Part shown: one piece after another, positions 1-64,000 of the stretch
Numbering within the stretch: position 1 is the first letter of the stretch
Layout of the letters: each line of letters starts with the position of its first letter
Assembly (NCBI GenBank): GCA_965237955.1
Contig: OZ250169.1
Coordinates: forward strand, 7,744,001 to 7,808,000
DNA: 64,000 nt
Direction of reading: 5' to 3'
From: Candidatus Marinacidobacterales bacterium
GTDB taxonomy: Bacteria; Acidobacteriota; Vicinamibacteria; Marinacidobacterales; SMYC01
The notes under the pieces: model-generated
Told to the model about the DNA's origin: nothing
The model's input: only the letters and a program-made list of their open reading frames with translations
Database searches by the model: none
Made by a program: the position numbers and the translations under genes

Positions 1-1
1 G

Positions 2-1897
2 TTCTATCAGAACGCGACCGTAGACAAGAGGACGCTCGACATCATCGAAAAGGTGATGCACAACCCGAGAAACGCGGGGAAGACGCTCTTCGACGTGCTC
101 GAGGAGTACGTCCGCGTCGAAGAGATCGATTTTTCGAATGCCCAGGCGAAAGGCGTCGCGAACATCGACGATATGCGCCAACTTCGCGTGGGCGTCGACC
201 CGGTGAGTCTGGGCGAGGACCATCACGCGGTCGTGAACGAGCATCTTCCCGGCGCCTATCTCTACCAGTACGAAGGCGCCATGGTGGCGGCGAATCGCGG
301 TCTCCTTCACATCCATGATGCTTTCGGAGGCGAGGACGACCGGGGGCCGAGTGAGGAGGCATATAAGCCTTTATTAATGTTGCTCGGGAGCGGCAAAGCG
401 TCGATCGAATCGACCCAGACGCCGATCGACACGACGGTGGTGGCGACGACGAACCTCGAGGAGATGACTCGCCTCGAGCATCAGCTCACGTCGTCGAAGC
501 TTCTCGACCGTATCGAGGAGATTCCAGTGAACTACCTCCTCGACGCGTACTCGGAAATGGATATCCTCAAACGGGACATGTCCAATATCCGCGAGAAGTA
601 CGCTGTCGACCCCAACCTGTTGCGGATCGCGACCTATTTTTCGGTGTTGACGAGGCTGTTGCCTCCGAGGAAAGTGCCTCCTCTCGCGAGCTGGAGCGAG
701 CAGAAAAAGAGCCTCTACTACTCCATCACGCCCGAGCAGAAGCTCTTCATCTACACGGCGCAGCCCGGGGATCCGATGGCGACGATCCAAAAGCTCCCCG
801 AATGGCATCCGTTCCGGAGCGAGCTCATCCGTCTCGACGTGGACATCAACCACCTCGACCGCCACGAGTCGCTGATCGCGCGCCAGCCCGATCGGATCAC
901 CTTGGAGCAGTCCGGAGTTTTCTCTGGCGACGAGCTCAAGCTCATCGACGACGAGTTCATGCGGGCGCTTTGGAGCGAGCACTACCCCTACGAGGGCAAG
1001 AACGGCACCTCGGTGCGTCAGCTGCAGAATTTGATGCGCGACACGATTTCGAACTCGAACGGATTTCGGGTACACGTGGGAACGTTTTTCAGCCGGCTGC
1101 GAAAAGCGTTGGCCGAGGGACCGGCACTCCATCGCTGGCTCCCGATGGAAGAGAAGTACAAGAAAGACCGAAAGCCAGGGATGAAGCGGGCTGTTGGCGA
1201 CACCCTGTTCGAAGATGGTGAAGGGGATTACGGCGACTTTCAGGGCCTCATGAAAGTGGCCCAAGCCATCTACAACGACATCGTCCGGCGCGAGATCACG
1301 GTCGCCACGGTGAACCGCGATCCCCAGGAAATCGCTCTCGATCTCAGGAAGTACATCCAGCATGTGCTGCTGCAACGAGCCCAGGAAAACCGCGCCTTCT
1401 CGCACATCATGATCAAGCGCTTCACGTATTTCGATCCAGTGACGGGCGAGAAGATCGATCACGCCGACACCGGGTACATGACCTCCATTGAGCGGATCGT
1501 CGCGCCGGGCATTCTACCCGAGGTCTATCGTCGCGATATGGCCGAAAGGTTTCTCGGCATGAACGACAGCGATGAGTTATCGCTCGAGGAAGGCAAGAGT
1601 GTCGTGAGCTCGCGGAGCGACAATTTCCTCACCTGCTTCGGCCAGGAGTACGAGAAGCTCCTGTCTCACCGGCGCACGATTGGCGACATCAACCCCGAGG
1701 AGCTGCGCGATGCGCTGTTCCAAAAGCGCATCAAACCCGAGAAATACGACTCCTACGACGACCGCGTGCGCGGCTTCGCCGAGGAGATTCTCCAAAACAT
1801 GGCCCGCCGCTTCGGCTACTCCAGCGAAAGCGCCCTAGATACCGTGCTCTTCGGGCTGAGGAAGAAGATTATCGACTTCAGCGAAATCATTAGTTAA
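2..1897 (+). CDS. PrkA/YeaG-like AAA+ serine kinase, 5' end outside the window
   Basis: Frame open from base 2. Motifs YEGAMVAANRGLLHIHD, TTNLEE, LLDRIEEIPVNYLL, EGKNGTSVRQ and MARRFGYSSESA match the PrkA AAA and C-terminal layout. Confidence 0.7.
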   Translation, partial: FYQNATVDKRTLDIIEKVMHNPRNAGKTLFDVLEEYVRVEEIDFSNAQAKGVANIDDMRQLRVGVDPVSLGEDHHAVVNEHLPGAYLYQYEGAMVAANRGLLHIHDAFGGEDDRGPSEEAYKPLLMLLGSGKASIESTQTPIDTTVVATTNLEEMTRLEHQLTSSKLLDRIEEIPVNYLLDAYSEMDILKRDMSNIREKYAVDPNLLRIATYFSVLTRLLPPRKVPPLASWSEQKKSLYYSITPEQKLFIYTAQPGDPMATIQKLPEWHPFRSELIRLDVDINHLDRHESLIARQPDRITLEQSGVFSGDELKLIDDEFMRALWSEHYPYEGKNGTSVRQLQNLMRDTISNSNGFRVHVGTFFSRLRKALAEGPALHRWLPMEEKYKKDRKPGMKRAVGDTLFEDGEGDYGDFQGLMKVAQAIYNDIVRREITVATVNRDPQEIALDLRKYIQHVLLQRAQENRAFSHIMIKRFTYFDPVTGEKIDHADTGYMTSIERIVAPGILPEVYRRDMAERFLGMNDSDELSLEEGKSVVSSRSDNFLTCFGQEYEKLLSHRRTIGDINPEELRDALFQKRIKPEKYDSYDDRVRGFAEEILQNMARRFGYSSESALDTVLFGLRKKIIDFSEIIS

Positions 1898-1959
1898 CGC
1901 GGCAATGCCGCTTCGATGTGCCGCGGGATCCGGCCATCAGCCGTCGGACCGTGGTTGCG

Positions 1960-2300
1960 AAGACCAGATTGGATCCTCAGCAGACCGCGTTGGATTTGAT
2001 GTCGGAAGCGAGAGAGCTCGACCCCGAGCTCATGGTCTGGGAGGCGAAAACGATGAACCGCCATCTAGGCATCGTGCTCTTGCCTGCCCGCCTGTGGGCG
2101 GTGTTGTTCTCCGCGTTTGCTGCAGTCGCTCTCGCGCTCGCGAGTAGTTGAGTGGCGTCCTCTTCGGCGTCGAAGCGACAGACATCGTCGCCTTCACCGC
2201 CATGCCTTTTTTGCTGGCGGTCGTCGCCTGCCTCGCGGCGTTCGTGCCCGCGAGACGAGCGAGTCGCATCGATCCCGTCCACGCCCTCAGGACCGAATAG
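1960..2300 (+). pseudogene. Remnant of a FtsX/MacB-like ABC permease (C-terminus only)
   Basis: Broken frames give ELDPELMVWEAKTM...FAAVALALAS and GVEATDIVAF...LAAFVPARRASRIDPVHALRTE*, the typical permease C-terminus. Confidence 0.7.
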
Positions 2301-2325
2301 AACTAATTCCGCCTCTCCTGCCATT

Positions 2326-3546
2326 TCAGTGGATCCTCTCGAGGGTGAGACCGCCACAGTTTAGGTAGACGAGACTGATGAGAGCTTCGGCAGAGTGGAG
2401 TCCAAAGCTGCGGTGGCTCAGCAGCCTGATTTTGTTGTTCATTCCTTCGAGTCGGCCGTTGCTGAGTCTCCACGTGACCCACGCGATGACGCCATCGAAG
2501 TGGCTGCGGATCATCTTCGCCGCGCGTTTGACGGGCTCTATCCTCGAGCTCATAGCGCGCCGCAGCCATCCTCGGAGAAACTTCTTGGCCCATGTCTCGG
2601 TTTTGTAGGTGTAGAGGTCCATGAAGTCGTCGCGCAGAAGCATGGCGCGGTAGAGGCGACGATTAGCTCGCACCTGCTCGCGGAGCACCCGTTTGTCTTT
2701 CGCGCTGCGGTTGTGTTTGGCCTTGAGAAGGGGAAACTTGGTGTTCTTGAGGTTGCGCCGGGCAGTCCCTTTGAGCTCGCGCACCAGCTCGCGCCGGGTC
2801 TTATCCACGGCCTCGTTCAGATGCTTGACGATGTGGAAGCGGTCAAAGATCACCCGTGCCTGAGGAGCCTTTTTGCCGACGACAGTTATGTACGGCTCCC
2901 ACATGTCCATGCTGACCGCTTCGAGCTCCGCGGCTCTTTGTGGTCCGAGCTTGCGGAAAAACCGCAGCAGCGTCTTGGCCTTGCGCTCCTTTCCCGCCCA
3001 GACGACCCGGCCGCTGAGATGGTCTATTACCACTGTTAAGTACTTGTGGCGTTTGCGGTAGCTGATCTCGTCCATCCCAATCACCCGCAATCCATCGAGC
3101 TCGCGCCGCTCATCCCGCTGCTCGGCAACCACTCGCTGGATGATCCGTCGCACCGAACGCCACGTCACTCGGAAATAGTTCGCTACGGCGCTGACGTCCG
3201 TCCTCTGTGCCAGCCACGCTACCTCTTGTTCGAAGCTTTTGGTAAAGCGGCTTCCCTTGTCTGCCCAAGGCACCTTTTCTCTGACCACTCCACACCGCCG
3301 ACATACCACTCGTCGGATCGAGTAGCGAAGATAGGTCCGGACTCCGAACAGGTCCAAGTGCCACCAGTAGCGATTGTAGCGATCTTTGTTCTTGCGGACC
3401 TTTCGTCCGCAAATCCCGCACAGAGGCTTCCTCCTCCGTGGTACTACATCCACCACCACTCTGGCTTTGTCCGCCTGGAAGTGGAAACCTCGGACCCACA
3501 GGCCTTGCAATCCGATGAGCTTGTTGACTAACGTAGTAACGCGCAT
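2326..3546 (-). CDS. ISL3 family transposase
   Basis: Zn finger CGIC...CRRC, GMDEISYRKRHKY, SMDMW, FDRFHIVK, SNGRLEGMNNKI. Start placed at MRVTTL. Confidence 0.95.
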   Translation of the reverse strand: MRVTTLVNKLIGLQGLWVRGFHFQADKARVVVDVVPRRRKPLCGICGRKVRKNKDRYNRYWWHLDLFGVRTYLRYSIRRVVCRRCGVVREKVPWADKGSRFTKSFEQEVAWLAQRTDVSAVANYFRVTWRSVRRIIQRVVAEQRDERRELDGLRVIGMDEISYRKRHKYLTVVIDHLSGRVVWAGKERKAKTLLRFFRKLGPQRAAELEAVSMDMWEPYITVVGKKAPQARVIFDRFHIVKHLNEAVDKTRRELVRELKGTARRNLKNTKFPLLKAKHNRSAKDKRVLREQVRANRRLYRAMLLRDDFMDLYTYKTETWAKKFLRGWLRRAMSSRIEPVKRAAKMIRSHFDGVIAWVTWRLSNGRLEGMNNKIRLLSHRSFGLHSAEALISLVYLNCGGLTLERIH

Positions 3547-3672
3547 CGCGGGAACGCTCTTTTCTCTTTCGGAAAAAAAGATTCTAGCGTTCTCGCCGAT
3601 GCGCATCTACACATGGCTTACCCTCTCAACCCACGGGCCTCACCAAATGCCACTGCCCCTCAGCGGGAGACA

Positions 3673-3984
3673 AGGCTGTGGGAAACGCCCCCACGGTTCT
3701 GGTCGTTCAGGCCTTGCTCACGACTGAGTTCTCTTCGAAGCCTGGAAGGGCGTTTTCCATAGCCTCCACTAATCGAGCCCCCCCTTCCTTATTCCATATG
3801 AATTAATCTTTCTTGTATATATATCAGGAGGGGCCTGTGGGCGCTCGTGGGAAACGCGAAGCGTTTTCCAAGCGATTGTGGAAAACGCCGCTCCACGTTT
3901 GTACGTGCTCACAACCTTTCCCTAAACGCCTCTCTCGCCCGGAGTTTCCGGCGTTTTCCACAATCGCGGCAGCGTCCATAGGCC
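3673..3984 (+). ncRNA. Candidate structured RNA in the non-coding arm of ISL3 copy 1
   Basis: Two stem domains (3673-3765 and 3832-3984) with a perfect 19-bp stem. Mismatches pair as G-U on this strand. Transcription is not shown. Confidence 0.4.
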
Positions 3985-4029
3985 ATGCCCTCCAACACAA
4001 ATCAGATCCCCCGAAACGACAGGAGAACC

Positions 4030-6466
4030 CTAATTCCTTTCGCCGACGAAGCCGGTTGGGTGGTAGTAGCGGTTGCCGACGACGCTGTCGGTCGGGTCGT
4101 AGAACGGGCCGCCGTCGTAGTCATCGATTAGGCCGGAGTAGCCGGCGCTGATATAAACGCCGTTGGCCACATCCGAGCAGCCCGAGAACGGAGCGTTCAC
4201 CAGTGCGGTCTCGTTCTTGACTTCGAAGTGCAGGTGCGGGTTGAAGTCGACGGGATCGCCGATGACGCCGATCTGTTGCCGCTGGGTGACGCGATCGCCC
4301 ACGCTCACGTAGCCGTCGGATTCGATGTGCCCGTAGAGACTGTAGACCGGCTCGTCGACCCCGTCGACGTCATGCTTGAGGATCACGACGTCGACGTAGT
4401 TGCCGCAGTTCTGGAGAACGGTGACGACGTCGCCTGCCGCTGCTGCGTAGACGGGCTCGCCCAACGTCATGCCCGACGAGCGGAACCAGTCTTCGCCGAG
4501 ATGTCCTCGAAACCAGCGGCCGAGGGAGCTGCTGTACCAGCTCTCGCCGAGGCCGAGGCTCACGAACCATCCGGATGCGTTGTCGGCGGATCCTACGGGG
4601 AACGCCCATGAGCTCCCGGTGGGAGGCAGATCGACGTCGCCGAAAGCGAACGTCGCGTCGTGGGACCACTCGCCCCACCCGAGTGAGTTCTCGGCGCGTG
4701 CGCGCCACGAATACAACGTATCGGCGTAGACCGGCCAAAACGTCTGAGCGTTCGTCGTCGGTTGGTACGTGTAGTAGTAGCGCCACTCGGCGCCGTCCCA
4801 ATAGTGGATGTCGAACGCGTAGCGCGTTGCGCCGGTGATCGCATCGACGCGCATCGTCACCGAGCTTCCGGAGACGGCCGCGCCGCCATCCGGGCTCAGC
4901 CCCGTGGGCGCCGGTGGCACCCGCGGGATGTTGCCGTAGTCGAAGTGCGACCACACCGACCACTCACCGGTACCGAAGCTGTTCTCCGCGCGCGCACGCC
5001 AGCGATACGCGATGTCGGCATAGGCTGGCCAGAACGTCTGGCTCGGCGTCGACGGCGAGTACGTGTAGTAGTACTGCCACGAAAGACCATCCCAATATCC
5101 GATCTCGAATTGGTACTGCGTCGCGCCCGCTACGGCTTCGACGACCAACGTCACGCTTGATGAGCCTGCCGCGAACACGGCGCCGTCCTGGGGGCTCGAT
5201 GGCGTCGGCGCGGGGGGCAAACGCGGCACGTTGCGAAATCGAATCCGAACCAGACAGACCACTCTCCGAAACCGTATGCGTTCTCCGCACGGGCCCGCCA
5301 TTGATAGGCGGTGTTATCGAAAGCCGGCCAGAACGTCTGCTGGCTCTCCGCGGGACGGTAGGTGTAGTAGTACTGCCACTCGGTGCCGCCCCAATACCAG
5401 ATCTCGAGCTCGTAGGTGCTCGCGCCGTCGATCGCCTCGACGCTCAACGTGACCGAGCTCGTGGTGATCACGGCGCCGTCCGCCGGGGTCAAAGGCGTCG
5501 GAGCCTCGGGGACGGTTCCGACTCGTCCGAAGTCGAAGCTCGACCAGCTCGACCACTCGCTCCAGCCGAAGGAGTTTCTCGCCCGCACTTGGAATCGGTA
5601 CCTCGTATCGATGAACGCGGGCCAGAAGGTTTGCGAGCTTGTACCGGGCTGATACGTGTAGTACTCCTGCCATGAACCACCGTCCCAGTACTGGATGTGG
5701 AACTCGTACGAGTCGGCGTTCGTCGGAGATTGAACCGAGAGCGTGACCGAGCCGGAGGAGATGACTGCGCCCGATGCAGGCGCGAGCCCAGTGGGTGTTG
5801 CCGGGGGCTCGCCTCCCGGAGCGACATCGACGAGGATGACGTTGTAATCGATGTTCACACCGCACAGATAACCGGTCGTGTACTGCTTGCCCGTGGGCTC
5901 GAACCAGCCCCCGAACGCCTGATAGGACCACGTGCTAAGACTCGCGACGCTGTCGTACCACGCGTACCACAAGGGCACGGGCGAGAACCGCGTCGAGCCC
6001 GGCATGTAAGCGTCCCACCACCACTTGGCGGTGTAAATGCCGCAAGACATCTCGCCGCAAGCATCGAGTGCTTCCTGAATCAAGTTCTCGAGCTGGGCGA
6101 CGCTTCGCCCGGCCGGATAGACTTCGACGTCGAGCCAGAGCCGGCCGATAGGGAGGCCGCTCACGGTGGATAACGCTGCTCGCACCTGGCTTTCGATGTC
6201 GCCATCCCAGTAGAGCACGACATACGCGTCGACCGAGAGGCCGCCGTCGACGGCGGTCTGCAACTGCTGCCGGGTAATGCTCTCTCGACCTGGGTGCCGG
6301 GAATGACGTGCTCGACGCCGTTCGCTCGCCAGCAGGCAACGTCGTCCGGGGTGATGTTTCCCGACCAATGCGAGACGTCCACCGCGAGCACCGGGTCATC
6401 GGCGAATGCCGGCGACCCTGCGAGTAGACAGACAAGGGAAAAGAGAGTTCGGAAGCCCAATCTCAC
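4030..6466 (-). CDS. Secreted peptidoglycan hydrolase: GH25-like domain, four Fn3-like repeats, M23 peptidase (two frameshifts)
   Basis: GTG start with GGAGG RBS and signal peptide. AVDVSHWSG, LWLDVE and CGIYT (GH25-like). Four ~95-aa repeats. HLGED and PHLHFE (M23). Frameshifts at ~6283 and ~5234. Confidence 0.75.
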
Positions 6467-6904
6467 GCCACACCTCCGTGAACCGTACGCCGGAACCAAA
6501 GTTATCATCTTTTTCGTCTTCGAGATGTGATGTCGGCCGCGGGGCGAGAGCCCGTGGGGTTCGCCTCGAATCAGGTGACCGAAGCATAGGTAAGCCCGCA
6601 CGTTACGCCGGAGGCGCAGTGAAAACGTGGGGTTTTACAGACGGGGGTTATTCTGCGGGGGGACGGGCGTCGCAACAAAGATGGTTTCACGTCGACACTC
6701 TCGCGGTAGCGATTGGCTTCGTCAATCAGGTCTTGGAGCACGTCCGGACCGTACTCGTCTTGGGTGATGAAGTGGGCCTTGAACCAGCCTTTGCGGATCG
6801 CGTAAAGCTCGTTGTAGCGGTAGTAGGGCGCACGGCGCGGGTTATAGCCGGAGTCGGCTCCAGAGGCTACAATGAGCGCGGTTGCTTCAGTAAAAGAGAC
6901 GGAC

Positions 6905-7900
6905 GTGAACATTCTGGTCGTTCGAGCCGGGGCTCTCGGGGACACGTTGATGGCGACCCCTGTTGTGAGAGCTCTGGGAGAGCGCTACCCCGATGCCTCC
7001 ATCGACGTACTCTGCTCGGACGCGGCGGTAGCACTCCTCGAGCTTCACCCGCGAGTGGACCGCCTGTTTTCGTTGAAGTGGCGCAACCTGCCGTACGCGA
7101 TCTCTCCGGAAAAGCGCCGGCTCGAGAAACAGCTTCGCGCCCGTCACTACGACCTCGCGGTGTTGCTCGAGCGAGCCCCGCGATACCGGGAGCTCCTCGA
7201 CAAGGCCGACATCCGCGAGATCCGGAGTTTTCTTGAATCGCCCTTCGACCCGAAAGCGCACGCCATCGAGAACAACTTGCGCGCCGCCGGCGTCCACGGG
7301 TCGACGGATATGGAGCTCGCCGTTTCCAAGAACGACGAGCGCAAAGCCCATGAATTTCTAGACGGGCTCGGCCGTCCCCTCGTGGGACTGCACGTTGGTT
7401 ATGGCCCCCGCGGCAAGAAGCGCGATCAGAGCACGCGGCTCAAGGGGTGGGCGCTCGAGAACTTCATCGAGCTCGGAGAGAAGCTCGTCGAAGACGGCGC
7501 CAACCTTGTCCTCACGGGCTCGGCGGAAGACCGGCCGGATGTCGACAAACTTTCGGCCCGGGTGCCGGCACGCGACATCGCCGGCCGGACGTCGGTTAGA
7601 GAGCTCGCCGCGGTCATCCGAAAACTGGATCTGTTCGTGTCGGTAGATTCCGGCCCCGCCCACATGGCGGCGGCCGTGGGGACGCCGCTCGTGGTTTTGT
7701 GGGGGCCGGCCATTCTTGAGCAAGTGCGCCCGATGTCGTCGACGTCACCGGTGACGGTTGTAAGACACGCGGTTCCATGTGCTCCTTGCTACGGCACTCC
7801 GCTGATGAAAACCTGCCAGCAGAACATTTGCATGGAAGGCATCACAACCGGGAAGGTTTTCTCAGACGCGCGTGCGTTACTCGGTAGGCCTGAAGCCTAG
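6905..7900 (+). CDS. Glycosyltransferase family 9 (heptosyltransferase-like)
   Basis: ILVVRAGALGDTLMATP at the N-terminus and DSGPAHMAAAVGTP. Confidence 0.9.
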   Translation: MNILVVRAGALGDTLMATPVVRALGERYPDASIDVLCSDAAVALLELHPRVDRLFSLKWRNLPYAISPEKRRLEKQLRARHYDLAVLLERAPRYRELLDKADIREIRSFLESPFDPKAHAIENNLRAAGVHGSTDMELAVSKNDERKAHEFLDGLGRPLVGLHVGYGPRGKKRDQSTRLKGWALENFIELGEKLVEDGANLVLTGSAEDRPDVDKLSARVPARDIAGRTSVRELAAVIRKLDLFVSVDSGPAHMAAAVGTPLVVLWGPAILEQVRPMSSTSPVTVVRHAVPCAPCYGTPLMKTCQQNICMEGITTGKVFSDARALLGRPEA

Positions 7901-8670
7901 ACGCCCCCGAGCCGGTCCCACAGTGCATCTAGCGCTTCGACCGCGCCAAGCGGCAGCTGGACGTCGACTTCGCCCGAAAGCATCGTCGTGCCCGGATTGA
8001 TCTCGATCGTGGCTTTACCTTGCAGCTTCGCCTCCAACACCGGCCGCGTGATGTAGGGGAACACGCTCGTCGTCCCGATCGAGAACACGACGTCGAACCC
8101 GCGATCGAGCTCGCGTTGCATGATCTCGACTTTCTCGAACGGAAGCAGCTCTCCGAAGAGTACGACATCGGGTCGGAGGGGCTCGTCGCACTCCGGGCAG
8201 ACGGGTAGTGGCGAGAGCCCGGTGTAGTCGTCGACCGTCATCCGATAGTCACAGCTCGTGCACACGATGCGATGGATGTCGCCGTGGATGTCGATTACGT
8301 TCGTCGAGCCCGCCTTGCGATGAAACCCGTCGACGTTTTGGGTGAGGATCCATACGCGCTCGAATCGCTCCTCGAACGCGCTCAACACCTCGTGCGCCCG
8401 GTTGAAGCTCGCGCCCCGGCTCGCGGCCTCGATCTGATGAATGTACTTCCAGGTGACCGAAGGCTCGCGGCGCATCGTCTCACCGGAAAGCGCTTCCTCG
8501 ATGGGGATGCCCTCCGGAGTATCGACGTCGTTGTAGAGCCCTCCGATCCCGCGGTACGTGGGAATTCCAGACTCCGCGGAGATTCCCGCGCCGGTGACGC
8601 ACAGAATGTTCTGCGCATCGCCGAGGAGCGAGACGACGGCGTCGAGCTTGTCGTCTGCATTCGAAGGCAT
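7897..8670 (-). CDS. cobB: NAD-dependent protein deacylase (sirtuin)
   Basis: TGAGISAESGIPTYR, TQNVDGFH, IHG, CxxC-CxxC, LRPDVVLFGE. Confidence 0.9.
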   Translation of the reverse strand: MPSNADDKLDAVVSLLGDAQNILCVTGAGISAESGIPTYRGIGGLYNDVDTPEGIPIEEALSGETMRREPSVTWKYIHQIEAASRGASFNRAHEVLSAFEERFERVWILTQNVDGFHRKAGSTNVIDIHGDIHRIVCTSCDYRMTVDDYTGLSPLPVCPECDEPLRPDVVLFGELLPFEKVEIMQRELDRGFDVVFSIGTTSVFPYITRPVLEAKLQGKATIEINPGTTMLSGEVDVQLPLGAVEALDALWDRLGGV

Positions 8671-8696
8671 GCGACAATTATCCTACAATCACCGAC

Positions 8697-9245
8697 ATGG
8701 ATGTCTTACGACTGAGCGACGTCGATGAGGTCCAGGCTCTGCTGGCGCGCTTCAAGCTCGGGTTGAAACGTGTTCCTGCGAGCGCAGCGATTCCCGGAAG
8801 CTACTGGGGCGACTCCGAGGCTGGGCTCATCGCTGGCGATTTATACGCGCGCCGCGATACCCCTCTGCACTCCGTCCTGCACGAAACCGCACACTTCGTC
8901 TGCATGACTCCCGAGCGACGCAAGCGACTTTTCCGAGACGCCGGCGGCGACGACGCCGAGGGAAACGCGGTCTGCTACCTACAGGTACTCTTGTCGGCCC
9001 AGCTTTCGTGCATTTCCCGGGCACGTTTGTTCCGCGATATGGATGCGTGGGGCTACAGCTTCCGACTGGGCTCGACCAAGCGCTGGTTTGACCAAGACGC
9101 CGCCGACGCAAGAAGTTGGTTGAGTCACCACGGATTGATCGACAACCAGCAAGCACCGACCTGGCGACAGAGAGCGACTTGCCAAGGAGAACGCAAGGGT
9201 GGCCAGACAGCCTACGTGGGTGATGCCACCGCCGTACTCAAATAG
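8697..9245 (+). CDS. Conserved hypothetical protein with HExxH motif
   Basis: IPGSYWG, LHETAH, DMDAWGYSFRLGS. Protein-like composition, divergent from cobB. Confidence 0.65.
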   Translation: MDVLRLSDVDEVQALLARFKLGLKRVPASAAIPGSYWGDSEAGLIAGDLYARRDTPLHSVLHETAHFVCMTPERRKRLFRDAGGDDAEGNAVCYLQVLLSAQLSCISRARLFRDMDAWGYSFRLGSTKRWFDQDAADARSWLSHHGLIDNQQAPTWRQRATCQGERKGGQTAYVGDATAVLK

Positions 9246-9250
9246 ACCCG

Positions 9251-10141
9251 CTAGCGAGCCAGGAGGGCAACGATCTCGTCGAAGCCTTTGAGCTTCGCCA
9301 CCTCGCGCGCAGTGCGGCCATGTTCGGACGTTCGGTCGACGTCGGCGCCCGCCTCGAGGAGAGCCGAGACCGCCTCCGCGGCTCCCGCGGACGCGGCACA
9401 GATGAGCGGCGTTTCGTTTCTGCGGCCTTTCGCGTTCACGTTGGCACCGGCTTCGAGCGCAACGCGGACGACGGCCGCGTTCGCGCACCCGAGCATGATA
9501 GCGCGATTCAAATCCTCCTGCCGCGCGCGCGCTTCGAGGAGCACGCGCAACGCCCACGGACTGCCTTGCCTTGCGGCTACGCTGATGGCATTTTCGCCGC
9601 TCGTTGCGATGCCAGTGCCTTCGCGGGTGGGATCAGCGCCTGCTTGAATGAGACGAAGGAATATCTCGAGCTCGCGCAGCTCGAGTGTCGTCATCAGCGG
9701 CGTCTGGTATGCGTCGGTATCGAGAGCGTTCACATCGACCCCTTCATCGAGAAGTCGCGCCACCGCGTCGAGATCGCCGGCGCGCACCGCCTCGTCCAAG
9801 AGCTCTTCTTGGCTCTCACGTGCACCCGCATCCCGCAAGAGAGCGACGATGTCGGGAAAGCCATCGGCCTTGGCGATGGTCAAGGCGCTGACGCCTTCGA
9901 TGTCGCGCTGCCCAGCGTCGGCCCCCGCTTCGAGCAATAACTCGACGAGCTCTTGGTCGTTGCGGCCGGCGGCCACCATCAACGCGGTACGCCCGTCGGG
10001 GTCGGTGTCGTTGACGTCGGCCCCCGCCTTCAGGAGAGCACGAACTTCGCTGATATCTCCTGCGCTCGCGGCGCTGAGGAAAAGGAGCTCTTCGGGGTCT
10101 TGGGCCGTGGTCGCCAACAGCAGTACAAGTATCGAGCCCAT
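9251..10141 (-). CDS. Secreted ankyrin-repeat protein
   Basis: Signal peptide and repeated GADVN...GRTALM / TPL motifs. Confidence 0.9.
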   Translation of the reverse strand: MGSILVLLLATTAQDPEELLFLSAASAGDISEVRALLKAGADVNDTDPDGRTALMVAAGRNDQELVELLLEAGADAGQRDIEGVSALTIAKADGFPDIVALLRDAGARESQEELLDEAVRAGDLDAVARLLDEGVDVNALDTDAYQTPLMTTLELRELEIFLRLIQAGADPTREGTGIATSGENAISVAARQGSPWALRVLLEARARQEDLNRAIMLGCANAAVVRVALEAGANVNAKGRRNETPLICAASAGAAEAVSALLEAGADVDRTSEHGRTAREVAKLKGFDEIVALLAR

Positions 10142-10257
10142 GAGGGGCAAATCCTAACACGTTGAAGAGGGTCCATCCGGGTGCTAAGCCAACACCGCAC
10201 TCGGTCGACTACGCGGCCGCCGGTAGTGTTACAATCCTCTCCGAAAGGAGAGAGTTT

Positions 10258-11046
10258 GTGACAGACAAAGCACCCGAGCACGCACGTCCGACCGCCGCGA
10301 CCGAGCCGGCCGTCCCCGAGCCCACCTATGCAGAGAGAGCGAGAACCCTGGTACATGTCGCTCGAGTGGGAACACTTTCGACGGTGTCGCAGAAGGTGGC
10401 CGATTTTCCTTTCGGTTCGGTCGCACCTTACGGGCTCGACGAGCGCGGCTCCCCGACGTTTCTCATCAGCACCATGGCGATGCACACCCAGAACATTCTG
10501 GCGAACGACCGCGGGAGTCTTCTCGTCACCGAAGCTGGTGCCGCGGAGGATCCTCTCGGCGCGGGACGGGTCACGTTAGTAGGCCACGTCGCCAAGACTC
10601 CCGAGTCCGCGCTCGACTACGTTCGCGAACAATACTTGGCTCGCTACGAGAACGCGTCGTACTGGGTCGACTTCAAAGATTTTGCGTTCTTTCAAATGGA
10701 CGTGCTCGAAGTGTACTTCGTCGGTGGTTTCGGCGTCATGGGTTGGGTGAGCGCCGGCGACTATATCGACGCCGAGCCCGATCCTTTGGCCGATGCTGCC
10801 ACCGGCATCCTCGATCATATGAACGACGACCACGTCGAAGCGATGCTGCTTCTCGCCCGGGGCATTGCCGGCGGCGAAGCCGAAGACGCGAAAATGACTG
10901 CCGTCGACCGCCTCGGTTTTCACGTTCGTTTGACCACAGCCGAAGGGATGCGTGGCGTCCGTATCCCGTTCACGCGTGAAGTGCGGAACGGAGACGAGAC
11001 GCGGATGGTTCTCGTGGAAATGGTTCAAAAGGAGCGCAACGCGTAG
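10258..11046 (+). CDS. HugZ-like split-barrel protein (PNPOx-like plus DUF2470)
   Basis: FPFGSVAPY, STMAMHTQN, FVGGFG, ILDHMNDDH. Confidence 0.85.
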   Translation: MTDKAPEHARPTAATEPAVPEPTYAERARTLVHVARVGTLSTVSQKVADFPFGSVAPYGLDERGSPTFLISTMAMHTQNILANDRGSLLVTEAGAAEDPLGAGRVTLVGHVAKTPESALDYVREQYLARYENASYWVDFKDFAFFQMDVLEVYFVGGFGVMGWVSAGDYIDAEPDPLADAATGILDHMNDDHVEAMLLLARGIAGGEAEDAKMTAVDRLGFHVRLTTAEGMRGVRIPFTREVRNGDETRMVLVEMVQKERNA

Positions 11047-11173
11047 CCCTTCTCCCCAACGCCACCCGTCAAGTCGCGGTGGGCGAGTGGTAGACTGTTC
11101 CCCGCGCTTGCTACAGAGAGTGCCAAACAAGCTGACAAGGCAAGATATCGACACGAACGCGGTGAAGAGACCC

Positions 11174-12437
11174 ATGAGAGGTATCGTTTCCTTGCTTGCG
11201 GTCCTGCTGTTTGCCCACCGGTTGTGACGAAAGCCGCTACTCACTCGTCGAAAACGTTGCCGATAGCGAGAAACGGTTTCAGGACGGGCGCTATCCTGGT
11301 TTCATCGACGACGCCGGCGATCAGGGCCTGGTCGAGCTCGCGGGCGACACGCGCCCGGCCCTCACGCCGCCGTTTCCGGCGAGCCTGCGCTTCGACGTCA
11401 CGCTACCGGAAGCAGCTTTCTTGACGCTCGCGCCGGCGCTCATCACCCGCCAACGCGTCGGACGCGCGCGAGTGGAGTTCGTCGTCGTGGTCGAGACTCC
11501 GGATGGCGAACGCACCACCGTTCTCTCCGAGCTTTTGCGTCACACCGAGACGAACCAATGGCACCCACGAGAAGTCGACTTGACGCGCTGGGCAGGACAG
11601 AGCGTCACGCTCGAGCTCACGACGCGTGAGCTCGAAGGGCGTACCGATATGTTGTGGGCCGATCGCGTGCAAGCGGTTTGGGGCGAGCCCGTGGTTGGAG
11701 CGAGCCCGGGCAAGCGATTCGCGGCCGCGACCAATGAGCTCGTGGTGGCGACCACGGACGTGCTGGCGAGTCAGTCGGAGGCCGCCGGGCTCAGTCGAGA
11801 AGATGCCGGTAGCCTGTGGCGATTCGCTGTCAACGTCGTCATCGGTGGGTTGCTGTCCATCGTGATCGGCGAGGTCTTCCGACGTTTCGGATCGACGTCG
11901 TCGGGCCGGCACGCGTTCAGTAACCTGTTCCCGCTGTTCACGATCGTAACCATCGTCGTCATCGCCGTGGTTCGCTCTTCGCTCGCGCTTTCGCTCGGCC
12001 TCATTGGAGCCTTGTCCATCGTGCGCTTTCGCTCGGCCATCAAGTCGCCCGAAGAGTTGGTCTATCTCTTGTTTTGCGCCTCCGTCGGGGTCTCGCTCGG
12101 GGCCGATCAAAGATTGCTCGCGGTGACATCGGTCGCGCTGGTGTGCGCCGTCGTCATCGCGCGCTATCTAGGGCGGCGACCCGCTGACAGAAATCTACTG
12201 CTCACCGTGTCCGGAGACGCGACGCGTTTTTACGACGGCGATGCGTCGGTTTTCAACCGAGTTCGAGAAGTTACGCGAAGGCTCCGACTGCAACGGATCG
12301 ACCACGATGGCACGAACGTCGAGCTTCGAGCGATCGTAACCGTCGACAACGACGGAGGGGCGGCGCTCATCGCGCGTCTCCGAGAGAATCTACCTGGGCT
12401 TCGTTTTTCTTTTGTCGACGCCGATGACATCCTCTGA
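11174..12437 (+). CDS. DUF4956 membrane protein with N-terminal extracytoplasmic domain (probable +1 frameshift at ~11216)
   Basis: SSLALSLGLIGALSIVRFRSAIKSPEELVYL. Removing one C gives the lipoprotein-type leader MRGIVSLLAVLLFATG-C. Confidence 0.8.
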
Positions 12438-13191
12438 AGCCCAACTGGCTACATTCGAGCTCGAGGTGCCGGAGTCGCGATCTGACGGAGTCACGACGTT
12501 CCGGCGTGAGATCAAGTTTGCGCTGCCTCATGTCGATTTCGGCAAGTTCCGCTCGATCTTGGAAGTCAACTGCCGCCGCGTGAGTTACGAGCAGCCGACG
12601 TCGCGGGTCGTGAGCCTCTACTTCGACGATGTCCTGCTGAGCTCGTGCCACGATAATCTGGACGGTACGCCGCGACGGAGCAAGCTCCGTCTGCGGTGGT
12701 ACGACACGCCGTTGCCTGAAACCAAATTCTTTTTCGGAGTCAAAAGGCGCACGGATGACGTGCTGGCGAAGGAGCGGTTTCCGCTTCGCTCCGCGGTGGC
12801 TGTCGCCTCGCTCTAGATTCGTGAAATCGTTGCGGCGCTATCTAGGGCGCTCCCGGCGCCCCAGGCTGAGCTTCTCCGCGCGCGCGACGAGCCGGTCCTC
12901 ATTACCGAATATGAACGGCACTATTTCGAAGCGCTCGGAGAGCCGCTCCGGGTGACCGTCGATACCAATCTCGTTTTTTATCCGCAAACGAATGGCGGTC
13001 CACCTCGCCGGCGGTTCCCGGCGCGCGTCCCCGAGCTCGTGATCCTGGAAGGCAAGGCGCCGGTCGGAAGCGAGCACCGCCTTCGCGAGCTGCTGTTCCC
13101 GCTCGAGCCGTGGGTAACACGATCGTCGAAGTACGTCATGGGCTGCCAGTCTCTTGGGCTCCTTCCCGGCAGCCATTTTGGGCCGATCTAG
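12412..13191 (+). CDS. VTC (polyphosphate polymerase-like) domain protein with in-frame TAG at 12814-12816
   Basis: RREIKF, SLYFDD, RSKLRLRWY, YERHYF, RVTVD, ILEGK, SKYV. Both halves lie in the same frame. Confidence 0.8.
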
Positions 13192-15125
13192 TGAGATTGT
13201 TTCTCCTGGTCGTGATCCACGCTTTGCTGACGCGAGGAGTCTCTGCCGACACGGTCGCCGACACGCGTTTCAAGTATCGACGAGGTTTCTACTCGGCGCC
13301 GTTTCTGCAGGTCATTCGATCGGAGACTCCGGGTGCGAAGATCCGCTACACGACCGACGGAAGCGAGCCCAGCGCGACTCACGGCGTGGGAGGCAGCAAT
13401 CCCGTAGCCGTCCGTGTCGAGTCGACGACGACGCTACGCGTCATGGCGTACAAAGATGGGATGCAGCCGACCAACATCGATACCCACACGTACATCTTCC
13501 CCACGGACGTGTTGAAGCAGCCGCGACACGTGGAAGGCTATCCCACGTCGTTGACGCAAGAGGGCATGGGATATCTGGTAGAGCTCGACTACGAGATGGA
13601 TCCCGAGATCGTGAACCACCCCGCCTATCGCGATGAGCTCGTCTCGTCGTTGAAGTCCATACCGACGCTATCCATCGTGTTGGATCCCGCCGACCTCTTC
13701 GGGCAAAGGTTCTCTTCTGACGGCGAGCGGCTAGACCCCCGCATCAGCGGCATCTATTTCGGCCATCTTGGCGCCCGGAGCGAGGCGCGTGCGTCCGTCG
13801 AGCTCATCTATCCGGAGCGTCCCGCCGCGGGGTTCCAAATCGATTGCGGGATCGAGTCGCACGGGATACGCGGCCTCAAACGCTCGCTCAAGCTCAAGTT
13901 CCAGAAAGAGTTCGGTTCGGGAAAGCTTCGCTCTTCGTTTCTCCAAAACGCGCCGCTGAATGGCGACAGCGCGACCACGAAGTTCGATCGCATCGTGTTG
14001 CGCGCCGGGCACAGTCGTTCGTGGGCCGGTGAAAACCCGGACGAGACCTGTTACACCCGCGACCAATGGGTGCGAGACACGCAAATCGCGATGAGCGGTA
14101 TCGGATCGCACGGGGCGTTCGTCCATTTGTATCTCAACGGGTTGTATTTGGGGGTCTACAACGCGGTCGAGCGTCCCGACGCATGGTTCACATCCGCCTA
14201 CCGAGGCGGGGCGCAACAAGACTGGTTTGCGGTCAACCACAACAGAGAGTTGCACGGCGATGGAGAGCGGTGGCTCTACTTGCGGGGAAGACTCAAAGAC
14301 AAGGACTTGAGCGAGTCGAAGAACTATCGAGAGCTCGAAGAGTATCTCGATGTCGCTGAGTTCGCCGACTATATGATCTTGGGTTGGTACGTGAGGCTCG
14401 ATGACTGGGGACCGAACCGTAACTGGTACGCCGGCAACCGTAGCCGTCCTCCCGGACCGCTCCACTTCTTCATGTGGGATGCGGAGTACAGTTTGTTCGC
14501 CGGCTCCGAGCCGATGGCTTGGATCCACGAGCTCTACCGCGCCGACGCGTTCACCGACTCCTGGGACATGGTCGGTTTGTGGCATGCACTCGCGCGCAGT
14601 CCGGATTTCATGACGCTGTTCGCCGATCGCGTCTACGAGCATTGCTTCCACGACGGTGCGCTGACCGAGGAAAACGCCATCGCACGTTGGCGTCACCTGA
14701 ACGAGCTCGTCTCCGACGCGTTGATCGCCGAGTCGGCACGATGGGGTGATGCGCGCAAAGTCTTCGGCGAGCCGACACGGACGAGAGACGACACGTTCCT
14801 GCCGGAAGTGGAACGCGTGGTCGGCATCATGACGGGCAACGTCGCCCACTTCATCAAAGTCCTGAGGGACGAAGGCTACTATCCGTCGATCGATCCGCCC
14901 GAGATCGCCGGGTCGAACCTCGTGAACCCAAACGGCTCGGGCGTCGTCTACTACACCATCGACGGATCCGATCCCCGAGCTCGAGGAGGCGCGGTCTCCG
15001 ACGCGGCACTCGAATGGGCGAGCGACGCGGCGCTCACGCTGGCTGGCGGGGAGGTTGTCAAAGCGCGGGTCCGAACCGAACGGGAGTGGAGCGCGCTCCA
15101 CTCGTTCGATCCGAGCTCACAGTAG
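13191..15125 (+). CDS. CotH kinase family protein with Fn3-associated domains
   Basis: IRYTTDGSEP and YYTIDGSDP flanks, VHLYLNGLYLGVYNAVER, DWGPNRNWY, FFMWDAE. Confidence 0.85.
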   Translation: MRLFLLVVIHALLTRGVSADTVADTRFKYRRGFYSAPFLQVIRSETPGAKIRYTTDGSEPSATHGVGGSNPVAVRVESTTTLRVMAYKDGMQPTNIDTHTYIFPTDVLKQPRHVEGYPTSLTQEGMGYLVELDYEMDPEIVNHPAYRDELVSSLKSIPTLSIVLDPADLFGQRFSSDGERLDPRISGIYFGHLGARSEARASVELIYPERPAAGFQIDCGIESHGIRGLKRSLKLKFQKEFGSGKLRSSFLQNAPLNGDSATTKFDRIVLRAGHSRSWAGENPDETCYTRDQWVRDTQIAMSGIGSHGAFVHLYLNGLYLGVYNAVERPDAWFTSAYRGGAQQDWFAVNHNRELHGDGERWLYLRGRLKDKDLSESKNYRELEEYLDVAEFADYMILGWYVRLDDWGPNRNWYAGNRSRPPGPLHFFMWDAEYSLFAGSEPMAWIHELYRADAFTDSWDMVGLWHALARSPDFMTLFADRVYEHCFHDGALTEENAIARWRHLNELVSDALIAESARWGDARKVFGEPTRTRDDTFLPEVERVVGIMTGNVAHFIKVLRDEGYYPSIDPPEIAGSNLVNPNGSGVVYYTIDGSDPRARGGAVSDAALEWASDAALTLAGGEVVKARVRTEREWSALHSFDPSSQ

Positions 15126-15785
15126 CGTATCGAGGTTGACGTACGAGAGCTGATACTGCGGAAATTTCTCGCGAAGGTTCGACATGAGCTCGGTCGTCTC
15201 CTCTGGCGTCGAAAGCGCAACGTTCGCCCGGAATTGAACTTGACCGTCCTCGAGATCGAATCTCTGGATGGTCAATCCGTGGGTGAGACTCTTGAGCGTC
15301 TCGACGAACGCGCCGTCTTTTTCGTCGAAGAAGCCGTCCGCATCACCCGTCAACGTCAACAGGAGATTGTGTTGACGCGGTCGCCGACTGAGAAACCGTC
15401 GCCCGACGATGAAAGCCGAGACGATGGCGACGGAAACGAACGTCAGCAACCGATGCTCCGCCCCGAGCGCGAGGCCCACCGCGATACAGAAGAACAGGTA
15501 CACGAGCTCTTCCGCCGTTTTGATCGCAGCGCGGAAACGAACGATCGAAAGCGCGCCGACGAGCCCGAGAGCGCGCGCGAGCGACGATTTCACGACGAAG
15601 ATGATGACGACGGTCACCATCGTCAACATCGGAAAAACGCTCGAGAACGTGTCGCGGTTCGATATCGTCGAGCTGCAACGCTTGTAAAGCTCCCGGATAT
15701 AGATCGCGAGAACGCCACCAATCAAGGTGTTGATGGCGCAGGTCACGACCATCGAGAGCTCGGGAGTCAGAGTCAGTCCGCTCAA
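15117..15785 (-). CDS. DUF4956 membrane protein
   Basis: KSSLARALGLVGALSIVRFRAAIKTAEELVYLF. Paralog of 11174-12437. Confidence 0.85.
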   Translation of the reverse strand: MSGLTLTPELSMVVTCAINTLIGGVLAIYIRELYKRCSSTISNRDTFSSVFPMLTMVTVVIIFVVKSSLARALGLVGALSIVRFRAAIKTAEELVYLFFCIAVGLALGAEHRLLTFVSVAIVSAFIVGRRFLSRRPRQHNLLLTLTGDADGFFDEKDGAFVETLKSLTHGLTIQRFDLEDGQVQFRANVALSTPEETTELMSNLREKFPQYQLSYVNLDTLL

Positions 15786-15836
15786 CGACGAAAGCGTATC
15801 AAGCCGTCCCCGATGTTGCGAGGAATTCCTAGTGCC

Positions 15837-16043
15837 TTACCGTTTGTCCGTCTGGGCCTTCGTCCGGAACTCTCCGCACCACCAGTTTTCGTTCACGCTC
15901 GGCCAGAGCTCGGACGGCTGCTTCGAGTGCGTGTCGAAGTACACCAGGGGAGGAAACCGGCGGCACTTGCCGCGGGCAACCGACGAGCGGACGAAAAAAA
16001 CACATCGCTCGCAAGCTGGACGGGGCATGGGAGGCAGGAGCAT
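15837..16043 (-). CDS. Small Cys-rich protein
   Basis: CERCVFF...GKCRRFPP...WPSV...WCGEF pattern. Confidence 0.6.
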   Translation of the reverse strand: MLLPPMPRPACERCVFFVRSSVARGKCRRFPPLVYFDTHSKQPSELWPSVNENWWCGEFRTKAQTDKR

Positions 16044-16132
16044 ACCCTAAATAGCGACAGGTGTAAATAAGGTGTAGTGTGTAGTCACGTTACCACTGCT
16101 CCCGCAGACGTACAAGCACAGGAGTCGAGCGG

Positions 16133-17158
16133 CTAACGGTCGATCGGCTCGAGGTAATCATCTAGCTCCTCGACGAGCCGGCTCTTTTCTTCCGATGCGA
16201 GAAAGCTCGCTTCGAAGGCGTTTCGCGTCAGCTGATAGAGGTGGTCTCGCGTGAGGCCCAATGCCTCTTGGACGGCGACGTAGTTCTCCTCGATGTAACC
16301 ACCGAAATACGCCGGATCATCTGAGTTGACGGTGGCGCAAAGGCCCGCCTCGAGTAGATCTTTGAGATTGTGGTCTTCCAGTTTCTTGAACACGCCCAGC
16401 TTGACATTCGACAGAGGACAAACCGTCAACGGCGTCTGCCTCTTCCGCAGCAACTCGACGAGCTTCGGGTCTTCGAGGCAGCGCACCCCGTGGTCGATAC
16501 GGGAGACGTCGAGTAGATCCAATGCTTGCCAAATGTAGTCCGGCGGTCCCTCTTCTCCGGCGTGCGCGACCGTCTTCAGGCCGAGCGCCAACGCCTTATC
16601 GAAAACGCGCTCGAACTTCAACGGAGGGTGCCCGAGCTCGGAAGAGTCGAGACCCACGGCGGTAATCCAGTCTCGGAAGGCAACCGCGCGTTCGAGGGTC
16701 TCCATCGCGGCGTCCGCGCTCAAATGCCGGAGGAAACAGAGGATGAGCTTGGACGAAAGATTCCACTCGCTCTGGGCGTCGTCGAGCGCCCGCCGCAGTC
16801 CGGTGATGACGGTCTCGAACGGCACGCCGCGATCGGTATGGGTCTGGGGATCGAAAAAGATCTCCACGTGCCGCACGTTTTGGGCTGCCACGGTTTGCAG
16901 GTAGGCGTGAGCTAGCTGGTAAAAGTCCTGCTCCTTCACGAGGACCCGCGCACCTTCGTAGTACACGTCGAGGAACGACTGAAGGTCCGTGAACGCGTAC
17001 GCTCGACGCACCTCCGCAACAGATGCGAACGGAAGTTTGACCCCGCTGCACGCGGCAAGCTCGAACATCAGCTCGGGCTGGAGCGAGCCCTCGATATGAA
17101 TGTGGAGCTCCGCTTTGGGAAGGCCTTGGATGAAGGACTTCATAGACGGCTCTGTCAT
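16133..17158 (-). CDS. add: Adenosine/adenine deaminase
   Basis: [33 protein letters not shown]. Confidence 0.9.
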
Positions 17159-17403
17159 AATACCCCTAGTAATAATGATAGGGGTTGGATGGCAGTCCGG
17201 GAAGCGGGGGCTCGGTTCTTGACGTCGGACTTATGGGCTTCCGGAAGACGCACTCAGGACGAGCACGATGGTGGGATCGAGCGGGTAGCGGCCAGAATTG
17301 GGCTCCGTAGCCGGTTCGACAAGAAGTAAGGGTTCGACGCTGACCGCAGTCGAAAAACGTGCGGGTCGACGTTCGCGAAACGCCAGAACAAAGGAGTGCA
17401 GAG

Positions 17404-17955
17404 ATGGCGAAGTGGGTTTTTGAACCTGGGCATTCTGCCGCAGCATTTCGGGTGCGGCACATGATGGTCACGTGGGTGCGCGGCATTATTCCTGGAGTCG
17501 AAGGGACGCTCGACCTCGATTGGGACAATCCCGTCGGCGGCGTTATCGAGGTCACGATGGATGCACAGAAGCTATGGACCGGAGACGATGATCGAGATGG
17601 TCATCTGAAAAACGCCGACTTCCTCGACGTCGAGAATCATCCGAAGATTTACTTCAAGGGCCGATTCACAGAGCAAATTGGTGAGACCAACTACACCGTT
17701 GCGGGTGATCTGACGATCCGCGGAATCACACGTCCAGTCGTCATGGACGTGGACTACCTTGGTCACTGGGCGACACCGTTTTGGGTTGGCAACGAAGACA
17801 AGGGACCCAAAACCCGAGCCGGCTTCACTGGCACGACGAGGATCAATCGCCAGGATTTCGACATTAGCTGGCAGGGGGAATTGGAGAAGGGCGGTGTCGT
17901 CGTCGGGAACGACGTTTTCATCACCGTGGATGCTGAAGCTCTGCTCGAAGACTGA
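17404..17955 (+). CDS. YceI family protein
   Basis: HSAAAFRVRHMM, RDGHLKNADFLDV, GDLTIRG. AGGAG RBS. Confidence 0.9.
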   Translation: MAKWVFEPGHSAAAFRVRHMMVTWVRGIIPGVEGTLDLDWDNPVGGVIEVTMDAQKLWTGDDDRDGHLKNADFLDVENHPKIYFKGRFTEQIGETNYTVAGDLTIRGITRPVVMDVDYLGHWATPFWVGNEDKGPKTRAGFTGTTRINRQDFDISWQGELEKGGVVVGNDVFITVDAEALLED

Positions 17956-17985
17956 TACCCTTCGGCGACTGTGAGGAGGTGACCG

Positions 17986-18969
17986 ATGGCACGGACGATG
18001 AGCTTTACCCGCAGGGAGTGGCTGGGAACGGTGGGTGCCGCGGCGCTTTCATCGCGAGCCGTGTCCGAGGACGAGAAAACGTTTGGCGGGGTGTTCGAGA
18101 TCCTGGCGACGCCTTACAAAGAAGACAAGTCGGTTGACTACGAAGACCTCGCCGCCGAAGTCGAGTTTCTCGCTCGTTGCGGAACGCAGGGCCTCGTATG
18201 GCCTCAGAACTCGAGCGACCTGCCTTGGCTCACCCGGGACGAGATTTTGGAAGGCATGACCGTCATCGCCAAAGCGGCGAAGGGCACGAGCCCAACGCTC
18301 GTACTGGGAGTTCAAGGCCGGAACACTGAGTCGATGCTTGCGTTCGCTCGTCATGCCGAACAGTTGGGCGCCGACGCGATGATCGCCATGCCCCCCAAAG
18401 ACGCGAAGTCACTCGACGAGTATCGTGAGTACTACACCGAGCTCTGCAAACTGACGTTGCGGCCGGTCTTCATCCAAACGTCGGCGGGCGCTCCCGACAT
18501 CGAGCCCACCATCGAACTCATCGTCGAGCTCGGCGAAAAGTTTCCGAACTTCGGCTACGTCAAAGAGGAGTACGGAGACACGCTTGTGCGGATGCAAGCC
18601 CTGACCCGGCATCGTCCCGGCGCTGTGAAGCGCATCTTCGGCGGAAGTCGAGCACGCGCGTGGACGTATGAAATGCGTCTCGGCATGGACGGGATGATGA
18701 CTGGCCGACCACAGTATGCCGAGGTCTATGCACGCATTTGGGACCTCCATAACGAGAATCGATCCGACGCTGTACGCGATCTCTACAGCAAGCTCATGTT
18801 GATCACGAACCTCGAGAACTACGTTCCCGGATTACGCCCTTACCTCATGAAGCAGCGCGGCGTGTTCAAAACTCACGTCACCCGCCGTGGCGATTTCGAG
18901 TTCGATGCCAACGCCGTCGCCGAGATCGACTACAACATGGAGCCGTTGAAGCCGTATCTGCACACATGA
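17986..18969 (+). CDS. DHDPS/NanA-family aldolase-like protein with Tat-like leader
   Basis: TRREWL leader, ATPY...VDYEDL, GADAMIAMPP, GYVKEE Schiff-base lysine. Confidence 0.8.
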   Translation: MARTMSFTRREWLGTVGAAALSSRAVSEDEKTFGGVFEILATPYKEDKSVDYEDLAAEVEFLARCGTQGLVWPQNSSDLPWLTRDEILEGMTVIAKAAKGTSPTLVLGVQGRNTESMLAFARHAEQLGADAMIAMPPKDAKSLDEYREYYTELCKLTLRPVFIQTSAGAPDIEPTIELIVELGEKFPNFGYVKEEYGDTLVRMQALTRHRPGAVKRIFGGSRARAWTYEMRLGMDGMMTGRPQYAEVYARIWDLHNENRSDAVRDLYSKLMLITNLENYVPGLRPYLMKQRGVFKTHVTRRGDFEFDANAVAEIDYNMEPLKPYLHT

Positions 18970-19071
18970 AGACGTCCCCCTCGGGTGAGGGGGGGTCTCT
19001 ACTTAAGTTTGGATGGACCGTACCGGCGGCGTAACGACTGCGGTGGATGGAGTAGAGTTCGTGGTGTCGAT

Positions 19072-19101
19072 TTGACTGTGTGATCTACTGTGGAGTATAA
19101 T
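19072..19101 (+). promoter_or_regulatory. Sigma70-like promoter of the TA operon
   Basis: TTGACT-N18-TATAAT ending 10 nt before the antitoxin ATG. Confidence 0.6.
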
Positions 19102-19111
19102 CAACAACAGA

Positions 19112-19345
19112 ATGGCTACGATTCAAGTGGTGCTGGACGACGCGCTGCTGCAGATTGCGGACAGATTCGCCAAGCAGCAACGGGTCAATCGCTCGGCGCT
19201 CATTCGTGAAGCTCTGCGAGCCCATCTGAAGAAGCTTCGCTACCAGGAGCTGGAGAGGCAGGAACGTGACGCCTACGAGCGACAACCCGACGACCTCGAC
19301 GAGGTCGCGCGCTGGGAAAGGGTTGCCGATTGGCCGCCCGACTAG
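19112..19345 (+). CDS. Ribbon-helix-helix antitoxin
   Basis: TIQVVLDD...NRSALIREAL. Overlaps the toxin start. Confidence 0.85.
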   Translation: MATIQVVLDDALLQIADRFAKQQRVNRSALIREALRAHLKKLRYQELERQERDAYERQPDDLDEVARWERVADWPPD

Positions 19346-19662
19346 AGCGCGGTGAAATCCGCTTCTACCAGTTCGCGGCGCCGGACAAGTCGCGGCCGGT
19401 CTTGGTGCTCACGCGCGGGGAGTCCGTGAAGTATCTTTCGAAGGTCACGGTCGCGCCGGTCACTTCGACGATTCGCGGTGTTGCCTCCGAGGTAGCGCTT
19501 GACGTAGATGACGGGATGAAAGCACCGTGCGTCGTCAATCTTCACAATGTTGTTACTGTCGCGAAAGCGGGCATAGGAGGACGACTGACTAAGCTCAGCG
19601 AAGAAAAGATGAATCTTGTATGCGACGCTATCGCCTATGCGCTCGGTTGTGAAGGGTCGTAA
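19330..19662 (+). CDS. PemK/MazF family toxin
   Basis: RGEI...DKSRPVLVLTR...VAPVTSTIRG. Confidence 0.9.
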   Translation: MAARLERGEIRFYQFAAPDKSRPVLVLTRGESVKYLSKVTVAPVTSTIRGVASEVALDVDDGMKAPCVVNLHNVVTVAKAGIGGRLTKLSEEKMNLVCDAIAYALGCEGS

Positions 19663-20990
19663 CGTGTGACGGTGAGATAGATGGGGTAGCTCGCCGCGAT
19701 GAGAACAAGCGCATACGCACTATGCCTCGGATCGCCGAAGACGCTTCCCACCAGAAACGCCAGCGAGCCGACGAGAGCGATGAGAGGCGGCCAAGGGTAG
19801 CCCCACACGCGAAAAGGTCTCGGCTGCTCCGGCTCCCGCTTTCGGAGAATGAAAAGCGCAAGGAACCCGGAGATGTAGACGGTGACGTAAAAGAAAGAAG
19901 CGATCGCGATCAGTGTCTCGAATGTGCCGCTGGCGACGAGGGCAATCGCGGAGCCCGTCGTCAGCACCATGGCTGTCAGCGGCGTACCTCGCGGATTCAC
20001 CTCGGACGCTTTGGAGAAGAACAAGCCGTCACGGCTCATCGCGAACAGAATGCGGGTCGCTAGAAGCAGCACGGCGTTGATGACGCTCAGGAGCGACAAG
20101 AGGGAGAGCGCGATGATGATACGGCCACCGTCGCCTCCGAAAATTCTCTGGGCCGCATCGGCGGCCGGCAGGGTCGAGCCCGCGAGCTCCGAAAGCGGCA
20201 GAGTGTAGACAAGCGCGAGGTTCACCAGCACGTAGATCCCGATGATGCACAGAACACCGCCAATCGCCGACGTGGGTAGGTTTCTTGCCGGGTCCTTGTC
20301 TTCTTCGGTGAAGTAGATGGCGCTGTACCAACCGTCGTACGTCACGATCACCGACTGAAGAGCCACCACGATCGCGACGACGGCGGCGGTGAGGCCTCCT
20401 GGAATCCGGGGTGCTGCCGTCGCGAGTGACGGCACGGCCTCCTCCTCCGAGCGACCATAGAGGAAGCACACGACGACGAACCCGATCAGCGCCACGCCCT
20501 TGAGCACGCTCGTCAGATCCTGCGTCCAGCTACTCGACCGCAGCCCGAGCCAGTGCAGAACGGCGAAGAAGACGAGCGTCCCGATGGCGACGGAGCGGAC
20601 CCCTCCGGGGATCGCGGGAAAAAGCGCCACGGAAAACTCCCCTATCGCCGTCGACAAAAAGGCGAGCGCCGCGCTCTGGGCGATCCAGTCAATCCAGCCG
20701 ACCGTAAAGCCGCCGTAGTTTCCGAAAGCACGGCGGGCATAAACGTACCAGCCACCCGCGCTCGGAAGCATCGTCCCGAGCTCGACCACGGAGATCGTGC
20801 CGAAAAGAGCGTAGACACCACCTATTATCCAGATAGTGACGATGGCCCAGACACTCGGTATCTGCTCCGCCACGAGCCCCGGCGTCCGGAGGATACCGAC
20901 GCCGACCGTGCCGCCCACGGTCACGGCAATCCCGAATCCGACCCCGAGGATCCGCAATAGACCCGGCCGGTGCTCTTCCTGTCTGGTCAA
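19635..20990 (-). CDS. APC family amino acid permease
   Basis: VGVGILRTPG, ELGTMLPSAGGWYVY, YDGW, RPFRVWGYP, about 12 TM segments. Confidence 0.9.
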   Translation of the reverse strand: MTRQEEHRPGLLRILGVGFGIAVTVGGTVGVGILRTPGLVAEQIPSVWAIVTIWIIGGVYALFGTISVVELGTMLPSAGGWYVYARRAFGNYGGFTVGWIDWIAQSAALAFLSTAIGEFSVALFPAIPGGVRSVAIGTLVFFAVLHWLGLRSSSWTQDLTSVLKGVALIGFVVVCFLYGRSEEEAVPSLATAAPRIPGGLTAAVVAIVVALQSVIVTYDGWYSAIYFTEEDKDPARNLPTSAIGGVLCIIGIYVLVNLALVYTLPLSELAGSTLPAADAAQRIFGGDGGRIIIALSLLSLLSVINAVLLLATRILFAMSRDGLFFSKASEVNPRGTPLTAMVLTTGSAIALVASGTFETLIAIASFFYVTVYISGFLALFILRKREPEQPRPFRVWGYPWPPLIALVGSLAFLVGSVFGDPRHSAYALVLIAASYPIYLTVTRYDPSQPSA

Positions 20991-21318
20991 AGCGCGTCCA
21001 TTGTACTGGACGGCAAGTTAGTTTCTGATGATCCGAGCGAGCAGGGTTCCATCCCGACACAAATCAACCTCATCACGAATTGGCACCAGGAGCTCGAGCG
21101 CCTCGTTCCGACCCAGCCAAATTCTACTGCTCTGAACCCGCTGATCTTGTCGGCAAAGTCCTGAAGTGGGTAAAAAAGAAACAAAAAATCTCCCGCAAGT
21201 GCAAGCAAGTAGGAAGTTAACTAGCTGCCTGATTTGACTTTACGTCATTGTTTCACTTAAGATACACCTCACGGAAGACATAGAAATCTACCCGCCAACG
21301 AGGCAGTTTCCGGTCAGC

Positions 21319-22584
21319 TTGGAACCTATAAGACAACCCATCCGCAGCGAGGAAGACCTACGCAACGACGAGCTCGCCGAGGAGATTGCCGCACTTTCCG
21401 CCCAGCTCCAGTCAGCCGATTACCGGCTGTTGGTGCTGCTTCGCGAGTTCGATGAGAAAGGTGGCTGGGCGCAGCAGGGCTGCAAGACATGCGCTCACTG
21501 GTTGTCGTGGCGCGTCGGCCTCAATGCCGGCGCGGCTCGCGAGAAAATCCGGGTGGCCCGCGCCTTGGCGAACCTGCCCCTCATCAGCGAGTCCATGCGC
21601 AAGGGTGAGATCTCCTACTCGAAAGTGCGCGCGGTGACGCGCGTGGCGACGCCGAACAACGAGGAGCCATTGCTCACCATCGCGCTCGGCGGAACGGCGT
21701 GTCAGGTCGAGCGCATTGTCCGCGCCTGGCGCAAAGTCGACCTCCAGGCGGAAAAAGACCACGCCAACTACCAGCAAGACCACGCGAGCCTCACGACCTA
21801 CGTAGACGACGACGGGATGGTCGTGATCAAGGGCAGATTACCGGCGGAGGTTGGTGCGGTCGTCGTCAAAGCGCTCGAAGCGGCATCGGACGTTCTCTAT
21901 AAGGATGACAGGAGACGGTCACTAGAGCATCGGCGGGTCGAAGCGTTGAAGCTCATCGCGGAAGCCGCCTTGAAGGCGGAGCTAGACCCCGGCAACAGCG
22001 CGGACCGATATCAGGTCGTCGTCCATATCGACCAGCAGGTACTCGAGGACCCAGAACAGCCGGGTCAATCCGCTTTGGAAGGCGGGATCGGCGTTTCCGC
22101 GGAAACGTCTCGGCGCATCGCGTGCGACGCGTCGATCATCGAGATGAAACACGACGAGAAAGGCAACGTGCTAGACGTCGGGCGCAAAACCAGGAAGATC
22201 CCACCCGCGATTCGGCGCGCTCTCGACGCTCGCGACCCCACATGCGTGTGGCCGGGCTGTCACAGCAAGTTCGTGCAGGGCCATCACCTCGAGTTCTGGG
22301 CGGAGGGAGGTGGGACCAAGCTCCGAAATCTTTGCAACCTCTGCAGTTACCATCATCATTTGGTTCACGATGGCGATTATCGTGTCGAGATGCTCGCCGA
22401 CGGCAAGTTTCGTGTTACCCATTCCAGGGGATGGGTGATACCGGAAGTTCCTCCACCTGCGAAACTACCCGACAAACCGCTTACCGACATCGAGCTCGAA
22501 GGTTGGGAAGGCGAACCGAAGTGGGGCTACGATCCGATCGACTTGCCGCTCGTGATCAATACGATGTGGCTCCCGAGGAACTGA
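21319..22584 (+). CDS. HNH endonuclease with DUF222 domain
   Basis: GEISYSKVRA, RRIACDA, CVWPGC...HH...GGGT...NLCSYHHHLVH. Confidence 0.9.
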   Translation: MEPIRQPIRSEEDLRNDELAEEIAALSAQLQSADYRLLVLLREFDEKGGWAQQGCKTCAHWLSWRVGLNAGAAREKIRVARALANLPLISESMRKGEISYSKVRAVTRVATPNNEEPLLTIALGGTACQVERIVRAWRKVDLQAEKDHANYQQDHASLTTYVDDDGMVVIKGRLPAEVGAVVVKALEAASDVLYKDDRRRSLEHRRVEALKLIAEAALKAELDPGNSADRYQVVVHIDQQVLEDPEQPGQSALEGGIGVSAETSRRIACDASIIEMKHDEKGNVLDVGRKTRKIPPAIRRALDARDPTCVWPGCHSKFVQGHHLEFWAEGGGTKLRNLCNLCSYHHHLVHDGDYRVEMLADGKFRVTHSRGWVIPEVPPPAKLPDKPLTDIELEGWEGEPKWGYDPIDLPLVINTMWLPRN

Positions 22585-22587
22585 CGA

Positions 22588-25028
22588 TTACCGGCCGATG
22601 TCGAACTGCTTCGTGTACTTGACGATGAGCTGCCGGCCTTTCGGGCCTCTCTCGAATCCGGTGCGATCGAAAGCGCCGAAGTGCTGGATGTCGTTGTACA
22701 CGACGTAGAGGCGGTGCCGGCGGTGTTCAGCCAGCCGAAGCGGATGTTGCTGCTGACGTCTTCGGTCTCGTTGTTGTACTGGACCGTGGCCTGGAGAAAA
22801 ATCCGTGGCGTGAACGAATACGATCCCTTGAGCGCCACGACCGACGTAATGAAGTCGCCCTCGTTAAGGTTCACGTTGAAGTAGGCCACGCGTAGCGACG
22901 TGATGAACTTGTCCTGGTAGCGGTAGTTCACCGTGGTCGTGGTTCCGACCCTGCGGCCAGAGTAGAAACCACCCGCGTCGATCGTGCCCTGCACCGAGAA
23001 CGGAGCGCTGAGGTTCGTGTTGGCCCTAAACCCCCAATCGAAGTTTTCGTAGGTTCCGGGCGGGATGACGACGCCTTCACTGATCTCGAACGGCTCCTTG
23101 AGGCCTTCGCCGGTGAAGTTCACCGCCGGTAATTGGAAGAACGCGCCGTTCGAAAACTCGAAGTGGTTGTCGATATGGACGGAGTAGGATTCGGTGAAGC
23201 CCTCCAGGTCCCAGAACTGTCGCCACAAAATATGCGGCCTCAGCTCCCTGAACCATTCGACGTTCGGAAAACGGAATGCGCGTAGGATAAGGGTAGTGAT
23301 GTGGCGGTAGTCTCGCCGAGGCAGGAACCCGACCTCGGGGTTGAACTCCGCTCCGATCTCCCGATAAGTCGCGGACAAACGCCATTCGCGGGTATTGTAC
23401 GAACTTCTGAAGTTGAATCCGTATTGCCCGTTGTCCACCCCAGGTGTGGTCGTCCCCGCCGCCCAGCCGGTGAGATTGATGGCCTCGCCGATCCCGTAGG
23501 TACCATCGACCGCGTAGGTGAGGTTGTAGTCGCTCGAATTGTCGGTGTTCACTCGCGACACGAAGATTCCCCCGACACGGGTGCGGTTTTCGAACTCCTG
23601 GAACAGCCGCACCACACCGAAGTTGTTGGGCGGCTCGACGCGAACGTCCTCACCGATGTCGTCGTCGAAGACATCGAGGTGGTTGGCTTGGATCGCTAGT
23701 CCCCTGGAACAGAGGTTCGTAGCCTAAAGCTCGACGCCATTTTGTGGGCTGGCGAGGCGTGACGACGAAGTCATATTGGAATATTTCGAGGAGGAACAAC
23801 GAAGCCAGCGCGCAAAAAGGGCCCGAGATTTAGGCTACGAACCTCTGTTCCAGGGGACTAGGAACCCGACTTGCATGCCGGCCATCTTGCCGGTCAACCG
23901 GGCGCCGCCCTGGATCGGGACGGATTCGCCTCCGAAGAGGCCAATGCGTCTACTGAAGAACAGCTCGGCGGAACGCGGCGAACCCACTGAAAACGACCCC
24001 GCGTTCTCGAGAAAAAACGGCCGCTTCTCGGGAAAGAACAAGGGGAATCGGGTGAGGTTCACCTGCAGATCATCGACCTCGACCTGCGCGAAGTCGGTGT
24101 TGACCGTCAGGTCCAACGTCAGGCTCTGCGTCAGCCCGATCTTGGCCTCTCCGCCGATCGTGCCGTCGCCCGAGGCCGCCGACTCGCGCGTGTAGTCGCG
24201 AGAAACATCGCCGAGAGCATAAGGTGTTACCGTGAAGATCTTTCGGTTGGGCGCCTCGAACTCGGTGAGTGTTCCCGCAAGCGATACGCGGAACAATGTG
24301 AATTGACGCGGGATCGGTGACCACACTGACCGTTCGTTGCGAATGCGGATGTTGCGGGCGAAGTTCACGCCCCACGTCTGTCCACCACCGTGTTGATAGC
24401 GCAGCGTGTCGAAAGGGATGCGAAGCTCTGCGAACCAGCCGCTCTCGTCGGTAGAGGTTGCGACTTCCCAGGCGCCGTCCCAATTGACGTTGAAGCCACC
24501 GCCGGAGCCGGCCCGCTGACGTCGTGGTCCGCGGCCTCCCCCTCCTCCTCCTCCTCTGCCACCCTGACCGTCGCGGGTGACCTGACCGTCGAACTCGATG
24601 CCCGCGGGCGTCGTCCCGAAGACGAACCCGTTCTGCCGGTCCAGGTAGGTATCGATCACCATCACAAAGGCGTCGGTGTTTTGAAGCGACGCATCGCGAC
24701 GGCTCTCTCCGACGACGATTGTGGAGGGGTCGTCGACGAACATCCACGCGCCAACGTATAACGCCGACTCGTCATAGACGAGACGGATCTCGGTTCGCTC
24801 CGAGACCGGCTCTCCCTCGACTGGCTCGAGCTGCACGAAGTCGCTAAGGATCTCGGCGTCGTTCCAGGCGATGTCGTCGAGACGTCCGTCGATGACCGGG
24901 GGTTCTGCTACCAGCGCCGCCGTTCCCACTGGTACCCGGGTTCGGTCGGCGGTCGCTGGGGGATCCTGAGCTTTTAGGACAAAAGCTGAAAGCGAGAGGA
25001 CGATGATCGGGATTGTCGGGTTGCGCAC
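22588..25028 (-). pseudogene. CBM9-like/DUF5916 outer-membrane protein interrupted by a MITE
   Basis: PVIDGRLDD, TVNTDFAQVEVD, FFPEKRPFFLE, LFFSRRIG. Excising the insert rejoins GFL-AIQ in frame. Extra frameshift at ~22711. Confidence 0.85.
23696..23861. mobile_element. MITE flanked by duplicated CTAG
   Basis: 33-bp perfect inverted repeat CTAGTCCCCTGGAACAGAGGTTCGTAGCCTAAA at both ends, non-coding core, net insertion of 162 bp. Confidence 0.9.
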
Positions 25029-25373
25029 GCGCTTCGTTGTCAGTTCGAATGGTTACGAGTTACACAGGAAAAGCTTACAGTGCTAGACGCGTTGCCCCGT
25101 TCGCGACAATACCACTACCGGGCCAGCTGCGCTACGCCTGGTTCAAAGCACTGGGCGAGGGGTGCGGGGCGATGCGCGCGCAACATCAAGTATGGTTGGC
25201 GCCGAACACGTGTGCTCGTGACGAGCCCGTGGAAGTCGAACCGAATCGCTCCAAGCGCCTACAAACCCTGAATCCAATCTTTGATCAAGGGCTTGCTGAG
25301 AACGACATAAGGCAGGGGCAAAAAAGCATGGCGTGAGGATGGTCTCAGCGGTTCGTCCGTGATAAAACATCCC

Positions 25374-26657
25374 ATGCCGAAAAGAAAATCTCGCGGCCGT
25401 AAGGCCGCCTCGGGACGGAAGACTGCCGCAACCAAACGCAAGGCCACTCGCAAAAAAGCCCCCGTAAAGGCCAAAAAAGCCAAAAAAGAGGGCAAGAAGA
25501 GGGGGGCTGTCCGCGCCAAGCGGAGTGCTCCGGCGCGCAAGAGGCCGGCAAAAAAGTCCGCCAAGCGCCGCGTAGCGGTGAAAAAGGACGCCCGGCGCAA
25601 GAAGCGAGGAGGTAAGGCGCCTAGGGCGAATGCGTCGAGCGGTGTCCCGCTGTATCTTCTGTCGGTGGAGCTCGAGAACGTGCGCTGCTTCGGGCCGTCG
25701 CAAACCTTGCAGCTTTCGACCGAGCGCGGGCAGCCGATTCCATGGACGGTGATTTTCGGCGACAACGGGTCCGGAAAAACGACACTGTTGCAGGCCGTGT
25801 GCGGCGTTGCCTCTACCTTGCAGGACCGCAAGGAAGTGCCATCGTTCATTCGCTACAACTGGTGGCCCCAACGCCGGCCGTCGAAGGCCACTCTCGTCAG
25901 CGCGAACGTGTTGCTACGGCCGCGTGAGGTGGCCGAGTTCTCGGTGCGTTACGCTCCGGAGCGTCGCCGTCAGAGTCCTCCGCCGCGCTGGGATTTCAAC
26001 CGCGACGGAACGCTGAACTACTTCGGCTACGGAGCGTCCCGCCGCTACGGAAACACGGCGGATTCGGGACGCAAGCCGCTGGAATCCTCGGGGGACGAGA
26101 GCCTCTTCGTGGATGAGGCCGAGCTTCTCAACGCCGAGGAGTGGTTCGTGCAAATGAGCCACTTCGGCCCCGCGCGCCGCCAGCTAAGGGAAGCCCGCGC
26201 GGCGAAGAAGGTGCGGGATCTTCTCAAATCGATCTTGCTCGATGTGTCGGATATACGGATCGCGACGCGTCAAGGGCGTGCGGGGGTCGAGTTCCGGACC
26301 CACTATGGATGGGTCCCGCTGAAAGACCTCAGCATGGGCTATCGCACGCTGATCGCCTGGGTCGTCGACTTCTCCCGCCGCCTCTACGTCCAGAACCCGC
26401 GTAGCGCCAACCCGCTGGCGGGGCCGGCGGTGGTCTGCATCGACGAGATCGACCTGCATCTGCACCAACGGTGGCAGCGCAATCTCATGAACTTCCTCTC
26501 CGAGGTGTTTCCGAAAACGCAGTTCATCTGTTCGGCCCACAACCGAACGGTGGCGCAAGCGGTTCCCCGCGATGCGAACCTCGTTCTTCTACGGCGCAAG
26601 GGTGACCATGTCGAGATCCATAACCACGCGGCGGAGCTTCTGGAAGGCGTGCGCTAG
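25374..26657 (+). CDS. AAA_21/ABC-type ATPase with Lys/Arg/Ala-rich N-terminal tail
   Basis: LENVRCF, GDNGSGKT, LSMGY, CIDEIDLHLHQRWQ, QFICSAH. The first ~85 aa are basic and low-complexity. Confidence 0.85.
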   Translation: MPKRKSRGRKAASGRKTAATKRKATRKKAPVKAKKAKKEGKKRGAVRAKRSAPARKRPAKKSAKRRVAVKKDARRKKRGGKAPRANASSGVPLYLLSVELENVRCFGPSQTLQLSTERGQPIPWTVIFGDNGSGKTTLLQAVCGVASTLQDRKEVPSFIRYNWWPQRRPSKATLVSANVLLRPREVAEFSVRYAPERRRQSPPPRWDFNRDGTLNYFGYGASRRYGNTADSGRKPLESSGDESLFVDEAELLNAEEWFVQMSHFGPARRQLREARAAKKVRDLLKSILLDVSDIRIATRQGRAGVEFRTHYGWVPLKDLSMGYRTLIAWVVDFSRRLYVQNPRSANPLAGPAVVCIDEIDLHLHQRWQRNLMNFLSEVFPKTQFICSAHNRTVAQAVPRDANLVLLRRKGDHVEIHNHAAELLEGVR

Positions 26658-26823
26658 CCGCGTCTTTTCGAGATCGCGTACGAAGCACCGTCAACGGCGA
26701 GAGCTCGTTCATATCCGGAGGCACAAAATCCGCCGCGTTCGACTATACTAGAGACTCTCGTAACCGGGCAAAGCCCACGCACGCCCACGATTCTTCCGTG
26801 AGCGTGCCTTTGAAAGCAGGTCA

Positions 26824-27060
26824 ATGAAACTCTACGTGGGCAACCTTCCTTACAACGCCTCCGAGGAATCCCTCCGCAAGCTCTTCTCGCGCCATGGACA
26901 GGTGCAGGACGTCTGGATCGGCAACACTCGCGTGGGTTCTCCCCACGGCTACGGGTTTGTTCATATGCCGGACGGCTCGAATGCCGAAAAAGCCATATCG
27001 ATGCTCGACGGTGTCCAATTCGAAGGAAAGGAGATCACCGTCCATCAGGCGAGAGACTGA
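26824..27060 (+). CDS. RRM RNA-binding protein
   Basis: RNP2 KLYVGNL and RNP1 HGYGFVHM. Confidence 0.9.
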   Translation: MKLYVGNLPYNASEESLRKLFSRHGQVQDVWIGNTRVGSPHGYGFVHMPDGSNAEKAISMLDGVQFEGKEITVHQARD

Positions 27061-27105
27061 CCATTCCGACGAGCTTCCGAGGATCTCCGCATCTGAAAGT
27101 CTGAA

Positions 27106-28203
27106 ATGCCAATTTGGAACGAAGCGATTGCCAAGCACCAGGTGCCGCGGCTCCGACGCAGCAGCTGGCAACTCGTGAACACACTCCTCCCATACGCGGC
27201 GCTCATGAGTCTGATGGCCTGGACGGCACCGCGTTCCTACTGGATCACTCTGGCTCTCGCCGTTCCCGCAGGGGGCTTTTTGGCACGCATCTTCATCCTC
27301 TTTCACGACTGCGCGCACGGCTCCTTTTTCCGATCGTCTCGAGCGAACGAAGTCTGGGGCGTTCTCATGGGAGTACTGGTGTTTACTCCATATCGAGACT
27401 GGCGCCACGAGCACGCACTCCATCACGCGAGCTCGGGCGATCTGGATCGGCGCGGCAAAGGAGACGTCTGGACGCTCACCGTGCAGGAGTACCTCGAGGC
27501 GTCCGGCTGGAAACGCCTCGGCTATCGTCTCGCGCGCAATCCCGTCGTTCTCTTCTTCCTGGCACCGCTCTGCCTGTTCCTCATCGACCATAGGTTCCCC
27601 AGAACCGGCGGCGGGAAGCGCGAGCGGGCGAGCGTGTACTGGACGAACGCCGCACTCCTTGGGGTCGCTTCCGCCGCGAGTCTCGCTGTCGGCCTCAAAA
27701 CCTATCTGCTCATTCAAGTGCCGGTGCTGATGGTCGCCGCGACGGTGGGGGTTTGGTTGTTCTACGTGCAGCATCAATTCGAAGATGCTTATTGGGAGAG
27801 GGGAAAGGATTGGGACTTCGTGGCTACCGCCCTGAACGGGAGCTCGTTCTACCAGCTTCCCGGGTTCTTGCAGTGGTTCACCGGAAGCATCGGATTCCAT
27901 CACGTTCATCACTTGAGCCCGGCCATTCCCAATTACAACCTCGAGAAATGCCACCGGGAGCACCCGATGTTCCAGGAGGTGAAGCCGCTGACGCTGCGAT
28001 CGAGCTTGAAGTCTCTGAGGCTTCGCCTCTGGGACGAGCAGCGAAGAAAGCTCGTCTCCTATAGGAGACTTCGAGAAATCCGGAGAGAGCGCGCCGCCGC
28101 GCGCGAGAATCGTGACGACTTTACGAATCAGACTGACGTCCGCTCATCGAGTCCACACGTGATGGTGACGAGGGAAATGACAACCGCCGGGCCGAGCAGT
28201 TGA
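27106..28203 (+). CDS. Membrane fatty acid desaturase
   Basis: His boxes HDCAH, HALHH, HHVHH. Confidence 0.9.
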   Translation: MPIWNEAIAKHQVPRLRRSSWQLVNTLLPYAALMSLMAWTAPRSYWITLALAVPAGGFLARIFILFHDCAHGSFFRSSRANEVWGVLMGVLVFTPYRDWRHEHALHHASSGDLDRRGKGDVWTLTVQEYLEASGWKRLGYRLARNPVVLFFLAPLCLFLIDHRFPRTGGGKRERASVYWTNAALLGVASAASLAVGLKTYLLIQVPVLMVAATVGVWLFYVQHQFEDAYWERGKDWDFVATALNGSSFYQLPGFLQWFTGSIGFHHVHHLSPAIPNYNLEKCHREHPMFQEVKPLTLRSSLKSLRLRLWDEQRRKLVSYRRLREIRRERAAARENRDDFTNQTDVRSSSPHVMVTREMTTAGPSS

Positions 28204-28261
28204 GCGGTTGAATCCGATCAAGCCAAAATCTTCACTGGCTGATGGCGCGCGACTTTCGTTC

Positions 28262-28800
28262 GAAGTGAGGTTTATCTGCCGAGGACACCAAGCTCGACCG
28301 GAAAGTCGCCCTGAAGGTTCTCCCGCCGGAGCTAGCCGAGAGCGAGGAGCGCCGGGCCCGGTTCACACGAGAGGCAAAAGCCATCGCGGCGCTGAACCAC
28401 CCGAACATCGTCCACGCCTACTCCGTCGAGGAGGCCGACGGCCTTCACTTCATCACGATGGAGCTGGTCCGCGGAAAAACGCTTTCGGAGCTCCTCCCAA
28501 AGAATGGATTCCTCGTCAGCCGCTTCTTCGATATTGCGATTCCGCTGGCGGATGCGGTTGCGGCGGCCCACCAGGAAGGGCATCACCCACCGGGATCTCA
28601 AGCCCGACAACGTGATGGTGAGCGACGACGGCGAATAAAGGTCCTCGACTTCGGGCTGGCCAAACCCCATGCGGCGATGGGCTCGAGTGCAAGGGACAGT
28701 GATCTTCCAACCGCACAAAGGACGCAGGAAGGCCGCATCCTGGGGACGTTTGCCTACATGTCGCCCGAACAGGCGGAAGGTAAGCCCCTCGACGCCCGTT
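28262..28800 (+). pseudogene. Ser/Thr protein kinase remnant
   Basis: Broken frames give TKLDRKVALKVL, LNHPNIV, HRDLKPDN, KVLDFGLAK, YMSPEQ. Truncated after DAR. Confidence 0.85.
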
Positions 28801-29276
28801 TAGAAAGGCCCGGGAAGGCTGGAGTCGTCTTCGGCCTGGACGGAGCGAACCGGAGAGGTCACGATGTGACCGTTTTCGCCATAGATCTCCATCCGCATCC
28901 CAAGCCCGATCCAGCGCGTCTTGAGCATACAGCCGCCGTAGCTGGATCCACCGAGGCTGGCTTGAACAGGCTCGGTGAAAAACCGTCCGCCCTGAATGAG
29001 CACTGTCGACTCCCCGGGACTGAGCACAGTCAATTGGTAGAGCGAGTTAAGAGTACGCACCCTCAGCCTGGTGAGCGGCAAAAGCCCCCTCACGTCTACC
29101 CCAGAACGGTCGTGGATGTCTTCGCCAAAGCCCTCAAGCGTGCACAGGCGAGGGACCCAGCGCTCCTTGCTCTCGGAAGGGCGGATCTCGCGAGTGTTCC
29201 GGATGCGTGTCGAGCTCGAGCGAGCGTGTACTTTCATGCCTTTCACGTCGAGCGACGTTACCACAATCTCGCCCAA
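28800..29276 (-). CDS. Hypothetical protein
   Basis: Protein-like VRTLNSLY, QGGRFF, GSSYGG, IVTSPVRS. Start uncertain. Confidence 0.6.
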   Translation of the reverse strand: MGEIVVTSLDVKGMKVHARSSSTRIRNTREIRPSESKERWVPRLCTLEGFGEDIHDRSGVDVRGLLPLTRLRVRTLNSLYQLTVLSPGESTVLIQGGRFFTEPVQASLGGSSYGGCMLKTRWIGLGMRMEIYGENGHIVTSPVRSVQAEDDSSLPGPF

Positions 29277-29496
29277 GATTGTATACAGTCGACGTGCATC
29301 CCCGTTTGAAGCGAGGGACAGTTGCTGCGCTCTGGCGCGTGTCGACTATCTCGCCATCGGTTGAACTATTCGATACCACGGCGTAGAATCCTCGGGTCTT
29401 CCCTGGAGGCTCAGGAGCCCATCCCATGGTCGGGCGCGCGCTCTCAACATATTCAATCGCTTCACATACTAGTGGTTATGTAGTGCACTACGTTAC

Positions 29497-29582
29497 CACT
29501 ACAAGATCCTGGAGAAGATCGGCTCCGGAGGAATGAGAGAAGTCTATCTGGCCGCGGACACCAAGTTAGACCGGCGCCGTCG
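29497..29582 (+). pseudogene. Second Ser/Thr kinase relic (N-terminus)
   Basis: Reads HYKILEKIGSGGMREVYLAADTKLDR. Confidence 0.7.
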
Positions 29583-29843
29583 AATTGCTAATCGATACTG
29601 GCGCGGACCGAACCTTACGTCGAAGCCAAAATGGAGCATGACCGTCTTATGTCGATGGCTTGCGTCGTCAGAGGATAAAGAATGACGGCCTCCTCCGCGT
29701 TCGGAACGTCCTCCATGAGCGACGCTCCGCCGGCTAAACTGTTGGTGTGAGCGAAGTCAAGAGTCTGGTCCGCCTTTCGTCTGCGTCGCGTTCTCGGATT
29801 GCCCGCTAAGCTTCGGGAGCCTCTTTCACTACATCCAAGCGTC

Positions 29844-30713
29844 ATGCCCGCATCTCACACTGTCGAACATCCTGCGGAACTTCTGGCCTTTCTTTTTGCC
29901 TGTCGGCCTGAGGTGAAGAGGACAACGGTGCGGCAGTGGCTCAAGTACGGGTCGGTTCAAGTCAACGGACGGTCGATCACACGCTCCAACCACCCTCTGC
30001 AGACCGGGGATCTGGTTTCGATTCGCGCCAAGGGCGATGTGCGCGCAGAAGGTCTGTTGCCACCGGGAATGACGGTATTGTTTGAGGACGCGTCGCTCAT
30101 TGTCATCGAGAAGCCCGAGCATCTGCTGAGTATGGCCAGCGCGACGGAACGCGACGAGACAGCCTATGCCTTTCTGACTGACTACGTGCGCCGCGGCAAT
30201 CCTCAGAGCCGGGAGCGGGTGTGGATCGTCCACCGGTTGGACCGCGAGTCGTCCGGGCTAATGGTTTTTGCGAAGACGGAGGCGGTGAAGCGCGCGCTGC
30301 AAGCACATTGGTCGAAGGCCGAGAAACGCTACCTGGCGGTGGTGGAAGGAAATCCACCGGCGGACCACGGCGTGCTGAGGTCACACCTGGATGAGAGCGG
30401 CCCCTTCAAGGTCAGAAGCGCCCGTCCGAGCGAGCGGACACGCCATGCGGTGACCCATTACCGGGTGATGAAGCGAATCGCGACCCGCGCGTTGATCGAA
30501 CTGACGCCAGAGACGGGTCGGCGCAATCAGATCCGGGTGCACCTGGCCGATGCGGGATGTCCGATCATCGGCGATCACAAATATGAGGCCCGCACGAATC
30601 CCACCCTGCGACTGGGATTGCACGCTAGTCACCTTGAATTCAAGCACCCGTTGTCTGGAGAACTTCTAAGATTTGAATCACCTCTTCCGCAGGATCTGGC
30701 GCGGCTGCTGTGA
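29844..30713 (+). CDS. RluA family pseudouridine synthase
   Basis: S4-like N-terminus, VHRLDRESSG, TGRRNQIRVH, PIIGD. Confidence 0.9.
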   Translation: MPASHTVEHPAELLAFLFACRPEVKRTTVRQWLKYGSVQVNGRSITRSNHPLQTGDLVSIRAKGDVRAEGLLPPGMTVLFEDASLIVIEKPEHLLSMASATERDETAYAFLTDYVRRGNPQSRERVWIVHRLDRESSGLMVFAKTEAVKRALQAHWSKAEKRYLAVVEGNPPADHGVLRSHLDESGPFKVRSARPSERTRHAVTHYRVMKRIATRALIELTPETGRRNQIRVHLADAGCPIIGDHKYEARTNPTLRLGLHASHLEFKHPLSGELLRFESPLPQDLARLL

Positions 30714-30893
30714 CCTGGAGGCCTCGTGGAATTGATCGGGGACGATTCCATACTTGGCCATGTCTCGGCAGGGTCCATTCCCAAGCAAGTGAACCAGTTC
30801 GTGAACAACAATGTATTCGAGGCACTCCGCTTCGGACGGTGGACATTCTCATATCACGTCGAGTAGGATGCCGCAAACTGGGAGGTTTACAGG

Positions 30894-33800
30894 ATGAGAC
30901 GCTTTTTTCTCCTTGCTTTCCTAGCCCTCCCCGTGGGCGCGTCAAGCGCATTCGGGGACGACGCCGTTGATTCCGTGCTCGACAACCTCGAATGGCGCAG
31001 TATCGGCCCGGCGATTTTCGGCGGCCGCATCGTCGATTTCGCGGTCGTCGAGTCGAACCCGAACGTCGCGTTCGTGGCGCCGGAGACCGCCGGGATCTGG
31101 AAGACGACAAATAACGGTATCACTTGGGAGCCGCTTTTCGACGACCAACCGGTGTCGGGCGTCGGCGATATCGCGGTCGCGCCGTCCGACCCTTCGATCG
31201 TATGGGCCGGCACCGGAAACCGCTCCTCATGGGGCGACGGCGTCTACAAGTCGATGGACGGTGGCGCAACGTGGACGAACATGGGACTCGAGGACACCCA
31301 CCATATCGGACGGGTGCACATCCACCCTACGAATCCCGACATCGTCTACGTTGCAGCGGTCGGGCGTTCCCGGGGGTCGAACGAGCAACGGGGCGTCTTC
31401 AAGACGACCGACGGCGGCAAGACTTGGAAGAATACCAAGTTCCTCAGCGAGAACACCGGCTTCGTCGACCTCGCGATGGATCTCGAAAGTCCGGACACGC
31501 TCTACGCCGCGGCCTACCAGAGGCGCCGACGCGCGTTCGGCTTCGACGGCGGTGGTCCCGAAAGCGGCCTGTACAAGACGACCGATGGCGGGGTGACGTG
31601 GACGAAGCTCACGGGCGGCCTCCCTGAAGGCGACACCGGCCGGATCGGCATCGATATCTATCGCAAAGACCCCCGCATCGTCTACGCGATTATCGAGAAC
31701 GCCGAGGGCGGCATCTTTCGTTCGGAAGACAAGGGCGAAACGTGGAAGAAGATGAGCGATACCAACCCGGGCCCGGCGAATTACAGCGAGATTCGCATCG
31801 ATCCCCTCAACGATCAGCGCATCTGGGTGTTCGGTGCCAGCATGTACAACTCTGACGATGGCGGAAGAACCTTCGTCACCGATCACGTCACCCGCATCCA
31901 CGGTGACCACCATGCTCTTTGGATCAATCCGCGCGATTCGAACCACTTGCTCTTGGGCTCGGACGGGGGCATCCACTACTCCTACGATCGCGGTCTCACC
32001 TGGGATTTCGTGAACACCCTCGCGATAGGACAGTTCTACGAGATCGGTTACGACATGGAGACCCCCTACAATATCTACGGCGGTCTTCAGGACAACGCGA
32101 ACTGGGGAGGACCGGTTAGAACCCGCCACCAGCAAGGCATCTCCAACGAAGATTGGTGGCACGTCGGCGGCGACGACGGCTTCTACACCCAAGTCGATCC
32201 CAACGACGCGACGACGATCTACTTCGAGTCGCAGAACGGAGTCTTGCGCCGCCTCGATCTGAGCCGGCTCGAGATCAAGACGATCCGGCCCGAGCCCGAT
32301 GAAGGTGAGGCCCGCTACCGTTTCAACTGGAACAGTCCCATTGTTATTTCGCCCCACGATTCGAAGACGATCTATTACGGTGGCAACCGGCTGTTCAAGT
32401 CGACGAATCGCGGCGACGAATGGACTCGTACCGCCGACTTGACCAAGAACCTGGGCGAAACGCTGAACGACGACACCCTGTCGCGGAACAACGGCGTCTC
32501 GACAATCACAACCATCAGTGAGTCTCCTCTCGTTCAAGGCCTGCTCTACGTGGGAACAGATGATGGCAACATTCAAGTCTCACGAGACGGTGGCGAAAGC
32601 TGGAACAACGTCGCGGCCAACTTGCCCGGCGTCCCCCCTGGCATCCACCACGACGGCATACACGAAGAAACGCACGTCACCCGGGTCGTTTCATCCCACC
32701 ATGCGGAAGGGCGCGTCTATGCTACCCTCGATGGCCACCGCAACGGCGATTTCGCCACTTACGCGTTCGCGAGCGACGACTACGGTGAAACGTGGCGACG
32801 CATCACCACAGGTATCCCCGACGGCCACACGCTGAACGTCATCCGCGAGCACCCGGACAACGGCGCGCTTTTGTTTGCCGGTGGCAAGCGGGGGGTCTAC
32901 GTTTCTTTCGACGGCGGCGAGGTATGGCACGAGATGCGCGGTAGCTTTCCCCGGGTGCCGGTCGACGACATCGCGATCCATCCGCGCGACAACGACCTCA
33001 TTCTAGGAACATACGGCCGCAGCATCTGGGTCCTCGACGACATGAAGCCGCTCGAGAATCTGAGCGACGCGGTGCTTGCGGCGAAGCTTCATGTCTTTCC
33101 CATTCGGGACGCGATCAACTACCGCCTCTTCCACTACAAAGGCCACCCGGGCCACAAGGTGTTTCTCGCCAAGAACCCGCCGCAGGCGCTCATCCACTAC
33201 TATTTGAGCGAACCAGAGGCGGTGAAAGTCACCGTGACCGACGCCACGGGCCAGGTCGTCCGTACAATCGAAGGCTCGAACCACGTAGGGCTCAACCGCA
33301 CCAACTGGGATCTGAGATATGACGAAGCGATCCCGACCGAGCCCACGGAGGGCTCCAACCCACCTCCTGGTCTCGAAGAGGGTAGGCAGAATGGAAACCT
33401 CGAGGCGATCAATCTTCTCAGACCGAGAGTCCTTCCCGGTACCTATGCGGTGCGGGTCGAGGCCGGCTCCGAGTCGGCCGAGCGCACGGTCATCGTGACC
33501 GACGATCCAAACGTACGCGCGAGCGACGCCGATCGCCGAGCGCATCTCGATGCTCTTCTCGAGCTTCGCCGGCTCATTTCGGATATGCACGAAGCGCACG
33601 AGCAAGCCGCTGCCTTGACCGAACAGCTCAATGGGCTCGAAGCGACACTCGACGACGCGCCCGAGACGGTCGCGACCGCGTTCGCGGCGGCGAAAACGAG
33701 CGTGTCGGAGCTCGAGCGCTTGCTCTCGCGCGACGAGGGACGGACGCTCACCTTTGGTGGCGCAACCGGACCTTTATACCAACGACTGATGCGTCTCTAT

Positions 33801-33998
33801 GGCATCCTCGACACTTACACGGAAGCGCCGAGCTCCCAACGGCAGGCGCAGATCGCGTCGATGTCGAGAGAGCTGAACGAGCGGCTCGATGGGCTGAAGG
33901 CCGTCGTCAGTGGCGAGATCGCCGAGCTCAACCGCGCCATCGAGGAGAATCGGATCCCGCGCATCCGACCACCGACACCGAAAAAACCGACGTCTTGA
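30894..33998 (+). CDS. Secreted VPS10/sortilin-like BNR-repeat protein
   Basis: WRSIGPA...GGR, many SxDGGxTW boxes, GGLQDN, GTYGRSIWVLDD. Confidence 0.9.
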   Translation: MRRFFLLAFLALPVGASSAFGDDAVDSVLDNLEWRSIGPAIFGGRIVDFAVVESNPNVAFVAPETAGIWKTTNNGITWEPLFDDQPVSGVGDIAVAPSDPSIVWAGTGNRSSWGDGVYKSMDGGATWTNMGLEDTHHIGRVHIHPTNPDIVYVAAVGRSRGSNEQRGVFKTTDGGKTWKNTKFLSENTGFVDLAMDLESPDTLYAAAYQRRRRAFGFDGGGPESGLYKTTDGGVTWTKLTGGLPEGDTGRIGIDIYRKDPRIVYAIIENAEGGIFRSEDKGETWKKMSDTNPGPANYSEIRIDPLNDQRIWVFGASMYNSDDGGRTFVTDHVTRIHGDHHALWINPRDSNHLLLGSDGGIHYSYDRGLTWDFVNTLAIGQFYEIGYDMETPYNIYGGLQDNANWGGPVRTRHQQGISNEDWWHVGGDDGFYTQVDPNDATTIYFESQNGVLRRLDLSRLEIKTIRPEPDEGEARYRFNWNSPIVISPHDSKTIYYGGNRLFKSTNRGDEWTRTADLTKNLGETLNDDTLSRNNGVSTITTISESPLVQGLLYVGTDDGNIQVSRDGGESWNNVAANLPGVPPGIHHDGIHEETHVTRVVSSHHAEGRVYATLDGHRNGDFATYAFASDDYGETWRRITTGIPDGHTLNVIREHPDNGALLFAGGKRGVYVSFDGGEVWHEMRGSFPRVPVDDIAIHPRDNDLILGTYGRSIWVLDDMKPLENLSDAVLAAKLHVFPIRDAINYRLFHYKGHPGHKVFLAKNPPQALIHYYLSEPEAVKVTVTDATGQVVRTIEGSNHVGLNRTNWDLRYDEAIPTEPTEGSNPPPGLEEGRQNGNLEAINLLRPRVLPGTYAVRVEAGSESAERTVIVTDDPNVRASDADRRAHLDALLELRRLISDMHEAHEQAAALTEQLNGLEATLDDAPETVATAFAAAKTSVSELERLLSRDEGRTLTFGGATGPLYQRLMRLYGILDTYTEAPSSQRQAQIASMSRELNERLDGLKAVVSGEIAELNRAIEENRIPRIRPPTPKKPTS

Positions 33999-34229
33999 GC
34001 ATGCTCTCGGCAGTGAAAAGTTAATCGATCTCGATCAGCTCTGCAGCGAAGTGCCTTTCGTCGAAGAGAACGTCTTTCCGCACCCGACGTTCAATGTTAT
34101 AGTGATCAACCACCTGCTATAAGACGGTGGCTTCAAGGGTTGTCAATTGGAAATTGACTGTCATCACGTTGCTACCCGCCGATCGCAAGGCGCCGAAATC
34201 GATTCGATAGCGCAAAAAGGAGAAAATTC

Positions 34230-35444
34230 ATGAGCTCACTCGACCGCCGCACTTTCTTGAAAACCACCGCGGCTAGTCTCGCGGTTGTGCCTGCGAGCCG
34301 GGCGCTGGCAGCGCCCTCCGACGAGGACCCTCTGGGTGTGCGCCGCGACTTCCCAATCACCGACACGCTTACCTACCTCGACACTGCCAACCGCGCACCT
34401 TTTCCGATAGCGGTGAGGGATGCCACCGTCGCTTATGCGGACGTGAAGATGCACATGGGTTTCGCCGCCCGCAGGGACCAGATTCGAGAGGAGGCGCGCG
34501 AGCGGTTTGCCGCGCTATTCGGCGCCAAGCCCGAAGAGATCGCCATTCTCTACTCCACGAGCGACGGTGAGAACATCGTCGCCAGCGCTCTCGACCTCGG
34601 AGCTGGCGACAACGTCGTCATCGACGAGCTCCACTTCGTGACGAGCTTCGTCCTGTACCGAGAACTCGAGAAAGAGAAAGGCATCGAGCTCCGTATCGTG
34701 CCTCAGCGAGACGGTCGCTCGGACATGGAGGATTTCGACGCCCGCATCGATGGCAAAACGAAGCTCGTGTCGGTGGCGTGGGTCTCGAATCGTAACGGCT
34801 TTCGCGAGGACGTGCGAGGCTTGGCGGAGTTGGCGCACCGCAAGGGCGCTTTCCTCTACGCCGACGGCGTCCAGGCCATCGGACACTTCCCCACCAGCCT
34901 CACCGAGGAGGGCGTCGACTTCGTCACCACCAACTCGTACAAGTGGCTGTTCGCGAGCTACGGCGCCGCGCCTTTCTTCGTCCGTGAGGAGCTCCTCGAT
35001 CGGATCCGCCCGGACCGCTACGGCCACCAGCAGACCGAGGAGACGCTCGACAACTACCACTACCGACTGCGAACGACGGCGAGAAAGTACGAGTACGCGG
35101 CCCCCGCGTACAACATCGTCTATCAGTTGAACGCGGGCCTCGGGTACTTGAAAGAAGTCGGCCTCCACCGCATCGAAAAGCACACCGTGGCGCTCGCCCA
35201 CGAGCTAAGAGACGGGCTTGCGAGTCTCGGATTCGACCCCTGGACGCCTCCTAAGAACAACTCCCCTATCGTCAGCTTTGCTCACGGACGAGACACTGAC
35301 GAAATGCAGAAGCGCTTCGACAAGGAGGGCATCGTCGTCACCTTCCGCGAGAAGGAGGGTTCGGTGATTCGGGTGTCGGTCTCGCTGTTCAACAACCGAG
35401 CGGATATTCACAAGCTGCTGAAGGTGCTGGAGACGGTCGCTTAG
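34230..35444 (+). CDS. Class V aminotransferase-fold PLP enzyme with Tat signal
   Basis: DRRTFLK leader, YLDTA, DGVQAIG, SYKWL. Confidence 0.85.
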   Translation: MSSLDRRTFLKTTAASLAVVPASRALAAPSDEDPLGVRRDFPITDTLTYLDTANRAPFPIAVRDATVAYADVKMHMGFAARRDQIREEARERFAALFGAKPEEIAILYSTSDGENIVASALDLGAGDNVVIDELHFVTSFVLYRELEKEKGIELRIVPQRDGRSDMEDFDARIDGKTKLVSVAWVSNRNGFREDVRGLAELAHRKGAFLYADGVQAIGHFPTSLTEEGVDFVTTNSYKWLFASYGAAPFFVREELLDRIRPDRYGHQQTEETLDNYHYRLRTTARKYEYAAPAYNIVYQLNAGLGYLKEVGLHRIEKHTVALAHELRDGLASLGFDPWTPPKNNSPIVSFAHGRDTDEMQKRFDKEGIVVTFREKEGSVIRVSVSLFNNRADIHKLLKVLETVA

Positions 35445-35672
35445 TGCCAACAAAAACCCGCGAAGATATCGGTCTCGCGTGTCTTGCCGCGTCAACTGGT
35501 TGGAGGAGCCCGCACGGCGCTCTGAAGTTCGGGCGTGAGACCCGGACTCCGGCGATGCAGGCCGGACTCGCCACCCGGCGACTCACTTTCCGCGAGGTAT
35601 TCGTGTGTCTGCCGTCATCCTTATTAGGGTTCTCCTGTCGTTTCGGGGGATCTGATTTGTGTTGGAGGGCAT

Positions 35673-35984
35673 GGCCTATGGACGCTGCCGCGATTGTGGA
35701 AAACGCCGGAAACTCCGGGCGAGAGAGGCGTTTAGGGAAAGGTTGTGAGCACGTACAAACGTGGAGCGGCGTTTTCCACAATCGCTTGGAAAACGCTTCG
35801 CGTTTCCCACGAGCGCCCACAGGCCCCTCCTGATATATATACAAGAAAGATTAATTCATATGGAATAAGGAAGGGGGGGCTCGATTAGTGGAGGCTATGG
35901 AAAACGCCCTTCCAGGCTTCGAAGAGAACTCAGTCGTGAGCAAGGTCTGAACGACCAGAACCGTGGGGGCGTTTCCCACAGCCT
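35673..35984 (-). ncRNA. Candidate structured RNA in the non-coding arm of ISL3 copy 2
   Basis: Perfect stem 35690-35708/35767-35785, outer stem 35673-35686/35812-35825, second stem 35892-35909/35967-35984. Confidence 0.4.
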
Positions 35985-36110
35985 TGTCTCCCGCTGAGGG
36001 GCAGTGGCATTTGGTGAGGCCCGTGGGTTGAGAGGGTAAGCCATGTGTAGATGCGCATCGGCGAGAACGCTAGAATCTTTTTTTCCGAAAGAGAAAAGAG
36101 CGTTCCCGCG

Positions 36111-37331
36111 ATGCGCGTTACTACGTTAGTCAACAAGCTCATCGGATTGCAAGGCCTGTGGGTCCGAGGTTTCCACTTCCAGGCGGACAAAGCCAGAGTG
36201 GTGGTGGATGTAGTACCACGGAGGAGGAAGCCTCTGTGCGGGATTTGCGGACGAAAGGTCCGCAAGAACAAAGATCGCTACAATCGCTACTGGCGGCACT
36301 TGGACCTGTTCGGAGTCCGGACCTATCTTCGCTACTCGATCCGACGAGTGGTATGTCGGCGGTGTGGAGTGGTCAGAGAAAAGGTGCCTTGGGCAGACAA
36401 GGGAAGCCGCTTTACCAAAAGCTTCGAACAAGAGGTAGCGTGGCTGGCACAGAGGACGGACGTCAGCGCCGTAGCGAACTATTTCCGAGTGACGTGGCGT
36501 TCGGTGCGACGGATCATCCAGCGAGTGGTTGCCGAGCAGCGGGATGAGCGGCGCGAGCTCGATGGATTGCGGGTGATTGGGATGGACGAGATCAGCTACC
36601 GCAAACGCCACAAGTACTTAACAGTGGTAATAGACCATCTCAGCGGCCGGGTCGTCTGGGCGGGAAAGGAGCGCAAGGCCAAGACGCTGCTGCGGTTTTT
36701 CCGCAAGCTCGGACCACAAAGAGCCGCGGAGCTCGAAGCGGTCAGCATGGACATGTGGGAGCCGTACAGAACTGTCGTCGGCAAAAAGGCTCCTCAGGCA
36801 CGGGTGATCTTTGACCGCTTCCACATCGTCAAGCATCTGAACGAGGCCGTGGATAAGACCCGGCGCGAGCTGGTGCGCGAGCTCAAAGGGACTGCCCGGC
36901 GCAACCTCAAGAACACCAAGTTTCCCCTTCTCAAGGCCAAACACAACCGCAGCGCGAAAGACAAACGGGTGCTCCGCGAGCAGGTGCGAGCTAATCGTCG
37001 CCTCTACCGCGCCATGCTTCTGCGCGACAACTTCATGGACCTCTACACCTACAAAACCGAGACATGGGCCAAGAAGTTTCTCCGAGGATGGCTGCGGCGC
37101 GCTATGAGCTCGAGGATAGAGCCCGTCAAACGCGCGGCGAAGATGATCCGCAGCCACTTCGATGGCGTCATCGCGTGGGTCACGTGGAGACTCAGCAACG
37201 GCCGACTCGAAGGAATGAACAACAAAATCCGGCTGCTGAGCCACCGCAGCTTTGGACTCCACTCTGCCGAAGCTCTCATCAGTCTCGTCTACCTAAACTG
37301 TGGCGGTCTCACCCTCGAGAGGATCCACTGA
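36111..37331 (+). CDS. ISL3 family transposase
   Basis: Same motifs as copy 1 with three amino-acid differences visible. Confidence 0.95.
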   Translation: MRVTTLVNKLIGLQGLWVRGFHFQADKARVVVDVVPRRRKPLCGICGRKVRKNKDRYNRYWRHLDLFGVRTYLRYSIRRVVCRRCGVVREKVPWADKGSRFTKSFEQEVAWLAQRTDVSAVANYFRVTWRSVRRIIQRVVAEQRDERRELDGLRVIGMDEISYRKRHKYLTVVIDHLSGRVVWAGKERKAKTLLRFFRKLGPQRAAELEAVSMDMWEPYRTVVGKKAPQARVIFDRFHIVKHLNEAVDKTRRELVRELKGTARRNLKNTKFPLLKAKHNRSAKDKRVLREQVRANRRLYRAMLLRDNFMDLYTYKTETWAKKFLRGWLRRAMSSRIEPVKRAAKMIRSHFDGVIAWVTWRLSNGRLEGMNNKIRLLSHRSFGLHSAEALISLVYLNCGGLTLERIH

Positions 37332-37359
37332 AATGGCAGGAGAGGCCTTATTAGTAAGC

Positions 37360-37633
37360 ATCCGCGCGATCACGTGCGCCGTGCCGAGCCGGCTGCCGAC
37401 CGCCCCGATCGTGGACGAGCTTCTGGCGGCCTGAGTAACAGTTGATGGCGGAAGCACCACGTAGAGATTGGTGGCGGCGATGTTCTGCTCCTGCGCCTCG
37501 ACGCACATCGTGGCAAAGTCACGGTTCTCCCTTTGCACTTGTTCGAGCTCGCTTGTGAGAGACAATTTCTCCCCCTCGATCGGGTCGCGACTCGGGCACG
37601 ATGGCGCGCGCACCGCGGCACCGCGTCGTCCAT
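37360..37633 (-). pseudogene. Degraded coiled-coil/GAF-like gene fragment
   Basis: ELEQVQRENRDFATMCVEAQEQNIAATNLYV flanked by broken frames. Family assignment is from memory. Confidence 0.4.
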
Positions 37634-37669
37634 AGCGCGGGCCTCAATCGGATTCGGGTAGTGGTCTAG

Positions 37670-38143
37670 TTACACTTTCTCGCCCGTGATCTTGTGCATC
37701 TTGCTGCCGAGCTCCTCGAGCTCATCGGCAAGCGCGTTCAGAAGAAAGTCGAACTCGGTCGCGGAGGGGCGAAAGACGTCGACGAAATTCTCGCCGGCGA
37801 GAAGCGCGTGGAGGCGCGATTTCTGGAGTGCGCTCGAAAGCATGAACTGCATGCCGTGTAATTGCAGGCCCTCGAAGCCCTTCTCACCTGCCCCGCCGCG
37901 TCGGTTCCAAACGACGCTAGCCGCGATCTCGTACAGGCAGGGCTGCCGGTAGAAGGAGAGCTTGACGTCGACGTCGCTCCCGGGATCCAGCCGGCTGTCG
38001 ATCACGATGCAGGCACCGGTCACCGAGAGGTTGGTCAGCTCACCGAAGGCGATCTGCTGGGCATTCCTGAACACCGCCGCGGGCGCGACGTGTGTGGGTG
38101 CCATCCGTCGAATCGTTCGCTGGACGTCGAATCCCTTCTCCAT
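37670..38143 (-). CDS. PilZ-domain protein
   Basis: QRTIRR and NLSVTGA (RxxxR, D/NxSxxG), VVW, HGMQF. Confidence 0.8.
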   Translation of the reverse strand: MEKGFDVQRTIRRMAPTHVAPAAVFRNAQQIAFGELTNLSVTGACIVIDSRLDPGSDVDVKLSFYRQPCLYEIAASVVWNRRGGAGEKGFEGLQLHGMQFMLSSALQKSRLHALLAGENFVDVFRPSATEFDFLLNALADELEELGSKMHKITGEKV

Positions 38144-38211
38144 GGTTCAGCCTTGCGAGGGCCGGGCGGCTCCCTCCCCACAGAGCGATCGGCCCTTGCC
38201 TGCCACTTGAA

Positions 38212-38227
38212 AGCAAGATACCTGCCA
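38212..38227 (-). promoter_or_regulatory. Sigma54 (-24/-12) promoter upstream of the PilZ gene
   Basis: Minus strand TGGCAGGTATCTTGCT with exact GG-N10-GC spacing. Confidence 0.7.
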
Positions 38228-38706
38228 CGGCCTAAGCCGTTGCTGTGATGCAACTTAGATCGTTGCGCAAAAAAGCGACTTGTAAGGAATACCGACAGAC
38301 TCTACGGGAAGTTGCTAGGTAACTAGCAGACCGAACACGTCTTAGGTCAAATCAGACCCCGGCGTCAGTTATTCCGACAGTTGACGGCCCTAGAAGGAGG
38401 TCCCCCGCCCCCAATTTCGTCTCTATATGGGATGCGTAGCCGTCGACAATTCCGGGCGAAGCTGATTTGACGCCACGCTTATAGCAAGGCTTCCTGGCAG
38501 GAGAAGAGGCCTGATGATGTCTATCCTCGATGTCCCGAGCTTCGGAGAGATCGGGCCCGAGGGGTAGGTCTTAGACTACGGAAGTCTTGATGCTGTGAGC
38601 TCTTGGCTGCTTCGAGCTCACTCTTTTCCCGCTTGTGCCGCACCTCGCACCTGGATAAAATGCCCTCCGCGTTCGCTAGGTCGATCGCAAATTAGGAGCC
38701 TATTGT

Positions 38707-39912
38707 ATGAACCTCACGCAATTGTTTTACCGAGCCGCAGCAGTACTCGTATACGTGGCGGCAATCGGATGCAACCAGCCGGCGAAATCGGTGACCGAGG
38801 AAGCAACAACTGCCAGTAACGATGGAACGGGCACCCCGCAGTTCCAAGTCGATCCTTTCTGGCCGAAGACGCTGCCGGACGAGTGGCTCATAGGGCGAAT
38901 AGCCGGGATGGCGGTCGACTCGCAGGACCGAATCTTTGCCCTTCAGCGGCCCGGGAGCCTGACTCGGAGCGAGCTCGGCTTGATGCAAGATCCGCCCATG
39001 TCGCTGTGCTGCAGGCAAGCTCCTCCGGTCCTGGTATTCGATGCGGAGGGCAACCTTCTCGACTCTTGGGGTGGTCCGGGGGAGGGCTACGATTGGCCCG
39101 GCACCGAGCACGGCATATTCGTCGACCACAACGACAACGTCTGGGTCGGCGGCGAAGGCATCGGCGACCCAGACACCCTGTTGGACCACAGCGTACACGG
39201 GGAGGACAGCCCGCGGTGCCGCGATCACTTCGTGCTGAAATTCACGAATGACGGCAAGTTCCTCATGCAGATCGGCAAGGCGGGCAGGACCGGCGGCAAC
39301 AACAGCACGGAGTTCCTGGGACACCCGGCAGACATCGAAGTCGATCCCGAGACGAACGAGGTGTTCGTGGCCGACGGCTACTTGAACAAGCGCGTGATCG
39401 TGTTCGATGCGGAGACGGGGGAGTACAAGCGGCACTGGGGCGCCTACGGCAAAGTGCCGGACGAAGCCCCGATGGTCCGGTTCGATCCGGACGCTCCCAT
39501 CTCAGAGCACTTCGGCGATTCTGTGCACGGGATTCGAATCTCCAAGGACGGACTCGTGTATGTAGCGGATCGCGGTAACAGCCGTATTCAGATCTTCCAG
39601 AAGGATGGCACCTACGTGGAAGAGCATTTCATCATGCCAGAGACCCGGCGCGGGCCCGCGAGCGGAACGGTCTCGGATATTGAGTTATCACCAGATGAGG
39701 AGCAGACCTTTCTCTATGTCGCCGATAGCAACAATCAGCGGGTCTGGATCCTGCGACGAAACGACATGGAGATTCTCGATTTCTTCGGCCGCCGCGGACG
39801 CGGCGCGGGTGAATTCCACTGGCTGCACAAATTCGTTGTGGACTCCAAAGGCAACATCTACACCGGCGAAGTGCACATGCAGCGGCGCCTCCAGAAGTTC
39901 GAGGTGCAGTAG
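38707..39912 (+). CDS. NHL-repeat beta-propeller lipoprotein (PAL-like)
   Basis: AAIG-C lipobox, FQVDPFWPK, VFVADGYLNKRV, VYVADRGNSRIQ. Confidence 0.85.
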   Translation: MNLTQLFYRAAAVLVYVAAIGCNQPAKSVTEEATTASNDGTGTPQFQVDPFWPKTLPDEWLIGRIAGMAVDSQDRIFALQRPGSLTRSELGLMQDPPMSLCCRQAPPVLVFDAEGNLLDSWGGPGEGYDWPGTEHGIFVDHNDNVWVGGEGIGDPDTLLDHSVHGEDSPRCRDHFVLKFTNDGKFLMQIGKAGRTGGNNSTEFLGHPADIEVDPETNEVFVADGYLNKRVIVFDAETGEYKRHWGAYGKVPDEAPMVRFDPDAPISEHFGDSVHGIRISKDGLVYVADRGNSRIQIFQKDGTYVEEHFIMPETRRGPASGTVSDIELSPDEEQTFLYVADSNNQRVWILRRNDMEILDFFGRRGRGAGEFHWLHKFVVDSKGNIYTGEVHMQRRLQKFEVQ

Positions 39913-40307
39913 GCGCGGCGACCGATCGTTCAGGCTAGTTCTTTGTCGGCATAATTATTGGTGGAATATTCTCCTCCTGGATGATCTCATTGAAGGCGAC
40001 TACGTCTTCATCAAGAATCTCCTGGAGTTTGTCAAGGTGTATCGCGAGTTTGGTTCAAGCTCCTCAAAACTCTCGTAGGAACCGTCCGTTGGCCGAGCCT
40101 CTGCACCGAGGACAACTCCTAAGACATAAAAGAAGCGAGTATCCAACTGGGGCGGGAAATTGATCATCATATCGGCACCCTTCTCGTATTCTGTTTGTAT
40201 CAGCTGTTGTTCGACCGACGTGAGTTTCTCGCTCAGCTCATCGGCAATCTGAACAACTGAACCGCCCCGGGTTTCCCGGAGACTCCAACTCTTGAGAGGA
40301 TGGAGTC

Positions 40308-41539
<1,232 letters not shown>

Positions 41540-42041
41540 AACAGTCTCCGGAAAACCCGGGGCGGTTCACAACAGGCAGATTCAATTGAAAAGACTGCCA
41601 ACTGTTTCCATCATCGAAGGAAATATACATGCCAAACTCAGTGCCGGCATAAAGGAGCCCTTTACGGTCAGGATCCTCGCGAACAACCCTGACAAAGTGG
41701 TTGGAGGGAATGCCGTTGTTAACCGTTATTAGACACCAGTTCTTGCCGGAATCATTGGTTCTGAAAATGTAAGGCGTAAAATCGTCTTCGCGGTACTTGT
41801 GCACCACTACAAAAGCCCGGCCTGGATCGTGGGCAGAAGGCTCGATCACGTTTGCCGTTCCCCATTCAGGCATTCCCTCAGGGGTGATGTTCTCCCCTCC
41901 CCGGCACGCCAACGGACCTTGATTTTTCCTATTGATTCGGGGACGGCGACGCACTTCGGCATCTGGGATGCGGCGAGCAGCGGAGACACGGTACAATTCG
42001 GCCCTGGAGACCTCACGATTACAGAAGACTAGGAGTGTCTT

Positions 42042-43166
42042 GTGCGTGTCGCAGCCGTGATTGCTGTTCTCTTTATTGCAGTCTGGATGTTTTCTGCGCT
42101 CGTTATGGCAGATGAGCCACTTACGCTAGAGAACAGAGTTTCTACGCTGGAGGCACTGCATGGCATTGATCGTTCAACTCCGACTGCTGAGGAGTCGTCT
42201 ACGGCAACTGGCGTACCACCCACCGCAACTGCGACGAACACGGTAGAACCGGCTGCAACAAACGAGCCGCAGGGCTGCACGGTCCCGGACGGTGCGGATG
42301 TCTGGCACGCGCCGACCGACCACGAGCATGGTGACGCGCCGCCGCAATGGGCCGACGACTGGAGTTGCGCGCAGTTCGGGCATCACGTCATCTACGGCCG
42401 TGACGAGCAGACGCCGGACGAGAATCTGTACAAGCACATAGCGTTCAAGGGCTATGGCTGGACGGCGATGGCGGACAACGGCGTGCCGGTTGATCTCTAC
42501 TTGCGGTTGCACATGCAGACCAACCCGCTGGGACGGGCGGCGCGGTACCACAGCTACGAACTGTACGCAGGCATCAACGGGGATGTCGTCGGCTTCTGGC
42601 AGGGCTGGCTCGACTTCGGGCCGTCGCCGGATGCGCGGGACTCCTTTGCCGACGACCACCTCTGGCTTATCATCCCGCGGTACGACCCCGCCAACCACAT
42701 GGTCGGCTTCGACCCGGCCAGTAATCCGTTCTACGAGCCGAGCTATTCGGGGCGTGAGTTCTGGTACTCGCAATTGGCGACGGATGGCGGCTGGGAGCCG
42801 GTCATCATTGTCGATGTCTACGATCCGACCACCTACTACAGCGTTGGGGAATCGACCGATCCGCAGACGTGGCAGACCACGGGTGACTACGGACTGGACC
42901 GGAACGTGACGCTACGCTGGATAGCCGCTGGCTCGACGGTCGTAACGGTATCCGGGCAGCCCTATCTGAATCGCAACATGGACGACCCACGCGGCTGGTT
43001 CTGCGCTACGCCGACGGGGACGATCACCTCGGCCGGCTTGGAGGTCTGTGCGGCGGGCAGCCTGCCGCAGTACATCGCGCAAGCCATGCCGACGATAGGC
43101 GATACCAGCGAGCGAGCGGAGTACCGCAACCAGTGGGCGTGCCCGACATGCTCGCTCCCGAACTAA
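42042..43166 (+). CDS. Secreted hypothetical protein
   Basis: AGGAG RBS, signal peptide, P/T-rich linker, WHAPTDHEHGD, C-terminal CPTC. Confidence 0.75.
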   Translation: MRVAAVIAVLFIAVWMFSALVMADEPLTLENRVSTLEALHGIDRSTPTAEESSTATGVPPTATATNTVEPAATNEPQGCTVPDGADVWHAPTDHEHGDAPPQWADDWSCAQFGHHVIYGRDEQTPDENLYKHIAFKGYGWTAMADNGVPVDLYLRLHMQTNPLGRAARYHSYELYAGINGDVVGFWQGWLDFGPSPDARDSFADDHLWLIIPRYDPANHMVGFDPASNPFYEPSYSGREFWYSQLATDGGWEPVIIVDVYDPTTYYSVGESTDPQTWQTTGDYGLDRNVTLRWIAAGSTVVTVSGQPYLNRNMDDPRGWFCATPTGTITSAGLEVCAAGSLPQYIAQAMPTIGDTSERAEYRNQWACPTCSLPN

Positions 43167-43455
43167 TGGGGTAGCCTGTGACGCAATTCTTCACGAGCTT
43201 TGATGACAGTCCTGCGCTCTCGGAAGAGTGGCATACCACTGATGGTGCGTTCTCCATCGAGACGACAGGGCTGCCCCCCCTCCTCCTCCGAAACAATCCG
43301 CCCGGCGGGAGACACTCCTCAACCCGCCTTCCCCTGTTTGCTCGAGTTCTGCTACCCTCACCGGGACTCAAATCGGACTGCACAGCCCTATCCTCGCGGG
43401 AAAAATTCGAGCGGGTCGGCGATGGACACCTATGAATTTTCCTATCCTTTTTTCG

Positions 43456-46400
43456 CTATTGCGAAGGGGACTCCCGTCCCGCCACGATCCGTGGCAGGTT
43501 GTTCTCCTCGAGTGTTTGGTTGAATGCGGGTAGCTCGTTCTCGAGCAGCTCATCTAGCTCCCGATGGTATTGCTGGAGCATCCCCTTGAGAAGCTGGTGC
43601 ACCTCGTGATGTTGGTCGATCGGCCGGAAGTCGGCAACCGCGACCGCTCCGGCCAGGTAGGCGATCTTGCCCGCCAGCATCGCCGGCCAGCGGGCAAAGT
43701 CCTGACCGGTGCCGGTAGCCCGCAGTTGGAGCATGTTTCCTTCCAGAGTGACGAACGTACCCGCAAGCTCGTCGGCGTTCGAGACCATCGCCTCGGGGTC
43801 AACTGCTAGCTCCTTCGCCACGGCCTGCAGGTCCCGGAGCTGGCGGCGGATCCATTCGATACGGTTGATCGAATCGGCCAGGGCGCTCATGTCCTTGTGG
43901 AGCTCGAGCATCATCTCGGTTTGAAGCCGGATATCTTCCTCGGTGCCCTTGGAGTGCGGGTCCTTGAGAACCTGGAGCTCCTGGGTGTACTCTTTGTCAC
44001 CCATTTGAAGCGTGAGGTTGTAGGTGCCCGGAGGCATCAGCACGGAGACGCGCCTTACGGGATGGGAGCGCGTGCGCTCGTCGGAGAGCTCGACCCAGTC
44101 AGCATAAAGCGGCTTGGTTCGTAGTTTGATCTCGGTCGAGCGCTCACCCTTGAGGTCCCACCAGATGCGGTTGATTCCAGCGTCCTTAGTGCCATCGAGC
44201 GTGCGCACCGTCTCGCCATCCGCGGTCTTGACGATGATCTTGACGTCTCCTTCCTGCGTGTCTTTTAGCCAATAGTTGATCGAAGCTCCGTAGGGCAGGT
44301 TCTCGCCGGCCGACGGGTCGTTGAACATGGTCATCGGCGCGGTAATCGGTCGGAATCGGTACGCTTGCCGGGGCTCGAAGAGGTGCGCCTCCGAAGCCGC
44401 GACCTCTGTCGTGAGCTGCTGGAGCGGCGTGATGTCGTCGAGGATCCAGAAACCGCGGCCGTAGGTGCCGACGACGAGATCGTTGAAGTGCTCCTGTACC
44501 ACGAGCCAGTACATCGGTGTCGAAGGCAGGTTGTTCTGAAACGATTGCCAGCTGGCGCCGTCGTTGAAGGAAACATAAAGGGCGTTCTCGGTGCCGAGGT
44601 ACAAAAGTCCCGGCCGCGACGGATCTTGGCGAATGTTCCTCGCGTAGCTCAGGACGGAGTCGGTGATCCCGCTCGTGATCTTCGTCCAGCTCTCCCCGAA
44701 GTCCTCTGTCTTGTAAACGTAAGGCTCGAACCGGCCCACCTCGTGGAAGTCGACGGTGATGTAGGCTTTGCCTGCGTCCCACCTGGAGGCGTCGATATTG
44801 CGCACGGTGCCGAGAGGCGGAAGGTCGGGGATGTTCTTACTGACGTTCGTCCAAGTCTCGCCGCCGTCGCGGCTCACGTGTACGAGGCCGTCGCTCGAGC
44901 CGGCCCAGAACACACCCTGCTCGACAGGCGACTCGTCGAAGGCGTAGATGACGCAACAGTATTCGACGCCAACATTCTCGGGCGTGATACCGCCAGAGAT
45001 GCCCTGCTTCTCCGGATCGTTGCTGGTGAGGTCGGGGCTGATGACGTCCCAGCTCTGTCCGCCATTGGAGGTGCGATGGACGACCTGGCTGGTCACGAAG
45101 ACCGTGTTGTGATCGTGCGGGGAGACGAGGATCGGGAACGTCCATTGGAATCGGTACCTGACCTCGGCGGCGTGCCATCCCACTGTGCTTTCAGGCCAGA
45201 CTTCCACCTGACGATACTGTCGGGCGCTCTCCTCGTAGCGAACCACGATACCGCCGACAGCGCCGACGCCGGAGGCGCTCGACCAGATGACGTCCGGGTC
45301 CACCGGATCCGGCGTGGCGAAGCCACTCTCACCGCCCCCCACGGAGTGCCACATCCCGCGCGGGATACTTCCGCCACCGGAGCCACCGCTCGTCCGGCTG
45401 TTGCTCGGGCCTCTCGTCGACGGCCCGTCCTGGCGGTTACCGTAGACGTAGTAGGGGATCTGGTTGTCCACGGTGACGTGGTACATCTGACCCAACGGCA
45501 GTTGGACGCGGAACCAGGACTTCCCACGATTTTCCGAGATCGAGATACCGCCGTCGTGGCTGACGATCATTCGCTCGGCGTTCGTCGGATCGATCCACAT
45601 GTCGTGATGATCCCCGCCCGGAGCTCGGAGCGGACCCGAGCCGGAAGAGCTCGCCACCTCGGTCGTTTTCCCACCGTCGACAGTGCGGCTGAAAGGCGCA
45701 GCGAGAAAGTAGGCCTCATCCGCGTCATCGGGCGAGACCGTGCAGCGTGAGTAGTAGGCGCTGCGGCCAGCCAGGTTGCGGTCGTAGGACACGAGCTCCC
45801 ATTTTCTGCCGCCATCGTCCGAGCGCCAGAGCTCGCCCTTTTCGGTTCCCTCTCCTTCCCAAGGTACCCCGTCGCTCGTCTCGATGAGGGCATAGATCCG
45901 GTCAGAGCTCGATGGCGTCATGCACCCCGCGACCTTTCCCACCGGTCCCTTTGGCAAGCCGTTGCCTTCCAAACGGGTCCACGTGTCACCGCCGTCTCGT
46001 GACACGAAGAGACCGCTTCCAGGACCGCCGCTCCGCCGCTTCCAAGTCTTGATCTCGATCTGCCACATACCGGCGAAGAGGATCCGCGGGTTGTTGGGAT
46101 CCATGACCAGGTCGGAGGCTCCGGTGTTCTCGTCCACGAACAGAACGTGCTCCCACGTGTCGCCGCCGTCGGTAGTGCGGTAGATGCCGCGCTCTTCCTG
46201 GGGGCCGTAGCCGTGGCCCAGTGCCGCCGAGTAAACGATGTCTGGATTCTTCGGATGGATGATGACGCGTCCGATGCGGCCGGTGCCCTCGAGTCCCATG
46301 TGCTCCCAGCTCGTACCGCCATCTGTGGACTTCCAAATGCCATTTCCGATGGAGACGTTCGCGCGGATGAACGTCTCCCCGGTGCCGGCCCAGACGATGT

Positions 46401-46698
46401 TCGAATCGGACGGGGCCACCGCGAGCGAACCGATGGAATGGACCGGCTGATCGTCGAAGATCGGCTCCCAGTTGAGCCCGCGGTCCTCGGTCTTCCAGAT
46501 GCCACCCGATGCCGCTCCCGCATAGTAGATCCTCGGATCACCGGGCACACCGACCACCGCGATGACCCGGTTGCCGACCGGGCCGATGTGCCGGTAACGG
46601 AGCTTCTTGTAATGCTCCGTCGAGATCTCCTGTGCGAGACTCGCCCCGGCGAGGGCAAGGAGAATCGAAAGCGTTGTGAGGGCACTCAGTTTACGCAT
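43456..46698 (-). CDS. Secreted VPS10/sortilin-like BNR-repeat protein
   Basis: GGAGG RBS before MRKLS, YRHIGPVGNR, multiple BNR boxes, GTYGRGFWILDD. Confidence 0.9.
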   Translation of the reverse strand: MRKLSALTTLSILLALAGASLAQEISTEHYKKLRYRHIGPVGNRVIAVVGVPGDPRIYYAGAASGGIWKTEDRGLNWEPIFDDQPVHSIGSLAVAPSDSNIVWAGTGETFIRANVSIGNGIWKSTDGGTSWEHMGLEGTGRIGRVIIHPKNPDIVYSAALGHGYGPQEERGIYRTTDGGDTWEHVLFVDENTGASDLVMDPNNPRILFAGMWQIEIKTWKRRSGGPGSGLFVSRDGGDTWTRLEGNGLPKGPVGKVAGCMTPSSSDRIYALIETSDGVPWEGEGTEKGELWRSDDGGRKWELVSYDRNLAGRSAYYSRCTVSPDDADEAYFLAAPFSRTVDGGKTTEVASSSGSGPLRAPGGDHHDMWIDPTNAERMIVSHDGGISISENRGKSWFRVQLPLGQMYHVTVDNQIPYYVYGNRQDGPSTRGPSNSRTSGGSGGGSIPRGMWHSVGGGESGFATPDPVDPDVIWSSASGVGAVGGIVVRYEESARQYRQVEVWPESTVGWHAAEVRYRFQWTFPILVSPHDHNTVFVTSQVVHRTSNGGQSWDVISPDLTSNDPEKQGISGGITPENVGVEYCCVIYAFDESPVEQGVFWAGSSDGLVHVSRDGGETWTNVSKNIPDLPPLGTVRNIDASRWDAGKAYITVDFHEVGRFEPYVYKTEDFGESWTKITSGITDSVLSYARNIRQDPSRPGLLYLGTENALYVSFNDGASWQSFQNNLPSTPMYWLVVQEHFNDLVVGTYGRGFWILDDITPLQQLTTEVAASEAHLFEPRQAYRFRPITAPMTMFNDPSAGENLPYGASINYWLKDTQEGDVKIIVKTADGETVRTLDGTKDAGINRIWWDLKGERSTEIKLRTKPLYADWVELSDERTRSHPVRRVSVLMPPGTYNLTLQMGDKEYTQELQVLKDPHSKGTEEDIRLQTEMMLELHKDMSALADSINRIEWIRRQLRDLQAVAKELAVDPEAMVSNADELAGTFVTLEGNMLQLRATGTGQDFARWPAMLAGKIAYLAGAVAVADFRPIDQHHEVHQLLKGMLQQYHRELDELLENELPAFNQTLEENNLPRIVAGRESPSQ

Positions 46699-46876
46699 GG
46701 TAACGCCTCCAGTTCGACGAACCATCACTCCCGCCCAGCCACGACGCGGGGCAGATTCTGCTGACGGATAGGATTGATGACCGCGGGTGGTACTGTCAAA
46801 TGGAGCTGGTGACTGACAGAATGGGCCAATGAACAGCAAGTAGGAGCCCGCTTCAGCGGGCGTTGGAAGAGGCGGG

Positions 46877-48364
46877 CTATCTTCTGGCGCTGTACAGCAC
46901 TTCGCCGTGCTCATCCCGCCAGATGAGTTCGAGCTGAGCGCGGTCGCCGCCGGTTCCCGGTGACACCTCGACCTCGAGAAAGCCTCCAGAGCGCGGATCC
47001 TGGTAGTAGGGCTGTTGGATCAGTCCCTCTGGATCTGTCGATTTGGGATCTCCCGGCTTGCGGCCCAGCCGAGAATTGACGTCGATGAGTGCGCCGGTGG
47101 AGAACTCCTCGATGCCGCTGGGATCGATGGAGTGATACTGCCAATGCCGGTCCCCGCAGATGATGTAGAACCCCTTCTCGGCGATGCCGGTCTCCTCGAG
47201 CCAGGCAAAAAACTCGTCCCGCTCCGCTCGGAAACCGCCGATGTTGGTGTGGTTGTCCTTCTTGCGTAGATCGTCCGGACCGATCATCGGGGTGGGGGAG
47301 ATGAGCAGCTTGTATGTGGCGTCGCTTTCACTGAGGGTTCTCTTCAGCCAGGCCTTCTGCTCCCTGCCCCAGATCGTCTTTTCGGGCCCGTCCGGCGTCG
47401 CGTTCGGGCTGCGGTAGATCCTGCCCTCGGGCAACCATATCTGCAGGTCCCGGGATATCCGATGTGTGCGGTAGGTGAGGGGGTTGGGGTCGCCCATCTC
47501 GGAGTACGGCAGCTGCTCGAGCATGATGCGTTGCCCGAGCTCGGGAGAGGGCTCATAGTCGCCGGAGTTGTCGCAGTCGTCGATACGGTAATCGTGGTCG
47601 TCAATCATCCAGTACGTCGGCGTTTCGGCGAACAAAGCTCCATAGCGCGGCTGCACGAACTGTTCGTGCCATTTCTGGCGGAGCTCCGAGATCGTCTCCG
47701 CTCGGGGGTCGCTGGGAGTGTCGTAGTAAACGTTGTCGCCCGTGCCGACCAGGAAGTCCGGCTTCAGCTTCAGGATCGACGCGAGTGCGGGGTAGCCCAG
47801 ATGCTTGTCCGGTCCGGAGTAGGGGTCGGGCCGACTGGTGTTGTTCTGGAGCGGATGCTCAGCTCGGTCGATGTCGTAACTGCCGTGAAACTTGGCGTAG
47901 TTCATTCCCGTCACGACCACGAAACGAATGGGCTCTGCCGAGTCTGCTCCCGGCAGAGTCTTGAAACGTGCGGTCGGTCCGTCCCGAAGCCGATCTGTCG
48001 TGGGACCAATGCGCGTCGTGCAGATGTATGCCGTTCCCGGCGCCAGGCCGGTGAAAGCCGTTCGCGCGATGAAGTCGTGCTCCGGGCTGGCCTCTGCCCT
48101 TTGAGTCGCCGGCGTCTCAGTGGAATCAGCCTCGGCTTTCGCAAGGGTGAACTCCACGACGCCAGGCGCCCCGGGTACATCCTGGTCAACCAGCTGCTCT
48201 GTCTCAGTCAGGCGGACCTGAACCAGCGCCTTGTCGACAGTGACCTCTCCCACCAGGACACCCATTGCGGAATGCACCTTGGTGGCCGATTCGGGCGGGT
48301 GGCCGCAGGCGACCAGGAGGGCGGCAGGCGCCGCCAGCAACAGCGATTTGAAGAGCGGGGTCAT
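46877..48364 (-). CDS. PhoD-like phosphatase, lipoprotein
   Basis: LLVA-C lipobox, GDNVYYD, DDHD, GREQKAWLK, GDRH. Confidence 0.85.
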   Translation of the reverse strand: MTPLFKSLLLAAPAALLVACGHPPESATKVHSAMGVLVGEVTVDKALVQVRLTETEQLVDQDVPGAPGVVEFTLAKAEADSTETPATQRAEASPEHDFIARTAFTGLAPGTAYICTTRIGPTTDRLRDGPTARFKTLPGADSAEPIRFVVVTGMNYAKFHGSYDIDRAEHPLQNNTSRPDPYSGPDKHLGYPALASILKLKPDFLVGTGDNVYYDTPSDPRAETISELRQKWHEQFVQPRYGALFAETPTYWMIDDHDYRIDDCDNSGDYEPSPELGQRIMLEQLPYSEMGDPNPLTYRTHRISRDLQIWLPEGRIYRSPNATPDGPEKTIWGREQKAWLKRTLSESDATYKLLISPTPMIGPDDLRKKDNHTNIGGFRAERDEFFAWLEETGIAEKGFYIICGDRHWQYHSIDPSGIEEFSTGALIDVNSRLGRKPGDPKSTDPEGLIQQPYYQDPRSGGFLEVEVSPGTGGDRAQLELIWRDEHGEVLYSARR

Positions 48365-48484
48365 GAGGACGTGACTATATCGTGGACAGATAGGCATTTC
48401 TATCCCGAGGAGCAGTCCGTGGAACGGCTAGATTGAAGCAAATTCTTCGCACGCGAAGCCCTCCCGAGAAGAGGACCTCCGTGA

Positions 48485-48739
48485 TCACGACCCCTTTGTC
48501 TTGAGCTGGGGTTCGTTCTCTTGTATGAAGGCGCGGATGTCGTCTGACATGTCGAGCAGTTTCTCCCACTGCTCCTTGTACAAAGTCACCGGGAAGCGGC
48601 CCAATCCGTAGACTGAGACGCCGCCCTTCTGACTGACTTTGAGGGAGAGCCCCTTCTCGCTACGCTTCTTGAGCGCTTCATTCTCAGTGCGCAAGCGCTC
48701 AAGTTCTTCCTTCATTTGCTCCGGTGTCATGTCGCTCAC
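48485..48739 (-). CDS. Small conserved hypothetical protein
   Basis: Coiled coil followed by LKVSQKGGVSVYGLGRFPVTLYKEQW. AGGAG RBS. Confidence 0.8.
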   Translation of the reverse strand: MSDMTPEQMKEELERLRTENEALKKRSEKGLSLKVSQKGGVSVYGLGRFPVTLYKEQWEKLLDMSDDIRAFIQENEPQLKTKGS

Positions 48740-48772
48740 AGCCGTCTCCTGGGTCGTGGATTTGTGACGCCC

Positions 48773-49135
48773 CTATTCACACAAGTTCGAGGTGAATTCT
48801 AACGGGCGGGGGTGAGCGAAGCGAGCGCCAGCGGGCCGCACCAACGCGGCGCTGTAGTCCCACTTCCGCGCCATGAGCTTTCGGTGCCACGCCAGGAGGG
48901 TGTCGGGCGTGACGATACCAGCCACTTCTGCCAAGAGTTTGCGGCCGAGGGCCTTGCCCTTTGCCGCGAGCCGCCGTCGTTCGTCGTCGGTGAAACGGAG
49001 TCTCTTCCCGCGGAGCCGAGCTTTGAGGACTCTGTTCTCCTCGAGCAAGTAGACGATAGCGGCCTGTTGGTCGCGCTGGATCCAACCAGCGATGGCGACG
49101 ACCAACAATGTCCAGGGCTGGATCGGGGTGCTCAT
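48773..49135 (-). pseudogene. N-terminal fragment of an integrase-core transposase
   Basis: YLLEENRVLK, FTDDERRRLA, IVTPDTLLAWHRKL. No catalytic core follows. Confidence 0.75.
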
Positions 49136-49163
49136 GACCTCAAATCCCTAATAAAAAAGTCAA

Positions 49164-50675
49164 TCAATTTTGTATCGCTGACTCGATAAATTCTGCGATC
49201 TCCGCTTTAAACTTGGCGTGGGATGGTTTGTGGATATACATCATGTGCCCCGATTCATAATAGCTAATCTCTATTCGTCCCGTGAAATCGGAATTCAAAT
49301 CCAGATGTGAGACAGCATATTCGTCAGCAAAATAGCTCCTAATATCGTAATAACCGTTAGCAATATGAACCTTAAGAGATTGGTTCTTTCTCATCACCTT
49401 GCGAAGGATCTCTGCACTATTTAAGTAGCGAGGTCTATCCCAGGGCCTGACCTTTCCTCGTAATTCATAGTTCATATCATTTTCGTACTTGAGCTCTGTT
49501 CTGAAGTAGTGATTGATCATTGCAGCAAATGCTCCAGAAATCGCTGAGTGAGCTGGGTCAGATTCGAAGCGTTCACCCGCTGAATCCGAATCCTTTCCCT
49601 TAAACCGGGCGTCAATGGAACCTACTATTTGGTGTTCATCGCGAAGAAGTTCTTTTTCAAAACGGCCGTTATGGATACGCATATTGGTTTGTTCGATATA
49701 TTTGGGAGAGAGTCCGGTGTAGCGGGCTAGTTGATTGATAATTTCGCTCTTTTTATCTGCAGGGAGCTTGTTTCCTTTCATCAGCGCCAAGTTGTAGTCC
49801 TCTAAAGCAAATTGTTCGGCCTCATCCAGGACATCACGCAGATTTCTCCCCTGAAGGTCAGATGGGAGCTTTTTATGAAACCATGCTATTGCCGTGTACG
49901 TAGGCAGAGCCAGGATGAAAGCCAGGTCATTCCCGGTCTGAAAACTACGGGTGTACGGGTTTAAACCAGAAGTGGTGATGGAAACCAGGATTAATCCTTT
50001 AAGATACATTGATTGAGTGTCTCTCTGGAGATATTCAGCCAGCCCTACAGCCCGGGGGACGCCGTAGCTCTCTCCTATAACAAACTTGGGCGAGGCCCAG
50101 AGTTCATTACGGGCTATATACAACTGGATAATTTCTCCGAGATATTCAATATCTTCTTTATAGCCATGAAATTCCCTTGGATTTACACCCTCAACAGCCC
50201 GGCTGTATCCTGTGGAAACAGGGTCGACCATAACCACATCCGACACATCCAGGATGGAGTATTCATTATCTACAAGGCGGTAAGGTCCAGGAGGGGGAAC
50301 TCCTTCATCGTCCAGCAAGACCACTCTTGGACCGAGAGCTCCAATATGAAGCATCATAGAAGAAGAACCAGGCCCTCCATTGTAAGCAAAGGTGATGGGG
50401 CGGCGACTTTTATCTTTTACACCGTCCTTGGTGTAAGTCGTGAGAAATACTCTTGCTCTTGGCCTCCCTGATTCATCTCTAAGAAGCATGTAACCTGCGG
50501 TCGCTGTGTATTTCAGTGGTTTTCCATTTAGCTGGATGGTGTGACTTGTAACAGAGAGAGATGGCTCTGGAACTTTTAGGATTGGCTTCTTTTTGGAAGA
50601 TTCTTGAGCGGATAAATTGGGAAGCTCAAAGATTAGAAAGACTACCAAGAGAACATAGAGACCTTTTCTTATCAT
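49164..50675 (-). CDS. Peptidase S10 (serine carboxypeptidase)
   Basis: NGGPGSSS, DPVSTGYS, GESYG, SGHMMY. Visibly AT-rich. Confidence 0.9.
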   Translation of the reverse strand: MIRKGLYVLLVVFLIFELPNLSAQESSKKKPILKVPEPSLSVTSHTIQLNGKPLKYTATAGYMLLRDESGRPRARVFLTTYTKDGVKDKSRRPITFAYNGGPGSSSMMLHIGALGPRVVLLDDEGVPPPGPYRLVDNEYSILDVSDVVMVDPVSTGYSRAVEGVNPREFHGYKEDIEYLGEIIQLYIARNELWASPKFVIGESYGVPRAVGLAEYLQRDTQSMYLKGLILVSITTSGLNPYTRSFQTGNDLAFILALPTYTAIAWFHKKLPSDLQGRNLRDVLDEAEQFALEDYNLALMKGNKLPADKKSEIINQLARYTGLSPKYIEQTNMRIHNGRFEKELLRDEHQIVGSIDARFKGKDSDSAGERFESDPAHSAISGAFAAMINHYFRTELKYENDMNYELRGKVRPWDRPRYLNSAEILRKVMRKNQSLKVHIANGYYDIRSYFADEYAVSHLDLNSDFTGRIEISYYESGHMMYIHKPSHAKFKAEIAEFIESAIQN

Positions 50676-50899
50676 TGTATTTCCTCGTTCCTAAGGTAAA
50701 CGTGAGATCTGAGAGTGTGCCAATCTTAGTTGGAAATTGAAACGGCTCCAAACCCCGTGGTTTGATTACGTTGGCAAAAACGACATCAAGCCGCAAAGAA
50801 AGGAGCCGAGATGGGAAGTCTGCTACGTTCGTTCAAGAAACGCAAGAAGTCGCGTCGTTTGGGTGAGGTCGAGGTCGTGATGCCAGATGACCTCGCCGT

Positions 50900-51168
50900 T
50901 CGGAGCGTTCCGCTTGCGTCAGCGCATTCTGTGGTCCGAGAGTGAGTTTCTTGGCTTCGACGACACCGAGGATTTGCCCACCCACACAAAGGGCATAATC
51001 GGCGGGTCCAGCATCAGTCGGGTATTCCTCAACGGCGATGCGGTCGCACGTGCTGAGCGCTCGGTCAGGATCAAACGGAAATACTTCCCACCCGGCAGCC
51101 TTGAGCTCCGGGTCGATGAGGCGCTTCCGCGTCGCACGCTCGGAAAGACCAGGAATTTTGGGCGTCAT
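50900..51168 (-). pseudogene. hsdR: Type I restriction HsdR N-terminal fragment
   Basis: SERATRKRLIDPELKAAGW, EEYPT..GPADY, VEAKK, ALTQAER. Helicase part absent. Confidence 0.75.
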
Positions 51169-51340
51169 CGACCTCGATTTCCCATCGTAATTCTATGCTG
51201 CGCCAACGAAAGCAATACCGTCGAAGTCGCGACCTCGTGCGTCGAGTGCTCCGCAAACTGAAGAAAGAAGGCAAGGTCGATACTCGCGGAACAGGGCGCG
51301 GCGCTCGTTGGCGGAAAAGGGGGTAATGTCTGATAAAGGG

Positions 51341-52429
51341 GTGCCTTGGTGCACAACTCCGATAGAGGCCGAGAGCTCGCTTGGCCCCGACTCCCATCAT
51401 CCGATCATCTCGCTATCAGGCATCCCGAGCGCCGTCATGGTGTTGAGAATCTTGCACCCGATCCTTGCCTCGACTCTCTGTGCCGCCAACCCTCTCGCTC
51501 GCATCGCTGAGCCCACGATAGCCTTGTAGCGATGGAACGTTGTCTCGACTTTGCTCCGTTTGCTGTAGCCCGATTCTGTGTGCCACTTTCGTTTGCCGAG
51601 CCGAGCTTGTGCTGCAATGTTGCGATTGCGCTGTCGGCTGCTCGCCGGCCCCGATGCGAGCTGGGCGCCCTTGCGCGGCGGTATCAGCACCCTCGGCGAG
51701 CAATGAGCGCTGTGATTCTCGATTGCCTCATAGACGCCGCCGGCGTCGTATGCGGTGTCAGCTCTGGCAGATGAGATGGGACTGTCGATCTGTCCGACAA
51801 GCGATGCAACCCGCGATGAATCGCGGGCTCTTTTGCTCGTCAGCTCGCCGGCGACGACTTCGCCACTCTGCTCGTCGACACACAGATGGAGCTTGCGATA
51901 GTCCCTGCTCTTTGGTGCTCTGCGCAGCTGGCCGGCGTGGACAGCGAGACCGCTGCTGTCGATCAAGATGTGCAACGGCGTCTTCTGCTTGTCTTGGTAG
52001 AAGGGGACCTTACCCAGCTTCGCCTTGCGCCTCGAGATCGTGGTGTGATCGGGCACATCATTGTCTAGCTTCATCAGAGCGAACAACGATCGCAGCAATC
52101 CCTCGCTCTGCCTAGATGACAGATGAAACACCATGCCCAGGGTGACAGCCGTCTCGATGGCGTGGTTCGAGTACTTGCGTTGACGGCCCGGTTTCCTCCT
52201 CCTCGGCCGGGGCGCGTCCCAGTTCACAAGCTTGCCGGCGGTGAGCGAGATCCAGACGGTCAGGCTCCCACGGTTGCGTAGACCCGCCTCATATTCACGC
52301 CAATTCCTCACGCGATAGGCCTTCTTCACATACTTCCGCTGAGTGCGTTTGAAAATGCTCATGGGGAACCTCGAATCCGTGAGTAAAGGACAATTGTGGA
52401 CCGAGATCGCGAGTTGTGCACCAAGGCAC
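51341..52429 (-). mobile_element. IS5-family (IS903-like) insertion sequence
   Basis: Perfect 19-bp IR GTGCCTTGGTGCACAACTC. No flanking direct repeat found. Confidence 0.9.
51397..52362 (-). CDS. IS5 family transposase
   Basis: [48 protein letters not shown]. Confidence 0.9.
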
Positions 52430-53284
52430 AAGAACGTCACCATCGACGGCCTGGATATCTTCTACCGCGAAGCAGGACCGAAGGGTGCACCAACCGTGTT
52501 GCTGCTACACGGTTTCCCCACTTCCTCGCACATGTTCCGTAACCTGATTCCGGCGCTATCCGACCGCTATCACGTCGTCGCGCCTGATTACCCCGGTTAT
52601 GGCAACAGCTCGATGCCCGCGCTCGACGCGTTCGACTACACGTTCGACCGGATGGCGGAGATCATCGAAGCGTTGACGGTCGAGCTCGAGCTCGACTCCT
52701 ACAGCATTTACCTGATGGACTACGGCGCACCTATCGGGTATCGGCTTGCCGCGAAATATCCCGAGCGCGTCGATACCCTCATCGTCCAAAACGGCAACGC
52801 TTACGACGAGGGGCTCCGTGAGTTCTGGGATCCAATCAAAGCTTATTGGAAGAACAAAACGCCGGAGAACGCGGATCAGCTGAGGGGGCTCCTCACGCTC
52901 GATGCCACCAAATGGCAGTACACCCACGGAATACGCAACCAGGAGGTCATTAGTCCGGACAATTGGAACATGGACCAAAGCTTGTTGGATCGCCCGGGAA
53001 ACCAGGAGATTCAATTGGCGATGTTCTACGACTACGGTAGCAATCCACCGCTCTATCCTGAATGGCAAGCCTACTTTCGCGAGCACCAGCCGCCGACGTT
53101 GGTGGTCTGGGGCAAAAACGATCCGATCTTTCCAGCGGAAGGCGCGCATCCCTACAAGCGAGATTTGAAGAACCTGGAGTTTCACCTCCTGGATACCGGC
53201 CACTTTGCGCTCGAAGAAGACGGGGCCGTTATCGCTCAGCTGATACGGGATTTCCTCGAGAGGAATCTAGGGACTGGAAGTTGA
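52427..53284 (+). CDS. Alpha/beta hydrolase (epoxide hydrolase-like), 5' end cut by the IS
   Basis: IFYREAG, LLHGFP, MDYGA, GHFALE. The coding region begins at the IS end. Confidence 0.85.
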
Positions 53285-53362
53285 CACTCGAATCGTAAAG
53301 ACGATCTCAATGTGCGCGGCGTGCTCCCGTAACGGGCCGCCGCGACATTTTTCTGGAGAAGG

Positions 53363-54031
53363 GTGATGGTAACGAGAAACGAAGCTGACGGAGAAATCCT
53401 CTCGGTAAACGTGGGTGCAGTGCGCGAGTTCGAATACAACGGGCGGATCGTGAAAAGCGGGATCTGGAAATTCCCGGTGTCGAGGCGCGTCATGGTCAGA
53501 GGTGTGAATCTCGACGGAGACGATCAAGCCGATCGCGGCGTGCACGGTGGTCCGGACAAAGCCGTTTATGTCTACGCCGTCGAGGATCAGAGGTGGTGGC
53601 AAGGCGAAATCGACCACGCTTTGCAATACGGTGAGGTCGGGGAGAACCTGACCACGCGCGGGATCGATGTCACCGGCGCTCTTGTCGGCGAGCGGTGGCG
53701 GATCGGAAGCTGCCTTTTCGAAGTATCGGAGCCGCGGGTTCCATGCTGGAAGCTCGGGGCGCGTATGGGAGATCCGCGCTTTCCCAAGCGCTTCGCGGAG
53801 GCAGGCAGGCCGGGCACCTACCTCCGTATCATCGAAGAAGGTGACATCGGCACGGGAGACGAGATTCGAGTCGTCGCTCGGCCAGAGCGCGGCGTTTCTA
53901 TCGGAGACGTTGTTCGCATCTACACCCGCGACCAGCATGAGGCGACGCGGCTTCTGGCGGTGCCCAAGTTGCCCGACGCCTGGGTCGAGTGGGCGAGGCG
54001 AATGTCGAGAGCGAAGCTTATTCTCGGTTGA
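53363..54031 (+). CDS. MOSC domain protein (YiiM-like)
   Basis: GDDQAD..HGGPDKAV, GENLT, PRVPCWKL. Confidence 0.9.
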   Translation: MMVTRNEADGEILSVNVGAVREFEYNGRIVKSGIWKFPVSRRVMVRGVNLDGDDQADRGVHGGPDKAVYVYAVEDQRWWQGEIDHALQYGEVGENLTTRGIDVTGALVGERWRIGSCLFEVSEPRVPCWKLGARMGDPRFPKRFAEAGRPGTYLRIIEEGDIGTGDEIRVVARPERGVSIGDVVRIYTRDQHEATRLLAVPKLPDAWVEWARRMSRAKLILG

Positions 54032-54100
54032 CGTGGCGTTGCTCGGTCCCGATGAATGTAGACGGAGTAATGTGGCCCCACGAGAGGGACATGCGGGCGG

Positions 54101-55510
54101 TTAGGGCGATGGCCCTAGCCGCTCAGGCGTGCGCATACGGCGTTCGAGACGTTGCCGACGATGTGCGAACGCTTCGCGCCATTTGATTCGAAATGCGAGG
54201 GTTAAATCGTAGTTTTCTTCGAGTCTCGCGAGTGCTCGATCGCAGAGCTCCACGCCGTCGGCGAAATCACCGTCACGGTGCTCCGCCACCATCGCGAGCT
54301 CGTGCAATGCGTAAACGGACTCGAACGTGTTCTCGTCTATGAGCTCGTGCCAGATCGCTCGAGCATCGTCGAGATCACCGCGGCGTTTGTGTTGGTCGGC
54401 AAGTGCTTTGAGTGCGCGTCGCCGCGCGGCGCCGGTGACGCCGGCTTCCACGGCGCGCCTGTAGTGGAGCATGGAGCGCTCCGGCTGATCTGAGCGCTCG
54501 AACAAACGACCGAGGCTGACGTCGTCGAGGGGATCGTCAGGGACGTGGTCTTCGTCGAGCAGATCCGATGCGCATATCGTCAGCGCGGCCAGGGAGAGAA
54601 TGTCGTGGCGGTTGTGATGGAAGACGTTGTTGATCCGGGAGGCATCGCCCGTTCGCACGAAACGAAAATACAGATCCGGGATCAAATGACCGGGAACGTC
54701 GTCTTCGCGCTCGAGTCCGAGCAAGCGGTACTCGAGCTCCATGAGCCGGCAGCTCTCGATACGAGCTTTCCACAAGCTCCGCGCCGGATGCAGGAGATCG
54801 AAATGGAGCATGCGTTCGAACGACAACCGCTGTCGCGCGAGGACGAAGCGCGACTCGAGCAAGGGAATATCGAACGTCTTGCCGTTATAGCTCACGAGGA
54901 CGTCGTAGCGTGACAGAAGCTCCCGGAGCTCGTGCAGCATCGCCGCCTCGTCGCCGTAATCCCGCATGAAGAGTTGCCGCACGACGAAGCTGTCGTCTTC
55001 GACGAAGCCGAGCCCGACGAGAAATGCACACGTTCCCGATCCGCCCGCGAGCCCGGTAGTCTCGGTGTCGATAAAAAGAGCGCGTTCGAGATCGATTTCG
55101 AAACTATCGTCACCTCCCGATAGCAACGAGAACGCTTCACGGGGAACGTTTCTCAACCGCTCGAGCGGCATCCGCCCCTGGCAGTGGCTGAGCGGGAACA
55201 CGTGGTCGACGCGGTAGAAGCTCCCGAAATCGTTCTCGACTTCCTCGCCTGCGACGGCCTCGCTCAGCGCGAGCTTGGGTCCGGTTTCGCGTTGCGGTGT
55301 TTTCTGGGGGCGCGCTTTCGTTCTCGCCACGAGTCGCTCGAGGCGCTCTTTGACGGAAAGGTCGCCATCCGCGGGTGCGTCGTCTCCGAGAACTTCCTGC
55401 TCGAGCCGGTGGAGGGAGTCTTTTGACGAAACCGTCGGAGCAGAAGTGCGGGACGGAGATGGCGGTGGGAAGAGTCGCTCGAGCTTCGCGCGCGTGGAGT
55501 TTTCGCTCAT
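54101..55510 (-). CDS. mrfB: YprB/MrfB-like RNase H-fold exonuclease with TPR-like tail
   Basis: FIDTETTG, YNGKTFD, HFDLLH, HNRHD. ATGA overlap with the helicase. Confidence 0.8.
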   Translation of the reverse strand: MSENSTRAKLERLFPPPSPSRTSAPTVSSKDSLHRLEQEVLGDDAPADGDLSVKERLERLVARTKARPQKTPQRETGPKLALSEAVAGEEVENDFGSFYRVDHVFPLSHCQGRMPLERLRNVPREAFSLLSGGDDSFEIDLERALFIDTETTGLAGGSGTCAFLVGLGFVEDDSFVVRQLFMRDYGDEAAMLHELRELLSRYDVLVSYNGKTFDIPLLESRFVLARQRLSFERMLHFDLLHPARSLWKARIESCRLMELEYRLLGLEREDDVPGHLIPDLYFRFVRTGDASRINNVFHHNRHDILSLAALTICASDLLDEDHVPDDPLDDVSLGRLFERSDQPERSMLHYRRAVEAGVTGAARRRALKALADQHKRRGDLDDARAIWHELIDENTFESVYALHELAMVAEHRDGDFADGVELCDRALARLEENYDLTLAFRIKWREAFAHRRQRLERRMRTPERLGPSP

Positions 55511-57897
55511 GAAGCGGCTAGCCGCTCGAGGATGGCGAGCGCCATTTCCTTGCCGCGGATGCCGACTTCGCCTACCGGACCGACGCATGCCGGGCAGCCT
55601 TCGTGGCAGGGGCAGCTTTCGATGAGCGTCTTGGCGTCGGCGACGAGGCGCGGATGAAGATTGTAAAGCGGCTCGGAAAAGCCAATACCTCCCGGGTAGT
55701 TGTCGTAGAGAAAGATGTTGGGCTCATAGGATGGGCCTATCGGCTCGGAAGGCGCCTGTCCGCCCGGTCCCGACCGCTTGAAGCCCCGCTCCACCGATGC
55801 GGTCCCTTGTGAGTTGTCGCCGAGCGCGACGCCGATGTCGGAGCGATCGCACATGAGGAAGAGCATTGCGATCGTCTTCAACGTGTTCGCGAGGCCGATG
55901 ACCCCGTCGCGTTTGTCTTCAGAGGTGGGGGAGCTGGCGGGGAGCGACGCCATGACCTCGCGGGGTACGGTGAGCCAGTACGACGTGGTGTGCATCTCGA
56001 GCTCGGGCATGTCGAGCTCGCCCGAGCCGACGTTCTCGAGCGTGTAGAACTTGACCTTCTTGAACCCCACGACCTGAGAGACGACGTGCACTTCGCCGTG
56101 GGAGCGCTCGCCCTCGAGAACTTTCGACGAGCCAAACCGATCGAGGATGTTGACTTTCGTGTAGGTGATCGCGTCGGTGAAATAATCGCTCTCCCACTGT
56201 CGCACGCTGGCGCGCCGCTCGTCGTAGTCGAATGACTCGACGAAGTACTGTTGCCCCTCGAGGATATAGATGGCCTTCGGGTGCAGCGTCGAATGGGCGC
56301 TGACGAAATCGACTTCGGCGATGACTTTGGGCTCCCGCGTTTCGTCGTAAACGACGAAGTTGTCTGAGCTCACCGAGCGCAGGCTCACGCTGTCGGCTGG
56401 ATAGGAATCGCTCGTCCAGTGCCAGCGGTCGTTCGATTGGTGGATGACCTCGTGCTCTTCGAGAAACGAAAGGATCTCCGCGAGGTTTTCTGCGCCGAAG
56501 CTCTCGCCCTTCTGAAACGGGAGCTCGAACGCGGCGCATTTCACGTGGTCGACGAGGATCGACAGGTTGTCCGGGTTGATGAGGCCGTGCTCGGGCGAGC
56601 CGGAGAAAAAATACTCCGGATGATTGACGATGAACTGGTTGAGTGGGTTGGAGTTTGCGATGAAGACGGCGACGGAAACGCCGGTTCTCCTTCCCGCACG
56701 CCCCGCCTGTTGCCACGTCGATGCGATAGTTCCCGGATAGCCGGAGATGACGGCCACGTCGAGTGCGCCGATGTCGATCCCGAGCTCGAGCGCGTTCGTC
56801 GAGACCACGCCGAGTACGGTGCCCGCTCGCAGACCGGCTTCGATTTCGCGCCGTTTCTTGGGGAGGTACCCGCCCCGGTAACCTCTGATAATGTCGCGGC
56901 TCTGGACGTTTTGCTCGATCTCGTTCTTTAGATAGGTGACGAGGACTTCCGTGTTCAAGCGGCTCGTCGTGAACACGATCGTCTGGAGCCCGCGTTTCAG
57001 AAACGATCCGGCGATGCGGCGTGTCTCGTTGATGTAGGAGCGGCGGATGCCGAGCTCGGGGTTCACCACCGGCGGGTTGTAGAAAACGAAGTACTTCTCG
57101 CCGCGAGGCGCACCGCTCCTGTCGATGAGATGGGCCGGGCTCGCGATGAGCTCTTCGGTCAGCTCCTTGGGGTTCGCGATCGTGGCCGACGAGCAGATGA
57201 ACTGCGGGTTGGCGCCATAGAAGTGACAGACGCGACGGAGTCGTCGCAAGATGTTCGCGAGATGCGAGCCGAAGACGCCGCGGTACGCGTGCACCTCGTC
57301 GATCACGATGTAGCGAAGGTTCTCGAAGAGCTTCACCCATTTCGGGTGGTGCGGCAGGATGCCGCTGTGCAGCATGTCGGGGTTGGTGACGACGAGGTGT
57401 CCGCGGGCGCGGATGGCCTTGCGCGCGTCCTGGGGTGTGTCCCCGTCGTAGGTGAACGTTCGGATGTCACAACCGATGTCCCCTAGGTCTTGGATGAGCC
57501 CGTGGAGCTCCGAGAGCTGGTCCTGTGACAACGCCTTCGTGGGGAAGAGATACAAGGCGCGCGTTTCCGGTTCTTCGAGGACGCGGTTCAGAATCGGCAG
57601 GTTGTAGCAAAGTGTCTTCCCCGAGGCCGTGGGCGTGACCACGACGACGTTGTCGCCCTCCGAGACTTTCTCGAACGCCTCGCGCTGGTGGGCGTAGAGG
57701 CGGTCGATGCCGCGGCGCCTGAGCGCGTCGACGAGCTCCGGACGCAAATCGTCGGGAAAGTCTGCAAAATGAGCGGGACGCGGAGGAAAATGCCGCAGCG
57801 CGGTGACCGTCGGCAGGCGCCCCGAATCGCCCTTCAGTTCGTCAATGACTTTCTGAAGAGCGCTCCCCCGGTCCGCCGGCGCCAAGATCTGCGTCAT
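55507..57897 (-). CDS. mrfA: YprA/MrfA-like DEAH helicase with DUF1998
   Basis: TPTASGKT, DEVH, SAT, QQAGRAGRR, CPCHEGCPAC. Confidence 0.85.
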   Translation of the reverse strand: MTQILAPADRGSALQKVIDELKGDSGRLPTVTALRHFPPRPAHFADFPDDLRPELVDALRRRGIDRLYAHQREAFEKVSEGDNVVVVTPTASGKTLCYNLPILNRVLEEPETRALYLFPTKALSQDQLSELHGLIQDLGDIGCDIRTFTYDGDTPQDARKAIRARGHLVVTNPDMLHSGILPHHPKWVKLFENLRYIVIDEVHAYRGVFGSHLANILRRLRRVCHFYGANPQFICSSATIANPKELTEELIASPAHLIDRSGAPRGEKYFVFYNPPVVNPELGIRRSYINETRRIAGSFLKRGLQTIVFTTSRLNTEVLVTYLKNEIEQNVQSRDIIRGYRGGYLPKKRREIEAGLRAGTVLGVVSTNALELGIDIGALDVAVISGYPGTIASTWQQAGRAGRRTGVSVAVFIANSNPLNQFIVNHPEYFFSGSPEHGLINPDNLSILVDHVKCAAFELPFQKGESFGAENLAEILSFLEEHEVIHQSNDRWHWTSDSYPADSVSLRSVSSDNFVVYDETREPKVIAEVDFVSAHSTLHPKAIYILEGQQYFVESFDYDERRASVRQWESDYFTDAITYTKVNILDRFGSSKVLEGERSHGEVHVVSQVVGFKKVKFYTLENVGSGELDMPELEMHTTSYWLTVPREVMASLPASSPTSEDKRDGVIGLANTLKTIAMLFLMCDRSDIGVALGDNSQGTASVERGFKRSGPGGQAPSEPIGPSYEPNIFLYDNYPGGIGFSEPLYNLHPRLVADAKTLIESCPCHEGCPACVGPVGEVGIRGKEMALAILERLAAS

Positions 57898-57922
57898 CGT
57901 GTTGGGGGAGTGTATATCAATG

Positions 57923-58057
57923 CAGCATCCAGCATCCAGCATTCAGCATTCAGCAATCAGTTCAATTCAAGCAGTGCTGCTATCGAGCCCGGCGTCGTGC
58001 GCGAGCTCGAGCGTCGGTTCGTGGCACGGCGCTCAGCGACTGGATGCTGGATGCTGG
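57923..58057. repeat. Heptamer tandem repeats (CAGCATY) with inverted copies
   Basis: Five units at 57923-57957 and complementary GATGCTG units at 58043-58056. Confidence 0.8.
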
Positions 58058-58142
58058 TATGATACACATCCTGTTGAACTTGTGGCGAATCAAAGTTAGA
58101 CTAATAGATTCAGTCCAAATCTCGGCCGAAAGGTAAACCTCG

Positions 58143-59480
58143 TTGGTCCTTTTCAATTACGCGCTCAAGGAGCTGACCGCCAAGATCGTGTATTACGGTC
58201 CCGGTCTTTCCGGCAAGACGACCAACTTGCAGTACATCCACGAAGAGCTCCCCATCAAGAACAAGGGACGCATGCTCACCTTGGCCACCGAGACGGATCG
58301 GACGCTCTACTTCGACTTTCTGCCGGTGGATGCCGGCATCGTGCGCGGGATCAAAACCAGCGTGCAGCTCTACACGGTCCCGGGGCAAGTCTTCTACAAC
58401 GCAACGCGGAGGATGGTGCTCAAAGGCGCGGACGGCGTGGTCCTCGTCGCCGATTCGCAACAGAGCATGATGGAGGCGAACTTGGAGAGCCTCGAGAACC
58501 TTCGCGAGAACCTGATGGCCCACGATCTCAAGCTCGAAGACATGCCGATGGTCATGCAGTTCAACAAGCGTGACCTGGAGGATATCGGCACGATCGAAGC
58601 GATGAACGACGAGATCAACACCATGAACGTGCCTTTCTATGAAGCGGTGGCCAAAGACGGCATCGGCGTCGAAGAGACGCTCCAAGCGATCAGCGGCCTC
58701 GTGCTCAAGTCGGTGATCGATCGCTATGGTGGTGATCGCGGCATGAGCCCGATGGGCGGCAGGTTGGGGAAGGCGAACGATCCATCGCAAACCGATCCCG
58801 AGGCCCTCGTGTCTGCTACCGCAGCGCGAGGTGGCGCGAAGGAGGCTCAGGTCGGTCAACTCGGCGGAAGCGGCCGCGGCCGCGGCCGAACGCGCACCAA
58901 AGGCATTCACGCCCAGACGGCCAGCAACTGGCCGGTTTCGGAGGAAGATAACGTGGCTTCTGACGATGAAAAGCCCGTCGAGTCTTTCGAGGACTTGAAC
59001 ATTGAAGGCATACTCGACGATGCCTTGAAATTGGATGTGCCGGACAGCCCGCCGCCGAAAGCGCCGACTCCGAGCGCGGCGGTGGACACGGACTCGATGT
59101 TCTCCGGACTTCTCGAGGAAGCGCTCGGCGCCCAGAAAACGGACTCCATCCTCGATAGTGCCTTCGGCGTGGACGAGACGCCGTCCCAGGGTCCGTCCAC
59201 GGAGCCGCCTGTGGGTGGAAGTCTCGACGCTTCCGACCCGATTCGCGACATCGAAGCCGAGCTCATGGGAGACGATCTCGAGCCCGTCGCAGATGGATCA
59301 CAACTGAGCGAGCTCATCAAAACCAGGGTGTCGATCCCCACCGACAAAGTCACGACCACCCCACCAGAGTCCGCCAAGTCGTCGGGCCCGAAGCGCGTCG
59401 AAGTGCCGGTCACGATCCAAATCGACGGCACCGAACAGGAGATCGAGCTTCTCCTGAAGATCACGTTCAAGAAGAAGTAA
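58143..59480 (+). CDS. mglA: MglA-family small GTPase with long acidic C-terminal extension
   Basis: KIVYYGPGLSGKTTN, DRTLYFD, TVPGQ, NKRD. Confidence 0.85.
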   Translation: MVLFNYALKELTAKIVYYGPGLSGKTTNLQYIHEELPIKNKGRMLTLATETDRTLYFDFLPVDAGIVRGIKTSVQLYTVPGQVFYNATRRMVLKGADGVVLVADSQQSMMEANLESLENLRENLMAHDLKLEDMPMVMQFNKRDLEDIGTIEAMNDEINTMNVPFYEAVAKDGIGVEETLQAISGLVLKSVIDRYGGDRGMSPMGGRLGKANDPSQTDPEALVSATAARGGAKEAQVGQLGGSGRGRGRTRTKGIHAQTASNWPVSEEDNVASDDEKPVESFEDLNIEGILDDALKLDVPDSPPPKAPTPSAAVDTDSMFSGLLEEALGAQKTDSILDSAFGVDETPSQGPSTEPPVGGSLDASDPIRDIEAELMGDDLEPVADGSQLSELIKTRVSIPTDKVTTTPPESAKSSGPKRVEVPVTIQIDGTEQEIELLLKITFKKK

Positions 59481-59610
59481 TCAGCATCCAGCATCTAGTC
59501 GCGGTGTTCACGCTGCGCGCTCACGCTCACTCGACAAGAGGGCTCCAGTCAACCGGTGCCGTCCGGTGTTCAGCTGGTTGCAACCGAATGCCGAATGCAG
59601 GATGCTGAAT
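59481..59610. repeat. Second heptamer repeat cluster
   Basis: CAGCATCCAGCATC at 59482-59495 and GAATGCCGAATGCAGGATGCTGAAT near 59587-59610. Confidence 0.65.
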
Positions 59611-59672
59611 CGTCCGCATTCGGGCTCCTTCGAGGGAATGAGATGTGAGCGCGAAGCGCGAACAATGCTGAA

Positions 59673-61031
59673 ATGACGCGCGTCCTGATCGTCGACGATG
59701 AAGCCGGGTCTCGGCAGGGGCTGTCCGAGCTCGTGTGCAGCTGGGGTTACCAGACCGACACCGCAGCCGATGGCGTTGAAGGTCTGGAGAAAACCGACAC
59801 GTTTCGCCCCCAGGTGGTGATCGCGGATCTCGTCATGCCCCGCATGGACGGGCTCGGCTTGCTCACCGGCCTCGCGCCCGAGCTCGATCGCCTCGCGGTC
59901 GTCATGTTGACTGCCAAAGGGAGCATCGCGACCGCCGTGGAGGCGATGAAAAAGGGCGCGTTCGACTACCTGACCAAGCCCGTCGACACCGGACAGCTCC
60001 GCCAAGTGCTCGAGCGCGCGCTCGAGCGCACGGCAGCTTATGAAGAGGTCGCGCGCTACCAGAGACGACTCGCCGAAAACGGACGCTTCGGGGGCATCGT
60101 GGGGATGAGCGCGTCGATGAAAAAGCTCTACGAGCTGATGAGCCAAGTCGCACCTTCTCGGGCGTCGGTGCTCGTGGTCGGCGAGTCGGGGACGGGTAAA
60201 GAGATGGTAGCGCGCACGCTCCATGATTTGTCCCCTCACAAAGACGGCGAGTTCGTCGCGGTGAACTGCGCCGCGATTCCGGAGACGCTGCTCGAAAGCG
60301 AGATCTTCGGTCACGAGCGAGGTTCGTTCACCGGCGCCGAAAGTAGACGTCGAGGACTTTTCGAGCTCGCCGACGGCGGTTCGCTCTTTCTCGACGAAGT
60401 AGCGGAGATGGCGCCGGCAACGCAGGTGAAGCTCCTTCGCGTTCTCGAAGAGCGGAGTTTCCGCCGGCTCGGCGGCACCGAAGAGATTCGTGTCGACGTG
60501 CGAGTTCTCGCGGCGACCAATCGCGATCCCAAAGAAGCGCTCGATGAAGGCCATTTGCGGGAAGACCTCTACTACCGCCTCAACGTCTTCACGATCGAGC
60601 TCCCTCCACTGCGCGAGCGCCTCGACGATGTGCGCCTCGTCGTCGAATCCTTCATCCAAGACTTCAACGAGCGTGATGGGAAATCACTCCGCGGTATCGA
60701 TGAAGACGCTCTGGTGGCGCTCAAGTCCTACCGCTGGCCCGGGAACGTGCGCGAGCTCCGGAACGTCGTCGAACGAGCCGTGATCGTCGCGCGAGGGGAT
60801 ATGGTGACGCGGCAAGATCTACCTCCTTCGGTCACCGAGCCGAAGCGTATGCCGGGCGCCGCCGATGGAGTGGAGCTTCCCGTCGGCACCACGGTAGAGC
60901 AAGCCGAGAAGAACCTGATCTTGAAGACGCTGGACGCGACGGGACAAAATAAGACGCGCGCCGCTGACATACTAGGGATCAGTCTCAAGACGCTCCACAA
61001 CAAGCTCAAGAAGTACCGCGAGTCGTCTTGA
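59673..61031 (+). CDS. Sigma54-dependent response regulator (NtrC/AtoC family)
   Basis: Receiver domain, GESGTGKE, GSFTGA, WPGNVREL, Fis-type HTH. Confidence 0.95.
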   Translation: MTRVLIVDDEAGSRQGLSELVCSWGYQTDTAADGVEGLEKTDTFRPQVVIADLVMPRMDGLGLLTGLAPELDRLAVVMLTAKGSIATAVEAMKKGAFDYLTKPVDTGQLRQVLERALERTAAYEEVARYQRRLAENGRFGGIVGMSASMKKLYELMSQVAPSRASVLVVGESGTGKEMVARTLHDLSPHKDGEFVAVNCAAIPETLLESEIFGHERGSFTGAESRRRGLFELADGGSLFLDEVAEMAPATQVKLLRVLEERSFRRLGGTEEIRVDVRVLAATNRDPKEALDEGHLREDLYYRLNVFTIELPPLRERLDDVRLVVESFIQDFNERDGKSLRGIDEDALVALKSYRWPGNVRELRNVVERAVIVARGDMVTRQDLPPSVTEPKRMPGAADGVELPVGTTVEQAEKNLILKTLDATGQNKTRAADILGISLKTLHNKLKKYRESS

Positions 61032-61048
61032 GCGCTTAGGAAAAACCC

Positions 61049-62850
61049 GTGGGCTTCCGGGGGAAACAAATCGCGAGCTTGACACTCGTCGCCGCTACCG
61101 TGGCGCTCACGACGAGCCTCGTGAACCTGACTTCACTCGCGCGCCTGACCGTGGCCGAGACCCAATCGCGCGCCACGCTCCTCGCCGAGACGATGTATCA
61201 CCAGGCCGCGCTCGTCATCCGCCAGAACCCGCGGGAAGCAATTCGCGGGGCGCTCGCTTCTGACGATGCGCTCCGGAACTACGCAGAGGGCGTGGTCGGC
61301 TACTCCGCGACGACGATGTACGTCGCGGTCACCGACCGGGACGGGTTCGCACTCGTTCACAGCAACCCACTCGAGCTCGGGGACAAGCTCACGCGAGCGC
61401 CCTCACTCGAGAGCTTCGTCGAACAGAACCCGCTCGCCCAACTGTGGTCGTTGAGGCGAGGCCACAGCGTGCTCGAAGTGGCCATGCCGTTCGAAGTCGA
61501 TGGCGAGCCTTTCGGTGATGTGCGTGTCGCTATCTCGACCCTGTTTCTGAAGGAAGAGATCTGGGGCGCGGTGACCCAGAACGTTCTACTCGCGACCGGG
61601 GCGGTGCTCGCCGCGTTCCTTGCGTCACTGTTTTTCGCCAACTGGCTGCTCGCACCTATCGAAATGCTCCGCCGCGAGTTCGGTCGCATCCGTCCCGGGC
61701 ATGGGGAGCCACCGCTCGACTTGAGAAACGAAGCGGACGTGAGCCGCGTCGCCGAGTTCTTCGCGTCGATGAGCCAAAAGATCGATGTCGAGCGCGGTGC
61801 GCGCGACGACGAATCGAGTTGGCTATCCACTATGCTCGGCGGACTTTCCGACGCTGTCCTCGTCGTGAGCGGTGAAGGGCGTGTGCTCTCATTGAACGAA
61901 CCGGCCGAAGAGCTTCTCGAGCGACGCCGCGAAGATCTCCAGGGACGGCGGCTTTCGGAGTTACTTGCGGGGGACCACCCCATCGCGGATATCGTGTCGC
62001 AGGCACTCGCGAACGGCGAGGCCATCGGCCCACGCGATGCGAAAATCGCGCACGGTGGAAGCCCGGTCGTCTATGCGCTCACCGCGCAAGTATTGCGCGA
62101 CGAGAGCGGCGTCTCCGGCGTCATGGTGAGCGCACGCGACATGGAGCAGCTCTCGCGCGACTCGGCTCGCACCTGTCGTACGCGCAAAAGCTCGCGGCGC
62201 TCGGAAAGTTCACGTCCGGCGTGGCTCACGAGATCAAAAACACGCTCAATGCGATGGTGATCCACGTCGCGCTTCTTCGCGAGCGTCTCGCGCGTGCATC
62301 ACCGGAGACGCAAGCGTCACTCGATACGCTGGAGCGAGAAATTCGGAGACTCGATCAAGTCATTCAAGGGTTTTTGCGGTTCACACGACCCGAGGATCTT
62401 CAGCTGACGTCCATTCCGCTGAGAGAGCTGTTCGACCAAGTCGAGAGGCTTGTCTCCGCTGAAGCGAAAGCGAGCGGGATCGAGATCGCGACCGAAGTGG
62501 CCGAGGATCTTCCGCCCGTCTACGGAGACCGTGAGTTGTTGCAACAGGTCTTTTTGAATCTGGTGCGAAACGCCGAAGAGGCGATGCCCCGAGGTGGTCG
62601 CGTCGCGCTCGCTGCCGCGCGCGTGGATGAGGGCCTCGAGATCGTGATCGAGGATTCAGGCGTCGGGATCGAGCCGGAGCTCCTCGACAAGATCTTCGAT
62701 CTGTATGTAACCACGAAGAGCAAGGGGAGCGGCATTGGTCTGTCGATGGTGTACCGGATCGTGCAACTCCACGGTGGCGAAATCACGGTAGAATCGGAGA
62801 AGGGGGAAGGAGCGCGCTTTACCATCCTGCTGCCGGATGTGCCGGCGTGA
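61049..62850 (+). CDS. Membrane PAS histidine kinase (frameshift at ~62155)
   Basis: Two TM segments, PAS, AHEIKN, NLVRNA, DSGVG, GSGIGL. Removing an extra CG joins the halves. Confidence 0.85.
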
Positions 62851-62888
62851 TGCTCCATCCCTCTCATGTGAACTGCGTGCCGAAACGA

Positions 62889-63434
62889 ATGAGGGGTTTT
62901 TGTCTTTCGTGCGCAGGGCTCCTGTTCGGGCTTCTTTCCGCCAGCGGCTGTTGGAAAGAGGTCAAGGCGGAGTTCCCGCGCCCGCCCGCGACCGCCGCGA
63001 TTCCGCCTTCGGAGCAATCCGAGCCGGCGCCGGAGCTGCCGCTGGAGCTCGTCGTCGATAGCGAGCCAGAGCCGGAGCCCGAGCCCGAAATCGACGAGCC
63101 AGAGCCGGAGCCGCCCAAACCGTCCCCACCCCCGGTGGCGGCCGAGCCGGTCGAAGAGACGCCCCTCGAGCCGCCCTCGACTCAGCTCGCGAGTGCCGTG
63201 GACGGGGCGGTCGACCCCGAGGTGCAATCGAAGCTGGAGCAGGCTGGGTCGCTCCTGAGCTCGGTCGGAGGGCGCGAGCTTTCTCAGGGGCAGGGCGAGC
63301 AGGTTGCTGCTGCGCGAGGGTTCGTAGCCCACGCACAGCGGGCTCTCGACGAAGGGGATGAGCGACGGGCCCTGGTCCTGATCGACAAAGGTCTCATCCT
63401 CGCGGAGGACGTGGAGCGGACGAGTAGACCCTAA
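62889..63434 (+). CDS. Pro/Glu-rich lipoprotein
   Basis: SASG-C lipobox-like leader, EPEPEP linker, helical C-terminus. Confidence 0.7.
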   Translation: MRGFCLSCAGLLFGLLSASGCWKEVKAEFPRPPATAAIPPSEQSEPAPELPLELVVDSEPEPEPEPEIDEPEPEPPKPSPPPVAAEPVEETPLEPPSTQLASAVDGAVDPEVQSKLEQAGSLLSSVGGRELSQGQGEQVAAARGFVAHAQRALDEGDERRALVLIDKGLILAEDVERTSRP

Positions 63435-63469
63435 AATAGTCGCACCAACGAAGTTGGTGCTCCTAATGG

Positions 63470-63676
63470 CCCTCTCCCGCGTGCGGGAGAGGGTCCCGAG
63501 CTCTGGCGATACGAGGGGGGTGAGGGTGCCACCAAATAGCTCGCCGCGACCCGAAGGGTGCCACCATTGGAAGGGAACTTGGAATAATCGAACCTTCGAG
63601 AGAACACGAGTTATGCGATGGCATCCTCACCCGACCTCGCTGCGCTCGGCCACCCTCTCCCGGAGGCGGGAGAGGG
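63470..63676. repeat. REP-like palindromic cluster
   Basis: CCCTCTCCC...GGGAGAGGG hairpins at 63470-63493 and 63653-63676, plus an inner GGGTGAGG/CCTCACCC pair. Confidence 0.8.
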
Positions 63677-63818
63677 GTATAAGGAAGAAGAGCTTATTAG
63701 GGCTTATTACAAAAAGTGGCCTCGGGGTGTAGTGCTTCCGTTACATGATTGACGCCCTCCTGAATGCCCGTTTCGGCGAAACACTTGATGTAAGAAGGCT
63801 TACAAGACGTCCTGTTTT

Positions 63819-63834
63819 TGGTACGCCTCTTGCT
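63819..63834 (+). promoter_or_regulatory. Sigma54 promoter
   Basis: TGGTACGCCTCTTGCT (GG-N10-GC), with TGT-N12-ACA at 63728-63745 and TGTAAG-N4-CTTACA at 63789-63804. Confidence 0.7.
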
Positions 63835-63847
63835 TGTTAAGAGGTCC

Positions 63848-64000
63848 ATGACCGGCTCCAAACGTGTCCTCGTCGTCGAGGACAATCTGTCGATGTTGCG
63901 CACGCTGACCACCTTTCTCGAGCGCGCAGGCTTCGACGTTGTAGCGGTCGCTGAATTCCAGCGAGCGCTCAAGCTCATCGAAGACGAGCTCTTCGACACC
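63848..64000 (+). CDS. Response regulator receiver protein, 3' end outside the window
   Basis: GAGG RBS. MTGSKRVLVVEDNLSMLRTLTTFLERAGFDV. Confidence 0.85.
   Translation, partial: MTGSKRVLVVEDNLSMLRTLTTFLERAGFDVVAVAEFQRALKLIEDELFDT

What the first reader, a model, noticed from the sequence alone, without database searches (positions are those of the whole stretch)
35628..36110. ISL3 element carries a strand-specific multibranch RNA-like structure in a ~480-bp non-coding arm
Seen in both copies: an outer stem (GGCCTATGGACGCT/AGCGCCCACAGGCC) encloses a perfect 19-bp stem and a small hairpin. An AT-rich linker and a second 18-bp stem sharing the TGGAAAACGC motif follow. All five stem mismatches I counted are A.C on the transposase strand and therefore G.U on the opposite strand. 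Established: IS110/IS1111 and IS200/IS605 elements encode functional RNAs in non-coding ends; I know of none described for ISL3. Inference: a divergently transcribed structured RNA (or ssDNA structure) belonging to the element.
Basis: partly seen in the sequence, partly recalled or inferred. Interest (0 to 1): 0.8.

Follow-up and report, generated by a model that had tools for sequence, protein, structure and literature searches.

The report
Origin-mimicking DNA junction in insertion sequences
The non-coding arm of this jumping gene carries a branched hairpin, shared with several unrelated jumping-gene families, whose sequence resembles the host's replication-origin signals; it likely folds as single-stranded DNA rather than RNA and likely recruits the initiator protein DnaA to copy the element's excised strand.

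Summary
The stems, five A·C/G·T mismatches and strand bias are confirmed in an active ISL3 (53 full copies). The RNA reading is not supported. The core (35673-35825) belongs to a covarying three-way junction found at ends of IS3, IS21, IS110, IS256, IS481 and ISL3 elements, in 26 of 101 genomes of the phylum. Its loops are DNA mini-hairpins (GNA in 37 of 56 triloops; GNRA/UNCG 2 of 129 loops). Each arm carries a DnaA-box-like word with a G·T pair at the same position. A period-3 tail and AT-rich tract follow in the register of this phylum's oriC unwinding module (DnaA boxes plus DnaA-trios). Best reading (0.5): a strand-specific, DnaA-dependent priming site, like the ABC-primosome A-site, that gives the displaced strand of copy-out transposition its second strand. 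One dimer junction fits the predicted donor end. Against: nothing tested biochemically, most ISL3 relatives lack it, the tail is weak in this ISL3, and an alphaproteobacterial variant has non-canonical trios. I found no paper describing it; this scan noted a similar DnaA-box hairpin in other IS elements (e1-9824944).

The parts
35628..37346 (+). ISL3-family insertion sequence, 1719 bp, imperfect 25-bp terminal inverted repeats (19/25), flanked by the 8-bp target duplication CTTATTAG (35620-35627, 37347-37354)
   Evidence: 53 full copies in G000, 41 with an exact 8-bp duplication; end sequences
36111..37331 (+). ISL3 transposase (406 aa from ATG 36111, the likely start; longest ORF from 36051)
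   Evidence: Pfam DDE_Tnp_ISL3 E 1e-70, HTH and Zn ribbon; start inferred from relatives
35673..35825 (-). Module 1: three-way junction folding on the minus (G.T) strand. P1 35673-35686/35812-35825; P2 35787-35809 with a C(GAA)G loop; P3 35690-35708/35767-35785 with variable inner part
   Evidence: CM R1 score 85.4 bits, E 4e-21; folds; covariation of the family
35695..35703 (-). DnaA-box-type 9-mer TTTTCCACA in the P3 stem
   Evidence: sequence; commonest box word in 29 dnaA-downstream regions of the phylum; species box listed for Koribacter in PMC8287927 Table S1
35772..35780 (+). Second TTTTCCACA 9-mer, pairing partner of the first
   Evidence: sequence
35827..35835 (-). DnaA-trio-like 5' tail of the junction (3'-GAG GAC TAT-5'), one base further out than the family's usual register
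   Evidence: family register; window copy scores 2 of 4 and the ISL3 group is only marginally above shuffles
35832..35890 (.). AT-rich linker (64% AT in a 60% GC genome)
   Evidence: AT-rich side conserved in 49 of 54 family members
35892..35997 (-). Module 2: long stem with the same box words and two G.T pairs (35892-35909/35967-35984) plus a C-anchored period-3 tail (35985-35997)
   Evidence: CM 24.8 bits; same double module in an IS21 right arm, L042
36050..36120 (+). Hairpin burying the likely transposase start codon; possibly limits translation of read-through transcripts; no consistent strand preference
   Evidence: folds -37.6 (+) / -33.5 (-) here, -32.4 / -34.4 in the divergent copy
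2311..4029 (-). Second copy of the same ISL3 in the window; its module 1 lies at 3812-3984 and folds on the + strand

Best explanation
The arm carries a portable three-way-junction module that likely folds only when the element's bottom strand is single-stranded DNA and likely serves as a DnaA-dependent helicase/primase loading site for copy-out-paste-in transposition. Shown by sequence: the structure, its strand, its DnaA-box-like words, a trio-like tail and its presence in several circle-forming IS families. Inferred step 1: the transposase bridges one strand, and replication from the donor flank displaces that strand. Inferred step 2: the displaced strand folds, and its GNA loops would resist SSB. 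In duplex DNA the box next to the tail usually carries C at position 4, where origin boxes carry T; folding would pair that G with the T of a distant arm and so assemble a box beside an already single-stranded tail. Inferred step 3: DnaA would bind the stems, extend onto the tail and load DnaB/DnaG, as at the ABC-primosome A-site, making the double-stranded circle that is then integrated.
For: (1) Structure is selected: 93.7% of cells paired, 109 two-sided changes against 39+/-4 shuffled, 0/500 (30 hand-picked of 58 delimited instances). In this ISL3 lineage the stems are near-invariant while inner loops drift. (2) Strand: 58 of 58 (RNA parameters) and 57 of 58 (DNA) fold better on the G.T strand; 25 of 25 in the CM-found set. 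(3) DNA-type loops: GNA in 37 of 56, 11 of 23 and 42 of 80 triloops in three sets, against about 6% expected; 0 of 54 on the other strand; set 2 has 33 GNNA tetraloops, of which only 9 are GNRA. PMC13037366 (passages) says GNA/GNNA mini-hairpins are much more stable in DNA than in RNA and occur at ssDNA priming sites. (4) Origin likeness: TCCACA occurs at 5.45/kb in 29 dnaA-downstream regions against 0.39/kb genome-wide. These regions end in box-box-4 nt-CTAC repeats, as does the published Koribacter BUS. The IS flank, not part of my search pattern, has C at +5/+8/+11/+14 in 0.70/0.74/0.54/0.45 of 84 instances; phase score 4.0 against 2.3+/-0.12 (0/2000), control flank 2.35 against 2.21. The signal holds separately in IS3, IS21 and IS110. 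The trio middle base is A or C in 138 of 166 triplets against 45% background; these are the two bases B. subtilis DnaA accepts (PMC10721633 section 10). (5) G.T sits at box position 4 in all three arms (27, 20 and 27 of 30). The proximal box has C there in 75 of 85 instances; origin boxes have T in 42 of 53. (6) Neighbours: 63 IS3, 23 IS21, 9 IS110, 4 ISL3, 2 IS256, 2 IS481, 2 tyrosine recombinases and 3 DUF222 among 108 assigned of 201 instances. IS3, IS21, IS256, IS110 and ISL3 are listed as circle-forming in bioRxiv 2023.06.07.543989. (7) Non-autonomous ISL3 derivatives keep the module: a multi-copy 367-bp MITE with 8-bp duplications, and L006. (8) One head-to-tail dimer of this ISL3 in G015 has a 5-bp spacer equal to the first 5 nt of the first copy's target duplication (L392). 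By the spacer rule in PMC7780238, IRL was then the donor and the bottom (G.T) strand the bridged one.
Against: No binding, priming or transposition assay exists. The module is not needed by ISL3 in general: none in the 16 distant ISL3 loci apart from one weak edge hit (E 0.013), and a variant in only 2 of 10 loci at 35-42% identity. The tail is weakest in the ISL3 group itself (1.8 against 1.23, 44/1000) and absent in IS256 (n = 2). Only 26 of 84 flanks pass the published (NAN)x3 rule. In the alphaproteobacterial set the period-3 G is kept but the middle base is T in 121 of 200 triplets, and I could not find that clade's oriC to compare. The two boxes next to the tail in this ISL3 differ from TTATCCACA at 3-4 positions, outside the published BUS limits. 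The folding strand is the top strand in 10 of 108 assigned cases and differs even between ISL3 relatives L374 and L376. Either end can be the donor in an IS256-family element. The dimer evidence is one junction of four, and insertion followed by recombination could also explain it. No circle junction was seen in 4 DNA runs. The family tally has no abundance control, and its tblastn references came from families found first. The stems' box words were part of my search patterns.
Confidence: 0.5

Rival explanations
1. The module works in duplex DNA as a DnaA-binding mini-origin or regulatory site: it replicates the excised circle, ties transposition to DnaA-ATP levels, or titrates DnaA. The hairpins are secondary.
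For: Box-spacer-trio-AT-tract order matches oriC. It works in either orientation. 117 of the 274 TTWTNCACA sites in G000 lie in these ISL3 copies.
Against: Covariation, strand-specific G.T pairs and GNA loops have no meaning in duplex DNA. The box beside the tail has C at position 4, unlike origin boxes. The 22 dnaA loci searched do not match the junction model.
Confidence: 0.17
2. It is an ssDNA signal read by something other than DnaA: PriA, primase, RNA polymerase or the transposase. It primes or protects the displaced strand, and the box likeness is inherited from a captured origin.
For: All ssDNA evidence applies. GNA mini-hairpins occur at primase and N4 RNA polymerase sites (PMC13037366). 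The tail is non-canonical in set 2 and weak in ISL3.
Against: Three arms each keep the box word, and the tail keeps the A/C middle-base rule in set 1. Unrelated transposase folds (DDE, DEDD, tyrosine recombinase) share it, which argues against a transposase ligand.
Confidence: 0.17
3. One reading: a divergently transcribed structured RNA of the element (antisense regulator or transposase cofactor).
For: G.U-biased strand asymmetry. In two RNA runs of one study, contigs over the arm have about twice the depth of those over the ORF (24.5 vs 10-13; 22.7 vs 3-11).
Against: GNRA plus UNCG make up 2 of 129 loops. No promoter match and no Rfam family. Loop contents are not conserved. The RNA contigs carry no strand, one runs across the element's end into flank, and arm-only derivatives could raise the depth.
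Confidence: 0.08
4. It is a selfish or neutral repeat (REP/MITE-like passenger) that hitch-hikes in IS ends with no role in transposition.
For: Patchy within ISL3 and variable in orientation. 93 of 201 instances were left unassigned, many on short contigs.
Against: In G000, 61 of 62 model hits lie in ISL3 copies or derivatives and the other beside an IS3-type orfA remnant. It has no target duplication or ends of its own that I could see, and it is kept in multiplying MITEs.
Confidence: 0.08

Closest known systems
A-site of the ABC primosome (ssDNA hairpin with a DnaA box; PMC6127211, passages read; its R6K plasmid origin is recalled)
   Same: A hairpin rebuilds a duplex DnaA box in ssDNA. In the A-site this lets DnaA load DnaB so that DnaG primes, which is the function proposed here.
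   Different: The A-site has one box in one hairpin. This module has three box-bearing arms, a conserved G.T at box position 4, a trio-like 5' tail and an AT tract, and lies in insertion sequences. Activity is untested.
oriC basal unwinding system (tandem DnaA boxes + spacer + DnaA-trios; PMC8287927 and PMC10721633, passages, one section and supplement rows read)
   Same: Two co-oriented box words, a 4-nt spacer, period-3 repeats with 3'-G-A/C, and AT-rich DNA, in the same register as origins of this phylum.
   Different: Origins act in duplex DNA and do not match the junction model. Here the proximal box is degenerate in duplex form and the trios are fewer and looser.
IS110 bridge RNA / IS1111 seekRNA and IS200/IS605 omega RNA (bridge RNA from bioRxiv 2025.10.25.684509 abstract and one section; the others recalled)
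   Same: A structured, strand-specific element in a non-coding IS end.
   Different: No guide-like loops, no promoter, DNA-type loops, and shared across unrelated transposase families. Some IS110 elements carry it too.
REP / TnpA-REP hairpins (PMC6006769, passages read)
   Same: Imperfect, strand-specific ssDNA hairpins associated with mobile DNA.
   Different: Not dispersed on its own in G000, no GTAG/GTGG foot was identified, and no HUH Y1 partner appeared among the neighbours scanned.
ISL3 family insertion sequences
   Same: The host element is an ordinary ISL3: DDE_Tnp_ISL3 transposase, imperfect IRs and an 8-bp AT-rich duplication.
   Different: A 480-bp left arm holding a double module that an IS21 right arm also has.

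Membership tests
ISL3 | ISL3-type DDE transposase | tested here: met
   Pfam PF01610, PF13542, PF14690
ISL3 | Terminal inverted repeats and 8-bp AT-rich target duplication | tested here: met
   19/25 IR match; 41 of 53 copies with an exact 8-bp duplication
ISL3 | Forms abutted-end (circle or dimer) junctions | tested here: inconclusive
   two 5-bp and two 11-bp IRR-IRL junctions in G015, none in G000; no circle junction in 4 DNA runs
ABC-primosome A-site | DnaA box within the stem of an ssDNA hairpin | tested here: met
   TTTTCCACA pair in the 19-bp P3 stem; box words in all three arms
ABC-primosome A-site | DnaA/DnaB/DnaC/DnaG-dependent priming on SSB-coated ssDNA | not testable with these tools
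   needs the in vitro assay described in PMC6127211
oriC basal unwinding system | Tandem co-oriented DnaA boxes with at most 2 and 4 mismatches | tested here: not met
   window copy: TTTCCCACG (3 mismatches) and GCGCCCACA (4) against TTATCCACA; rule from PMC8287927
oriC basal unwinding system | At least three NAN trios within 16 nt of the box | tested here: inconclusive
   met by the window copy (3'-GAG GAC TAT-5') and by 26 of 84 family members, against 4 of 57 control flanks and 9 of 21 origin regions; not met by most of set 2
oriC basal unwinding system | DnaA-ATP-dependent unwinding of duplex DNA | not testable with these tools
   no assay possible
IS-encoded guide RNA (bridge/seek/omega) | Discrete transcript from the non-coding end | tested here: inconclusive
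   RNA-run contigs cover the arm but give no strand or ends
IS-encoded guide RNA (bridge/seek/omega) | Specific to one RNA-binding transposase or nuclease family | tested here: not met
   found with DDE, DEDD and tyrosine-recombinase genes; absent from most ISL3 relatives
Known Rfam family | Match at gathering threshold | tested here: not met
REP / free-standing repeat | Dispersed copies outside larger elements | tested here: not met
   61 of 62 hits in G000 are in ISL3 copies or derivatives

The most novel reading that the evidence does not exclude
Insertion sequences of at least six unrelated families have captured and exchanged a miniature, conformationally switched replication origin. It is silent in the chromosome because the key DnaA box is broken, and it is completed by G.T pairing when the excised strand folds next to its own DnaA-trio tail. 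This would be a dedicated cis-acting priming signal for copy-out-paste-in transposition, and would show the oriC unwinding module reused on single-stranded DNA.
Probability: 0.4. Interest if true: 0.92.

Novelty: new variant of a known kind. Interest (0 to 1): 0.8.

Why it matters
Copy-out-paste-in is described as the pathway of a majority of bacterial IS families, and host replication converts its figure-eight into a double-stranded circle (PMC7780238). How the displaced strand is primed is, to my knowledge (recalled), unresolved. A defined ~100-nt module with predicted protein partner, strand and critical bases makes this directly testable. It would also link transposition rate to DnaA and the cell cycle, supply a natural DnaA-box + trio-tail scaffold, and warn RNA-motif screens that covarying, G.U-biased structures in IS ends can be DNA.

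Tried and rejected
Rfam at gathering and E-value thresholds: nothing. BLASTN of the arm against plasmids: one 26-nt hit; a family member against phages: none; two pattern scans of viral contigs: 0 hits. Alignment used wrongly oriented loci and was discarded. Orientation of the 53 copies relative to replichores: 28 vs 25, no bias. Circle junctions in four DNA runs: none listed, but contigs drop rare forms. RNA runs X7 and X10 barely cover the arm; X1 and X2 are one study and unstranded. The L384 and L382 hits first looked like a second ISL3 arm; L384's lies outside the ISL3 left end and matches the right end of an IS21 element, so both were dropped. L005 (88% aa) has lost its left end, so it is uninformative. 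An attempt to compare the alphaproteobacterial tail with its host origin failed: no origin beside hemE in G738. The pattern found 2 of 301 genomes in that phylum sample. The flank register table for set 3 is mis-indexed and unused. The oriC profile was picked with a score in the same phase (11 of 29 regions), so I rely on the raw sequences, the offset count (offset 4 in 7 of 15 sites) and the published row. Hairpins as UUCG tetraloops on the plus strand: rejected, the register forces a triloop and UNCG is 0 of 128. Literature searches that found no description of this module: (listings only, apart from the papers cited); subscription journals and bioRxiv supplements were not searchable.

Full report
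THE ELEMENT. The finding lies in the left arm of a 1719-bp ISL3 insertion sequence (35628-37346) with a Pfam ISL3 transposase. G000 holds 53 full copies, 41 with an exact 8-bp AT-rich duplication. Copies 99-100% identical in protein occur in G009, G015 and G025. The host is probably an acidobacterium: most named records carrying the motif are Acidobacteriota MAGs; this is inference. The likely start codon is 36111, so the arm is about 480 bp.

THE OBSERVATION. All stems and the five A.C mismatches are as described. The minus strand folds better than chance and better than the plus strand in z-score terms. The two window copies are near-identical and give no independent support. Rfam has no match and no sigma-70 promoter consensus was found in 35400-36300.

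IT IS A FAMILY, NOT AN ISL3 FEATURE. Loci L031-L182 gave 161 instances, 85 after removing near-duplicates; 58 of these had a recognisable outer stem. All 58 fold better on the TGTGG strand as RNA and 57 as DNA. An alignment of 30 hand-picked, similar-length members gave a three-way junction with 93.7% of cells paired and 109 two-sided changes against 39+/-4 in shuffles; slid controls were 40-53% paired. Relatedness can inflate this, and P2 was fixed by my pattern. A covariance model scored the window module at 85 bits and found matches in 26 of 101 genomes of the phylum. In G000, 61 of 62 hits are ISL3-derived and one lies beside an IS3-type orfA remnant. A second pattern gave 121 metagenome stretches, 91 distinct, with relatives on Bradyrhizobium plasmids. 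Of 201 instances, 108 were assigned a neighbour: IS3 63, IS21 23, IS110 9, ISL3 4, DUF222 3, IS256 2, IS481 2, tyrosine recombinase 2. The folding strand is the gene's bottom strand in 98 and its top strand in 10. Pfam scans of neighbouring ORFs added one IS1634-type gene (L257). They also found two cut-and-paste-type genes at loci where an IS3 or IS21 end owns the motif (L110, L055; the L055 assignment is by likeness to L054). There was no abundance control. The whole double module of this ISL3 arm aligns with the right arm of an IS21 (L042), which suggests exchange between families. ISL3 relatives mostly lack it; L374 has a variant in the same orientation and L376 in the opposite one.

DNA RATHER THAN RNA. 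G.T asymmetry fits either polymer, but loops discriminate. On the folding strand GNA makes up 37 of 56, 11 of 23 and 42 of 80 triloops in three sets (about 6% expected). GNRA plus UNCG are 2 of 129 loops in set 1, and set 2's GNNA tetraloops are mostly not GNRA (9 of 33). The window's own loop is GCGAAGC. PMC13037366 (passages) reports that only GNA triloops form the stable DNA mini-hairpin, that an RNA counterpart is far less stable, that such hairpins bind SSB poorly, and that they occur at phage and plasmid priming sites. RNA-run contigs cover the arm at about twice the ORF depth in one study but give no strand, and one crosses the element's end; this is inconclusive.

ORIGIN LIKENESS. Each arm carries TGTGG(R)/(T)CCAC. 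The host's dnaA-dnaN gap has the same words. In 29 such regions of the phylum TCCACA is 14-fold denser than genome-wide, and TTTTCCACAG is the commonest word. Several end in box-box-4 nt-CTAC repeats, as does the published Koribacter unwinding module (PMC8287927 Table S1 row). The IS flank on that side, outside my patterns, shows the same register (C at +5, +8, +11, +14; 0 of 2000 shuffles; control flank not significant) and is AT-richer than the other flank in 49 of 54. The middle base on the folding strand is A or C in 138 of 166 triplets; B. subtilis DnaA accepts A or C there and prefers 3'-GA-5' (PMC10721633 section 10). The tail lies 5' of the junction; PMC8287927 found that DnaA oligomers need boxes plus a 5' tail of trios. 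A G.T pair occupies box position 4 in all three arms. The box beside the tail has C there in 75 of 85 and 71 of 91 instances, whereas origin words have T in 42 of 53. I infer a switch: weak in duplex, completed on folding. Against: the tail is marginal in the ISL3 group (44/1000) and absent in IS256; only 26 of 84 pass the strict trio rule; set 2 has T in the middle in 121 of 200 triplets; and the window's tail-side boxes carry 3-4 mismatches to TTATCCACA.

MECHANISM. In copy-out-paste-in, one end attacks the flank of the other, and host replication makes a double-stranded circle (PMC7780238 passages). IS3, IS21, IS256, IS110 and ISL3 are listed as circle-forming (bioRxiv 2023.06.07.543989 passages), and one IS110 is shown to copy out its top strand (bioRxiv 2025.10.25.684509 section 7). 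A DnaA-box hairpin in ssDNA is sufficient for DnaA to load DnaB and for DnaG to prime (PMC6127211 passages). I therefore propose that the module is an A-site-like loading site on the displaced strand (0.5). One prediction could be checked. A dimer of this ISL3 in G015 has the spacer GAAAT, the first five bases of the first copy's duplication, which points to IRL as donor and the bottom strand as the displaced one. That is one of four junctions; the other 5-bp junction is uninformative, and the two 11-bp ones look like adjacent insertions. ISL3-type MITEs that keep multiplying retain the module. Rivals: duplex DnaA site or mini-origin (0.17), ssDNA signal for another protein (0.17), RNA (0.08), passenger (0.08).

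NOVELTY. Searches found no paper describing such a module in insertion sequences; subscription journals and preprint supplements were not visible. It works like the ABC-primosome A-site and resembles the oriC unwinding module, but is not shown to be a member of either. I registered this reading before opening the scan's notes. The scan has noted a ~100-nt DnaA-box hairpin shared by other IS elements (e1-9824944), a phiX174-type priming signal in ISLre2 elements (e1-3142010), and an IS110 leader with DnaA-box-like sites judged not origin-like (e1-9991528). These are unchecked leads, not support. What this report adds by its own tests: the DNA-type loop statistics, the trio register with its A/C rule, the position-4 G.T in three arms, the family and strand tally, and the dimer junction.

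Noticed in passing
window 40258-41569: IS3-family element with 27-bp inverted repeats and an ALIL frameshift pseudoknot (40586-40699); it has no match to the junction model.
   Followed up: partly
window 23696-23861: 58-bp inverted repeat arms (88% complementary) around a 50-nt spacer, a MITE- or REP-like unit; not examined further.
   Followed up: no
window 4641-5747: Four ~294-bp repeats inside a minus-strand gene, with one 299-bp spacing that suggests a frameshift or sequencing error.
   Followed up: no
L073:2427-2793 (also L070, L074, L078, L129, L143): A 367-bp multi-copy MITE with ISL3-type ends and 8-bp duplications in five of the copies read, carrying the junction module and no gene.
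   Followed up: partly
L006:993-1420: Deletion derivative of this ISL3 lineage (arm plus right end) inserted just upstream of an unrelated ISL3 transposase.
   Followed up: partly
L368:137-168 and L369:2500-2527: A single hairpin with the same box words and position-4 mismatch lies between short repeats and a probable rep gene on Ralstonia and Cupriavidus megaplasmids; the BLAST hits are short and weak and the region is unannotated.
   Followed up: partly
G000 whole genome: 117 of 274 TTWTNCACA sites lie in these ISL3 copies (1.3% of the genome), so the expansion could titrate DnaA whatever the module's function.
   Followed up: no
L122, L085, L287: The module also sits beside DUF222/HNH genes; L122 has two modules back to back in opposite orientation.
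   Followed up: no
L393, L394 (G015): Two ISL3 copies separated by 11 bp, with target duplications offset by 3 nt in L393; possibly targeted insertion beside a resident end.
   Followed up: partly
window 37147-37149 and 36714: 14 of 53 copies lack 3 bp near the transposase 3' end, and one copy has a 34-bp insertion.
   Followed up: no
L247-L367: Alphaproteobacterial-type variants often lack the P3 arm and have CAA/CAG tails (middle T on the folding strand); unexplained.
   Followed up: partly
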